Positions 1 through 43,714 of a DNA stretch of 43,714 nucleotides are shown one piece after another. The number at the start of each line of letters is the position of its first letter. Positions within the stretch are counted from its first letter, which is position 1. The DNA comes from a virus (taxonomy: Duplodnaviria > Caudoviricetes). The position numbers and the translations under genes were made by a program. Location: positions 1-43,714 of the IMG/VR virus record IMGVR_UViG_3300048853_000032; one strand, written 5' to 3'. A model generated the notes under the pieces. The model did not search any database. It saw nothing but the letters and a program-made list of their open reading frames with translations, and was not told the origin of the DNA.

Positions 1-127
1 CGTGCGTTGCGCTCGCCAGCCGCAGCACGGCCTAACGCGTTCCCCACGATATTCGCCGAACTGGGAAACGCGGGGAACGTCCCGACACGATTTCAAACAC
101 TTGACCCAAATTCCTAATCTGGGGGTC
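1..127 (+). repeat. 127-bp terminal direct repeat, left copy (circular overlap)
   Basis: Identical to 43588-43714. Confidence 0.97.
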
Positions 128-211
128 ACGCGTTCGAATCGCGTCGGGATCACCATTAAAATCAATCACTTAATGAATGAGACGTTCCCCGGCATTCCCC
201 GGGCGTTCCCC
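37..211. promoter_or_regulatory. attP accessory sites: IHF boxes and putative integrase arm sites
   Basis: AATCAATCACTTA (160-172) fits WATCAANNNNTTR and TTTCAAACACTTG (91-103) has one mismatch. GGGGAACGTC (72-81) and GACGTTCCCC (181-190) form a perfect inverted pair, with further GTTCCCC-like copies on both sides of the core. Confidence 0.7.
111..155 (+). other. attP: attP core: 3' half of a tRNA-Arg(CCT) gene
   Basis: Anticodon loop TTCCTAA, T-arm ACGCG-TTCGAAT-CGCGT and a CCA end, just past the integrase stop; no D-arm or 5' acceptor strand. Confidence 0.9.
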
Positions 212-213
212 AA

Positions 214-1482
214 TTATGTTTGCGGAACGTTCTTCTGGCCTCTGTGCGCAACGCGCAGCTCGGCAACTTTCTGCGTCTTCTCAAGCGTTTTTCTGTTGTA
301 GCGCTGCGTCGTCTGAGCGTTTTTGTGGTTCGCGTGATGACGCAAATGCTCGAGGTCGGCGCCTGCGTCTGAGCCCTCGGTGACACCGCCGGCGCGGCTG
401 TCGCGGTTCCACACGTTGGAGGGAACTCCGACTTCGTTGGCGATCTTCCGCCATAGCCGGGAGAAGTGCCGGTACCGATATGGCAAGCCGGTCGCCTCGA
501 ACTTGATCATCGGCCCGACGCGGTTCTCTGGCGGGATGCGATCGATGATCTCGCGCAGGAACGGATAGGCCATCGTGTCGTGCTCGGCGACGACATCATC
601 CACCTTGCTCGTCGTCTTGGTGAGGATGCCGTTCTCGTCGAGGTGAGACCACAGGAGGCCGTCGCGCCACCGCTGGCCGAGATCCACAATCCCGCCGGCA
701 TTCGCATCGGTGACCTTTTCCCATCGGCCGATAACGTCGATCTGGCGCAATGTCAGTTCGAACTGAAGTGCCTGGGCGAGCGCAATGGAAAGTTGTCCGT
801 TCTCGATTGCCCTGTCGCAGATCGCTTTCGCCTGCTCGAACGTGATCGCCGCGGTGCGTGCCTTCGGCGACGTGAATTCAAGCTGCTTCAGGATAGCGGA
901 AAGGCGGAAGCACTCAGTGATGTTCAGCACGACACCGAAACCTATGACGATGCGCAAGAGCTGCATGGCCTTGTAGGCGCGACGGACCCGCTCTTGGTTG
1001 GGCGGTAGGATGATGCCCTTCGCGGCGAGCTCGGCGCGGCGCTTGGCCTTCTTCTCGGTATCGACGGCCGGTTCCTTGAAGTTGGCGTACCAGCGCTTGA
1101 AGTCGAGGCCGGTAAGCTTCTCGAGGCGACGGGAACCCACGGTCTTTTCGAGAAGGCCCAGGCTCTCATCATACATGGCCCGGGTGTTACTGCGGACTTC
1201 GTGATAGGGGCTTTCGGGCGTCTGCTGATAGAGCCGGATGACAGACCGCAAGGTGCCGTCGTATCCGCGCTTTCCATCGAGGCCGTTCCCTGACAGCCAT
1301 TCCTTGAACTCGGCTTGCAGCACGCGGCACTGCGCCTCGATCTCGTCGGGTGTGCCTTCGAGCCGTACGGTCTTATGCTTGTATTCTTTGGCTTTGGGCG
1401 ACGAGGACTTCGCCACCCAGTAATAGGCGATGGTGCCATCGCTTCGAGGTCGGGCTTTTAAGCCCGGGGCTTTTACGTCCAT
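214..1482 (-). CDS. int: Tyrosine integrase
   Basis: 422 aa; LRQID (Arg I), RDSR, HANH and TTQRY motifs; adjacent to attP. Confidence 0.93.
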   Translation of the reverse strand: MDVKAPGLKARPRSDGTIAYYWVAKSSSPKAKEYKHKTVRLEGTPDEIEAQCRVLQAEFKEWLSGNGLDGKRGYDGTLRSVIRLYQQTPESPYHEVRSNTRAMYDESLGLLEKTVGSRRLEKLTGLDFKRWYANFKEPAVDTEKKAKRRAELAAKGIILPPNQERVRRAYKAMQLLRIVIGFGVVLNITECFRLSAILKQLEFTSPKARTAAITFEQAKAICDRAIENGQLSIALAQALQFELTLRQIDVIGRWEKVTDANAGGIVDLGQRWRDGLLWSHLDENGILTKTTSKVDDVVAEHDTMAYPFLREIIDRIPPENRVGPMIKFEATGLPYRYRHFSRLWRKIANEVGVPSNVWNRDSRAGGVTEGSDAGADLEHLRHHANHKNAQTTQRYNRKTLEKTQKVAELRVAHRGQKNVPQT

Positions 1483-1718
1483 TTCTCTTCTCCATCTAGG
1501 CCGGGATTGGCCTGCTGCGATTGTGAAGCGAGTCCGTACCTGCGATCAAGGAAAGCCTGGCAGGCGGGCCAGTATCGGCGGTTCTGGAAGAGAGGATCTG
1601 GCGCCGGGAAGCCGGACTTGTGCAGCGCAGGAAGCGCCGTCATCAGCAAATCCGTGCTGATCCCCATGCGCTCGGCGAGCTGCGCGTCTGTAAGGAAGAG
1701 CGCGCTGGCTTTCGTCAT
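1473..1718 (-). CDS. xis: Excisionase-like small DNA-binding protein
   Basis: 81 aa, wHTH-like (LTDAQLAERMGIS...GFPAPD...RRYW); overlaps the int start. Confidence 0.75.
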   Translation of the reverse strand: MTKASALFLTDAQLAERMGISTDLLMTALPALHKSGFPAPDPLFQNRRYWPACQAFLDRRYGLASQSQQANPGLDGEEKWT

Positions 1719-1972
1719 CTTGCCGAACCTCCCGCGAGCGCCAGATTAAATTTGGTGTTTGCAAGGGGCTGGAAATGGCGAAGATCGAGAAGGGAAGCCG
1801 CGTCCTGCTTGCCGGAACCGTTACGAGGGTAGGCGAGGACGGCATGGTGTCCGTCAAATTGAGGGGCTACGATTATCCTATCACGCTTCATGAGAAGTAC
1901 CTTGGCGAGGTTATCCCGGCCGAGAAGGCGAAGCCGAAGAGAAAGCCGGCGATGGATAAGACGTGAAGTCAT
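1715..1972 (-). CDS. Hypothetical 85-aa ORF coupled to both neighbours
   Basis: ATGA overlaps at 1969-1972 and 1715-1718; the translation is not convincingly protein-like. Confidence 0.35.
   Translation of the reverse strand: MTSRLIHRRLSLRLRLLGRDNLAKVLLMKRDRIIVAPQFDGHHAVLAYPRNGSGKQDAASLLDLRHFQPLANTKFNLALAGGSAR
1775..1966 (+). CDS. Small beta-rich (KOW/SH3-like) hypothetical protein, antisense to the early operon
   Basis: 63 aa IEKGSRVLLAGTVTRVGEDGMVSVKL pattern; purine-rich RBS (AAGGGG) upstream. Confidence 0.6.
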   Translation: MAKIEKGSRVLLAGTVTRVGEDGMVSVKLRGYDYPITLHEKYLGEVIPAEKAKPKRKPAMDKT

Positions 1973-3045
1973 TTCGCCCCCTTCACGGAGAGGGCGGCGC
2001 GGGCGGCTTCGTCGAACGTTTTGCCAAAGCCGAGAATGTCGCCGGTCTGGTGGGGGACACGGCCGAGCGGGTCGCCGTAAGGCTTCATGTCGATCGGACC
2101 TTTGCCCGGCAGGCGAACGAGCCATGGCGCTGGGCAATTCGGGTTGTGCTGCACGGCGAAAGTGAGCTTGCAGAGATCGTCCAGAGCTTCCCGCATCCGC
2201 ACCAACTCGCCGTCTGGCGGGGAGGCGGATATACGACGCAACTCGAAACCTTGGCCGGCGAGCCTGTCGATGATCTCCAGAACTTCATCGGGCGAGATAT
2301 TGTTGATGTCCCAGGTGAGTGCTTGCGCCAATGCGATGCGCTCTTCGTGCGTGCTGGCGACCGGCTCTGGTGCGTCTCGTCTCGGGGAAACACGCGGCGC
2401 AATAGACAGATCGATCGGCTTGAAAAAGCCGTTGATTTGCAGAGTGACGGCGACGCGGCCAAGCGGCTTTTGCTCGATTTCTCCCACCTGACGTGCATTC
2501 AGCGCGGCGCACAGAGCAGAGATAAGATCTTCCGGAGATGCAGAATCTTCAACCCAAGGCGCCGCGATCAGGTCGCAATCGCGCTTCATGGAACCGTGCA
2601 ACCCGACCGAATAGCCAGCCGAACGGGCCGTTGCCCATATCAGCCGGAAATCTGGCAATCGCGGGTCGGTCCAGCCTTTAGCTGGGTTCTCATATTTGGG
2701 AGGAGCGGAAAAGTCTGGCCACTCGCCGCTTACCGGCTCTGGCGGGGAGCGGAGGGCGGAAAATATCTCGGACACACGAGCTTTGGCTCGGGATGACCAG
2801 CCGTGAATATCACCTACCTGACGGGCGTTCCATGCCCCTCCGATCAACTCGGCTATTGCGGCTTCGGCTTCCTCCAGCTCCACGCGGCTCCCTTCACCGA
2901 TAGCGGGGGAAACGGAGGCTTCTACTAATTCGCCGCGCTGGAACGCACGGGAGAGCGCATCGTAATAGGCCTGCTTGTCCGAGGGGCTATTCGTCTTGAA
3001 GGCCTTTAGGCGCAGTCTGTCCAATTCCTTGCTGATCTCACTCAT
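1969..3045 (-). CDS. Mosaic early protein with a nucleotidyltransferase-like domain
   Basis: 358 aa; LHGSMKRDCDLIAAPW and a later IDLS; Pro-rich linkers separate the modules. Confidence 0.75.
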   Translation of the reverse strand: MSEISKELDRLRLKAFKTNSPSDKQAYYDALSRAFQRGELVEASVSPAIGEGSRVELEEAEAAIAELIGGAWNARQVGDIHGWSSRAKARVSEIFSALRSPPEPVSGEWPDFSAPPKYENPAKGWTDPRLPDFRLIWATARSAGYSVGLHGSMKRDCDLIAAPWVEDSASPEDLISALCAALNARQVGEIEQKPLGRVAVTLQINGFFKPIDLSIAPRVSPRRDAPEPVASTHEERIALAQALTWDINNISPDEVLEIIDRLAGQGFELRRISASPPDGELVRMREALDDLCKLTFAVQHNPNCPAPWLVRLPGKGPIDMKPYGDPLGRVPHQTGDILGFGKTFDEAARAALSVKGAK

Positions 3046-3410
3046 CGCTGGCCCCCTGTGGAGTTGGAACGGGCGGCGAGAGCAATTGTCATCTCGTTGT
3101 TGATGCTTCGAAATTCCCAGTAGCCCGGTAGTTCAACGCGGCCTTCGTCTCCGATCTGCGGAGATATCCAGTCGAATTCGGCCCATACGTGATCACCTAC
3201 AGCGAACCCCGCAGCCTCGGCGGCCAGAAGGATTGCTTCGGACTGACCGTAGATATCGCCAGCATCATCGTCAAAAGACTTGGGGAACGAGGTAAGGACG
3301 TGCGAGCCATGCTCATTTCGCCCATCGAGGAAGACGACACAGAACGGCCGGCTCAACGCCTCCGCCGCTGCATTCATCGCGTCTATCGCCGCGCGGTGTT
3401 TCTGAGTCAT
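3042..3410 (-). CDS. Hypothetical protein
   Basis: 122 aa; ATGA-coupled on both sides. Confidence 0.75.
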   Translation of the reverse strand: MTQKHRAAIDAMNAAAEALSRPFCVVFLDGRNEHGSHVLTSFPKSFDDDAGDIYGQSEAILLAAEAAGFAVGDHVWAEFDWISPQIGDEGRVELPGYWEFRSINNEMTIALAARSNSTGGQR

Positions 3411-3604
3411 GGGTTGATCCTCGCGTTGACGATGGCGGTGACGGCGTCCTGCTGCGGGGTGCTCAGTTTCAGGAACATGCCGTGCGGATCAGCCTGGAAA
3501 TCGCGCCACTTCTTTTCCGTGATCGGTCCTGCCGCCTCGATGTGGTGACGGTCGATGCCGCAGATCGCGGTCATGATGGCGCGCATGCTGGAAGTCGTGA
3601 GCAT
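3407..3604 (-). CDS. Hypothetical protein
   Basis: 65 aa; coupled; GGAGG RBS. Confidence 0.7.
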   Translation of the reverse strand: MLTTSSMRAIMTAICGIDRHHIEAAGPITEKKWRDFQADPHGMFLKLSTPQQDAVTAIVNARINP

Positions 3605-3936
3605 CAGAGCCCTCCTCCAAACTGTTGCCGATGATTGTGGGTGCCGTTGCCGTCCTGATCGGGCGTGTGGTCGGGCTCCTCGGCCGCTTCCTCGATCAGG
3701 TCGGAATATCCGTGCGCGATGTCGGTCGCGATGCCGTCGGCTTCGTACAGATAGCCATCGTCACCGCCGTCTGTGGCGATGATCTCGGCGATGGAATTCA
3801 TGAGCACGCGCCCGAGCCGCTGAAGGGACTCGCTGTGCTTGCGCGCATCGGTGTTCTCGATGAACTCGCGATCCGCATCGTCGACCGCATCACGCATCGT
3901 CTGGAAGGAACCGGCAATGTGAAGCCGCTTGTTCAT
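3604..3936 (-). CDS. Acidic hypothetical protein
   Basis: 110 aa; coupled within the operon. Confidence 0.75.
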   Translation of the reverse strand: MNKRLHIAGSFQTMRDAVDDADREFIENTDARKHSESLQRLGRVLMNSIAEIIATDGGDDGYLYEADGIATDIAHGYSDLIEEAAEEPDHTPDQDGNGTHNHRQQFGGGL

Positions 3937-4124
3937 GGCAGCAACTTCCTCGCCAGCTTGCGCAGCTCGGAGATAATCGTTGTCTGATCCATCCGCCGGG
4001 TCGCGTCACGGCGAAGCTGGTCATGAATGTCATCGCGCTTGAGGCGGACAAGAATGTCCTTGGCCTTCGCGTTCGGCGCCTGCGTTTCCAGATACGAGAT
4101 GATCTCCGAGCGGTTCACGATCAC
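3933..4124 (-). CDS. Hypothetical protein
   Basis: 63 aa; GTGA/ATGA coupling. Confidence 0.7.
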   Translation of the reverse strand: MIVNRSEIISYLETQAPNAKAKDILVRLKRDDIHDQLRRDATRRMDQTTIISELRKLARKLLP

Positions 4125-5221
4125 TCTCCGTCGATGATGCCTTGGACATAGGTGTTGGTCGCGTCGGCGTCGGCCTCGTCCTTCAGGCGCATGTTGTGGG
4201 CCCGAAGGATCGATTGCGCCGCGGTCGCGGTTACCTCGTTCGCGCCGACAAACTTCGGCTTGAACGCTTCGTGAGACGCGATCAGTCCGTCGCGGTCGAT
4301 CTCGCCGGCGAGCGTCTGGTGATACTCGGTCAGCAGCGCGCGATCATGAGTGGGGGCCGGTTCTTGGGAGGAGGAGAGCGGACCGGCCCCCGTATCAACC
4401 TGCCGGGAGGAGGAGGCAGGCCGATCTTGCGATGTGGATGTGTTCTCGCCGCGCGCCCAGGCGCGAAGCTTGCGGCCGCACTCCTCGTCCACCCGCTTGC
4501 CGGCGGGGAAGAACGGAAGGTGCTGGCTCTGGATCTTGCCGTGGACGGCCTGACCGTTCTCGATCAGCGGCACGCCGGGATTGTCGGGCGTGACCGTGAA
4601 GCTCATGGTCATCTCGTACATAAAGCGCTTCTCGCAGATCGGTACCCAACCGGCGCTTTCGATCGCGGTCTTCTCGCGGTTCGTCCTCTCGTCGAAGACC
4701 TTCACGAATTTGATCTTCTCTTCGGCGCGAAGGCAGAAAATGATGTAGGCGCGCACCTGGCGCAGCGGCGACATGAGCCGGGTCTTGTGCCGGGTCTTCG
4801 GCACCTTCCACGCCGGCGCGTTGAATTTGTCGATCTCCCAGCCCTCGAGGCGGTCGTAGGGCTTCCGCGCGAGGCGGGCCACCTCCTCGTCGTGCATTTC
4901 CTGCAGCCCGCCGACACCTTCGTATTCGTCGGACGTGCTGTCGATGATGATGACCTTCGCCCCTGCCCTCTCCGCCTTCTGGATCGCCTCGATGTAGGCT
5001 TCCGGCGTGAACGGCGGTTTCATGTCCATGTGCTTGAACTTGAACTGGTCGGCGTAGTGCAGCATGCGCTTCGCCTCGGTGTCGATGGCATAGATCGGTT
5101 CGCCCTGGGCGAGGCCGGTCGCCATCTTCAGCGCGGAGAAGGTCTTGCCGCTGCCGGATGCGCCGGCGATGGCGATCAATAGGCTGGTGTCGTCGCGGTA
5201 GGCGTCAACGAATTCAGACAA
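4121..5221 (-). CDS. Sak4-like / AAA_24 recombination ATPase
   Basis: Walker A GASGSGKT, IDTE and Walker B IIIDS; probable TTG start at 5221; near the exonuclease gene. Confidence 0.82.
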   Translation of the reverse strand: MSEFVDAYRDDTSLLIAIAGASGSGKTFSALKMATGLAQGEPIYAIDTEAKRMLHYADQFKFKHMDMKPPFTPEAYIEAIQKAERAGAKVIIIDSTSDEYEGVGGLQEMHDEEVARLARKPYDRLEGWEIDKFNAPAWKVPKTRHKTRLMSPLRQVRAYIIFCLRAEEKIKFVKVFDERTNREKTAIESAGWVPICEKRFMYEMTMSFTVTPDNPGVPLIENGQAVHGKIQSQHLPFFPAGKRVDEECGRKLRAWARGENTSTSQDRPASSSRQVDTGAGPLSSSQEPAPTHDRALLTEYHQTLAGEIDRDGLIASHEAFKPKFVGANEVTATAAQSILRAHNMRLKDEADADATNTYVQGIIDGE

Positions 5222-5235
5222 GGCGGGTCTCTTTC

Positions 5236-6165
5236 TCAGGCAGGAGTGTGAACGGAGGGCAAGCCGTTGCCGATGCTCGGCCGGGCAAGGTCCGGATGGT
5301 CGCGCATCCACTGCTGGACGAACCAAAGCTGTCCGCAGCCGCCGCCGATGTCGTCTTGTCCTGCCGGGTCGAACACGCGCACGTCATAGCCGCGGGTGAC
5401 GAGCTTGGAGGCAAATTCAGATGCGAGCTGGATCTGATGGCCATTTCTGGCTGGCATGCCTTCGTTGCGCTCGCAGATGACGCTTACCGTGGCATTCCAT
5501 ATCGACGGATCCAACGCGTCGAGCAGGTTGTCCGCGTCCTGATGAGATGAATTGTCGTCACCGGCGCAGTAATTGAAGAACGGCTTCCGTCCCGTCGCAT
5601 CGTGCCAAGCGGCGCCGACGGTCGCGATCTGCCTGAGCGTGAGTTTCTTCTTGAACGGGATAAGAGCGTTGCGGCGCTCGTCCGTCGATTGGTGCACGGA
5701 GAACTGCAGCCCAACCGTCGGGATTTGCTGGCTGATCGAATAGACCCAATCGTAATCGATGTCGGGGCCGATCGTGCTTATCAGTAGCGCCGCGTTCGGA
5801 TACTTGCCGTACAGCCCCTGAAGCGTGCTGATCATGCCCGACTTGTTGAGCAGGGGTTCACCCATACTCATGAACATGATCTGCAGGCGCTTCATCAGCA
5901 GTGGCTCAACGCCGGTGTCTGCAAGGCAACGGTCAACCTGGGCGACGATCTCCTCCGCGGAGAAGCTGCGAACGAAATGATCACCAGCACCGCAGAAACG
6001 GCAACCAACAGGGCATCCGCTCATCGTCGAGCAGCAAATCACCGTTCTCGTCAGATAGTCGGGGTATCGATAGAGTACCGCCTCAGCGACTCCGCTCTCC
6101 TTGGTGAAAACGTACTTGCTCACGTTTCCTTCGACGCTCGGAATAACCTTCACATCAGCAAACAT
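5236..6165 (-). CDS. RlmN/Cfr-family (class A) radical SAM methyltransferase-like protein
   Basis: ICCSTMSGCPVGCRFC (CxxxCxxC plus upstream Cys), FMSMGEPL, FSVH and DIGGGCGQL. Confidence 0.9.
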   Translation of the reverse strand: MFADVKVIPSVEGNVSKYVFTKESGVAEAVLYRYPDYLTRTVICCSTMSGCPVGCRFCGAGDHFVRSFSAEEIVAQVDRCLADTGVEPLLMKRLQIMFMSMGEPLLNKSGMISTLQGLYGKYPNAALLISTIGPDIDYDWVYSISQQIPTVGLQFSVHQSTDERRNALIPFKKKLTLRQIATVGAAWHDATGRKPFFNYCAGDDNSSHQDADNLLDALDPSIWNATVSVICERNEGMPARNGHQIQLASEFASKLVTRGYDVRVFDPAGQDDIGGGCGQLWFVQQWMRDHPDLARPSIGNGLPSVHTPA

Positions 6166-7175
6166 TAGACAGGCTCCACGATGGGGATGGGTTTGTAAGC
6201 TGTGCGCTCAAAGGCGGGCATCGGATCGAAGCCGAGTCCCTGAAGGCGCGGATCGTCGATCTCGCGGGCGCACCAGCGGGTGTCGAGGTAGGCGGGGAAT
6301 TCGGCCGTCACGATGTTCGTCGGGTAGCCGGGCCAATTGTTCTCGGCCATGCACTTCCGCCACATCAGGAAGGCGGCGCTGACCATCTTCGCACCGATAT
6401 CCTGCGCTGCCTGGTCGGTCTTCGCGACGGTGATTTCGAACGGCGGCGATTGCTCCTGCATCAGGAACAGGAAGTCGAGCACCATTTCGCGCCGGTCGAT
6501 TTCCGGAAAGATCTGGCGGATGACGCGGCGATAGAACGCGTCCTGAAAATGGTAGTTGTTGTTGTAGAGCGTGTTCTTGACCTTCTCAGGCGACACGCTG
6601 AGCTCCGTCGTCTTGTAGTCGACGATCGTGAGGCGCGGCTTAGTGATGTGGATTCGGTCCATGCGGATGCGAGTCCAGCCGCCGCAGGGATCTTTGACGC
6701 AAGCCGTCACTTCGTTGAACGGGTTTTCGATCGGTTCCTTGCTGGCGATGGCCCGCAGCGCTTCATGCTCGCTTTCGGCCAGCACGCGCCGGGCCTTGTC
6801 GACCATCGCAAGCACGGTCTCATAGTCGGGCGCCGGTACCGGGATGGCGCCGCGCTCCTGGGCTTCTCTGCGCTCTTCCTGCGCCTTCTTCGTCTTGAAG
6901 TCGCCTGCATCGATGACGCAGATTTCCGTCGGTTGCCGCAGCAGCATGGCGTGAGCGGCCGAACCGATTTCGCGCGTGCGGTCGTTCTTCTGTTCCTTGT
7001 CCGCCTGCTTCGTCAGCCGCGGGTGCGCCGAGAAGGCGTGCAGCGGGCTTTCCTCGATCAGCTTGAGCGCGATCGACCGGCTGAGGCTCGGATCGGGACA
7101 AGGATCGGCATGATAGGCGATCTCGCTCATGTGATAGAGGCCGGGCCGGTCGACGGTTTCGGAGTTGATGAGCAT
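6165..7175 (-). CDS. PD-(D/E)XK exonuclease (exonuclease VIII/RecE-like)
   Basis: YHADPCPDPSLSRS, IGSAAHAMLL, RMDRI, IVDYKTT, YHFQDAFY, WPGY. Confidence 0.88.
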   Translation of the reverse strand: MLINSETVDRPGLYHMSEIAYHADPCPDPSLSRSIALKLIEESPLHAFSAHPRLTKQADKEQKNDRTREIGSAAHAMLLRQPTEICVIDAGDFKTKKAQEERREAQERGAIPVPAPDYETVLAMVDKARRVLAESEHEALRAIASKEPIENPFNEVTACVKDPCGGWTRIRMDRIHITKPRLTIVDYKTTELSVSPEKVKNTLYNNNYHFQDAFYRRVIRQIFPEIDRREMVLDFLFLMQEQSPPFEITVAKTDQAAQDIGAKMVSAAFLMWRKCMAENNWPGYPTNIVTAEFPAYLDTRWCAREIDDPRLQGLGFDPMPAFERTAYKPIPIVEPV

Positions 7176-7177
7176 GG

Positions 7178-7495
7178 TCACGGTGCTGCCCCCTCGTTTT
7201 GCAGGGCGGCGAACCATTCACGAGCCTCGTCGAAGTTCTCCTCGGCGCGCTTCATCCATAGGTCACGTCGAGGCTCTCGCTTCTCCAATCCGACACACGC
7301 CAGCATCGCTACGCGTGCGGCCGCTACTGCGAGCTCTCCGACAATGATCTGGAATGCGAGTTCCATTGGAACGCCGGCATCGACAAGCTCCTCAGCCATC
7401 TGCATAGCCAAAGCCATCCGATACTTCGTGGTGATCTCGTCAGCACGCGCGCGTAGTTCAGGGGGGAGATTGAATGTTTCGGGCAATTCGCTCAT
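7178..7495 (-). CDS. Hypothetical protein
   Basis: 105 aa, helical; packed in the operon. Confidence 0.7.
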   Translation of the reverse strand: MSELPETFNLPPELRARADEITTKYRMALAMQMAEELVDAGVPMELAFQIIVGELAVAAARVAMLACVGLEKREPRRDLWMKRAEENFDEAREWFAALQNEGAAP

Positions 7496-7499
7496 CGGC

Positions 7500-7907
7500 T
7501 CAATCCCCGCTGTCCACGGTCATGTCGAGACCGCAATGCGCGCAACGGGCGGGATTCCAGCCTCGACGGGGATTAGCGCTCGCGCCGGCAACAGCCTTAT
7601 GCTTGCAGATAGCGAACGCCATCACGCGGGGCTCAGGCGTCGGGTAGCTGTTGCCGTATCGGACGGCGTAACCTTCGCCCGTCAACTCGCCGGCCTGATT
7701 GTGCGACAGAAAGAAATAGGTCCACTGCTTCCGGCCATCGACGTTCGAATAGCCCCACTTCGGAGTCCAGCAGTGGCCGACGGAAGCGAGCATGTTCAGG
7801 AAGCGCTGACCGTCGACTTCCTCGATATTCGGGAGCGCAACGGCGCCCTTCAGGATCGGCGCCAGGTCATCGTCGAGCGTGTAAACTTTGTTGGTGAGAG
7901 TGTTCAT
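7500..7907 (-). CDS. Hypothetical protein with a C-terminal Cys/His cluster
   Basis: 135 aa; CKH...CAHC; GGAGG RBS; ATGA coupling. Confidence 0.75.
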   Translation of the reverse strand: MNTLTNKVYTLDDDLAPILKGAVALPNIEEVDGQRFLNMLASVGHCWTPKWGYSNVDGRKQWTYFFLSHNQAGELTGEGYAVRYGNSYPTPEPRVMAFAICKHKAVAGASANPRRGWNPARCAHCGLDMTVDSGD

Positions 7908-8137
7908 GCCCGGCCTCCACCATGCATGCGCACAGCAACTCCCTCGAGTTCATCTGCGAAATTGCGGAGAACGGACGGAGAGACAGCCGCGCGGGCTCTC
8001 TCATCAACAACGGCGCACATAAGGCCGATAACTGCTGTGGCGAGAAGAGTCGGGCTCTCAGACTTAGCGACCGCCATCAGTAGCGCCTTCATGTCGATGC
8101 CAGCTTCCGCGAAAACTTCCTGCGGTGTCTGGGTCAT
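7904..8137 (-). CDS. Hypothetical protein
   Basis: 77 aa from ATG 8137; GGAGG RBS; ATGA coupling. Confidence 0.7.
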   Translation of the reverse strand: MTQTPQEVFAEAGIDMKALLMAVAKSESPTLLATAVIGLMCAVVDERARAAVSPSVLRNFADELEGVAVRMHGGGRA

Positions 8138-8310
8138 ACCCGCGCCTCCGCTGCAAGCTGGCGCTCGTAGTGGCACATGGTCGCGGTGACGTTCAGAGCG
8201 AACAGGCCAAGGGCGAGAATCGAAGCGAGGAGAATGATGGTGTGGGCGCGGGTGACGAGGCTTTTCATCAAGTCGCGCTGTTCGGCATTAAGGGACACAT
8301 GATGGGTCAT
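8134..8310 (-). CDS. Small membrane protein, first gene of the leftward early operon (not in the ORF track)
   Basis: 58 aa MTHHVSLNAEQRDLMKSLVTRAHTIILLASILALGLFALNV...; AGGAGA RBS; ATGA overlap with the next gene. Confidence 0.75.
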   Translation of the reverse strand: MTHHVSLNAEQRDLMKSLVTRAHTIILLASILALGLFALNVTATMCHYERQLAAEARV

Positions 8311-8333
8311 GGCGCTCTCCTATAGACACAAGG

Positions 8334-8376
8334 ATCGTACCCATTATGTGTATAACCGTCAACCCCAATATGTGTA
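8334..8376 (-). promoter_or_regulatory. PL-like promoter with two repressor operators
   Basis: TTGACG-N17-TACGAT on the minus strand; operators TACCCATTATGTGTA (8338-8352) and ACCCCAATATGTGTA (8362-8376). Confidence 0.8.
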
Positions 8377-8433
8377 CATCAATGAAATGGGCGCGGCTGT
8401 ATCCTCACCTCCTCTTGAGGAAAGGGGGCTCAA

Positions 8434-8646
8434 ATGACGGATCGATATACGAAAACTGTCCTGACGATTATCGCTGCCGCTCTGTGTATTCTGGTCTTCC
8501 AGAATGGCAGCAAGCAGGCCCTGGCCCTTGGCCCGAGCGAATGCGGCACAAGCGACGTGACGCCATGCTTTGTCAGGGTGAAAGGTGCTGTCGAGGTTTA
8601 CGGCGGCGGCGGGGGAATGGATGTGTTCGTGAAGAACTGGCCTTAG
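8434..8646 (+). CDS. Small membrane-anchored or exported protein
   Basis: 70 aa; N-terminal hydrophobic helix; strong RBS; converges on cI. Confidence 0.7.
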   Translation: MTDRYTKTVLTIIAAALCILVFQNGSKQALALGPSECGTSDVTPCFVRVKGAVEVYGGGGGMDVFVKNWP

Positions 8647-9212
8647 ACGCGCGGCGTCATCGCCGTCACCTTAGCGGCCCAAACCAATTCGGCGTTCTCG
8701 ATCGGGCTTTCCGTCTGCGAGAGAAGGTGAAACTTGCCGGGCTCGCTGCCTCGCATCAGCTTCTTCACCAGAACCTTGCCTTCCAGGGTCTCGACGACAC
8801 ACAGCTGCCCCATGAGATCCGGCGTTACCGGGTTGCGCACGTCATCGTAGAAGACAAGCCATTGATGGAAGAATGGGCCAACCGAGTCGCCGTTGATCTC
8901 TAGGCCGACGGTGTCGTCATTGCCGTTCGGCGGGAGAGGCACTTCCTCGAAATCTTCATGGGCATCAGCATAGAAGTGCGCCTCGGCGCCAGCTCCAACG
9001 CGGCCGATAATGCGCGTCGTCTTGCGCTGTGAAATGATGTCGGCCTCGTCGACGTTGAACGCTCGAGCTGCGCGAGCGATGTAATCCTCAGTCAGACGGC
9101 GCTCGCCGCGCTCCAATTTCACATAGAAACTGCGCGAAATCATCATCAGGTCCGCGGCCTGCTGGAACGTCAATCCGGAACGGGTGCGCAGTAATTTCAG
9201 ATTGTTAGCCAT
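8643..9212 (-). CDS. cI: CI-type repressor (XRE HTH plus S24 autopeptidase)
   Basis: HTH at the N-terminus, VGAG cleavage site, GDSV Ser and VKKL Lys; start trimmed to ATG 9212. Confidence 0.92.
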   Translation of the reverse strand: MANNLKLLRTRSGLTFQQAADLMMISRSFYVKLERGERRLTEDYIARAARAFNVDEADIISQRKTTRIIGRVGAGAEAHFYADAHEDFEEVPLPPNGNDDTVGLEINGDSVGPFFHQWLVFYDDVRNPVTPDLMGQLCVVETLEGKVLVKKLMRGSEPGKFHLLSQTESPIENAELVWAAKVTAMTPRV

Positions 9213-9302
9213 AATGTGTACCTTTGCCCCAAAGGGGCTCGGCTGTCGCGCCCCAATTTGTGTATGAAATTTGTTGACGGATGTACCCATTCCGGGGATA
9301 CT
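9206..9302 (+). promoter_or_regulatory. OR operator region and PR promoter
   Basis: TTGACG (9274)-N17-GATACT (9297); operator-like 15-mers at 9206-9220, 9250-9264 and 9284-9298 resemble the PL operators. Confidence 0.8.
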
Positions 9303-9311
9303 TACGGCATC

Positions 9312-9515
9312 ATGAAACTCAATTCGTATCTCAAAGACCCCGACAATCTCGACGAGGCAGCTTTCGCCGCAGCGTGTGGCGTCAGCGTCTCGTGCGTCCG
9401 CAAGTGGCGCTATGGTGACCGGTTCCCCCGCGCTCACCACCTGCTCAAGATCGAGGCCGTCACCGGTGGCCTGGTCACTGCGAATGACTTTGCCCAAGCG
9501 GCTGAGGTGGCCTGA
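9312..9515 (+). CDS. cro: Cro-like HTH protein
   Basis: 67 aa FAAACGVSVSCVRKWRYGDRFPR...IEAVTGGLVTANDF; divergent from cI. Confidence 0.85.
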   Translation: MKLNSYLKDPDNLDEAAFAAACGVSVSCVRKWRYGDRFPRAHHLLKIEAVTGGLVTANDFAQAAEVA

Positions 9516-9889
9516 TGAGTGCACAATCTACTTTTTTTGGCGCAGGTGGATTCACCAAGAACCGCAACAGGATTCGGTGTGTTGACGCCGTGTGCGACAT
9601 GGCTCGCCGTCTGTGGCCTTCGAAAACTGCCATCAACCTGTCGAGCCGCGCCGAAATATCGAAGCGCGCCGCCGAGCTCTGGCTCGAGGGCCGAACCGAG
9701 CCGGGTGCCGATGCCCTGGTCAACCTTCTCCGCTCCGATGCCGGCTTCGCGCTGCTGCAGTCCATCATGGAAGGTTCCGGAACACGCTGGTGGAAGGAAT
9801 TCGAGCGCGGCGTCCTGATCGCGGAACTCGAGCAGAAGCAGGAATTCCTGCGTCAGCAGCTCGATCAGCTCAAGGAAGGAATGAAGTGA
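9515..9889 (+). CDS. Putative CII-position regulator
   Basis: 124 aa, HTH-like with a C-terminal coiled coil; directly after cro. Confidence 0.65.
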   Translation: MSAQSTFFGAGGFTKNRNRIRCVDAVCDMARRLWPSKTAINLSSRAEISKRAAELWLEGRTEPGADALVNLLRSDAGFALLQSIMEGSGTRWWKEFERGVLIAELEQKQEFLRQQLDQLKEGMK

Positions 9890-10011
9890 TGCGCGAGTTC
9901 GTCGCCGATCGCCTGCTTTGGGCGTCCACCTGTCTCTATCTCGGTTCGGTCTGGTGCAAGAACGCTGCGCTTGATCTGTTGGCTCGCCGCCGCAGGACGG
10001 GAGCACGCTGA
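9889..10011 (+). CDS. Small hypothetical protein (40 aa)
   Basis: TGATG coupling on both ends; AAGGA RBS. Confidence 0.55.
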   Translation: MREFVADRLLWASTCLYLGSVWCKNAALDLLARRRRTGAR

Positions 10012-10100
10012 TGCTGGGCCTCCTCGCAACCGGCCTGTTTCTCGCGGTGCTGATCGGCCTGATGTTTGCCGCACTCGATGCGCAGTTCGGCGGTCGCTGA
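10011..10100 (+). CDS. 29-aa single-TM peptide
   Basis: MLGLLATGLFLAVLIGLMFAALDAQFGGR; TGATG coupling; GGAG RBS. Confidence 0.55.
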   Translation: MLGLLATGLFLAVLIGLMFAALDAQFGGR

Positions 10101-10102
10101 TC

Positions 10103-10321
10103 TTGCCCGCCCTCCGTCCTATTCGCCGCTTCTGCACGTCATGCGGCCTCACCCTTAACGCCGGCCTCGTCTGCGAAGACTGCGGATATGAGCCGGCGCA
10201 AATCGATCTCGATTGCCAACACGCGATCGAAGCAACGCCGGGCGCCCTTCATCTCATCCGATCCACTGCCCGGCGGTTCAACCGTAGGAGCGATGGAAAT
10301 GAAAGAAGAAAGTACCGTTGA
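10103..10321 (+). CDS. Small zinc-ribbon hypothetical protein
   Basis: CTSC...CEDC; TTG start immediately after the previous stop. Confidence 0.4.
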   Translation: MPALRPIRRFCTSCGLTLNAGLVCEDCGYEPAQIDLDCQHAIEATPGALHLIRSTARRFNRRSDGNERRKYR

Positions 10322-10820
10322 GCTCGCCTCGGATACGCTCTCGGGCGATCTGCGCGATGCAATGCTGACGCACATCAGGAGCATGGAAACGCCCTGGTCG
10401 AAGATGAGCGAGCGCCAGCAGCAGGACAAGATTTACGCCATCAGTAACGCTGCGAGTGACGTGGTTCGCCGTGCAGTCCGCATGATCGCGGCCGATCAGC
10501 ACGACGTGCTCGAAGTGAACGTCGCTAAGTTCACCGTCGCCGACAAGATCAAGATGGATGTCGTCGGCAACGTCACGACGCCGAACATCGAAACGCTCGC
10601 CGACAACCGCGGACGCGCTGCGCTCCTGATCTTCATGTCGATCTCCGATTACATGGGCGAGCGCGAGGAGGCCAGGGCCGAACCGGATCAGCCCGACATT
10701 CCTTTCGACGACGAAGACGACGACGCGACGGAAACCGAGCCTGAAGCCGAGACGGCCGAAACTGCGGATCTGCCGGAAGTCGATCCGTCTGGTGCTCCTG
10801 CTGCTGAAGCGGCGGAATGA
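10293..10820 (+). CDS. Phage hypothetical protein with an acidic tail
   Basis: AGGAG RBS; 175 aa; coupled to rusA. Confidence 0.8.
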   Translation: MEMKEESTVELASDTLSGDLRDAMLTHIRSMETPWSKMSERQQQDKIYAISNAASDVVRRAVRMIAADQHDVLEVNVAKFTVADKIKMDVVGNVTTPNIETLADNRGRAALLIFMSISDYMGEREEARAEPDQPDIPFDDEDDDATETEPEAETAETADLPEVDPSGAPAAEAAE

Positions 10821-11263
10821 TCATGTCGGCGCGGATCAAGTTCACCATTCCTGGCGACGTTGTGCCTTGGGCTCGTGCCGGCGGCGGTAAGACTGTCGTC
10901 AAGTTCACGCCCAAGCGCCAGCGCGACTACATGGGGATGATCCGCGCCGAAGCCCATCGGCAAATGAAAGCGTTCCCGGGTCCGCTTACTGGCCCGCTGC
11001 AGCTCAAAATCGCCGCTGTCTACCTTTGGCCCAAGTCCACCACGAAGGCGCGCATTGCCGCTGCCGACGGTGCTTGGAAGACGACGAAGCCCGATAGCGA
11101 CAACATCACGAAGATCATCAAGGACGCGCTCAACACCATCGCCTACGTCGACGATGCGCAGATCGCATTCTCCACCTGCTGGAAAATTCTCGGGCCCAAA
11201 GCCGGACTCGTCGTCGAGGTCATCAGCCTCGAAGGCATTCCCGCGCCCGTCATCAACCTGTGA
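10817..11263 (+). CDS. rusA: RusA-family Holliday junction resolvase
   Basis: KPDSDNITKIIKDALNTIAYVDDAQI. Confidence 0.92.
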   Translation: MIMSARIKFTIPGDVVPWARAGGGKTVVKFTPKRQRDYMGMIRAEAHRQMKAFPGPLTGPLQLKIAAVYLWPKSTTKARIAAADGAWKTTKPDSDNITKIIKDALNTIAYVDDAQIAFSTCWKILGPKAGLVVEVISLEGIPAPVINL

Positions 11264-11270
11264 GGCAATC

Positions 11271-11774
11271 ATGAGCGAATGGACAGACGAGCGTATCGAG
11301 CAACTGAAAAAGCTGCAGGCGGGCGGACATAGCGCCGCTCAGATCGCGAAGATGCTCGGCGGTGTCACCCGCAATGCCGTCATCGGCAAGATCCACCGTC
11401 TCGGCCTTGATCCGATGGCAAAGCCGCGTGCATCTTCCATGCCGCGCGCCGTGAAGATGATGATCAAGAAGGCGCCTAAGGCCGTGGCACAGCCGAAGGT
11501 GAAGCCTGCCGCTCCTCCGCCTCCTCCGCTCCGCCCGGTCATCGAATCCGTTGCGCGTCCGAAGCCGCTGTTGAAGCGGATCAGGGATGCCGATTGGGAT
11601 GGTCAGCACGAATGCCGCTGGCCTGTCGAGGGCGAGAAGGAAAACACGCGGTTCTGCTGCTATCCTGTCTCGGGTGACTCCTCCTACTGCGAGTATCATC
11701 GCCGTGCAGCTCGCGGACACGGCACTGAAAGCGAGCGCCGTGTTGCTCCTCTGCCGGTCAAGAGGGTCGCGTGA
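11271..11774 (+). CDS. gcrA: GcrA-family transcription regulator
   Basis: WTDERIEQLKKL...SAAQIA...GGVTRNAVIGKIHRLGL and C-terminal CRWP...FC...YCEYH. Confidence 0.92.
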   Translation: MSEWTDERIEQLKKLQAGGHSAAQIAKMLGGVTRNAVIGKIHRLGLDPMAKPRASSMPRAVKMMIKKAPKAVAQPKVKPAAPPPPPLRPVIESVARPKPLLKRIRDADWDGQHECRWPVEGEKENTRFCCYPVSGDSSYCEYHRRAARGHGTESERRVAPLPVKRVA

Positions 11775-12301
11775 TGGGAAAGCGATCCTCCTTCGCTCGT
11801 ATCGATCGTGACGCGTATCAGACAATCGATCCGCGTGCCGTCGTTAAGCTGATCCCGCATTTGCGTGGCATCCGCACGTTTGCCGAGCCTTGTGCCGGTG
11901 AAGGCTATCTTGTCGGCGAGTTGCAGCGTCACGGCCTCATCTGCGCCTATGAAGGTGACATCACGACGGGGCTCGATGCGCTTGTGCATCCCTTCGACGA
12001 GGAAGCCGTCTTCGACGCGATCATCAGCAACGTGCCGTGGGAGCGCTCGATCCTTCACGCGATGATCCTGCGCTTCCAGGCGATGGCGCCGACGTGGCTC
12101 CTGTTCGATGCCGATTGGGCCCACACCAAGCAGGCCGCGCCGTTCCTCGATCAGTGCAGCCACATCATCAGCGTCGGCCGGCTGAAATGGATTCCCGGTT
12201 CGCCGCACACCAGCAAGGACAATTGCGCCTGGTACCGCTTCCACGCTCAGCACGTCGGCGGTCCTCGCTTCGTCGGGCGTGAGGTGAAGGCGCATGCTTG
12301 A
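11771..12301 (+). CDS. Small SAM-dependent amino-methyltransferase (probably DNA N6-adenine)
   Basis: YQT, FAEPCAGEG (motif I) and IISNVPW (variant motif IV). Confidence 0.8.
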   Translation: MMGKRSSFARIDRDAYQTIDPRAVVKLIPHLRGIRTFAEPCAGEGYLVGELQRHGLICAYEGDITTGLDALVHPFDEEAVFDAIISNVPWERSILHAMILRFQAMAPTWLLFDADWAHTKQAAPFLDQCSHIISVGRLKWIPGSPHTSKDNCAWYRFHAQHVGGPRFVGREVKAHA

Positions 12302-12680
12302 AGCCGTCTCCTATCACGCTGTTATCCGCTATCTCGAGCGCGTGCTTGGCCTGCCTGTGTCCGACTGGCTCGCCGACGTTGGTGATGTAGCCGAAAACCT
12401 GAAGGCGGAATTCTGCTGCGAGCGTGCGGGGCTGCCTGTGTCGGCAGTGCGCCAATCGGTCCTCATTGAGCCCGTTCTCAGCGTGATCAGGGCCGGCTTC
12501 AAGCAGGTGATCGTTCGTCATGAGGGTTTCGCCTACGTGGTGCGCGCCGGCAAGGTGGTGACCATCGTCACCGAGCGCATGCGCGACGAGAAGACGAGCC
12601 AGCTCGGCAAGGTGAAGCATGTGAGCCACCGCGAGGCTAAGCGCAACATGAACCGCCGTCGCCGACGGATGCGGAAGTGA
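12294..12680 (+). CDS. Hypothetical protein
   Basis: 128 aa; VSYHAVIRYLERV; basic C-terminus. Confidence 0.75.
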   Translation: MLEAVSYHAVIRYLERVLGLPVSDWLADVGDVAENLKAEFCCERAGLPVSAVRQSVLIEPVLSVIRAGFKQVIVRHEGFAYVVRAGKVVTIVTERMRDEKTSQLGKVKHVSHREAKRNMNRRRRRMRK

Positions 12681-12687
12681 GGCGCTG

Positions 12688-13404
12688 ATGAGCGTTACCG
12701 CCGCTATTCGTCGTATGCTCGCCGCCGGTCTCACGATCGAGCAGGCGCTTATTGCTGCCGAGGCTTTCGAGGTTGAATCCGCGCCTCAAGAGCCGATGCG
12801 CACAAAGCGGCAGGAGCGCAACAAGCGGTATTACGAGCGTCTTAAAGCGTCTGAAAAGCGTCTCAACTCAGACGATCAAGACGTTTCAGACGGTGATGCC
12901 CCTTCCTCTTCCCCTGTCCCCCTTGGTCCCCCCTCCCAGACCCTCCCCCCTATAATCCCCCAAACCCCATCTCCAACCCCGGAAAAAAAACGCGCGACGC
13001 GACTTCCGGTCGATTGGGTTCTGCCGGGGTCATGGGGGAAGTGGGCGCTCGATCAGGGCTATTCCGAAGCATCCATCCGGCTCGAAGCCGACAAGTTTCG
13101 CGATTTCTGGTGCTCCAAAGCCGGAAAGGACGCCACAAAGCTCGATTGGCTCATGACCTGGCGCAACTGGATGCGCAACAGCAGCAGCTCTCGCGGGCCG
13201 CCGGCCAGTGTCGGCGCGGACGGATTGGCCCGGGATGCGCAGGGCCGGGTGAGCATGGCGGATTTCACGTCGAAGATTTTGGAACAGGCAAGGCAGCTCG
13301 AAAATGACGAAGGACGCACGATTGAGGCCAGCTACGAGCGTGGAACTGGCAACCGAGCTCAACAAGCTCTTCCGCTCCCTCGAGCTGAAGAGTGGGAGCC
13401 CTGA
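12688..13404 (+). CDS. Phage replication initiator-like protein
   Basis: RQERNKRYYER, a Pro-rich linker and C-terminal RATRLPVDW...KFRDFW...KLDWLMTWRNWMR. Confidence 0.75.
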   Translation: MSVTAAIRRMLAAGLTIEQALIAAEAFEVESAPQEPMRTKRQERNKRYYERLKASEKRLNSDDQDVSDGDAPSSSPVPLGPPSQTLPPIIPQTPSPTPEKKRATRLPVDWVLPGSWGKWALDQGYSEASIRLEADKFRDFWCSKAGKDATKLDWLMTWRNWMRNSSSSRGPPASVGADGLARDAQGRVSMADFTSKILEQARQLENDEGRTIEASYERGTGNRAQQALPLPRAEEWEP

Positions 13405-13858
13405 GCAGAAGATCGAGGGCTATCTGATCGCGCTCGAAGGCGCCTCGCACTACGCGCTGACGACGGCCATCGCCAAAATCATTCGCGGCGAAATTCCGGA
13501 TCTCTCGCGCAAGTTCTGCCCGACGCCTCCTGAACTCGGCGCCGTCATCCGGTCGGAAATGGAGTTCGTGCAAAAGCAGATCGATCTGGCCCAGGAGCGC
13601 ATTCAGCTCGAGGACAAGCGGCCGGTCGTCGCCCCTACGAAGCTGCTGCACGAGCGCATTGCAGATGCAGAACGGCAGATGGCGGCGGAAGAACGCGGGC
13701 TGCTGTTCAAGGTGGTGTCTCACGCGGACATGCTGTCACGTCGAAGGGAAATCCCGCCGTTCGGTAAGTACGTGGCTATCCTCGGTGCGGTTTACGGCCC
13801 GCCGGGCTCTGCGGCGGTCGCCGCTCCTCCTCCGATCGACGACGAAATTCCTTGGTGA
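13304..13858 (+). CDS. Putative helicase-loader/replication P-like protein
   Basis: 184 aa; KFCPTPPEL motif; follows the initiator. Confidence 0.6.
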   Translation: MTKDARLRPATSVELATELNKLFRSLELKSGSPEQKIEGYLIALEGASHYALTTAIAKIIRGEIPDLSRKFCPTPPELGAVIRSEMEFVQKQIDLAQERIQLEDKRPVVAPTKLLHERIADAERQMAAEERGLLFKVVSHADMLSRRREIPPFGKYVAILGAVYGPPGSAAVAAPPPIDDEIPW

Positions 13859-13906
13859 CGTGGCGGGCGATGTCCGCATTTGGCTGGCAATGGCAGGGTG
13901 AAAGTT

Positions 13907-14410
13907 ATGGGGATGATGCAGAAAACGGATATTTTGCTTAAGGCTGGCGACGTGTTGGACCGGTACGGCATATCGGAACGGACGCTGGCGCGCTGGTGCA
14001 AGGGTGAGGCGTTCCCGAAGGCCATCATGATCAACGGCAAGCGCTATTTCAAGAAATCGGAGCTCGATGCGTTCGACGAGGCGCAGGCTGGGCGCGATCT
14101 GAGCCAACCGGAAACGGCGCTGGGCCTGGCCGTCGTCTCTGGCGTCATCCAGTCTTACGAGGAATTCGTGAGCGCCATGAAGGCGCGGCGGCTCGATCTC
14201 AAGCTGTCGAGCATGGAGACCGAAGCGAAGTCCGGCCTGCAGGAAGGCTACATTCCGAAGTTGGAAAACCCCGGCAAGAAATATGGCCGCGGAGTCGGTC
14301 CTGATACGATGCCGCTGTGGCTCGGTGGGCTGCGGGTGGGGATTGTCCTCGTCGACTTACCGCGCCGGCCGCGCATCAAGAAGCAGGACGCGAAGGCGGC
14401 TGAAGCTTAA
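13907..14410 (+). CDS. AlpA/Xis-like wHTH fused to a second HTH-like domain
   Basis: VLDRYGISERTLARW...FPKAIMINGKRYFKKSELDAF, then ARRLDLKLSSMETEAKSGLQEGYIPKLE. Confidence 0.78.
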   Translation: MGMMQKTDILLKAGDVLDRYGISERTLARWCKGEAFPKAIMINGKRYFKKSELDAFDEAQAGRDLSQPETALGLAVVSGVIQSYEEFVSAMKARRLDLKLSSMETEAKSGLQEGYIPKLENPGKKYGRGVGPDTMPLWLGGLRVGIVLVDLPRRPRIKKQDAKAAEA

Positions 14411-14609
14411 GCGAGATATTCTTTCCGCCGCATTTGCTGCATTTAACGTGGCCGGTGACATCGATATGGTGTTGCCGGCCAAGCTTTTTCACGAACGGCT
14501 CAACAGAAATCAGCGCGCCACGTTCGCAACCACGGCACCACACATTGAAGCGATAGCCGTCGTCGAGCATCGCTCCGAGCGTGTCTATGGCGATATGTCC
14601 GCTGCTCAC
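14376..14609 (-). CDS. Small zinc-ribbon protein
   Basis: 77 aa; CRGC and CSKC. Confidence 0.7.
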   Translation of the reverse strand: MSSGHIAIDTLGAMLDDGYRFNVWCRGCERGALISVEPFVKKLGRQHHIDVTGHVKCSKCGGKNISLKLQPPSRPAS

Positions 14610-14615
14610 CGCACC

Positions 14616-14996
14616 CTATCTCTCACGCACTCGAATTGACGGCGTTCGGCTAAAGCCGAAAGGGTAAGCCGTATTGGTGCCGCAGGACGGGCACTCATAG
14701 ACTGGCTTATTGGTCCTCGTTTTCGCGTCTTCGATGGTTCCGACGGTGAGCATGATGACTGGAGGGAACGAGCATTTGCAGAGATGATAGCCGAGCGCCT
14801 GCGCAATTTGGGCCTCTGCTATGGCTAGTTGCTTCTCGGAGCTCTCAATGGCAACCGCCGCCGCCGCCTTCCTCTCTTCCGGCAGCAGATCCTTGGCATC
14901 CTTGAATACACTGAGCATTTCCCGCATAGCGGCAAAAGCCGACTTCACCGCGCCAGCGCCACGAGCTATCGTTTCTGGATCAAGGTAGTCTGTCAT
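14616..14996 (-). CDS. Hypothetical protein with a C-terminal zinc ribbon
   Basis: 126 aa; helical N-terminus, CKC...CPSC; GGAGG RBS. Confidence 0.75.
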   Translation of the reverse strand: MTDYLDPETIARGAGAVKSAFAAMREMLSVFKDAKDLLPEERKAAAAVAIESSEKQLAIAEAQIAQALGYHLCKCSFPPVIMLTVGTIEDAKTRTNKPVYECPSCGTNTAYPFGFSRTPSIRVRER

Positions 14997-15353
14997 TCAC
15001 TTCCTCCCAAAAAAACGGATCTCAACCGGCACATCCGGGATGATCGACATACTGAGCCAGTCGAAGTCCACGCCCAGGGCGACGGCAGCGCAGGCCAGCC
15101 GGTACCGCTTTATCACCGCCGGATCGATCGGCGCCTTTGTCGCGCGGTTATGCCCTGTTTCGATGTCGGTTATCGACGAGGCGGAAAAGCCGATTGCCTC
15201 GGCCAGCTCGGCGCGCGACATCTTCATGACCTCCTCCCGCCAATACCTGCACCGGATATGCTCTGGCGCGTCGGCTGGCGGTCGTTCCATGGGTTTGCTG
15301 TCCTCGGTGCTGGCTTTCCCGGCAACATGCATATTTCGGGTTACCGTGTCCAC
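14997..15353 (-). CDS. XRE-family HTH regulator
   Basis: WREEVMKMSRAELAEAIGFSASSITDIETG; start uncertain. Confidence 0.8.
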   Translation of the reverse strand: MDTVTRNMHVAGKASTEDSKPMERPPADAPEHIRCRYWREEVMKMSRAELAEAIGFSASSITDIETGHNRATKAPIDPAVIKRYRLACAAVALGVDFDWLSMSIIPDVPVEIRFFGRK

Positions 15354-16177
15354 AGGTGGCCGCCTTCCTGATATGCCGCATCTTTCGCGCGGTTCTCGAT
15401 GATTGACGCATCGCTGCGCTCATGGCCGGTTACGCGCCCGGTCTCGTCTCGTTGGTAAACAGTGCCGAAGGGGCCGGTGCTGAGTTTCAGCTTCTTCTTG
15501 CCGCCCTCGGTAAGCTGCGCCATGCAGACGCGCTCAAGCCATTGCTTGCAGTCCATGTTCGCAGCAGCGATGACAAAATCATCAGGGCAGACCTGAAACG
15601 AGCGATAGCCGGTTTCCGAGATGAACGGCTTATCGAGATCGACGACTCGAGCGTCACCTCCGCATATGCCGAACATGCCAGCATAGGAGAAATCGACCCG
15701 GCATCCGCCAAGCTCGATCACGAAGCGGCCCTTCTGGCCAAACATCGGGATTTCGCCATCGTTGGCGGCCAGGCCGTCCATCAGCCAGCGCCAAGCGTCA
15801 TTCAGGCAGAAGAAGCGACCATTGCCGTCGGGCGGTCCACCTTTCTCGGCTTCCTCCCTTGTCATGCCAAACGCATGCTCGCCGATAGCCTTCAGGTTAT
15901 TCCCGGCGGTGACCATGCCGTCATAGTCAGCAGCTCGCGCCGCGGCATCGTAGGCCTTCAACTCACTCCATGCCCGGTTCAACAGTTCGGCGTCATCGGA
16001 GGGAAGGGATTCGCGATAGGAGAAGCGAGCAATCTGCTTGTTGATCCGCTCGAGCTGCCAAGGTGACAGCTTCTCCTTCTTCGCCTTGGTCTTAGCCAAG
16101 GGCGCGGGCTTCGCGTTCACGGCTGCGGGGATGTCGAAATCGAATGCGAACTGATCGGCGGAAACCTTGCGCGCCAT
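15341..16177 (-). CDS. KlcB-like protein
   Basis: GEIPMFGQKGRFVIE and DLDKPFISETGYRS resemble IncP kilC-operon KlcB as I recall it. Confidence 0.65.
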   Translation of the reverse strand: MARKVSADQFAFDFDIPAAVNAKPAPLAKTKAKKEKLSPWQLERINKQIARFSYRESLPSDDAELLNRAWSELKAYDAAARAADYDGMVTAGNNLKAIGEHAFGMTREEAEKGGPPDGNGRFFCLNDAWRWLMDGLAANDGEIPMFGQKGRFVIELGGCRVDFSYAGMFGICGGDARVVDLDKPFISETGYRSFQVCPDDFVIAAANMDCKQWLERVCMAQLTEGGKKKLKLSTGPFGTVYQRDETGRVTGHERSDASIIENRAKDAAYQEGGHLWTR

Positions 16178-16244
16178 TGCTCAAACCCTCGATGCGATGA
16201 TAAAAGGCGGGCATCCTTTCTGTGAGGATAGCCCTTCGGGGCGG

Positions 16245-16282
16245 GGCGCGGGTGCTGGCAAAACTCCCGCGCCTTTTCGTTT
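16245..16282 (+). terminator. GC-rich hairpin with a plus-strand T tract
   Basis: GGCGCGGG...CCCGCGCC followed by TTTTCGTTT. Confidence 0.5.
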
Positions 16283-16301
16283 CAGTCGTTCAGCCGCCTC
16301 C

Positions 16302-16544
16302 TCAGGCGCTCAACTTCGCATAGGCTTCGGGGCTCTCGTATCGAATGGCGTCACCATCCCACATCGGACCGTACATGCCTTTGAACATCGGCTGCCCCTG
16401 CAGCTCCTCGCGCTGACGCGGGCGGTTGTTGTTGAACCCGGTGAACTCGTGACCGCGAACGGCCATGAATGGAATGAGGTTGTCGGCCTCGACTTCGTGC
16501 GTGAACCACTGGCCTTCGACGAGCTGAATAATGCGGGCTTTCAT
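16302..16544 (-). CDS. Hypothetical protein
   Basis: 80 aa; GGAG RBS. Confidence 0.78.
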   Translation of the reverse strand: MKARIIQLVEGQWFTHEVEADNLIPFMAVRGHEFTGFNNNRPRQREELQGQPMFKGMYGPMWDGDAIRYESPEAYAKLSA

Positions 16545-16615
16545 CGGTAAATCTCCGTTCTGTGAGGTTGTCGGGCTGGCACCCGCATAAGGGCCCGAAG
16601 GCCCTTGCGCTGATG

Positions 16616-17053
16616 TCAGGCGGCAAGCTCCTCTGCTTCGCGGGTCAAGCGGTAGTCGTAGACCTCACGCGGCACGTTGCAGTTCAGATGATGCAGCGTA
16701 CGGATGCCGTCGGCGTCCTCGGTGATCACGCCTTTCGTGTATTGCGCATTGTCCAAGCAAGGCACCAGTTCGCCCCGCAGCGCTTCAAACTCGGCAACGT
16801 CCATGTGGCTGCTGCGCCGGTACGCTCCGATGATCGGCTGGAAGCCATGTGTGCCAGCGTCAGGCAGTTCCTGCGCAATCGTCAGCCCGAGCCGTTCAAG
16901 CCAGCGCATCGCCTGGGCCTTGGTGGCAAACGCGGTGTGGGCCGTCATGCGGCTCTGGACCGTGTACCAGTAGCCGCAGGTGCGCTCATGCTGCTCGCGA
17001 TCCAGTGCGCAGATCGTCAGGCGGTCGAAGGTTTGGGTGTAAGCGTTCGTCAT
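16616..17053 (-). CDS. Hypothetical protein
   Basis: 145 aa from ATG 17053; GGAGG RBS. Confidence 0.78.
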   Translation of the reverse strand: MTNAYTQTFDRLTICALDREQHERTCGYWYTVQSRMTAHTAFATKAQAMRWLERLGLTIAQELPDAGTHGFQPIIGAYRRSSHMDVAEFEALRGELVPCLDNAQYTKGVITEDADGIRTLHHLNCNVPREVYDYRLTREAEELAA

Positions 17054-17067
17054 CGTCTCGCCCTCCC

Positions 17068-17190
17068 TCAAGCCATCAGCATGTCGATAGCGGCCCACGT
17101 GACATCGCTGATGCCGGGCGCGAAGAGGAGATCAGCGACAAGCGCCGAGAAGCCGAGACGGCCGAAGATGATTTCAGTGCGAGAGAACAT
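17068..17190 (-). CDS. 40-aa hydrophobic peptide
   Basis: AAGGA RBS within the repeated leader; first ORF of the operon. Confidence 0.5.
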   Translation of the reverse strand: MFSRTEIIFGRLGFSALVADLLFAPGISDVTWAAIDMLMA

Positions 17191-17254
17191 CGTGATTGTC
17201 CTTGTCTGTGAGAGTGAACCGGCTGGCATCCGGTAAGGCCTATCAAGACATGGA

Positions 17255-17440
17255 CCGGCCACCTCTGTCAAGGGCCTATTTTGCGATAATTGCACAATAT
17301 GGCGCTATACCGTTGCGATAATCGCATAATATGCCTTCCGGCGATGCCTCAAACCCGGCCACCTGCAATAATCGCTGCAGCCGGAGACGTCACTTTGCGA
17401 TAATTGCATAGGTGTACAACCTGTGAATACAACCTGTGAA
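17255..17440. repeat. Cluster of palindromic boxes and direct repeats between divergent operons
   Basis: TGCRATAATYGC boxes at 17281, 17313, 17364 and 17395; CCGGCCACCT at 17255 and 17355; tandem TACAACCTGTGAA x2 at 17415-17440. Confidence 0.85.
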
Positions 17441-17482
17441 ACATCGTCCTCGTAAGTCATTGGTTTCACTGCATCCGAAACC

Positions 17483-17517
17483 TGTGCTTTGACAGCCATT
17501 CCTTTACCGCCGACCCT
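17483..17517 (+). promoter_or_regulatory. Putative late promoter 1 (terS)
   Basis: TGTGCT-TTGACA-N17-GACCCT. Confidence 0.7.
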
Positions 17518-17576
17518 ACGCGCGGCTCTCCCCTCCCTTGCGTCATACACCGATCACAAACAGCAGAGCGTCAGCG

Positions 17577-18128
17577 ATGGTAATGCCCCGTAAGACTGCA
17601 GCCGATTATCGGCACGCCGGACAGAAGGCAGCAGCAACCCTCCGGAAAGAGAAGAAAGCTCCCGTCCTCACCGACAAGCAGAAGGCTCTCGTCGAGGCCA
17701 TGGCCTTCGAGGGTCTGGATCGCAAGCAGGCAGCTGAAGCCGCTGGGATCACGGACGAGACAGCCCGCATCTCCCTCCTCAAGCCCCATGTCCTTGCTCA
17801 CCTCAATGAGTGCATGGAGGTGTTGAGAACGAGCGCGAGACCGCGTGCCTTGCGTAAGATGTCGGATTTGCTCGAAGCGAAGACCGAACGCATCCAGTTC
17901 GAGGCGGCTAAGTACTTGGACGGTATGGATAGACCGAGCCATGCGGTGGGCGCTGCGCAGGTCAATGTGCAGATCAACAACAGCGTGACGGTAGAGACGC
18001 CTGGGTATGTGATCGACCTTCGTCCGGATCACTTCGAGCAGGTGGAACAGATAGAGCATCTGGACGCCGAAGACGTTATCCCATTGGACGGGTTAGGTAA
18101 TTCGGCAGACGTTCCCCTCGATGAGTAG
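17577..18128 (+). CDS. terS: Terminase small subunit
   Basis: LTDKQKALVEAM...AAEAAGIT...LLKPHVLAHL HTH; upstream of terL. Confidence 0.8.
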   Translation: MVMPRKTAADYRHAGQKAAATLRKEKKAPVLTDKQKALVEAMAFEGLDRKQAAEAAGITDETARISLLKPHVLAHLNECMEVLRTSARPRALRKMSDLLEAKTERIQFEAAKYLDGMDRPSHAVGAAQVNVQINNSVTVETPGYVIDLRPDHFEQVEQIEHLDAEDVIPLDGLGNSADVPLDE

Positions 18129-18290
18129 GGAACGCGGCCCCCGTACCCCCTTTGTTCCTGTCAGAGCGCGCTTGGAGGGGGTGGGGGCAAAAATCCGGGT
18201 CGCTGTTCCCAGTCCACCCTCACACACGCGGTTTCCCAGTTCGGGAAGTTGGCAGTCAGATTTTTTTCAACCTGTCGGGAGATTTCGGAA

Positions 18291-18506
18291 ATGCGCGATG
18301 GAGATCAGGGGCCGTACCTCGTCGAGGAGTTTGACGCTGGACCGAACGGCGGGGTGAAGGGAATGCAAGCGGTGCTGAATGCGAGGGCGGCGGAAGGGTA
18401 TTCGCTGGTGCAGGCGGTACGGCGGAATGCGTCTCACTGGGTGATTTTCTTCGAACGCACGGTGGCCAATCAGGCGGTCGACACCGGCCCGAGCTGGGAG
18501 GCTTGA
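18291..18506 (+). CDS. Small hypothetical protein (DUF4177-like)
   Basis: LNARAAEGYSLVQ...IFFER; GGGAG RBS. Confidence 0.65.
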   Translation: MRDGDQGPYLVEEFDAGPNGGVKGMQAVLNARAAEGYSLVQAVRRNASHWVIFFERTVANQAVDTGPSWEA

Positions 18507-18509
18507 GCG

Positions 18510-18767
18510 ATGTCTGATCTGAAGATTGTCAGCTTCGATTCCAAGTCGGCGCGGAAACAGGAAGTGGTCGATAAGGCGCGGCATATCCTGAAGCTGGCGG
18601 AGGCTGGGCAGATCGTCGATTTGTCGTTCTCCGCCGCGAAGGCCGACGGCTCGGTGATCACCGGGTTCACTGCTACGGACGATGCGCCTCGCCGGATCGT
18701 GGCGGTTTCGATGCTTCTCCACCGGCTTCATGTGGTGGCGGACAGTCAGTCGGAGCTCGATGCCTGA
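18510..18767 (+). CDS. Hypothetical protein
   Basis: 85 aa; GGAGG RBS; coupled to terL. Confidence 0.75.
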   Translation: MSDLKIVSFDSKSARKQEVVDKARHILKLAEAGQIVDLSFSAAKADGSVITGFTATDDAPRRIVAVSMLLHRLHVVADSQSELDA

Positions 18768-20395
18768 TGCTGAACATCGAGGAACCGGATCGCCCGGCGG
18801 ATCTGCCGCGGATTGAGCGGGACGAGCAGGGCCGGAAGATTTATCGGCCTGACGGGAAGGTGCTGCGGGAATACCTGCGGTGCCGACAGCACGTATCCAT
18901 CATTCGCGGGTCGATCGGATCTGGCACGTCGACGGCTTCGATCATGAAGATGTTCATGATTTCGATGGAGCAATGGCCGCAGGAGGATGGGAAACGGCGG
19001 ACGCGGTGGTGCGTGGTTCGCAACACCTTCCCTGATCTGAAGTCGACGACGGTGAAGACCTGGCTAGATTGGTTCCCTGAGGAGCAATACGGCCGGTTCT
19101 ATTGGGATCGGCCTTATCGGCATGAAGTGAAGATCGGCGACATGGAGATGGAAGTCCACTTCATCGCCCTGGACAGTCCCGACGACGTTCGAAAGATGCG
19201 TTCGCTCGAGGTGACCGGCTTTTGGTTCAACGAGCTCGAATTCATCGAGAAGGATATTCTCGACGAGGCCGAGTCCCGTACCGGCCGATATCCGGCGGTG
19301 AAGGACGGCGGGGCCCGCTGGGATGGCGTGATCGCCGACATGAACGCGCCGCGCGAGGATCATTTCATTCCGCTGATGATGGGCGAGGTGCCCCTTCCCG
19401 ACGATTGGACGGAAGAGGAGCGGCTGTCTTATCGGAAGCCGTCGAACTGGGGCTATCACGTGCAGCCGCCGGCGATGCTCGAGATCAAGGATGCGTCCGG
19501 CACCCTGACCGGCTACCGGATGAACCCGAAGGCCGAAAACACGCGCTGGCTGAAGCCGGGCTATTACGCGGAAAAGATCAAGGGCAAGACGAAGCAGTGG
19601 ATCGACAGCCGCGTCTTGAACAAGATCACGGTCTATGTCGACGGCAAGCCGGTCTGGCAGCAGTTCAATCCCGACATCCATGTTTCCGAGCAGCCTCTTG
19701 AGCCTATTCCCGGCTGGCCGGTGTATGTCGGTCTCGATTTCGGGCGAAACCCCGCGTGCGTCGTCGGGCAGCTCGTGAACAATCGCTGGCGGATCTTCGC
19801 CGAATTGACGGCACGCGATGCCGGTGCGTCGATTTTCGCGCCTCTGGTGAAGCAATTGCTCGATCGCCGGCTTGGTTCGTGGCGCCCGTCGCGGCGCTCC
19901 ATGAGCATGTCGCGCGGCGAAGATGGCGTTTACCGGGACGATCACACGTTTGAGGTTGAATTCTACGGTGATCCGAAGGGGGCCGACGGCACCCAGGCGG
20001 ACGAGACGACGGCTTATGACGTGTTCCGGTCGTTCGGCATGCCGGTGCAGCCCGCGCCGGTCAAGAACAACCACATCCAGACGCGCATCGAGGCCGTCGA
20101 ATACGCCATGATCACGATGGTGAACGGCTATCCGCGCTTTCTGGTGTGCGGCACGCATTGCCGGACGCTGAAAGTGGCCTGCGCCGGCGGCTATCACTTC
20201 GCCCGCATCAAGGGAACGTCCCGCCACAAGGAAGATCCGGAGAAGGATCGGTATTCCGACATCGCCGACGCCTGCCAGTATCTCGTCCTGGGCGCCGGTG
20301 AGGGTCGCGTCGTGTCCGGCGGGCAGCGAAACGGGCGGCGGGAGCCCGTCGACATCAAGATCAAGAAGAAATCGAGGCGGCGCGGTGGGTTCTGA
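18767..20395 (+). CDS. terL: Terminase large subunit
   Basis: GSIGSGTS Walker A, VVRNT, FWFNE, nuclease VGLDFG and DIADACQY. Confidence 0.93.
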   Translation: MLNIEEPDRPADLPRIERDEQGRKIYRPDGKVLREYLRCRQHVSIIRGSIGSGTSTASIMKMFMISMEQWPQEDGKRRTRWCVVRNTFPDLKSTTVKTWLDWFPEEQYGRFYWDRPYRHEVKIGDMEMEVHFIALDSPDDVRKMRSLEVTGFWFNELEFIEKDILDEAESRTGRYPAVKDGGARWDGVIADMNAPREDHFIPLMMGEVPLPDDWTEEERLSYRKPSNWGYHVQPPAMLEIKDASGTLTGYRMNPKAENTRWLKPGYYAEKIKGKTKQWIDSRVLNKITVYVDGKPVWQQFNPDIHVSEQPLEPIPGWPVYVGLDFGRNPACVVGQLVNNRWRIFAELTARDAGASIFAPLVKQLLDRRLGSWRPSRRSMSMSRGEDGVYRDDHTFEVEFYGDPKGADGTQADETTAYDVFRSFGMPVQPAPVKNNHIQTRIEAVEYAMITMVNGYPRFLVCGTHCRTLKVACAGGYHFARIKGTSRHKEDPEKDRYSDIADACQYLVLGAGEGRVVSGGQRNGRREPVDIKIKKKSRRRGGF

Positions 20396-20855
20396 GCTGG
20401 GATTTGGCGGATTGCGGCTTTCCGAGTGCGAACCGAAGGATTGGTTCGTCGTTTTCCAAGAGAATTCGCCGAAATGGTGGATCAGATGGCTGGCGCGCGG
20501 CCGGTTCAAGCATGTTTCCGTGTTCGGTACCGTGCCGCGGGCGAATGCCTGGGTCTTCTATGACTTCAACCTCGATCGAAGCCGGGTTTATGTCGTTGCC
20601 GACTACGAGTCCGACATCGCCATCGGCCATTTCATCGAAAACGCGACCGTCGTTCGCATGGCGCGGCCGATCGGGCGGGAGACGGAAGTGAACCTTCGGC
20701 CCGGCTGGTGGTGCGTGCCGGCGGTGGCGCATATCCTCGGGCTGCGGTCCTGTGCTTTGCGGCCTGATGCTCTTTTTCGGCAATGTCTCGCTCAAGGTGG
20801 CGAGATTATCGAGCCGAAAGGTAGAGCAGATGAAGGTCAAGACCCCCAAGCCTGA
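20385..20855 (+). CDS. Hypothetical protein, possibly permuted papain-like fold
   Basis: FKHVSV (His) precedes WCVPAVAHILGL...PDAL (Cys); start uncertain. Confidence 0.6.
   Translation: MGSELGFGGLRLSECEPKDWFVVFQENSPKWWIRWLARGRFKHVSVFGTVPRANAWVFYDFNLDRSRVYVVADYESDIAIGHFIENATVVRMARPIGRETEVNLRPGWWCVPAVAHILGLRSCALRPDALFRQCLAQGGEIIEPKGRADEGQDPQA
20751..20786 (+). promoter_or_regulatory. Putative late promoter 2 (portal unit)
   Basis: TGTGCT-TTGCGG-N18-CAATGT. Confidence 0.6.
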
Positions 20856-21006
20856 TCCTGAGCTGCAGCGCCAGCAGCAGGCAGCGCAGCAGGAAAAGAT
20901 CAACGCCATTCAGGATCGCCTCGGTACCGAGACCGATCAGGCTCTTCGCTATTTCGGCGCCCGCAGCATGCTTTCCGGCGCGTCCCGTTCGCCGCTGACG
21001 CGCTGA
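20830..21006 (+). CDS. Small putative virion protein
   Basis: 58 aa MKVKTPKPDPELQRQQQ...; immediately before the portal. Confidence 0.75.
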   Translation: MKVKTPKPDPELQRQQQAAQQEKINAIQDRLGTETDQALRYFGARSMLSGASRSPLTR

Positions 21007-21010
21007 GGAA

Positions 21011-22612
21011 TTGGCCTTGGCGAAAGATCCGAAGCTCGCTCCGCAGTTTCCCCCCGATGATGTGTCGAAGGACGCATTGTCGCGCTTGGCCGATGCCAGG
21101 GCGCAGAAGAACGACGCCGAGAAGGATCTTCAGGAGGCCTATTTCTTCACCCGGCCACGCCTGTGCTGGGACGTGAAATCGACGAATTCGACGAAGCGCA
21201 ACAGGGATCGCGAAGGCGAGCAGGAAGATCTTGCGACCGGGATTGGATCGGAAGTTTCAGAGGATTTTGCGACAGAGGTCATTTCCGCGTTTTTCCCGCA
21301 AGGGACGAACTGGGTCGAAGCCACGCTGGACGAGTCGGTTGTGGCCGAACTCGAAGCTGCCGATATCGCGGATCTGAAGAAGGACGCGAAGGCGCGCGAC
21401 GGGAAGATTTTCTCGGCGATCAGGGCTTCGAACTTCGAGGCCGAATTAGGCGATGCTCTCGATCCCGACGCCTCGGTCGGTACCGTCGGATTCTGGATCG
21501 ACAAGCCGCACAACACCCGGCCGATCTCCGTCCAGCACGTTCCGGTGCGCGAACTCGAAATCAACGTCGAATGCGACGGCTCGATCGGCGACCGCTTCCG
21601 CGTCCGGCATGTGAAGGCGTCGAAACTGAAGTCGGTCATCGGGAACGTACCGCTTCCGGAGAAGGTGACGCGGAAAATCGCCTCATCGCCCACCGCGAAA
21701 ATCGAGGTGGTTTGGTGTTTCTGGCGCGATTGGCGCGACCCGGAAAACGACAAATGGATTCACGTTCTCCTTGTCGACAAGACGGCAGTGCACACGTCCA
21801 TGCTCGAGGGTGAAGGCTGCTTGCCCCTGATCGTCGCGCGTTTCTCGCCCGACAAGGAATTCGCCTGGGGATATGGCCCGGCGATCAAGTCGCTGCAGGA
21901 GCTCCGCGTCCTCGATGTCATCACCGCAGCGACACAGGATCGCGTCGATGTCGCCATTGCCCCGCCGATCGGCTATCCGGACGATGGCGTCATTGACTTC
22001 GAAGGCGGCATCGAGGCCGGCAAGGCATATCCGATGCGGCCGGGAAGTGGCCGCGATATCGCCAAGCTCTATTTCGAGGGCGATCCGGATCTTGGCTTCT
22101 ACACCGCGACCGATCTCGAGCGCCGAATCCGGCGCAAGTTCTTTGCCGACTATCCCGAGCAGAAGGGTGACACCCCGCCGACGGCCACTCAGTGGATCGA
22201 CGAGATGGTCATGGCGCAGCGCCGCATCGGTACGCCGGGCAAGAAGTTCTGGCGCGAAGGCCCGTATGAGATCTACCGTCGTTTCGAGTGGCTGCTGACG
22301 AAGGATGGCAAGATCCAGGCCATAAAACTCGACGGCCAATCTATCCCATTGATCCCGAACAATCCGGCAACGCAGGCGGCTGACAATCAGAAGCTTCAGA
22401 CCGGCGTTCAGGTGCTCAACATCGCGAAGAACTATTTCCCCGAGACCTCGGCCGCGGCGATCGACGAGCGCGCCACGATCGACAACATCAAGAATCTCGC
22501 AAAAGATGAGGTTGTCGTTCTTCGCGACGAGGCACAGACCCGCGAGCTACTTCAAACCGTGCTCGGCGCCGCGCAGGAAGCCGGCGCTCTCCCGACTGGT
22601 GAACCGCAATGA
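21011..22612 (+). CDS. Portal (head-tail connector) protein
   Basis: 533 aa; PLIVARF...WGYGPA...PPTATQ, podovirus connector-like. Confidence 0.9.
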   Translation: MALAKDPKLAPQFPPDDVSKDALSRLADARAQKNDAEKDLQEAYFFTRPRLCWDVKSTNSTKRNRDREGEQEDLATGIGSEVSEDFATEVISAFFPQGTNWVEATLDESVVAELEAADIADLKKDAKARDGKIFSAIRASNFEAELGDALDPDASVGTVGFWIDKPHNTRPISVQHVPVRELEINVECDGSIGDRFRVRHVKASKLKSVIGNVPLPEKVTRKIASSPTAKIEVVWCFWRDWRDPENDKWIHVLLVDKTAVHTSMLEGEGCLPLIVARFSPDKEFAWGYGPAIKSLQELRVLDVITAATQDRVDVAIAPPIGYPDDGVIDFEGGIEAGKAYPMRPGSGRDIAKLYFEGDPDLGFYTATDLERRIRRKFFADYPEQKGDTPPTATQWIDEMVMAQRRIGTPGKKFWREGPYEIYRRFEWLLTKDGKIQAIKLDGQSIPLIPNNPATQAADNQKLQTGVQVLNIAKNYFPETSAAAIDERATIDNIKNLAKDEVVVLRDEAQTRELLQTVLGAAQEAGALPTGEPQ

Positions 22613-22902
22613 AGCTTTCCGATGAAGAAGTGAAGCACGCTTTGCGCTGGTTTGCGCGCCAGCCGGAAAGCGCCCCGTTCTTCGCTTGCCTCGAAAGCAT
22701 CGTCGACGAAATCGGCCCTCCCGACACCTGTGCTTTGCACGCTCACAACGAGCGCCGCAAATTCGCTGCCAATCTGATTGCGATGGCAGAGACGGAAAAC
22801 AGCGATGGACAGCACAGCGACAGGACACATGCGCCCAAACGAGGAAATCAGCCAGGAAAAACCCCGAGCCGGTTACGGCGCGGCCCTGCTGGCCGGTCGT
22901 AG
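22609..22902 (+). CDS. Hypothetical head-region protein
   Basis: 97 aa between portal and scaffold; ATGA coupling. Confidence 0.65.
   Translation: MKLSDEEVKHALRWFARQPESAPFFACLESIVDEIGPPDTCALHAHNERRKFAANLIAMAETENSDGQHSDRTHAPKRGNQPGKTPSRLRRGPAGRS
22729..22763 (+). promoter_or_regulatory. Putative late promoter 3 (scaffold/capsid)
   Basis: TGTGCT-TTGCAC-N17-CAAATT. Confidence 0.65.
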
Positions 22903-23710
22903 CCCGGGCGCTTTCGTTTTTTCAGGAATCGGACCGAAGATCACGCTGGCGCCGGATGACGGCGGCGGAGCGGGTGGCGGTTCTGGCGGTGGAGATGGCG
23001 GAGCCGGCGACGGCGGCGCGGGCGGTGACGGTGCAGGTGCGGATGGCGCCGGCGGCGGCGATGCGCAGAAGCCCGAGCGCCCCGACTACATCCCCGAGAA
23101 CTTTTGGGATGCCGAGAAGGGCTTCAAGAGCGACGATCTCAATGCCCTCGTCGCCTTCAAGGCCGAACATGACGCGAACCTCGCCCAGGTGCCGGAAAGC
23201 GCCGACAAATACGAGGTCAAGCTTCCGAAGGACTTCAAGCTTCCCGACGGGTTCAAACTGCCGGAAGGGCAGGAGACCGTCATCGACGCGAATGACCCTC
23301 GCGTCGAAGCTGCCCGCGCCTATGCCCACGCCAACCAATTCAGTCAGTCCCAGTTCGAAGGGCTGATCGCACTCGGCGCCCAGGCGGATATCGCCGAGAT
23401 GACGAAGCTTTCCGCGGCTGTGGAAGAGCAGCGGACGCAGCTCGGAAGCAAGTCTCAGGAGCGGATCAATGCCGTCACGTCTTGGCTCGGTGCCAAGCTC
23501 GGCGGGGAACTTGCGAATGCTCTTGCGCCGATGATGTTCACGGCCAAGAGCGTCGAAGCCTTTGAGGCGATCATGCGCCTCAATAGGGGAGACGTGCCGG
23601 GAACTCCCGGTGCCGGTCGCGATGCTGGAAGAACTGAAGTCTCGGACGAGGAATACGCAAAAATGTCTCCCGTCGAGAAGATCAACTACGCCCGTCAGCA
23701 CTCCAAGTGA
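22805..23710 (+). CDS. Capsid scaffolding/assembly protein
   Basis: Gly/Asp-rich linker, RPDYIPENFWD and VPESADKYEV; precedes the capsid gene. Confidence 0.82.
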   Translation: MDSTATGHMRPNEEISQEKPRAGYGAALLAGRSPGAFVFSGIGPKITLAPDDGGGAGGGSGGGDGGAGDGGAGGDGAGADGAGGGDAQKPERPDYIPENFWDAEKGFKSDDLNALVAFKAEHDANLAQVPESADKYEVKLPKDFKLPDGFKLPEGQETVIDANDPRVEAARAYAHANQFSQSQFEGLIALGAQADIAEMTKLSAAVEEQRTQLGSKSQERINAVTSWLGAKLGGELANALAPMMFTAKSVEAFEAIMRLNRGDVPGTPGAGRDAGRTEVSDEEYAKMSPVEKINYARQHSK

Positions 23711-23730
23711 CGGCCTGAAGGAGACCTGTA

Positions 23731-24672
23731 ATGCCTGAAGTGATGACGCTCCCCGAATATGCCAAAGGTCTCGAAAAGACCAGCATCGAGCGCCCGCTGA
23801 TCGAAACCTTCGCGAAGGAATCCGATATTCTCGAGGTTCTGCCGTTCGAAGGTTTCACCGGTGCGGCCTTCGAGGGCTACCGCGAAACGGATATCGGCAC
23901 TGCCGCCTTCCGTGCGATCAACGAGGGCGCCGGCTCCTCGAAGGGCAAGATCGCGCCCTTCCAGGAAACCAGCTTCCCGATCGATACGATCCTGAAGGTC
24001 GACAAGGCCATTCTTCTGCGCCACGGCGAAGGCCGTCGGGCAAAGGAAGAGGCGATGCAGATGAAGGCTCAGTCCAAGCTCTTCACCAACGCCTTCCTGT
24101 CGGGCGACAACGTGTCGAACCCGAAGGAGCCGAACGGCCTGAAGGCTCGGTGCACGGCTGCAAACGGTCGCCTGCTGCACAATTCGGTCGCCTCCGGTGG
24201 TGCTCCGTTGTCGCTGTACGAACTCGACAAGGCAATCATGAACACGCGCAACGCGAATCATATCATCGCGTCGCTCGACCTGTTGCCGCGGTTTATTCAG
24301 GCTGCGCGCGATACCAGCATTGCCGGTTTCGTCATCCAATCCTGGGATGAGGTCGGAACGCCGAAGATGACCTATGCCGGCAAGCGCATCCTGTTCGGCT
24401 ACCAAAAGGGCCGCGACGGTGTGATCCTGCCGTTTACCGAAGTTGCGCAGGGCGGCGGTGCTGCCGTAACGACTTCGCTCTTCGTTGTAGACCTCAGCGC
24501 CGACGGCCTGCACGGCATCCAGCTCAAGAACATCGAAGTCAAGGAAATGGGTCTTCTCGATGACGCCGTGAACTATGGCACCAACGTCTCTTGGGATGTC
24601 GGTCTGGTTGACGAAAGCGATTTCTGCGTCACGCGCCTGACCTCGATCACCAACGCGGCATTCGTCAAGTAA
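23731..24672 (+). CDS. Major capsid protein
   Basis: 313 aa; MTLPEYAK...SDILEVLPF...FRAINEG...EPNGL; AAGGAG RBS. Confidence 0.9.
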   Translation: MPEVMTLPEYAKGLEKTSIERPLIETFAKESDILEVLPFEGFTGAAFEGYRETDIGTAAFRAINEGAGSSKGKIAPFQETSFPIDTILKVDKAILLRHGEGRRAKEEAMQMKAQSKLFTNAFLSGDNVSNPKEPNGLKARCTAANGRLLHNSVASGGAPLSLYELDKAIMNTRNANHIIASLDLLPRFIQAARDTSIAGFVIQSWDEVGTPKMTYAGKRILFGYQKGRDGVILPFTEVAQGGGAAVTTSLFVVDLSADGLHGIQLKNIEVKEMGLLDDAVNYGTNVSWDVGLVDESDFCVTRLTSITNAAFVK

Positions 24673-24677
24673 CCTCG

Positions 24678-24698
24678 GTGCCCGCCTCGAGCGGGCAT
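24678..24698 (+). terminator. Hairpin after the capsid gene (weak terminator or mRNA stabiliser)
   Basis: GTGCCCGC-CTCGA-GCGGGCAT; poor T tract. Confidence 0.45.
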
Positions 24699-24729
24699 TC
24701 GGCTTCGAATTTCACTAAGGAGATGACCG

Positions 24730-25167
24730 ATGGGTCAGAGAGTTTACAATCAGGATCTGGAACTGATCCTTGCCGACGGCGCGGCTGCGGTCACTGCAGA
24801 CGGTCAATCCCAGGTCGGCGGCGCCGCTGCAGAAAAGAAGCTTGGCCCCGGCCGCTTTGAAGGCGTGTTGATCATCGACGTGTCGGCGATCGACATTTCG
24901 TCAGCCGACGAGGTTTATCACCTCTGCCTGCAGGGTGCGGCCAGTGGCGCGGACGCGTTCACCACCACGGAGACGCTGGCCCAGATCTCGCTTGGCGCGA
25001 CTGCTGCCCGCCCCGGTGCCGCCATCAACTCGGTGATCGGCCGGTACGAAATCCCGTTCATCACCGAACAGCATGACACGGTTTATGACTGGGTTCGCCT
25101 GTTCGTCGATGTGGCCGGAACCACCCCTTCCATCACCTTCAAGGCTTGGATTGCCGAGCGCTACTAA
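24730..25167 (+). CDS. Putative capsid cement/decoration protein
   Basis: 145 aa, beta-rich, directly after the capsid gene; AAGGAG RBS. Confidence 0.7.
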   Translation: MGQRVYNQDLELILADGAAAVTADGQSQVGGAAAEKKLGPGRFEGVLIIDVSAIDISSADEVYHLCLQGAASGADAFTTTETLAQISLGATAARPGAAINSVIGRYEIPFITEQHDTVYDWVRLFVDVAGTTPSITFKAWIAERY

Positions 25168-25205
25168 GCGCCGGCGCCGCCTTAGTTGAAACAGGAACCG
25201 GATCA

Positions 25206-25529
25206 ATGCCCGAGAAGATGAAACTCCACCACATCGACGGATCGACCGCCGACATCGACGCCATCGACGCCCGCCGCACTCTCCGCGATCACCCTTCCGA
25301 GTGGTCGACTTCGCCGTTCCCGGCCGAAGTGCAGGAGAAGGCCCGCGAAGCCGCCAAAGAGAGGCGCCTCACCGTTCTGAAGATCAAGACTTCCGGCAAG
25401 CCGCAGCATGAGATTGAGGCCGCGCTTGCCGAACTCGACGAGCTCCACCAGATGGCGAAGGAAGATGCCGATAAGGCGGCTCGTGCCGGCAAGCCCAGAG
25501 CCGCGAAGGCAGACGATAAGAAGGGCTGA
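25206..25529 (+). CDS. Hypothetical protein
   Basis: 107 aa; AGGA RBS. Confidence 0.72.
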   Translation: MPEKMKLHHIDGSTADIDAIDARRTLRDHPSEWSTSPFPAEVQEKAREAAKERRLTVLKIKTSGKPQHEIEAALAELDELHQMAKEDADKAARAGKPRAAKADDKKG

Positions 25530-25565
25530 GGCCAGTCGCTCACCATCGCGACCGGCTGGCTGAGG

Positions 25566-25596
25566 AAACCGGGAGTGGCAACGCTCCCGGTTTTTC
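25566..25596 (+). terminator. Rho-independent terminator
   Basis: AAACCGGGAG-TGGCAACG-CTCCCGGTTTTTC. Confidence 0.85.
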
Positions 25597-25598
25597 TG

Positions 25599-25633
25599 TG
25601 TGCTTTGCTGGCATCCGGCGATTTCGTCACTCT
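25599..25633 (+). promoter_or_regulatory. Putative late promoter 4 (tail genes; leaderless)
   Basis: TGTGCT-TTGCTG-N17-CACTCT-N7-ATG. Confidence 0.7.
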
Positions 25634-25640
25634 CCGGTCC

Positions 25641-26225
25641 ATGGACAAGCTCACGATCATCAATAATGCGCTCATCGCCACCGGCAATGACCCGGTGAAC
25701 GTGCTCAATGACCCGTCGGACGAATACCGCGTTGCGAACGCGGCGTTCGATCGGTGGATCAGATTTCTTGCGTCACGTCATTCCTGGCCTTTCGCGATGA
25801 CGACGGATCTGCTCGTCCGTGTTCCCGACGCCGACAACAAATCCCGCCGGTATTCCAAGAACGGCTTCCGCCTGCCGCAGAATACGCTGCACGTGAAGGA
25901 GGTCTTCAAGGACAGCCGCAATCTCACCGACTACGAGATCATTGGGACGGTGCTGTCCTGCAACTACGATTCCGAGATCTATGCCGCCGTCGTGAAAATG
26001 CCGCCGGCTGATAACTGGCACCCGATGGCGGAGGAAGTTCTGACCCGCTACGTCGAGGCCGGATGTCTGCGCGGCCTCAATGAGGATTTCAGCGAAGCGA
26101 CCCGGCGCGAGCAGAGCGCGGAATTGCTGCTTGAAGAGACGCGAACCCACGTCGATCAGCAGAATCCGTCCCGCAACATCTACAAGTCCTCGATCGCCGC
26201 TGCCCGTAGGAGGCGCCGGGTATGA
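25641..26225 (+). CDS. Tail tubular protein A (adaptor)
   Basis: MDKLTIINNALIATG...HSWPFA; T7 gp11-like size and position. Confidence 0.85.
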   Translation: MDKLTIINNALIATGNDPVNVLNDPSDEYRVANAAFDRWIRFLASRHSWPFAMTTDLLVRVPDADNKSRRYSKNGFRLPQNTLHVKEVFKDSRNLTDYEIIGTVLSCNYDSEIYAAVVKMPPADNWHPMAEEVLTRYVEAGCLRGLNEDFSEATRREQSAELLLEETRTHVDQQNPSRNIYKSSIAAARRRRRV

Positions 26226-28399
26226 GCCTTCAGGAAATCGACATCCGTCAGCGCGATTTCTCCGCCGGGGAAGTCGATCCCGACGCGATCCGTCGGGACG
26301 ATACCGACGTGTTGCGCTCGGCGGTCCGCTACGCCCGCAACTTGGTTTCGAGGCACACCGGCGGACTGACGCAGCGGCCGGGCCGCCGCTTCCTTTTCGA
26401 GGCGGATGGCGTGATCGGCGAGTTCAAGCCGTTCGACGACACCTCCTATCGCATTGTCTTCATCGCTGGTGGCGTCCGCGTCCGGACCGAGGAAGGCGCC
26501 CTTGTCGCTTCCCTCGCAGCGCCTTGGGCTGCTGCACATCTGGATTCGCTCGTTTGGGAAGCCGACGAGAACGAGATCTTCGTGTGCTGGCCTGGTCGTA
26601 CTCAGGTGATTTCCGTCTCGCCGACGACTGGCGCCTGGACGATCAAGAATTACGACTTCTCGACCGGGGTGGACGGTGCCGTGCGGACGCCGTTCTTCCG
26701 CTTCACCGCCACCTCAGGGATCACTCTGAAGCCATCGGGGCTGTCGGGCAGCATCACCGTCACCTTCTCGGCGAACATCCTCAATGCGCAGCACGTCGGA
26801 ACGATCTTCCGATATGCCGGCCGTCAGCTTCGCATCACCGGTGTGACCAACGCGAAGGTTGGCACGGCAACGGTGCTGGAAAAGCTGCCGTCGACCTTCA
26901 TTTTCAACGTGGATAGCAGCGACGGTTTTTCGGTCGGCCAGACAGTCGAGACCGACACCACGAACGTGAAAGCCGAAGTCATTGCTGTGGCAACCGGTAC
27001 CGTCACTGCGGTCGCAATCACGAAACTCACCACGCCTCAGAACGGGGAGAAGCTGGTCGGCCCAACCGCGACGACAAAGATTAATTCCTTCTCCACCACA
27101 ACGCCGGGAGCGACGGTGCAGTGGGACGAGCAGTTCATCTCGAACTATCGTGGCTGGCCGCGTTCGGTCTCCAAGGATCGTCAGCGTCTCATTTTCACAA
27201 ATTTCGCGCAGCTCAAGAACGCGGTTTGCTGGTCGGCGACCGGCGACAATCGTGATTTTGAGGTTGGTGCCGAGCCTGATGACGCGATGTTCGAGACGAT
27301 CGACGCTGAATGTCAGGTCTATCACATCGTCGGCGGCTACGACGAATTCGCGCTGACCGACAAGGGTGTCTATTACATCCCGGTTTCGGTTGGGACGCCG
27401 CTGCAGCCTGGCTCCGTCGAGTTCCGCGTCATCTTCTCGAGCGAGATCGCCAACATCCGGCCAATTCAGGTGACGGAAGGTGTGATCTTCGTCGATAAGT
27501 CGATGAACGGGATCTACGCCATCAGCGCGACCGGGCAGACCGCGCGCCCATATATCGCGGCGGAAGCAAACCGCCTGCATCGTCACCTGTTCTCAGGGGT
27601 GAAGTCCATTGCCGTCAGTTCCGCGACGAGCGTTTTCCCGGCACGCCAGATCTACGCCGTGAACGCCGATGGCACTGTCGTCGTGGGGCAGTTCAATTCG
27701 GACAGCGAGTATATCGGTTGGCTGAAATGGGACGGCGCGGGTGAGGTGCGTAGCATCACTGGCACTTACGGCAACGTCGTTTTCATGACGCGCTATACGA
27801 TTGATGGCGTCGTGACCGGGGTGGCGGAAGAGCTGGACTATGACCTGCTGTTCGACTGCGCGACGACGTTCGACGGCGGCGATGTCACCGATTTTCTTGA
27901 ACTCAACGACGGCTCTGCGCTCACCTTGAATGCTGGCGCGCAGCTGACGCTGGAAGGATACGTGACGCAGTTCTATGCCGGGCAAGAGGTGTCGATCTAC
28001 GCCGGCGGGTTCTATTTCGGCGAAATCACCGTGCCCGAAACTGGCGTCATTGCGGGGTTCTCGCAATATGGCGCGGTGACTGCTGGCATCCGCTTCGATT
28101 GGGAGCTTCAACCGCTCTTCATCAATTTCGATGGCGGTCAGCCCGTCGGCCAAGGCGAGCAGAAGCGCAAGATCGCGAAGATGCTGATCACGGTTCGCGA
28201 GACGCAGGAATTCCGCTGCGGCAACCGGATCTTCGGCAGCTATCGCGGCGGCGAGGACATGGAACAGCCAGTTCCGGAGCGAGACGAGACATACCGGTAC
28301 CGGGAACTCGGCCGGTCCTATGATCCTGTCGTCGAGCTCGGGTCAACGTTCCCCTGCAAATTCAAGCTTATCGAACTGAACACGAGGATGACGGTCTAA
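26222..28399 (+). CDS. Tail tubular protein B (nozzle)
   Basis: 725 aa; QRDFSAGEVDP...GGLTQRPG...GWPRSV...QRLIF...WSATGD. Confidence 0.88.
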   Translation: MSLQEIDIRQRDFSAGEVDPDAIRRDDTDVLRSAVRYARNLVSRHTGGLTQRPGRRFLFEADGVIGEFKPFDDTSYRIVFIAGGVRVRTEEGALVASLAAPWAAAHLDSLVWEADENEIFVCWPGRTQVISVSPTTGAWTIKNYDFSTGVDGAVRTPFFRFTATSGITLKPSGLSGSITVTFSANILNAQHVGTIFRYAGRQLRITGVTNAKVGTATVLEKLPSTFIFNVDSSDGFSVGQTVETDTTNVKAEVIAVATGTVTAVAITKLTTPQNGEKLVGPTATTKINSFSTTTPGATVQWDEQFISNYRGWPRSVSKDRQRLIFTNFAQLKNAVCWSATGDNRDFEVGAEPDDAMFETIDAECQVYHIVGGYDEFALTDKGVYYIPVSVGTPLQPGSVEFRVIFSSEIANIRPIQVTEGVIFVDKSMNGIYAISATGQTARPYIAAEANRLHRHLFSGVKSIAVSSATSVFPARQIYAVNADGTVVVGQFNSDSEYIGWLKWDGAGEVRSITGTYGNVVFMTRYTIDGVVTGVAEELDYDLLFDCATTFDGGDVTDFLELNDGSALTLNAGAQLTLEGYVTQFYAGQEVSIYAGGFYFGEITVPETGVIAGFSQYGAVTAGIRFDWELQPLFINFDGGQPVGQGEQKRKIAKMLITVRETQEFRCGNRIFGSYRGGEDMEQPVPERDETYRYRELGRSYDPVVELGSTFPCKFKLIELNTRMTV

Positions 28400-28803
28400 T
28401 GGGAGCCGCTGCACCTATTCTCGGCTTGGCTGGCGGTCTCGTCAGCGCTGTGGGCCAATACCAGGCGGGAAACTATGCCGCCGGTCAGTCGGATCGCGCC
28501 GCCCAGGTCGGCCGCGTGCAGGCCGATCAGATCGACGCCAGTTATCGCGACGAGCTGAATTCGACGATCTCGAATATCAGGGCAATTCGCGCTTCTGCCG
28601 GTGTCGGCGCCAACTCGCCGACGCAGATGGCGATCGAAGCGAAGCAGCAGCGGACGAGCGACCGCGACCGAAAAATTGAGGTTGGATCGAAGCGAATGCA
28701 GGCCGCGCAGGACGCGGAAGATGCGCGCTTCCGCCGGTCTTCGGCGCGCATGGCGCTTTTTGGCGGCGCTGCAACCAGCATGGCAAAGTATTTCGGGTCG
28801 TAA
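28399..28803 (+). CDS. Internal virion (ejection) protein, small
   Basis: 134 aa, Ala/Gly-rich termini; position after the nozzle gene. Confidence 0.78.
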   Translation: MGAAAPILGLAGGLVSAVGQYQAGNYAAGQSDRAAQVGRVQADQIDASYRDELNSTISNIRAIRASAGVGANSPTQMAIEAKQQRTSDRDRKIEVGSKRMQAAQDAEDARFRRSSARMALFGGAATSMAKYFGS

Positions 28804-28806
28804 AAC

Positions 28807-31716
28807 ATGGCAAAGCTTCCAGAAATTCAGTCGCGTGGCGCCGTCACTCGCGGCCCGCAATCTTCGGTCTCGGCCGCTGAAGTGGCGAACCCATTTCAGC
28901 AGATCGCCAACGCGCTCGATGCAGCCGGCGAAGTCTTCCAGCGAAAAGAAGTCTTCGAGGCGTCCAACGAAGGCGCAAACGCGGTCTATCGGGATGCGGA
29001 CGGCAGTCTGAAGGTTGATCTGCAGTCGAACCTGTCGGCGCGTGGTCGCGCCTATAATGCTGCCGCGCAACAGGGTTATGCCACTCGGCTGGCCGGCGAC
29101 ATCCGCGCACGCGGCGTTGCTCTGCAGAACGAGTCGAAAGGCAATATCGAAACCTTCAACTCTGCTTGGAAAGCCTTCCGTGATCAGACGCTCACCGCCG
29201 TGCCGAAGGACTTCCGCGGCGCCGTGACGACAATGCTCGATACGGAAGGGCCGCGCTTTGCTCTGGGCGTTTCCGAGCAGAAGCGGACATCGGACCTGAA
29301 GGAATTCGAGGGCAACATCAAGTCTGAGATCCAGCTCCTCGATGATGACATGTCGGCGCTCGCCCGCGCCGGCGGCACGTCGACGGACGCGTATAAGCAG
29401 AAGCAGGCGCAGCTTCATACGCTCTGGAATCAGCTCGCCGAAAATCCCGATTTCACCGTCGGCGAGAAAGAGGCGGGCATTGCAGTCCGGCGCATGGAAT
29501 CCCGGCACATGTCGGAGTCCATGGTCGGTACCGTCGAAAAGGCGCTTGGCACCGGTGGTGTTGTCGAAGCGCGAAAGATTGCGCAATCGATTTTGACGGA
29601 CGAGAAGCTTGCTCTCACGCCGGCGGAGCGCCGTCAGTATGCCGGCCTCGCGAACGAGCGCATTAACGGCTTCATCGCGCAGACGAAGGCAAATCTGAAG
29701 CCGGTACAGGACCGCTCCACCACCATTCAGAAGCGTCTCAAGGAAGGGGTCGGGCTCGATAACGATGATATCGACATGACGGCGGCAGAGCTGGCGCGTG
29801 GGGGCGATCTGTCCGGCGCCATGGAGCTCTATTCCGCTCGGGCGATGGCGAAGACGCTGCAGGGTTTCCGGCGCTCGGATAATTCGCAGCAGGTGGCGAT
29901 TGCCGAAAACGCGATCGGCAATGCAAATCGGCCGTCTCCCGGTCGAACGCGGCCTGTCTCCGTCGCTCCTCAGCTTTCTGGCAGGATGGAACAGGCGATG
30001 AAGCACTACATCGCCCGGGGTATCTCCCCCGTCATGGCTGCCGGCATCATCGGCAATCTCGTGCAGGAGTCGAGCCTCAACACGTCCGCTCGCAATCCCG
30101 GCGACGGTTCGGACGGTTCGGACTCCATCGGCCTCGGCCAATGGAACGGCGCGCGGGCAAAGGCGCTACAGGCGTTTGCCGCATCCCGCGGTGCTTCCCC
30201 CGACGATTTCGCCACTCAACTCGACTTCGTTCTTCACGAGTTGGAAACGACTGAAGGCGCGGCATACGAACGCCTGAAGGCGGCGCGAAACGTCGACGAG
30301 GCGACTGCCGCCATGATCGGCTATGAACGTCCCGCTGGCTGGTCTCCTGCCAATCCGCGCGGCGGACATGGCTGGAATAATCGTGTGGCGATGGCCGCGA
30401 AGGCAGGCGAATTCGCCGGCCTCAAGGGCGAGTTGATCGCCTCCGAAATGGCCGCTGTCGATCCGGAGCTGGTCAAGGAATATCGCGAGGAGATGACCCG
30501 CGATGCGAAGGATCTCTTCGGCGACATCAAGGCCGGTTACGACAAGGGCCTGACGCCTGCTGTCAGCGACCTCGAAATCCTGACGCGCCAGCTCGCCATC
30601 GTCGACGATCAGGATTTGCGGCGAGAGGTGGCCGATTACTTCACCAGCCAGGCGGCGACCGAAGCGATCGCGGGCATGCCGCCGGCGCAGGTCGAAAACC
30701 TGATTGCTTCGCTGCGGTCGGATGCGGCTGACGGTGCCACGGTGGCACAACAGCAGATCATCACCGGCATGGAAGAGGCGGAGAAGGCCCGCGCGCAGGC
30801 GTTGAAGGAAGATCCGCTCGGCTATGCCGTCAACCGCAAGATCGTGCCTGCCCTGCCCGCACTCGACATGGCATCGCCGGACACCTGGGGCCCGACGTTC
30901 CAAGCCTATCAGAACGGCGTCGACGTTCTCCGCGCCCGCGGCGAAGTCGGCAATATCTCGGCGCTACGCCCTGCCGTGCAGACGCAGGTGCAGAATGCGC
31001 TTTCCTCTGCGACACCGCAGGAATCCATTCAGCTCCTCGGCTCGATGGCGCAAAACCTCAGCCCCGAAACCTATCAGGCCACTCTGAGCAAGATCGCTGC
31101 GAGCGGTGACGGGAAAATGACGGCTGCGGCCGGCGCCCTGGTGGCCGAAAACCCTGAAGTCGCGGAAGGCATTCTTCGCGGTCGGAACCTGCTGCGGGAA
31201 AATCCCGGCCTTGCTCCCAAGAAGACCGACGACAACCGCGCATCGATCGACGAGATGTTGCCGCCGACGGCTTTTGCGCCTTCGCTCGAAGCATCCCGGC
31301 AATCGCTCATCGAAGCCGCGACGGCGCGCTATGCCGATCTCGCCAACCAGTCCGGCGACACCAGCGGCGAACTGAGTAGTGAGCGCATGCAGCAGGCGAT
31401 CACCGAAGTGACCGGCGGTCTCGTCGACATGAACGGCTATCAGGTGATTTCGCCGCGATACGGGCAGACGCAGGACGAATTCGATCAGACGCTTTCCTCG
31501 CTGACCGATCAGGATCTTATGGGCGCCGTCACCACCTCGGGCCAGCCGGTCAGCGTCAGCGACCTTCGAAACGAAGGGCGGCTTCGCGCCGTCGCCGATG
31601 GCCGGTACATCCTCGAATTCGGCAGCACCGATTACCCGACGTATGTGATGCGCCAGCCCTCGCAAGGAAACTACATCGGACCGTCCGTGTTCGTGCTCGA
31701 TCTGAGGAATCGCTGA
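28807..31716 (+). CDS. Internal virion protein with a phage tail lysozyme-type domain
   Basis: 969 aa; GISPVMAAGIIGNLVQESSLN...GLGQWNGAR...TQLDFVLHEL...YERPA. Confidence 0.85.
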   Translation: MAKLPEIQSRGAVTRGPQSSVSAAEVANPFQQIANALDAAGEVFQRKEVFEASNEGANAVYRDADGSLKVDLQSNLSARGRAYNAAAQQGYATRLAGDIRARGVALQNESKGNIETFNSAWKAFRDQTLTAVPKDFRGAVTTMLDTEGPRFALGVSEQKRTSDLKEFEGNIKSEIQLLDDDMSALARAGGTSTDAYKQKQAQLHTLWNQLAENPDFTVGEKEAGIAVRRMESRHMSESMVGTVEKALGTGGVVEARKIAQSILTDEKLALTPAERRQYAGLANERINGFIAQTKANLKPVQDRSTTIQKRLKEGVGLDNDDIDMTAAELARGGDLSGAMELYSARAMAKTLQGFRRSDNSQQVAIAENAIGNANRPSPGRTRPVSVAPQLSGRMEQAMKHYIARGISPVMAAGIIGNLVQESSLNTSARNPGDGSDGSDSIGLGQWNGARAKALQAFAASRGASPDDFATQLDFVLHELETTEGAAYERLKAARNVDEATAAMIGYERPAGWSPANPRGGHGWNNRVAMAAKAGEFAGLKGELIASEMAAVDPELVKEYREEMTRDAKDLFGDIKAGYDKGLTPAVSDLEILTRQLAIVDDQDLRREVADYFTSQAATEAIAGMPPAQVENLIASLRSDAADGATVAQQQIITGMEEAEKARAQALKEDPLGYAVNRKIVPALPALDMASPDTWGPTFQAYQNGVDVLRARGEVGNISALRPAVQTQVQNALSSATPQESIQLLGSMAQNLSPETYQATLSKIAASGDGKMTAAAGALVAENPEVAEGILRGRNLLRENPGLAPKKTDDNRASIDEMLPPTAFAPSLEASRQSLIEAATARYADLANQSGDTSGELSSERMQQAITEVTGGLVDMNGYQVISPRYGQTQDEFDQTLSSLTDQDLMGAVTTSGQPVSVSDLRNEGRLRAVADGRYILEFGSTDYPTYVMRQPSQGNYIGPSVFVLDLRNR

Positions 31717-34022
31717 TGCCGATGCTCGTTGACGATCAGCAGATGCGCGCCGCTTTGCAGACAGCGGCGCAGCGTCCATTCGAGGGCGTCGATCCCGGCT
31801 TTGTCGAGCGGCTGAAATCCGACTGGACGGCAATGCGGGAGTTTTCGAACTCGAACGCCAGCCACCGCAACGCACTCGCTGCCCAGAATGATTTTCAGGT
31901 CAGGTTCTTCCGTGAAAGCGGTCAGCGCCTCCCCGGCTGGGTCGACAGCATGAACGCCAACGCGATGGAGGTCGCGCAGAAGCAATTCGATGGGTGGAAG
32001 GCAAACCACCCTGACAGCGATTTGACCTTTCCGACGCCTGAAGAGTTGCGCGCGCAGGCTGATGCTAAGGCACTCGAAGCGCGCCAGGCGTCAGAGGATC
32101 TATCCCGGCGATCGACCAGTGTCGCATCGGGAGTCGGCGGATTTCTTGGCACCGCTGCCGGTGCGGTGACTGATCCTATCAACCTGCTCGCATCTGGGTT
32201 CGGGGCTTCCGCCTCTGCCGGCATCCTGCGAACCGCCCTGGCGGAAGCGGGCATCGGTGTTGCGTCGGAAGCCCTCATTCAGGGCGCGACGCTCGACAGG
32301 AAGCAGCGCATCGATCCGGAATTCTCCGCGGAGGATGCACTGCTCGAGATCGGCGCCGCCGGTGTCGGTGGTGCCGTGCTGGGCGGCGGCATCAAAGGAC
32401 TCGCCAATCTCTGGCATCGCGCGAAAACAGGCGAGTGGCCGTCGCACGTCCGCGACACCGCCAACGTGCTGACACGCGAAGCTGCCGTTCCTGAGAACCG
32501 TTTCGCGAAGTCGGTGCAGGGCGAGTCCGCGCATCGTGCCGCGCTTGCGAAGTCGATCGACGATCTAATGGCAAGCCGCCCGGTCGAGCTGCCGCCGGAA
32601 GCCTTCGCCCAGGCGAACGCGCGTCCCGGCCGCGTCTATGATGCCGACGGCAACAGCATCGGCGTCCGGTATGAAGTCGTCGACGCGAACAGCCTCATCA
32701 CCTCGCACGGCGACGATCTGACCCCCAACCCGGCCTTCCCTCCGGAACTGCAGCCGCGTGACCGTTCCCGGGCTCTGTCGCAGGATCAGATTGCTGCTAT
32801 CGCGGCCAACCTGCAGCCCGAACGTCTCGGCTTCTCACCGCAGGCAGAGTCCGGCGCTCCGATTGTCGGTCCGGATGGTCTTGTTGAATCCGGCAATGGT
32901 CGCGTGCTCGCACTGCGCCGCGCCTACAATCAGGGTGGCGTCTCGGCGGACAATTACCGCAACTTTCTGCGCTCTCAGAATTTCGATGTTGAGGGCATGA
33001 GCAATCCCGTCCTCATCGCACGGCGCGTCACTGACCTTGAGGACGCTGCCCGCGTCGGCTTCGTCACCGCTGCCAACCGTTCCACCGCAATGCGCCTGGG
33101 TGCGGCTGAACAGGCTCTTTCCGATGCCCGTCTTCTGGATGGCGCGTTGCTCGATATCCTCGATGGTCCCGACGTTCGCGCTGCTGCAAATCAGCCTTTC
33201 GCCCGCGGCTTCATGTCGAAGCTGCCGCGCGCCGAACAGGGATCGCTCGTCGACAAGGATGGTTTTCTCTCCCAGGACGGCGAGCGCCGGATCACGGCGG
33301 CACTGATGGGCCGCGCCTACGGTGAGCCGGTTCTGCTCGGCCGCGCGCTAGAGGATACCGACAACAATATCAAGTCAATTGCCGGCGCGATGGCGGACTC
33401 ATCTGCGCCGTGGGCGAAGATGCGCGATGCCGTGTCGCGTGGCGAGATCCCCGCCGGCATGGACATCACCGACGATCTGATGAGCGGGGTGCGCCTGGTC
33501 ATGAAGGCGCGCGACGAGGGGCGCACGGTCAAGGATCTGGTCAATCAGGCTGAAATGTTCGGCGGTCCGGACGAGCTGTCGAAGATCATCGCGCGTGCGA
33601 TGTTCTCCGACATGGATCTTCGCCGCCCCGTCGGTCGCGCCCGCCTCGCCGAATTCCTGCGCGACTATGCCGACGAGGCGATGAAGAATGATGCCGGTCC
33701 GCGCCTCTTCGGTGAAGCTCTCGGCGCTGGCGATATCCTGAAGTCGTCGCTCGAACGCGTCGGCCGAAATGACCTTCTGCGAGTCGCGGAGGAGCGTCTT
33801 GCACCTGAGGCCGTGGAGAAGCTGGCCGAAGATCCGCTGACGGCGGAAGCGGCCATCATGGACGCGCAGCGGTTGCGCGCTGAGCGATCGGGGATCAAGG
33901 TAGATCTCGGCGATGGGCTCGGCGAGCGCAGCCTTGACGACATCCTCAACGAGGCCGACGAGGAGATTGCCGCCGCAACGGAAATTGAAGCCTGCACGAT
34001 CGGTAGGGATCAGACGCAATGA
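31716..34022 (+). CDS. Internal virion protein with a DdrB-like ParB domain
   Basis: 768 aa; RYEVVDANSLITSH...PPELQPRDR...GAPIVGPDGLVESGNGRVLAL. Confidence 0.8.
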   Translation: MPMLVDDQQMRAALQTAAQRPFEGVDPGFVERLKSDWTAMREFSNSNASHRNALAAQNDFQVRFFRESGQRLPGWVDSMNANAMEVAQKQFDGWKANHPDSDLTFPTPEELRAQADAKALEARQASEDLSRRSTSVASGVGGFLGTAAGAVTDPINLLASGFGASASAGILRTALAEAGIGVASEALIQGATLDRKQRIDPEFSAEDALLEIGAAGVGGAVLGGGIKGLANLWHRAKTGEWPSHVRDTANVLTREAAVPENRFAKSVQGESAHRAALAKSIDDLMASRPVELPPEAFAQANARPGRVYDADGNSIGVRYEVVDANSLITSHGDDLTPNPAFPPELQPRDRSRALSQDQIAAIAANLQPERLGFSPQAESGAPIVGPDGLVESGNGRVLALRRAYNQGGVSADNYRNFLRSQNFDVEGMSNPVLIARRVTDLEDAARVGFVTAANRSTAMRLGAAEQALSDARLLDGALLDILDGPDVRAAANQPFARGFMSKLPRAEQGSLVDKDGFLSQDGERRITAALMGRAYGEPVLLGRALEDTDNNIKSIAGAMADSSAPWAKMRDAVSRGEIPAGMDITDDLMSGVRLVMKARDEGRTVKDLVNQAEMFGGPDELSKIIARAMFSDMDLRRPVGRARLAEFLRDYADEAMKNDAGPRLFGEALGAGDILKSSLERVGRNDLLRVAEERLAPEAVEKLAEDPLTAEAAIMDAQRLRAERSGIKVDLGDGLGERSLDDILNEADEEIAAATEIEACTIGRDQTQ

Positions 34023-36430
34023 GCATAGCCAACTGCCTGACGAAACTCGTTGCTGCCAAGCGGATCACGCAAAAGCAGGCTGATGACGCTCTTGCCCTTC
34101 ACGAGGGGCTGCAGGGCCGTCTCTATCCGAACATGGGCCCGACATCGGCGGAGGCCGCCAGCGCGCTTGAGGCCGCACGCGTGATGGCGCAGGCGGCACA
34201 GGAACGGAAGCTGATGGCTTCGAAGCAGGCAATCGCTTACGCCCAGGCGCTTGACCGAATGGAGAAGCACCCCGACGGCAAGACTGTCGGCCTTCAGAGC
34301 ATGCTTGTCCGCGACAATCTCGAAGGCGGCGCAGCTACCGGGAATGCCATCCACATCGACGGCCATAGCGAGAACGTGACGAAGCGCCTCCTCGGCATGA
34401 TGGATGGGGCAATGAAGCCGTATTCGTCACGCCTCGCCGGCCTTCAGCAGGACACCGAATCCATCTGGAATGTCGTCAGCGAGCTCTTCGGAAGGGACAC
34501 CGGCGACGATGCAGCGAAGGCCGCTGCTGCCGGCTGGAAGAAGGCGACCGAATATGCCGTCGCCAGGGTGAAGCGCGCCGGCAAGCCGCTTTCCGTGCTC
34601 GAAGATTGGCGCCTGCCGCAGTCGTGGGACAGCGGGCGCGTCCGCCGGTTTTCACAGCAGGAATTCACGCATGACCTGATGACCGAGTTCGAGGCGGGCA
34701 ACCTGCGCGTCATGGACAAGCAGGGCACTGGCGATGCGCCGCGCGCCGCCGTCGGTGGCATCATCGCCAATGCCTACCGAGATATCACCCTCGGGAAGTC
34801 GAACAGCGGCGCCGGCGGCTTCTCCAATCAGCTCCGCGTGTTTCGCTTCCAAGATCCGGACGCCTACATTCGCCTGATGAAGAAATACGGCCACGGCGAC
34901 GGTGGGCTCTACAACACGATGATGGGCCATATCGGCGCCATGGGCCGTGAGATCGCCACCACCGAACTTCTTGGCCCGAATTACGAGGACAATTTCAGGC
35001 GGCTTCTCGATGTCGCCCGCGAGGACGATGCCGTGCGCAACACGTCGGTCCGCTCGAAGCTGAAGCGCTCGCTCACCATGAACAGCCCGGCGGCGGTGCA
35101 GCGGACCTATGACGCAGTGACCGGCAAGCTCGGTGTCGCGCAGAGTGATCTGATCGCCGGTATCGGTGGCGGCATGCGCAATCTGCAGACTGCTGCCCGC
35201 CTCGGCTCCGCGACTATCGCCGCGCTTCCCGGCGACAGCTTCACGGCGTCTCTTGCAGCCAACGCGAACGGCATCCCGGCAACGGCTGTTCTCGGGCGGC
35301 TCGTCCGCGATCTTGCCAACGACTCGGAAGCCGAAGCAATCGCGCGTCAGGTCAACCTCACCGCCGCGTCAATCATGGATCACGCCCTTGGGTCGAAGCG
35401 CTTCGCCGACGAGGTGGTCGGCCAGGGGCTCACCGGTCGCGTTGCAGACACCACCATGCGGCTCACCGGTATCAACGTTTGGACGGAGGGGCTGAAGCGC
35501 GCGTGGGCGATGGAGATGAACGGCCTCATCGCGCGCCAGGCTGAACACATCTTCGCGGATCTTGATCCTGCCTTTCGGGGTTTCCTCACCCGCTACGGCT
35601 TCACGCCGGAACAGTGGGACAAGCTGCGCGCCACTCCCCAGCTAGAGGCGGACGGAGCGCGCTTCTTCGATGTGAACAGCGTCGAGGATCAGCAACTCGC
35701 CGATCGGCTGATGTCGGCCATCATCGACGAGCGCCGTTTCGCGGTCATCGAGCCTGATGCCCGCATTCGCGGCGCGATGTCGGCGGGCTTGCAGCGCGGC
35801 ACCTTCATGGGCGAGATCGCCCGCAGCGCCACCCAGTTCAAGTCCTTCCCGATGACATTCATGATGACGCACATGATGCGCGCGGCAATTCAGGACGGCG
35901 CGTGGGGCAAGGTGGCTGCCGGCGGCAAGCTGATCACCCTTGCGACTATTGCGGGCGCGGTGACAGCGCAAATGCAGTCCCTTATCGCCGGCCGCGATCC
36001 TCAGGATATGAGCACACCTGAATTCTGGTTGCAGGCATTCATCCGCGGAGGCGGTGGCGGCATGCTCGGAGATCTTGTCTATTCGTCGTCGACGCGCGGC
36101 GGGGATGGACTGACCGAGTATATCGCCGGACCGGCCCCCGGCGCTGTCATCTCAGCGACCGGGGATCTGATGCAGTCGCTTGCCGGCAACAAGGAGATGA
36201 CGGGCAAGATGCTGGCGCAACACATCAAGGCATGGACGCCGGGCTCGTCGCTCTGGTTCTCGAAGATCGCCACCGATCGCATCCTCTTTGATCAGCTTCA
36301 AACCATGCTGGATCCGAATTATCGGGAGTCGTTTGCACGCTACGAACGCCGGATGAAGAAAGACTTCGGTCAAGCGTTCTGGTGGCGCCCTGGCGATGTC
36401 ACGCCGGACCGTGGGCCGCGTCTACCTTAG
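34019..36430 (+). CDS. Large internal virion (ejection) protein
   Basis: 803 aa; LPQSWD, GTFMGEIARSATQFKSFP, GGGGMLGD. Confidence 0.8.
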   Translation: MSIANCLTKLVAAKRITQKQADDALALHEGLQGRLYPNMGPTSAEAASALEAARVMAQAAQERKLMASKQAIAYAQALDRMEKHPDGKTVGLQSMLVRDNLEGGAATGNAIHIDGHSENVTKRLLGMMDGAMKPYSSRLAGLQQDTESIWNVVSELFGRDTGDDAAKAAAAGWKKATEYAVARVKRAGKPLSVLEDWRLPQSWDSGRVRRFSQQEFTHDLMTEFEAGNLRVMDKQGTGDAPRAAVGGIIANAYRDITLGKSNSGAGGFSNQLRVFRFQDPDAYIRLMKKYGHGDGGLYNTMMGHIGAMGREIATTELLGPNYEDNFRRLLDVAREDDAVRNTSVRSKLKRSLTMNSPAAVQRTYDAVTGKLGVAQSDLIAGIGGGMRNLQTAARLGSATIAALPGDSFTASLAANANGIPATAVLGRLVRDLANDSEAEAIARQVNLTAASIMDHALGSKRFADEVVGQGLTGRVADTTMRLTGINVWTEGLKRAWAMEMNGLIARQAEHIFADLDPAFRGFLTRYGFTPEQWDKLRATPQLEADGARFFDVNSVEDQQLADRLMSAIIDERRFAVIEPDARIRGAMSAGLQRGTFMGEIARSATQFKSFPMTFMMTHMMRAAIQDGAWGKVAAGGKLITLATIAGAVTAQMQSLIAGRDPQDMSTPEFWLQAFIRGGGGGMLGDLVYSSSTRGGDGLTEYIAGPAPGAVISATGDLMQSLAGNKEMTGKMLAQHIKAWTPGSSLWFSKIATDRILFDQLQTMLDPNYRESFARYERRMKKDFGQAFWWRPGDVTPDRGPRLP

Positions 36431-36672
36431 CGTTTCCGCTCGCCAAGCAACTTTTCAATCACCTTCTGCTGTGTCTCGAAGGCTTCGAGCAGTCGGTCTA
36501 TGCGCTCGTCAAGTGCGCTCTGTTTGAACGATGCTTCAAGACGGGACACTATTTCTGCGTTCAACGAACGGCCGGAATCCTGTGCTGCGGCCGTCAGTTG
36601 ATCCCTGAGCGGCGGCAGCATCCTGAGCCCAAATGGGGCAATGTTTCCGATCTTTTCACCGCCTCTTTTCAT
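36427..36672 (-). CDS. Arc/Mnt-family RHH repressor
   Basis: FGLRMLPPLRDQLTAAAQDSGRSLNAEIVSRLEASF. Confidence 0.9.
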   Translation of the reverse strand: MKRGGEKIGNIAPFGLRMLPPLRDQLTAAAQDSGRSLNAEIVSRLEASFKQSALDERIDRLLEAFETQQKVIEKLLGERKR

Positions 36673-36727
36673 GGCTGCACTTTGTAGTCAATTTGCAGTT
36701 GCCATCAATGACTACAGAGTGTAACTA
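36672..36727. promoter_or_regulatory. Two Arc-type palindromic operators
   Basis: TGGCTGCA-CTT-TGTAGTCA (36672-36690) and TGACTACA-GAG-TGTAACTA (36709-36727). Confidence 0.7.
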
Positions 36728-36767
36728 GCTTCATTATGTAACTATGGTTGCTGAATGGGGAACGCAG

Positions 36768-36950
36768 GTGAAAACGAAAAATCCACCGTTCGGACTCCGG
36801 ATGCCCGATGACGTGAAAGAATGGGTCGCGCATCAGGCGAGAGAAAACATGCGATCGCAGAACGCAGAGATCGTCATGGCTCTAAAAGAAAAAATGGATC
36901 GTCTGGCCGCTATAACTATTTCTGAACAAAGGCCGGCGAAGCGCGCGTGA
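36768..36950 (+). CDS. arc: Arc-family RHH repressor
   Basis: FGLRMPDDVKEWVAHQARENMRSQNAEIVMAL; start GTG 36768 or ATG 36744. Confidence 0.88.
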   Translation: MKTKNPPFGLRMPDDVKEWVAHQARENMRSQNAEIVMALKEKMDRLAAITISEQRPAKRA

Positions 36951-36987
36951 AACAGGGACGCGATCAACTCACTGAGGAACCCAGGAA

Positions 36988-37419
36988 TTGCATGATGATC
37001 CTCATTTCGTATCTGGTAGGCGGGGATTTCTCGGCTCTCTTATGAGCGGGTCGGTGGCAGCAGCGCTGCCGTCGGAGTATGCAGCCGCCTTACCGGCAGT
37101 TGCCCCAGATGTTCGAGTGGAAATGGAGCACGTCGAAAGACTGTTTCAGGCCTACGAGGAAGCATGGCGGTCGGTCGAGGCCGCGTCGGAGTTCATGGAG
37201 AATCCGACGAAACTCGATGAATACCGGTGGGAGGTCGCCACCAAGCGCGAAGCTGAAGCCTTGTTCGCGCTGCTGTCCTATCAGGACAAGAGCCTCGGCG
37301 CCTTCAAGATCAGGGCCGACTGTATTCAGATGATCATGCAGCACGACAAGCTGCTGCGCGACCTTGGTGAAAATCGAGACGCTTTCGAGGTCTTCGTCAA
37401 CTCCGTCGCTCGCTTCTAA
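36988..37419 (+). CDS. Hypothetical protein with a twin-arginine-like N-terminus
   Basis: SGRRGFLGSLMSGSVAAALP followed by an acidic helical domain. Confidence 0.72.
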   Translation: MHDDPHFVSGRRGFLGSLMSGSVAAALPSEYAAALPAVAPDVRVEMEHVERLFQAYEEAWRSVEAASEFMENPTKLDEYRWEVATKREAEALFALLSYQDKSLGAFKIRADCIQMIMQHDKLLRDLGENRDAFEVFVNSVARF

Positions 37420-37422
37420 CCC

Positions 37423-37467
37423 TGTGCTTTGCAGGGATTTTCATGCGCAGGGATTATCCTGCGCATG
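37423..37467 (+). promoter_or_regulatory. Putative late promoter 5 (tailspike; leaderless)
   Basis: TGTGCT-TTGCAG-N17-GATTAT-N7-ATG. Confidence 0.72.
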
Positions 37468-39831
37468 TCTATCACCTCGCCCGACGAACGCATCTCCACG
37501 TACAACCCCGTTGTCCCTACGACGGAGTTCGCGGCCAACTTTCCTGTTTTCGATAACAGCGATCTTAAGGTGGTTCACGACGGTGTAGAGCGCACCGATT
37601 TTACGGTAACCGCGACCTACATCGACGGCATTTCGACAGACGCGAAGGCTGTCTTCCTTCTCGGCATCACCGGTCATGTTCAGGTGGTTGGTGCGCGCGA
37701 GCCGCATCGGACCAACCGTTTCAAAAACGGTGCACCACTGCCGATACGAGACCAAAATCTTGCACTCGACACTCTCGAGTCCGAAGTGCAGGAATTGGCT
37801 CGGAATATCAGCCGGGCGCCGCTGTCCCCTTACGGCGTGCCGGGGCCACGCTTCCCCATTCCCGAAGGAAGCATGCTGATCGGATGGGACGGCTCTGGTA
37901 ACCTTGAAAACAAGGTCTCCGAGAGTGCAAGTCAGGCCGCCGCGGAGGCCGCCGCAGCGGCAGCATTGGCTGCGGCGAATGCCGGCTTCGTGTTCGACAC
38001 TCACGCTGAGTTCCTGACCGCAAATATCCCGGCAATCCTGATGTTCGTTCAGATCGCTGGCTACCACGCTCCGGGGGACGGCGGCGGACACATGAGAGAG
38101 CGCTCGACAGCGCTCGATATCTTCGCCGAGCAATCTGCCGATGGTTCGTGGTGGGCGCCGTCGGTTCCTCCGTCAGGCAGGATTTCGGTAAAGGCTTTCG
38201 GCGCTCGCGTTGACGGCGCATCCGACGACAGCGCTGCCATCACCAAGGCGCTCCAGTTCAGCTCTGAACATGGTGTCGAGATACATCAGCCGGTCGGCAC
38301 CTCAATGACCGGAGCCGTGATCACGATTCCCGATGGCGCTGCATGGTGTGGCGTCAACTTCATGTCGGTGGTCAAAAAGCTGCCGACATATGCAGGGGCG
38401 ATGCTGAAGTCGGAGAACTTTGATGCCCTTACCGGTACGGGCGACGCGTTCGCCCCTGGCGTACCGGAAACAATTTCAGTCGACCAGATCACCTTTAACG
38501 GCAACTACCAGTCAGAGGATCGATCGATCTATATTCAGTCGTCCGGCGACGGCTGCAAACTGTTTGTCCGTAAGCCCTATTTCCGCGCCCGCATCTTCAA
38601 CATGCAGGGGGAAGGGTTCTTCTGTGAGTGTCCGAATGGAAACGGCCCCACACCGTTGCGGCCGGGGTATTCTCGTCAAGCTCTGATCGATCTGTATATC
38701 CACGGAACCCAGCACGAGGGCATGATCTGGAAGGGGCCTGCTGACGTACGGATGGATCACGTCTTCCAGACCGACGCCGGGTCTCGCATAGCTTCGGAAG
38801 AAGGCAACGGACAAATCCTGTCTCCACGCTACGGGGGCATGCTGTACGGCGTCGTTGTGGATGGGATCGGCGCGGAAATCGGCTTCATCCACTCCTGGGG
38901 GAATCTTGCCGGCAGCGGTATTCGGTGGAATGGAGGGCGCATCAATGGCGATCTCCTAATGGCAGAAACGTGCCGATATGGAGGGATGAAGATTGAAGGC
39001 GCCGCCTACGGCGCGATAAACACGGTCGACGTGCATCGGACCGGAGGCTTCAACGGAGATACCACCCCTGACTTCATCTACGACGGTGCCGGAAACAACA
39101 ATGTAAAGGTCAAGATCAAGTGCCTTTCCCTGTACAGGGCAAACCCCGCATACACGACACCGCGAAACGGTGCTGTGATCACTGGCGACTTTCTCGAGAT
39201 CGGCAACTTCGAGGCCGAGGGCAGCAACACTGCTGGACACGCATTGGTTCTCGAGAACGATACGGCGCAATGGGTCAGTATTAACGGTGGGGATATCAGC
39301 CGCTGGAAGGGCGCGGCGCCCGATGGCCTCGAATCTTCGGCGGTCTATAGAAAGACCGTGGGCAACGGCAGTCTTTTGAACGTCAAGGCAAACGTGCGAG
39401 ATTGCGGGGTAGCACTGCGATCGGCGGGCACGCCGCGCGTGGAAACCATCGACCTTCAGTTCTTCCTAAATGCCGGTCAGCTAGTTTTCGCAGGCGATCT
39501 CAAGACGCAGCCGGGGCAGCGATGGGATATCCGCGGCACGGTCAATAGCGTCTTCGTCGGCTCAAAGAACAAGGGGGTCTCTGTCGCGTTCAACTCAAAC
39601 ACCACGGTCGAACAGGATATAGTAATCCCGCATAGTCTCATGGCCACCCCACCCCTCGGGTCTTTCTGGGTCAATGGCGTTTCTGATACCGGGACAGGCA
39701 TCACAGCAGGCGCTTTCCAGTACGTCTACGCCTACAACGCCGACGCGACGAACATCTATGCGAAAGTGAAACTGTCGACCGCGAATGGAAGCGACACGCA
39801 GCCTCGGCTGAACTGGGGAGCGGAGATTTAG
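37465..39831 (+). CDS. Tailspike/tail fibre with a beta-helix (depolymerase-like) region
   Basis: T7 gp17-like N-terminal anchor; GYHAPGDGGG and SVKAFGARVDGASDDSAAITKAL. Confidence 0.88.
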   Translation: MSITSPDERISTYNPVVPTTEFAANFPVFDNSDLKVVHDGVERTDFTVTATYIDGISTDAKAVFLLGITGHVQVVGAREPHRTNRFKNGAPLPIRDQNLALDTLESEVQELARNISRAPLSPYGVPGPRFPIPEGSMLIGWDGSGNLENKVSESASQAAAEAAAAAALAAANAGFVFDTHAEFLTANIPAILMFVQIAGYHAPGDGGGHMRERSTALDIFAEQSADGSWWAPSVPPSGRISVKAFGARVDGASDDSAAITKALQFSSEHGVEIHQPVGTSMTGAVITIPDGAAWCGVNFMSVVKKLPTYAGAMLKSENFDALTGTGDAFAPGVPETISVDQITFNGNYQSEDRSIYIQSSGDGCKLFVRKPYFRARIFNMQGEGFFCECPNGNGPTPLRPGYSRQALIDLYIHGTQHEGMIWKGPADVRMDHVFQTDAGSRIASEEGNGQILSPRYGGMLYGVVVDGIGAEIGFIHSWGNLAGSGIRWNGGRINGDLLMAETCRYGGMKIEGAAYGAINTVDVHRTGGFNGDTTPDFIYDGAGNNNVKVKIKCLSLYRANPAYTTPRNGAVITGDFLEIGNFEAEGSNTAGHALVLENDTAQWVSINGGDISRWKGAAPDGLESSAVYRKTVGNGSLLNVKANVRDCGVALRSAGTPRVETIDLQFFLNAGQLVFAGDLKTQPGQRWDIRGTVNSVFVGSKNKGVSVAFNSNTTVEQDIVIPHSLMATPPLGSFWVNGVSDTGTGITAGAFQYVYAYNADATNIYAKVKLSTANGSDTQPRLNWGAEI

Positions 39832-39838
39832 TCTTTCG

Positions 39839-40570
39839 TCAGGTACCAGGCGGAACAGATGCGGCTCTGAAGCAGTGGAAGAACCTTGCGACGATCCGCT
39901 CAATGTCGTCTACCAGGTCCTGGTCGAGAGTAAACTGCATCCTCTTCCCGTTGTTGCTGACCATCAAGCGCCCCCAGCCGATAGGGCGCACCTCACGCTG
40001 CTCTCTTCTGTCCATCCATAGGATCTCGGGCAAAAATGGGTCCGCGGCCTCACTGTACTTCGTGGCCCGCTCTTTTTCGTGATCGCCGTGGTGTGCGACA
40101 GCATTCCGCATCAACCGCAAATCGGGCACTCTGTCGCAAATCTCCTTCCGAACGGAAACTGCACTGTCGAGATCGACGCGTCTGCGAAGTTCCCGCGTCT
40201 GCTCTAATGTCGTCGTAACGGCTACGCATGCCTCCCGACAGTTGAAAACAGTAAGGAGCGCATCCTTTGTGGCGACGTGCGCCCAATGCTCCATGGACGA
40301 TCTTAGATCCGCGAGGCCGGTCACTTCCTGGCTGTACTTAAACGGCTCTTCAAATCGGTCGCCTGCAGCAGGCCCCCTCCTGTGCAAGGCAAGCTTGTCT
40401 TCTGTCGCTTGTTCGCCAACGGTTTGTGCATGTCTCAGAAGCTTCAGATCTGATGAGAGGCTCCTAAGCATGTCATGGTTTAATCTTGCTAGCAGGTCTG
40501 AGATGAGCGCCGCCTGATATTTCTCTGTTTCAGGTAGTCCTTCGTTGGATAATATGGGCGAAAACACCAC
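39839..40570 (-). CDS. Hypothetical helical protein with a HEPN-like RxxxxH motif
   Basis: 243 aa; LRLMRNAVAHHGD. Confidence 0.65.
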   Translation of the reverse strand: MVFSPILSNEGLPETEKYQAALISDLLARLNHDMLRSLSSDLKLLRHAQTVGEQATEDKLALHRRGPAAGDRFEEPFKYSQEVTGLADLRSSMEHWAHVATKDALLTVFNCREACVAVTTTLEQTRELRRRVDLDSAVSVRKEICDRVPDLRLMRNAVAHHGDHEKERATKYSEAADPFLPEILWMDRREQREVRPIGWGRLMVSNNGKRMQFTLDQDLVDDIERIVARFFHCFRAASVPPGT

Positions 40571-41425
40571 TCAAACCCTCCTAATCAGCAACTGCGATGC
40601 AATCGCGCGGGGCATAGACATCAAGGTGTGAAGGGGATTTCGCTGCGAGGTTTTCGCGCCTCCTGAATTGGTGCCCCGTTGCGCTCTGATCGCCGCCTCG
40701 TCCAGAATGATTTTCGTGGCGCTCGAAAGATGCGCTGCTGATCCGATGTTCCTTTCTATGCGCGCGAGGGCTCCGGAAACGTCGGTCACATCCACCCCGT
40801 CCATCGCTGCCAGTCCGTGTCTCCACCACTGGAGCTCCAAGAGCTTGCGCCTGATTTCTTCCGGAAACCGCCACTTTATGTGCTTACCCGGGACGCCCCC
40901 AACGATTGAATAGGGTTCGACATCTTTTGTAACCACTGCTCTTGAGGCCACGATCGCGCCGTCTCCGATGGTCACGCCTCGAGAGATTGTGACGCCTTGG
41001 CCGATCCAAACATCGTTCCCAATCCGGATGCGCCCGCCAGATCGCTCAGCCCACGATGCGCGAGCCGACTCAATTAAGCGGCGATTCCTCCCAAAGAAGT
41101 CGCGTGCTTCTTTCGTCGGGAACTGTTTCGTCACGTCGTGCTCAAAAATTACATGCGCGGAAATGTGGTGGCCCGGGTGCTCGACGAGACCGATTTGCGC
41201 GCCGGGGCCGATCATGGAGAAACGCCCAATCTCAGCGACATGGCGTATCACACTGCCTTCTCCCCCCAAGAAGGTATAAGCGCCTATCTCGTCTACATCA
41301 TAAAGGCCAGCTCGGAGCTCAACCGGCTCCTCCACCATAATGCGTGAGCAGCCGAACCGGAGTCGCACATCTCCGACCACACGAATAGCCGGAGAGCTTT
41401 CTGATAGATTTGCTGCAATGGACAT
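40571..41425 (-). CDS. CatB/Vat-related hexapeptide-repeat O-acetyltransferase
   Basis: IGRFSMIG, EHP, IGNDVWIG...GVTIGDGAIVASRAVVTKDVEPYSIVGGVP...RF...LLELQWW; GAGGGG RBS before ATG 41425. Confidence 0.9.
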   Translation of the reverse strand: MSIAANLSESSPAIRVVGDVRLRFGCSRIMVEEPVELRAGLYDVDEIGAYTFLGGEGSVIRHVAEIGRFSMIGPGAQIGLVEHPGHHISAHVIFEHDVTKQFPTKEARDFFGRNRRLIESARASWAERSGGRIRIGNDVWIGQGVTISRGVTIGDGAIVASRAVVTKDVEPYSIVGGVPGKHIKWRFPEEIRRKLLELQWWRHGLAAMDGVDVTDVSGALARIERNIGSAAHLSSATKIILDEAAIRAQRGTNSGGAKTSQRNPLHTLMSMPRAIASQLLIRRV

Positions 41426-41486
41426 GTTTGGCCCCCTCGTTGTGGAATCCACCACGTTTACAACCTAGCGTCAACGGCCTCTGAAG

Positions 41487-41521
41487 TGTGCTTTGCGCCG
41501 TCTCGTCCCTCCGCCGATTAT
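41487..41521 (+). promoter_or_regulatory. Putative late promoter 6 (lysis genes)
   Basis: TGTGCT-TTGCGC-N17-GATTAT. Confidence 0.7.
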
Positions 41522-41549
41522 CCGACCATCTTCTGTAGGGGCGATGGTC

Positions 41550-42371
41550 ATGAGCACTGAGTTTGAGAGGGCGCTGGGGAAAACGCTGATCCACGAGGGC
41601 GGCTACGTCAATCACCCGAAAGACCCAGGCGGCGCGACCAATCAGGGTGTGACGCAGCGCGTGTATGACGACTTCCGCCGGCAGATGAAGCTGACGCCGC
41701 GCCCGGTCAAAGAGATGAACGCCACCGAGCGCGACACGATCTACCGTCAGCGGTATTGGACCCTCATTAAGGGCGATCTTCTGCCCGTCGGCGTTTCCTA
41801 TGTGGTCTTTGACGGCGCCGTGAATTCCGGCGTCTCTCAGTCGGTCAAGTGGCTGCAGCGGGCGCTTGGGGTCAAGGCTGATGGTGTGGTGGGCCCCACC
41901 ACGCTTACTGCCGTGCAGGGCGTCAACGATCACGATGCTCTGATTGCCCGCATCCTCGAGCGGCGCATGATGTTCCTCAAGGCGCTCAAGACGTGGAAGA
42001 CATTCGGGAAGGGCTGGACCCGGCGCGTCGACGGCGTTCTGGCCACCGGCCAGGCATGGGCGGCGGGCTCCGTCGGCCCGGCGATCGATTACGCTCCCGG
42101 CGGCGAGGCGAAGGCCTATGTCGAGGACGCTCAGAAGGCGCCTTCCACCGCACCGGGCGACACGCTAGCCGGTGCCGGCTCTATCGGCGCCATTCTCAGT
42201 CAGGCGCAGCAGGAGCTCGCGCCGTACATCACTATCGATTTCGTCGCCAAGATCTCGGCCGCGCTCACGCTTGCGAGCGTCGTCGTTGCCGTCGGCGGCA
42301 TCGCGTACCGTGTTTGGGCCGCAAAAAAGGGCAAGGCAATCGCTGATGCGATCGACGCGGTGCCAGCATGA
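41550..42371 (+). CDS. Endolysin, glycoside hydrolase family 108, with a C-terminal membrane segment
   Basis: HEGGYVNHPKDPGGATNQGVT, FDGAVNSG, LQRALGVKADGVVGP, FGKGWTRR. Confidence 0.92.
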   Translation: MSTEFERALGKTLIHEGGYVNHPKDPGGATNQGVTQRVYDDFRRQMKLTPRPVKEMNATERDTIYRQRYWTLIKGDLLPVGVSYVVFDGAVNSGVSQSVKWLQRALGVKADGVVGPTTLTAVQGVNDHDALIARILERRMMFLKALKTWKTFGKGWTRRVDGVLATGQAWAAGSVGPAIDYAPGGEAKAYVEDAQKAPSTAPGDTLAGAGSIGAILSQAQQELAPYITIDFVAKISAALTLASVVVAVGGIAYRVWAAKKGKAIADAIDAVPA

Positions 42372-42619
42372 TCGGGCGCTATTTCGCGGCAGCAATCACC
42401 GCCGTGATGATCGCTGTAGCTGCAATCGCTTACATCAAAGGCCGCACCGATGGCCGTGTCGAGCAACTGCGGGATAGCGTCGATGCATTCCAGAACAGGG
42501 GCAAGATCGACAATGAAACGACCGCTCTCAATCGCAGCGCTGTTTGTCGTCGCCTTGGCGGGGTGCCAGAGCAATGCGACGAACTGCGCCGGATGGACGA
42601 AGCCGCCGCGGGTGAATGA
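42368..42619 (+). CDS. Putative i-spanin (Rz-like)
   Basis: N-terminal TM helix, periplasmic helix with two Cys; overlapped by a lipoprotein gene. Confidence 0.72.
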   Translation: MIGRYFAAAITAVMIAVAAIAYIKGRTDGRVEQLRDSVDAFQNRGKIDNETTALNRSAVCRRLGGVPEQCDELRRMDEAAAGE

Positions 42620-42710
42620 TCCCGTCGCCCTCGTCGCAAAGGAAGAACAATTGGCCCGCTGGGTCGTATCGACGGACGCCTTCGGCAAACGTCAGAACTG
42701 CTGGAAGTAG
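42513..42710 (+). CDS. Putative o-spanin (Rz1-like lipoprotein)
   Basis: MKRPLSIAALFVVALAGC lipobox; overlaps the i-spanin in another frame. Confidence 0.78.
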   Translation: MKRPLSIAALFVVALAGCQSNATNCAGWTKPPRVNDPVALVAKEEQLARWVVSTDAFGKRQNCWK

Positions 42711-42721
42711 CGCGAAACGAG

Positions 42722-43204
42722 ATGGCAGATGTGGACGCCAGGCCTGCGGCGAAAGAGGCACGATCGATGGCTATCAACTGGTCAAATGTCAACGTTCCAA
42801 CCATCATCGCCGTCGGCACCCTGTTTTGGTACATGGCGCAGGATAACGCGAACATCAAAAGCCAGCTCTCCGAGCAGGAGCGTTATGCTGTCATTCGCAG
42901 CCAATCGACCGACAAGAACTTTGCTGACCTGAATGCGCAGGTGAAGCAGATGCAGGATCTGCCCTTCCGCATGGGCGCCCAGGAGGCGAAGACAGCCGCG
43001 CTGTGGGATCGGGTCGACCGCCTGGCAGATGCCATTCTGTCCAATCAAGAAGCGCTCCGGAAAGACTTTAATTCGGCCGTCGACGTGATCCGAAAAGACT
43101 TCTCGGGCCTCAGCACGAAGGTCGAAGTTCTCGACAGTAAGATGGATTCCATCATCGATAAGCCGCGGCAAGGCGCGTTTCTGCCTGTGCCGCCCCGCCT
43201 GTGA
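42722..43204 (+). CDS. Single-TM coiled-coil protein (lysis-associated hypothetical)
   Basis: PTIIAVGTLFWYMA followed by a coiled coil; start may be downstream of 42722. Confidence 0.7.
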   Translation: MADVDARPAAKEARSMAINWSNVNVPTIIAVGTLFWYMAQDNANIKSQLSEQERYAVIRSQSTDKNFADLNAQVKQMQDLPFRMGAQEAKTAALWDRVDRLADAILSNQEALRKDFNSAVDVIRKDFSGLSTKVEVLDSKMDSIIDKPRQGAFLPVPPRL

Positions 43205-43211
43205 GGTTGTC

Positions 43212-43622
43212 ATGACGAAGGTAACAGCGCTCACCGAAATCGACAGCGTTGCCGACGAGGACGTTCTTTACATTTGGGACGCCAGCACACCGGCGGCGCC
43301 AGATAAGAAGGTACCCTTCTCGAAGATCCGGCCGCCGGGCGTCAGGATTACCAACAATCTTCGCTACGAGGGGAACGTCAATATTCCTGCGCTAGCGGCC
43401 GGCGTCGAGGGAGACGCTACCATTGTCATTGCGGGCGCGGCTGTCGGTGATCATCTGGTTTTCAATCTCGCCGCAGCGCTGCCGGGAAATATCGCCGTGC
43501 TTCACGCCTGGGTGTCCGCTGCCGATACAGCGACCGTTCGCTTCCGAAACACGCATGCATCAGCCGCCTATGCGGGCGCCGCTATCGCGTGCGTTGCGCT
43601 CGCCAGCCGCAGCACGGCCTAA
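43212..43622 (+). CDS. Beta-rich hypothetical protein, possibly structural
   Basis: 136 aa; GAGG RBS; last gene before attP. Confidence 0.75.
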   Translation: MTKVTALTEIDSVADEDVLYIWDASTPAAPDKKVPFSKIRPPGVRITNNLRYEGNVNIPALAAGVEGDATIVIAGAAVGDHLVFNLAAALPGNIAVLHAWVSAADTATVRFRNTHASAAYAGAAIACVALASRSTA

Positions 43623-43714
43623 CGCGTTCCCCACGATATTCGCCGAACTGGGAAACGCGGGGAACGTCCCGACACGATTTCAAACACTTGACCCAAATTC
43701 CTAATCTGGGGGTC
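43588..43714 (+). repeat. 127-bp terminal direct repeat, right copy
   Basis: Identical to 1-127. Confidence 0.97.

Follow-up and report, generated by a model that had tools for sequence, protein, structure and literature searches.

The question raised by this locus is what a short enzyme resembling the rRNA methylases RlmN and Cfr acts on when it is encoded by a phage, between two genes of the recombination type. To our knowledge, RlmN and Cfr are the only class A radical SAM methylases that have been characterised, and both act on RNA. The DNA analysed, hereafter the window, is a complete virus record of 43.7 kb (43,714 nucleotides) with direct terminal repeats. Since Pfam- and PHROG-type searches recognise an integrase, a CI-like repressor, GcrA, a terminase, and capsid and tail genes, the window represents a temperate phage. 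An alphaproteobacterial host is probable, because the nearest copy of the gene in a cellular genome, at 80% identity, belongs to a Rhizobium. The gene itself (P0001; 5236..6165, minus strand) encodes 309 aa, in which the initial annotation had noticed a CxxxCxxC motif together with ICCSTMSGC, FMSMGEPL and DIGGGCGQL, and all are indeed there (the last three at residues 43-51, 98-105 and 272-280). The ORF is real and under purifying selection: dN/dS is 0.07-0.14 against six of nine close relatives (synonymous sites are saturated in the other three), which argues that it is not a chance reading frame. Its GC3 is 0.73 versus 0.82-0.86 in the flanking genes, the range over 14 measured genes being 0.67-0.86.

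Upstream, a RecE/exonuclease VIII-like gene (6165..7217, minus strand; PHROG 412, E 3.5e-50) shares base 6165 with it, its stop and the ATG of the RlmN-like gene overlapping by this single base as TAATG, in agreement with the first reading. Downstream, an AAA_24-type ATPase gene (4121..5221, minus strand; AAA_24/25 matches; PHROG 1366, 'unknown') starts with TTG at 5221, 14 bp beyond the stop of the RlmN-like gene; the neighbour is thus as described, and the name 'Sak4' is one that we presume to fit this AAA_24/25 ATPase. The CI-like repressor gene (8643..9209, minus strand; HTH and peptidase S24, by domain and PHROG matches) is followed by a leftward promoter-like site (8362-8334, minus strand) overlapped by two operator-like repeats (8340-8352 and 8364-8376, minus strand), and a third 13-bp operator-like copy (9252-9264) lies between cI and the cro position, ahead of a rightward promoter-like site; all of these sites are consensus matches only. 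Because the 13-bp motif has three matches versus 0.04 expected and no terminator-like sites were found in 3800-9600, expression of the RlmN-like gene from a repressor-controlled early leftward operon is plausible; the CI-controlled PL proposed earlier keeps this strength, the control itself being consensus-based. Between cI and the leftward promoter lies a 70-aa ORF with a hydrophobic N-terminus (8434-8646, plus strand, convergent to cI), possibly a membrane or immunity protein, and the rightward early operon carries, after GcrA, a DNA methyltransferase-like gene of 176 aa (11771-12301; PHROG 799). Searches of this phage found neither a tRNA gene nor a PF04095 (NAMPT/nicotinate phosphoribosyltransferase) gene. 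In a search of sequencing runs for signs of expression, a single run, possibly the source, contained the stretch in full, and 15 others shared 0.05-0.11 of its sequence words.

The link to the recombination module that the neighbouring genes had suggested does not survive comparison with other phages. The gene is present in none of 64 RecE/Sak4 loci of related phages (56 Sak4-like and 8 RecE, partly on the same contigs), and the RecE of the window adjoins one of the 123 groups of the family, namely its own. In the closest sister phages (L277, L285), the base that overlaps the recE stop begins another gene. The interval from recE to the Sak4-like gene (5222-6165 in the window), of which the ATPase gene forms the downstream edge, serves sister phages (L276, L277, L279, L285, L338) as a cargo slot, 0-2.8 kb long, that accommodates a coiled-coil, HNH-type or PAPS-reductase-like gene (the latter in L279), a radical SAM gene of a second kind (L285), or nothing. 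In other temperate phages, the RlmN-like gene sits at other early positions. A function in recombination was rejected on these grounds, and the recombination-module context is incidental.

The answer has therefore to be sought in the protein and in its relatives. Residues were compared in an alignment that set 123 family groups (formed at 80% identity out of 235 full-length loci) against 22 RlmN, 2 Cfr and 5 further sequences; loci with <40% identity or <230 aligned residues and re-fetched duplicates were left out before the groups were counted. Both catalytic cysteines announced by the initial annotation have their equivalents in this alignment: C44 (6034..6036, minus strand) is the resolving cysteine (RlmN C118, Cfr C105), a C in 122/123 family groups and 22/22 RlmN, and C277 (5335..5337, minus strand), in the family-specific loop PAGQDDIGGGCGQL, is the methyl-carrier cysteine (RlmN C355, Cfr C338), present in 122/123 groups. 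The [4Fe-4S] motif CxxxCxxC, evident in both sequence and alignment, is formed by C51, C55 and C58 (5992..6015, minus strand). In RlmN numbering, 122-123 of the 123 groups retain E105, C118, C125/129/132, M176, G179, E180, S211, S233, H235 and C355, which correspond here to E28, C44, C51/55/58, M99, G102, E103, S130, S156, H158 and C277; E28 (also Cfr E91), M99, S130, S156, H158 and F57 (RlmN F131) occur in all 123. The MGMGEP of RlmN reads MSMGEP (5854..5871, minus strand), G177 having become S in 123/123 groups. Profile searches return the radical SAM domain PF04055 just below its cut-off, the RlmN profile TIGR00048 at 89.2 bits versus a cut-off of 290, with the match confined to profile positions 80-342, and the Cfr profiles (TIGR04432/NF000424) at 62-67 bits versus cut-offs of 530-550, TIGR04432 itself scoring 62.5 versus 550. 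A model built by AlphaFold on an alignment of 59 sequences (pLDDT 89) begins with the beta'-extension, and the structure prediction leads to the same relatives, Foldseek ranking RlmN (6fz6, 3rfa, 5hr7) and Cfr (9p0p) first (TM 0.59-0.75), with TM ~0.5 for other radical SAM enzymes. Compared with RlmN, to which it is ~20-25% identical, the protein carries an extra C-terminal helix and tail. It is, as far as its sequence can tell, a class A radical SAM methylase with the whole catalytic apparatus intact and a putative activity.

The RNA side of the enzyme is what has changed. The N-terminal RNA-binding helical domain of RlmN, suspected from the start to be missing, is absent in 123/123 groups and in the model. 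In Cfr this domain anchors the enzyme on rRNA (10.64898/2026.02.27.707579), and an earlier study reports reduced activity of the R25A/Q28A mutants (PMC2836569). RlmN R206, a contact to tRNA G29 (PMC5130265), is A in 109/123 groups (A125 here); R344, found in 22/22 RlmN, is F in 121/123 (F265 here); N307 is S (S228 here) and E278 is N, each in 123/123, with a less certain register for N307, since residues 220-245 (N307/N312, including the N312 equivalent) were placed by MAFFT and are placed otherwise by HHalign, which confirms the rest. The serines S103, S151, S153 and S187, which in the Cfr-rRNA structure hold the phosphate on the 3' side of A2503 (10.64898/2026.02.27.707579), are replaced by V42, Q95, M97 and L128, each nearly invariant. 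Cfr R184 and R327 are also replaced, and the equivalents of Cfr Y97 and Y252 are retained (Y34, F/Y196). Residues newly invariant in the family are Y32, Q95, M97, Q154, C200, T226, C231, R263, P267, Q270, D271 and Q284, and the median net charge of the family is -5 versus +1.5 in the comparison. By alignment, then, the N-terminal domain and most RNA-contact residues are lost. These side-chain changes neither prove nor exclude adenine as the base recognised, because Cfr reads adenine through backbone atoms (10.64898/2026.02.27.707579).

Phylogenetic trees place the family in a single clade apart from both RlmN and Cfr (FastTree support 0.95); an IQ-TREE quick tree with 20 of the 123 family groups gives SH-aLRT values of 98 for the family and 96 for RlmN plus Cfr without it. 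The objection that the protein might nest within host RlmN therefore does not apply, and the initial proposal of a changed substrate is probably right for an intact class A methylase that lacks the N-terminal domain and stands outside host RlmN. The family is mobile and mostly viral: with this protein alone as query, 222 viral stretches were matched, and the family occurs in at least 460 metagenome stretches (in the part of the set scanned), in 82 stretches among 185,579 species genomes, spread over many phyla, and as 13 close matches in 50,697 phage records. The ESM Atlas offers unnamed radical SAM clusters only, the top three of which are mostly viral. The idea of a plasmid-borne Cfr-like gene was rejected, no close relative being found among 72,556 plasmids. 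We found no published description of the family; the supplements of the bioRxiv NARP and aRES preprints may already list the gene. Viral members of the Cfr/RlmN family are mentioned only as existing (PMC2836569); a radical SAM or RlmN-like component goes unmentioned in the searched main texts on NARP (10.1101/2024.02.11.579819), NARP3 (PMC13464706), aRES and RyR (PMC13232231), as do the words 'radical' and 'RlmN' in the main text of a survey of viral NAD-ADPr functions (PMC9503650).

The main lead to a substrate comes from the gene neighbourhoods of these relatives and is invisible from the window. Flanks of up to 6 kb were considered, a group being positive if any member was positive, and the NAD queries were taken from family loci. 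A core NAD gene is found in the flank of 35/123 groups (25/78 viral, 10/45 cellular only), within 700 bp in 31, one positive group (L021) having merely an isochorismatase-family gene; in the controls, the figures are 0/56 for Sak4, 0/8 for RecE and 3/18 for RtcB (1 within 700 bp). The 25 viral groups give the gene a recurrent place inside phage NAD-reconstitution operons, though not in this phage, and 88/123 groups have no NAD gene in the flank. On the tree, the NAD trait requires 24 changes versus a shuffled mean of 27.9; being so scattered, it does not represent one inherited operon. The arrangements are intimate. In the second-nearest group to this protein (L006, 67%), the order is nadE-RS-NMNAT-pncA, with RS for the radical SAM gene; in L044, L060 and L065, the gene stands between NMNAT-Nudix and NAMPT, and in six related loci no radical SAM gene separates NMNAT-Nudix from NAMPT, at a distance of 44-250 bp, a gap that the gene occupies in L060. 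Bacterial operons include pncB-pncA-RS-nrtR in Ornithinimicrobium (L113) and pncA-pncB-RS-nadE-(2nd rSAM)-nadD-cinA-nadK-nrtR in Bacilli (L123), and an overlap with NadA occurs in L153. A second short radical SAM gene is thus seen in Bacilli NAD clusters (L123:8821-9522; L119:3561-4169). In all five Saccharibacteria that carry the gene, pncB lies no more than 2 kb away, three or four of them sharing one locus; in the sample of that order, a NAPRTase match occurs in 11/251 genomes, a count at least one copy too low. Relatives fused to a Nudix hydrolase (P0141, a single representative) and to a histidine phosphatase (P0121) point, on sequence grounds, to a soluble phosphorylated nucleotide.

Other counts set the scale of this association. 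PF04095 occurs in 33/77 phage records with the gene and in 22/38 of those >100 kb, raw shares, uncorrected for how common the domain is in phages of similar size, and 8/9 near-complete records <100 kb with the gene are without PF04095. NARP1 and NARP2 together are reported in 5.4% of sequenced phages in the corresponding preprint (10.1101/2024.02.11.579819). In a separate metagenome set with many short contigs, an NAD gene accompanies 5/34 new groups, in all five within 700 bp. Seven NAMPT-bearing control phage records are without the gene, and in Bacilli NadE is found in 52/201 genomes and the gene in only 2/201, one of these copies neighbouring a resolvase in a 2.8-kb locus free of NAD genes; most NAD operons do without it. 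In large phages, accessory genes of this kind gather near NAD genes in any case, as the RtcB controls indicate. Of 80 loci in a gp32 control, 7 had NAD genes; these seven are the ones closest to the seed, which itself came from an NAD locus, and most of the remaining 73 are short fragments. The gp32 loci served for synteny comparison only and not as background.

Because the relatives are found repeatedly inside NAD recycling operons, NAD or a related small nucleotide would be the likely substrate. Mapping of the Cfr-rRNA contacts onto the protein shows that the 3'-phosphate serines are now hydrophobic (V42, M97, L128) and that contacts on the 5' side are kept or gained (Y34, S228, R263, R40). 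As mapped, the pocket would fit an adenosine that bears a pyrophosphate at its 5' end and leaves the 3'-OH free, like that of NAD/ADP-ribose, and it is the loss of the 3'-phosphate site, the retention of the 5'-side contacts and the operons together that make NAD/ADP-ribose the best candidate; an adenosine with a free 3'-OH equally describes tRNA A76 and dATP. We infer, at about an even chance, that the enzyme puts its methyl group on a ring carbon of NAD+ or of a closely related nucleotide (ADP-ribose, NaAD, NMN/NaMN). Within this proposal, adenine C2/C8 would be the tentative first choice of position, holding the larger share of that chance, and the pyridine ring a somewhat weaker second. 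We know of no NAD pathway step that requires C-methylation.

By analogy with RlmN/Cfr chemistry, as presented in PMC9692996, one SAM would methylate C277, a second SAM would give the 5'-deoxyadenosyl radical, the resulting C277-CH2 radical would add to an aromatic carbon of the nucleotide, and C44 would resolve the cross-link. Speculatively, the methylated product may resist or inhibit SIR2/TIR-type NADases, or a methylated ADPR signal may no longer be read, and the phage might thereby be helped against NAD-depleting bacterial immunity. Here, expressed from the early leftward operon, the enzyme would work on the host pool without partners. A role in shielding the phage from NAD-consuming defence enzymes, or in inhibiting them, would explain both a lone early gene in small phages and an optional NARP add-on in large ones. 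A more specific version, of which we are rather doubtful, is that ring-methylated NAD (or ADP-ribose fed into NARP) cannot be cleaved by SIR2/TIR/RES NADases or poisons them, giving phages and small parasitic bacteria a chemical counter in place of a protein inhibitor.

Alternative substrates have to be weighed against methylation of NAD. RNA comes to mind at once, since the only solved relatives act on it and the equivalents of Cfr Y97 and Y252 are kept; by docking differently, the enzyme might methylate tRNA A37, the tRNA 3' end, a phage tRNA or rRNA A2503, for example shielding tRNA from anticodon nucleases. Some relatives do lie inside tRNA clusters (L081, L039, L042, L072), tRNA genes are within 700 bp in 8/123 groups, and RtcB is nearby in two. 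However, tRNA genes near 26/123 groups are not above the controls (9/56 and 6/18), so that a tRNA-gene association was rejected, and the protein is net acidic, without the N-terminal RNA-binding domain and with R206, R344 and N307 replaced. RlmN itself refuses an isolated anticodon stem-loop (PMC5130265). Among 26 cellular genomes with the gene, 20 also have a canonical RlmN, and the other six are those of five Saccharibacteria and one Woesearchaeote; a role as RlmN substitute in Saccharibacteria was nevertheless rejected, the gene being present in 0/250 other genomes of that order. A tRNA or ribosomal target, as put forward in the initial annotation, is not favoured, because the RNA-contact residues are lost and tRNA genes are not enriched, and we consider methylation of RNA unlikely; among the options listed there, 'nucleotide adenine' comes closest. 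The association with NAD genes could also merely reflect shared anti-defence islands, with the enzyme methylating another adenine signal (cyclic oligoadenylate, cGAMP, SAM-AMP or gcADPR). In many temperate phages the gene stands alone in the early region, the RtcB controls are likewise near NAD genes, and macro-type, NADAR and ADP-ribosylglycohydrolase genes are found near some relatives. This account is rather improbable, given that the gene is translationally coupled in chromosomal pncA/pncB/nadE/nadD/nrtR operons, which are not typical phage anti-defence islands, and that no cyclic-nucleotide genes recur among the neighbour clusters seen in at least three groups.

DNA adenine, or dATP/dAMP, would offer a 2- or 8-methyl-dA mark against restriction. 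The gene is often found among replication and recombination genes, and DNA methyltransferase genes flank ~13/123 groups (9 N6/N4, 4 C5) versus 1/56 and 0/18 in the controls, with queries taken from family loci. Yet this is improbable for an acidic protein that has no DNA-binding domain and has lost the 3'-phosphate pocket; neighbour clusters contain no recurring kinase or polymerase partner, and the NAD operons would be left unexplained. Slightly less probable still is the C-methylation of an aromatic residue in a protein, either an NAD-pathway enzyme or a host defence protein: the tight operon coupling with NAMPT/PncB and NMNAT and the rebuilt, more hydrophobic pocket would suit it, but the operon partners vary (NARP1, NARP2, PncB, NadE, NadA), the gene is often alone, and the Nudix and phosphatase fusions favour a soluble nucleotide. 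That the gene is an ordinary captured host RlmN, as the database labels of relatives imply (23S rRNA (adenine2503-C2)-methyltransferase), or a decaying remnant, is very improbable in view of the score far below the RlmN cut-off, the separate clade, a dN/dS of about 0.1 and the fact that most hosts keep their own RlmN.

Placed beside known systems, the enzyme that we propose to act on NAD or a close relative is, judging from sequence, an uncharacterised variant of a known enzyme class and neither RlmN nor Cfr. With RlmN (E. coli YfgB; TIGR00048; PDB 3RFA, 5HR7, 6FZ6), which makes m2A2503 in 23S rRNA and m2A37 in tRNA, it shares the fold (Foldseek TM 0.71-0.75), the beta'-extension and the catalytic residues from CxxxCxxC to C355, including G179/E180. 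In contrast to RlmN, it is without the HhH2 N-terminal domain, has R206, R344, N307, E278 and G177 replaced, and belongs to a separate, mobile and mostly viral clade with an NAD-operon context. With Cfr (PDB 9P0P), which makes m8A2503 in 23S rRNA and confers antibiotic resistance, it has in common the same catalytic set and the Y97/Y252 equivalents, but not S103/S151/S153/S187, R184 and R327, and nothing suggests that it is a resistance gene. Relatives lie inside operons of the NARP1 (Adps and Namat) and NARP2 (Nampt and Nmnat) types, to which NARP1-AP and NARP3 are to be added among the systems compared, whereas this phage has the enzyme without a NAMPT or Namat gene. In NARP1-AP, the accessory phosphatase Adpp is likewise placed in the operon (10.64898/2026.01.28.702374). 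Far down the Foldseek list, with TM ~0.5, stand PDB 9DFU and 6Q2P, which we take to be of the viperin type. Viperin-type radical SAM enzymes act on a free nucleotide in virus-host conflict and provide an analogy; unlike the enzyme described here, they use no methyl-carrier cysteine in their chemistry, and they are antiviral proteins on the host side, not phage-borne ones.

The existence of a branch that is widespread in phages, with its chemistry intact and its pocket rebuilt, points to a new reaction. If the proposal is true, methylation of NAD or ADP-ribose would yield a new natural form of the cofactor and amount to a new move in the NAD-centred conflict between phages and bacteria. The annotation of relatives as rRNA methyltransferases is also corrected, a label under which they could be misread as Cfr-like resistance genes.

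Some further observations concern single members of the family and its sister lineages. The copy of the actinobacterium Ornithinimicrobium groups with the copies of Saccharibacteria (SH-aLRT 95), and L103, L110 and L113 are all beside pncB-pncA and nrtR; the gene may have passed between a lineage of epibionts and one of host type. Sister lineages without the resolving cysteine were also encountered (L272:3830-4705 and 5220-5402; L274:3827-4651 and 4667-4789; L273; L271), with no NAD genes within 4 kb of any of these four loci. Pectobacterium phage Arno162 and Moorella phage MTATph1 encode the C-terminal AACGQ loop in an ORF of its own, 40-60 aa long. P0122-P0125 are fused to a C-terminal domain of 250 aa that may be class I SAM methyltransferase-like, according to a lead from the ESM Atlas only. 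In P0126, P0127 and P0128, inteins with LAGLIDADG endonucleases split the region of the iron-sulfur motif.
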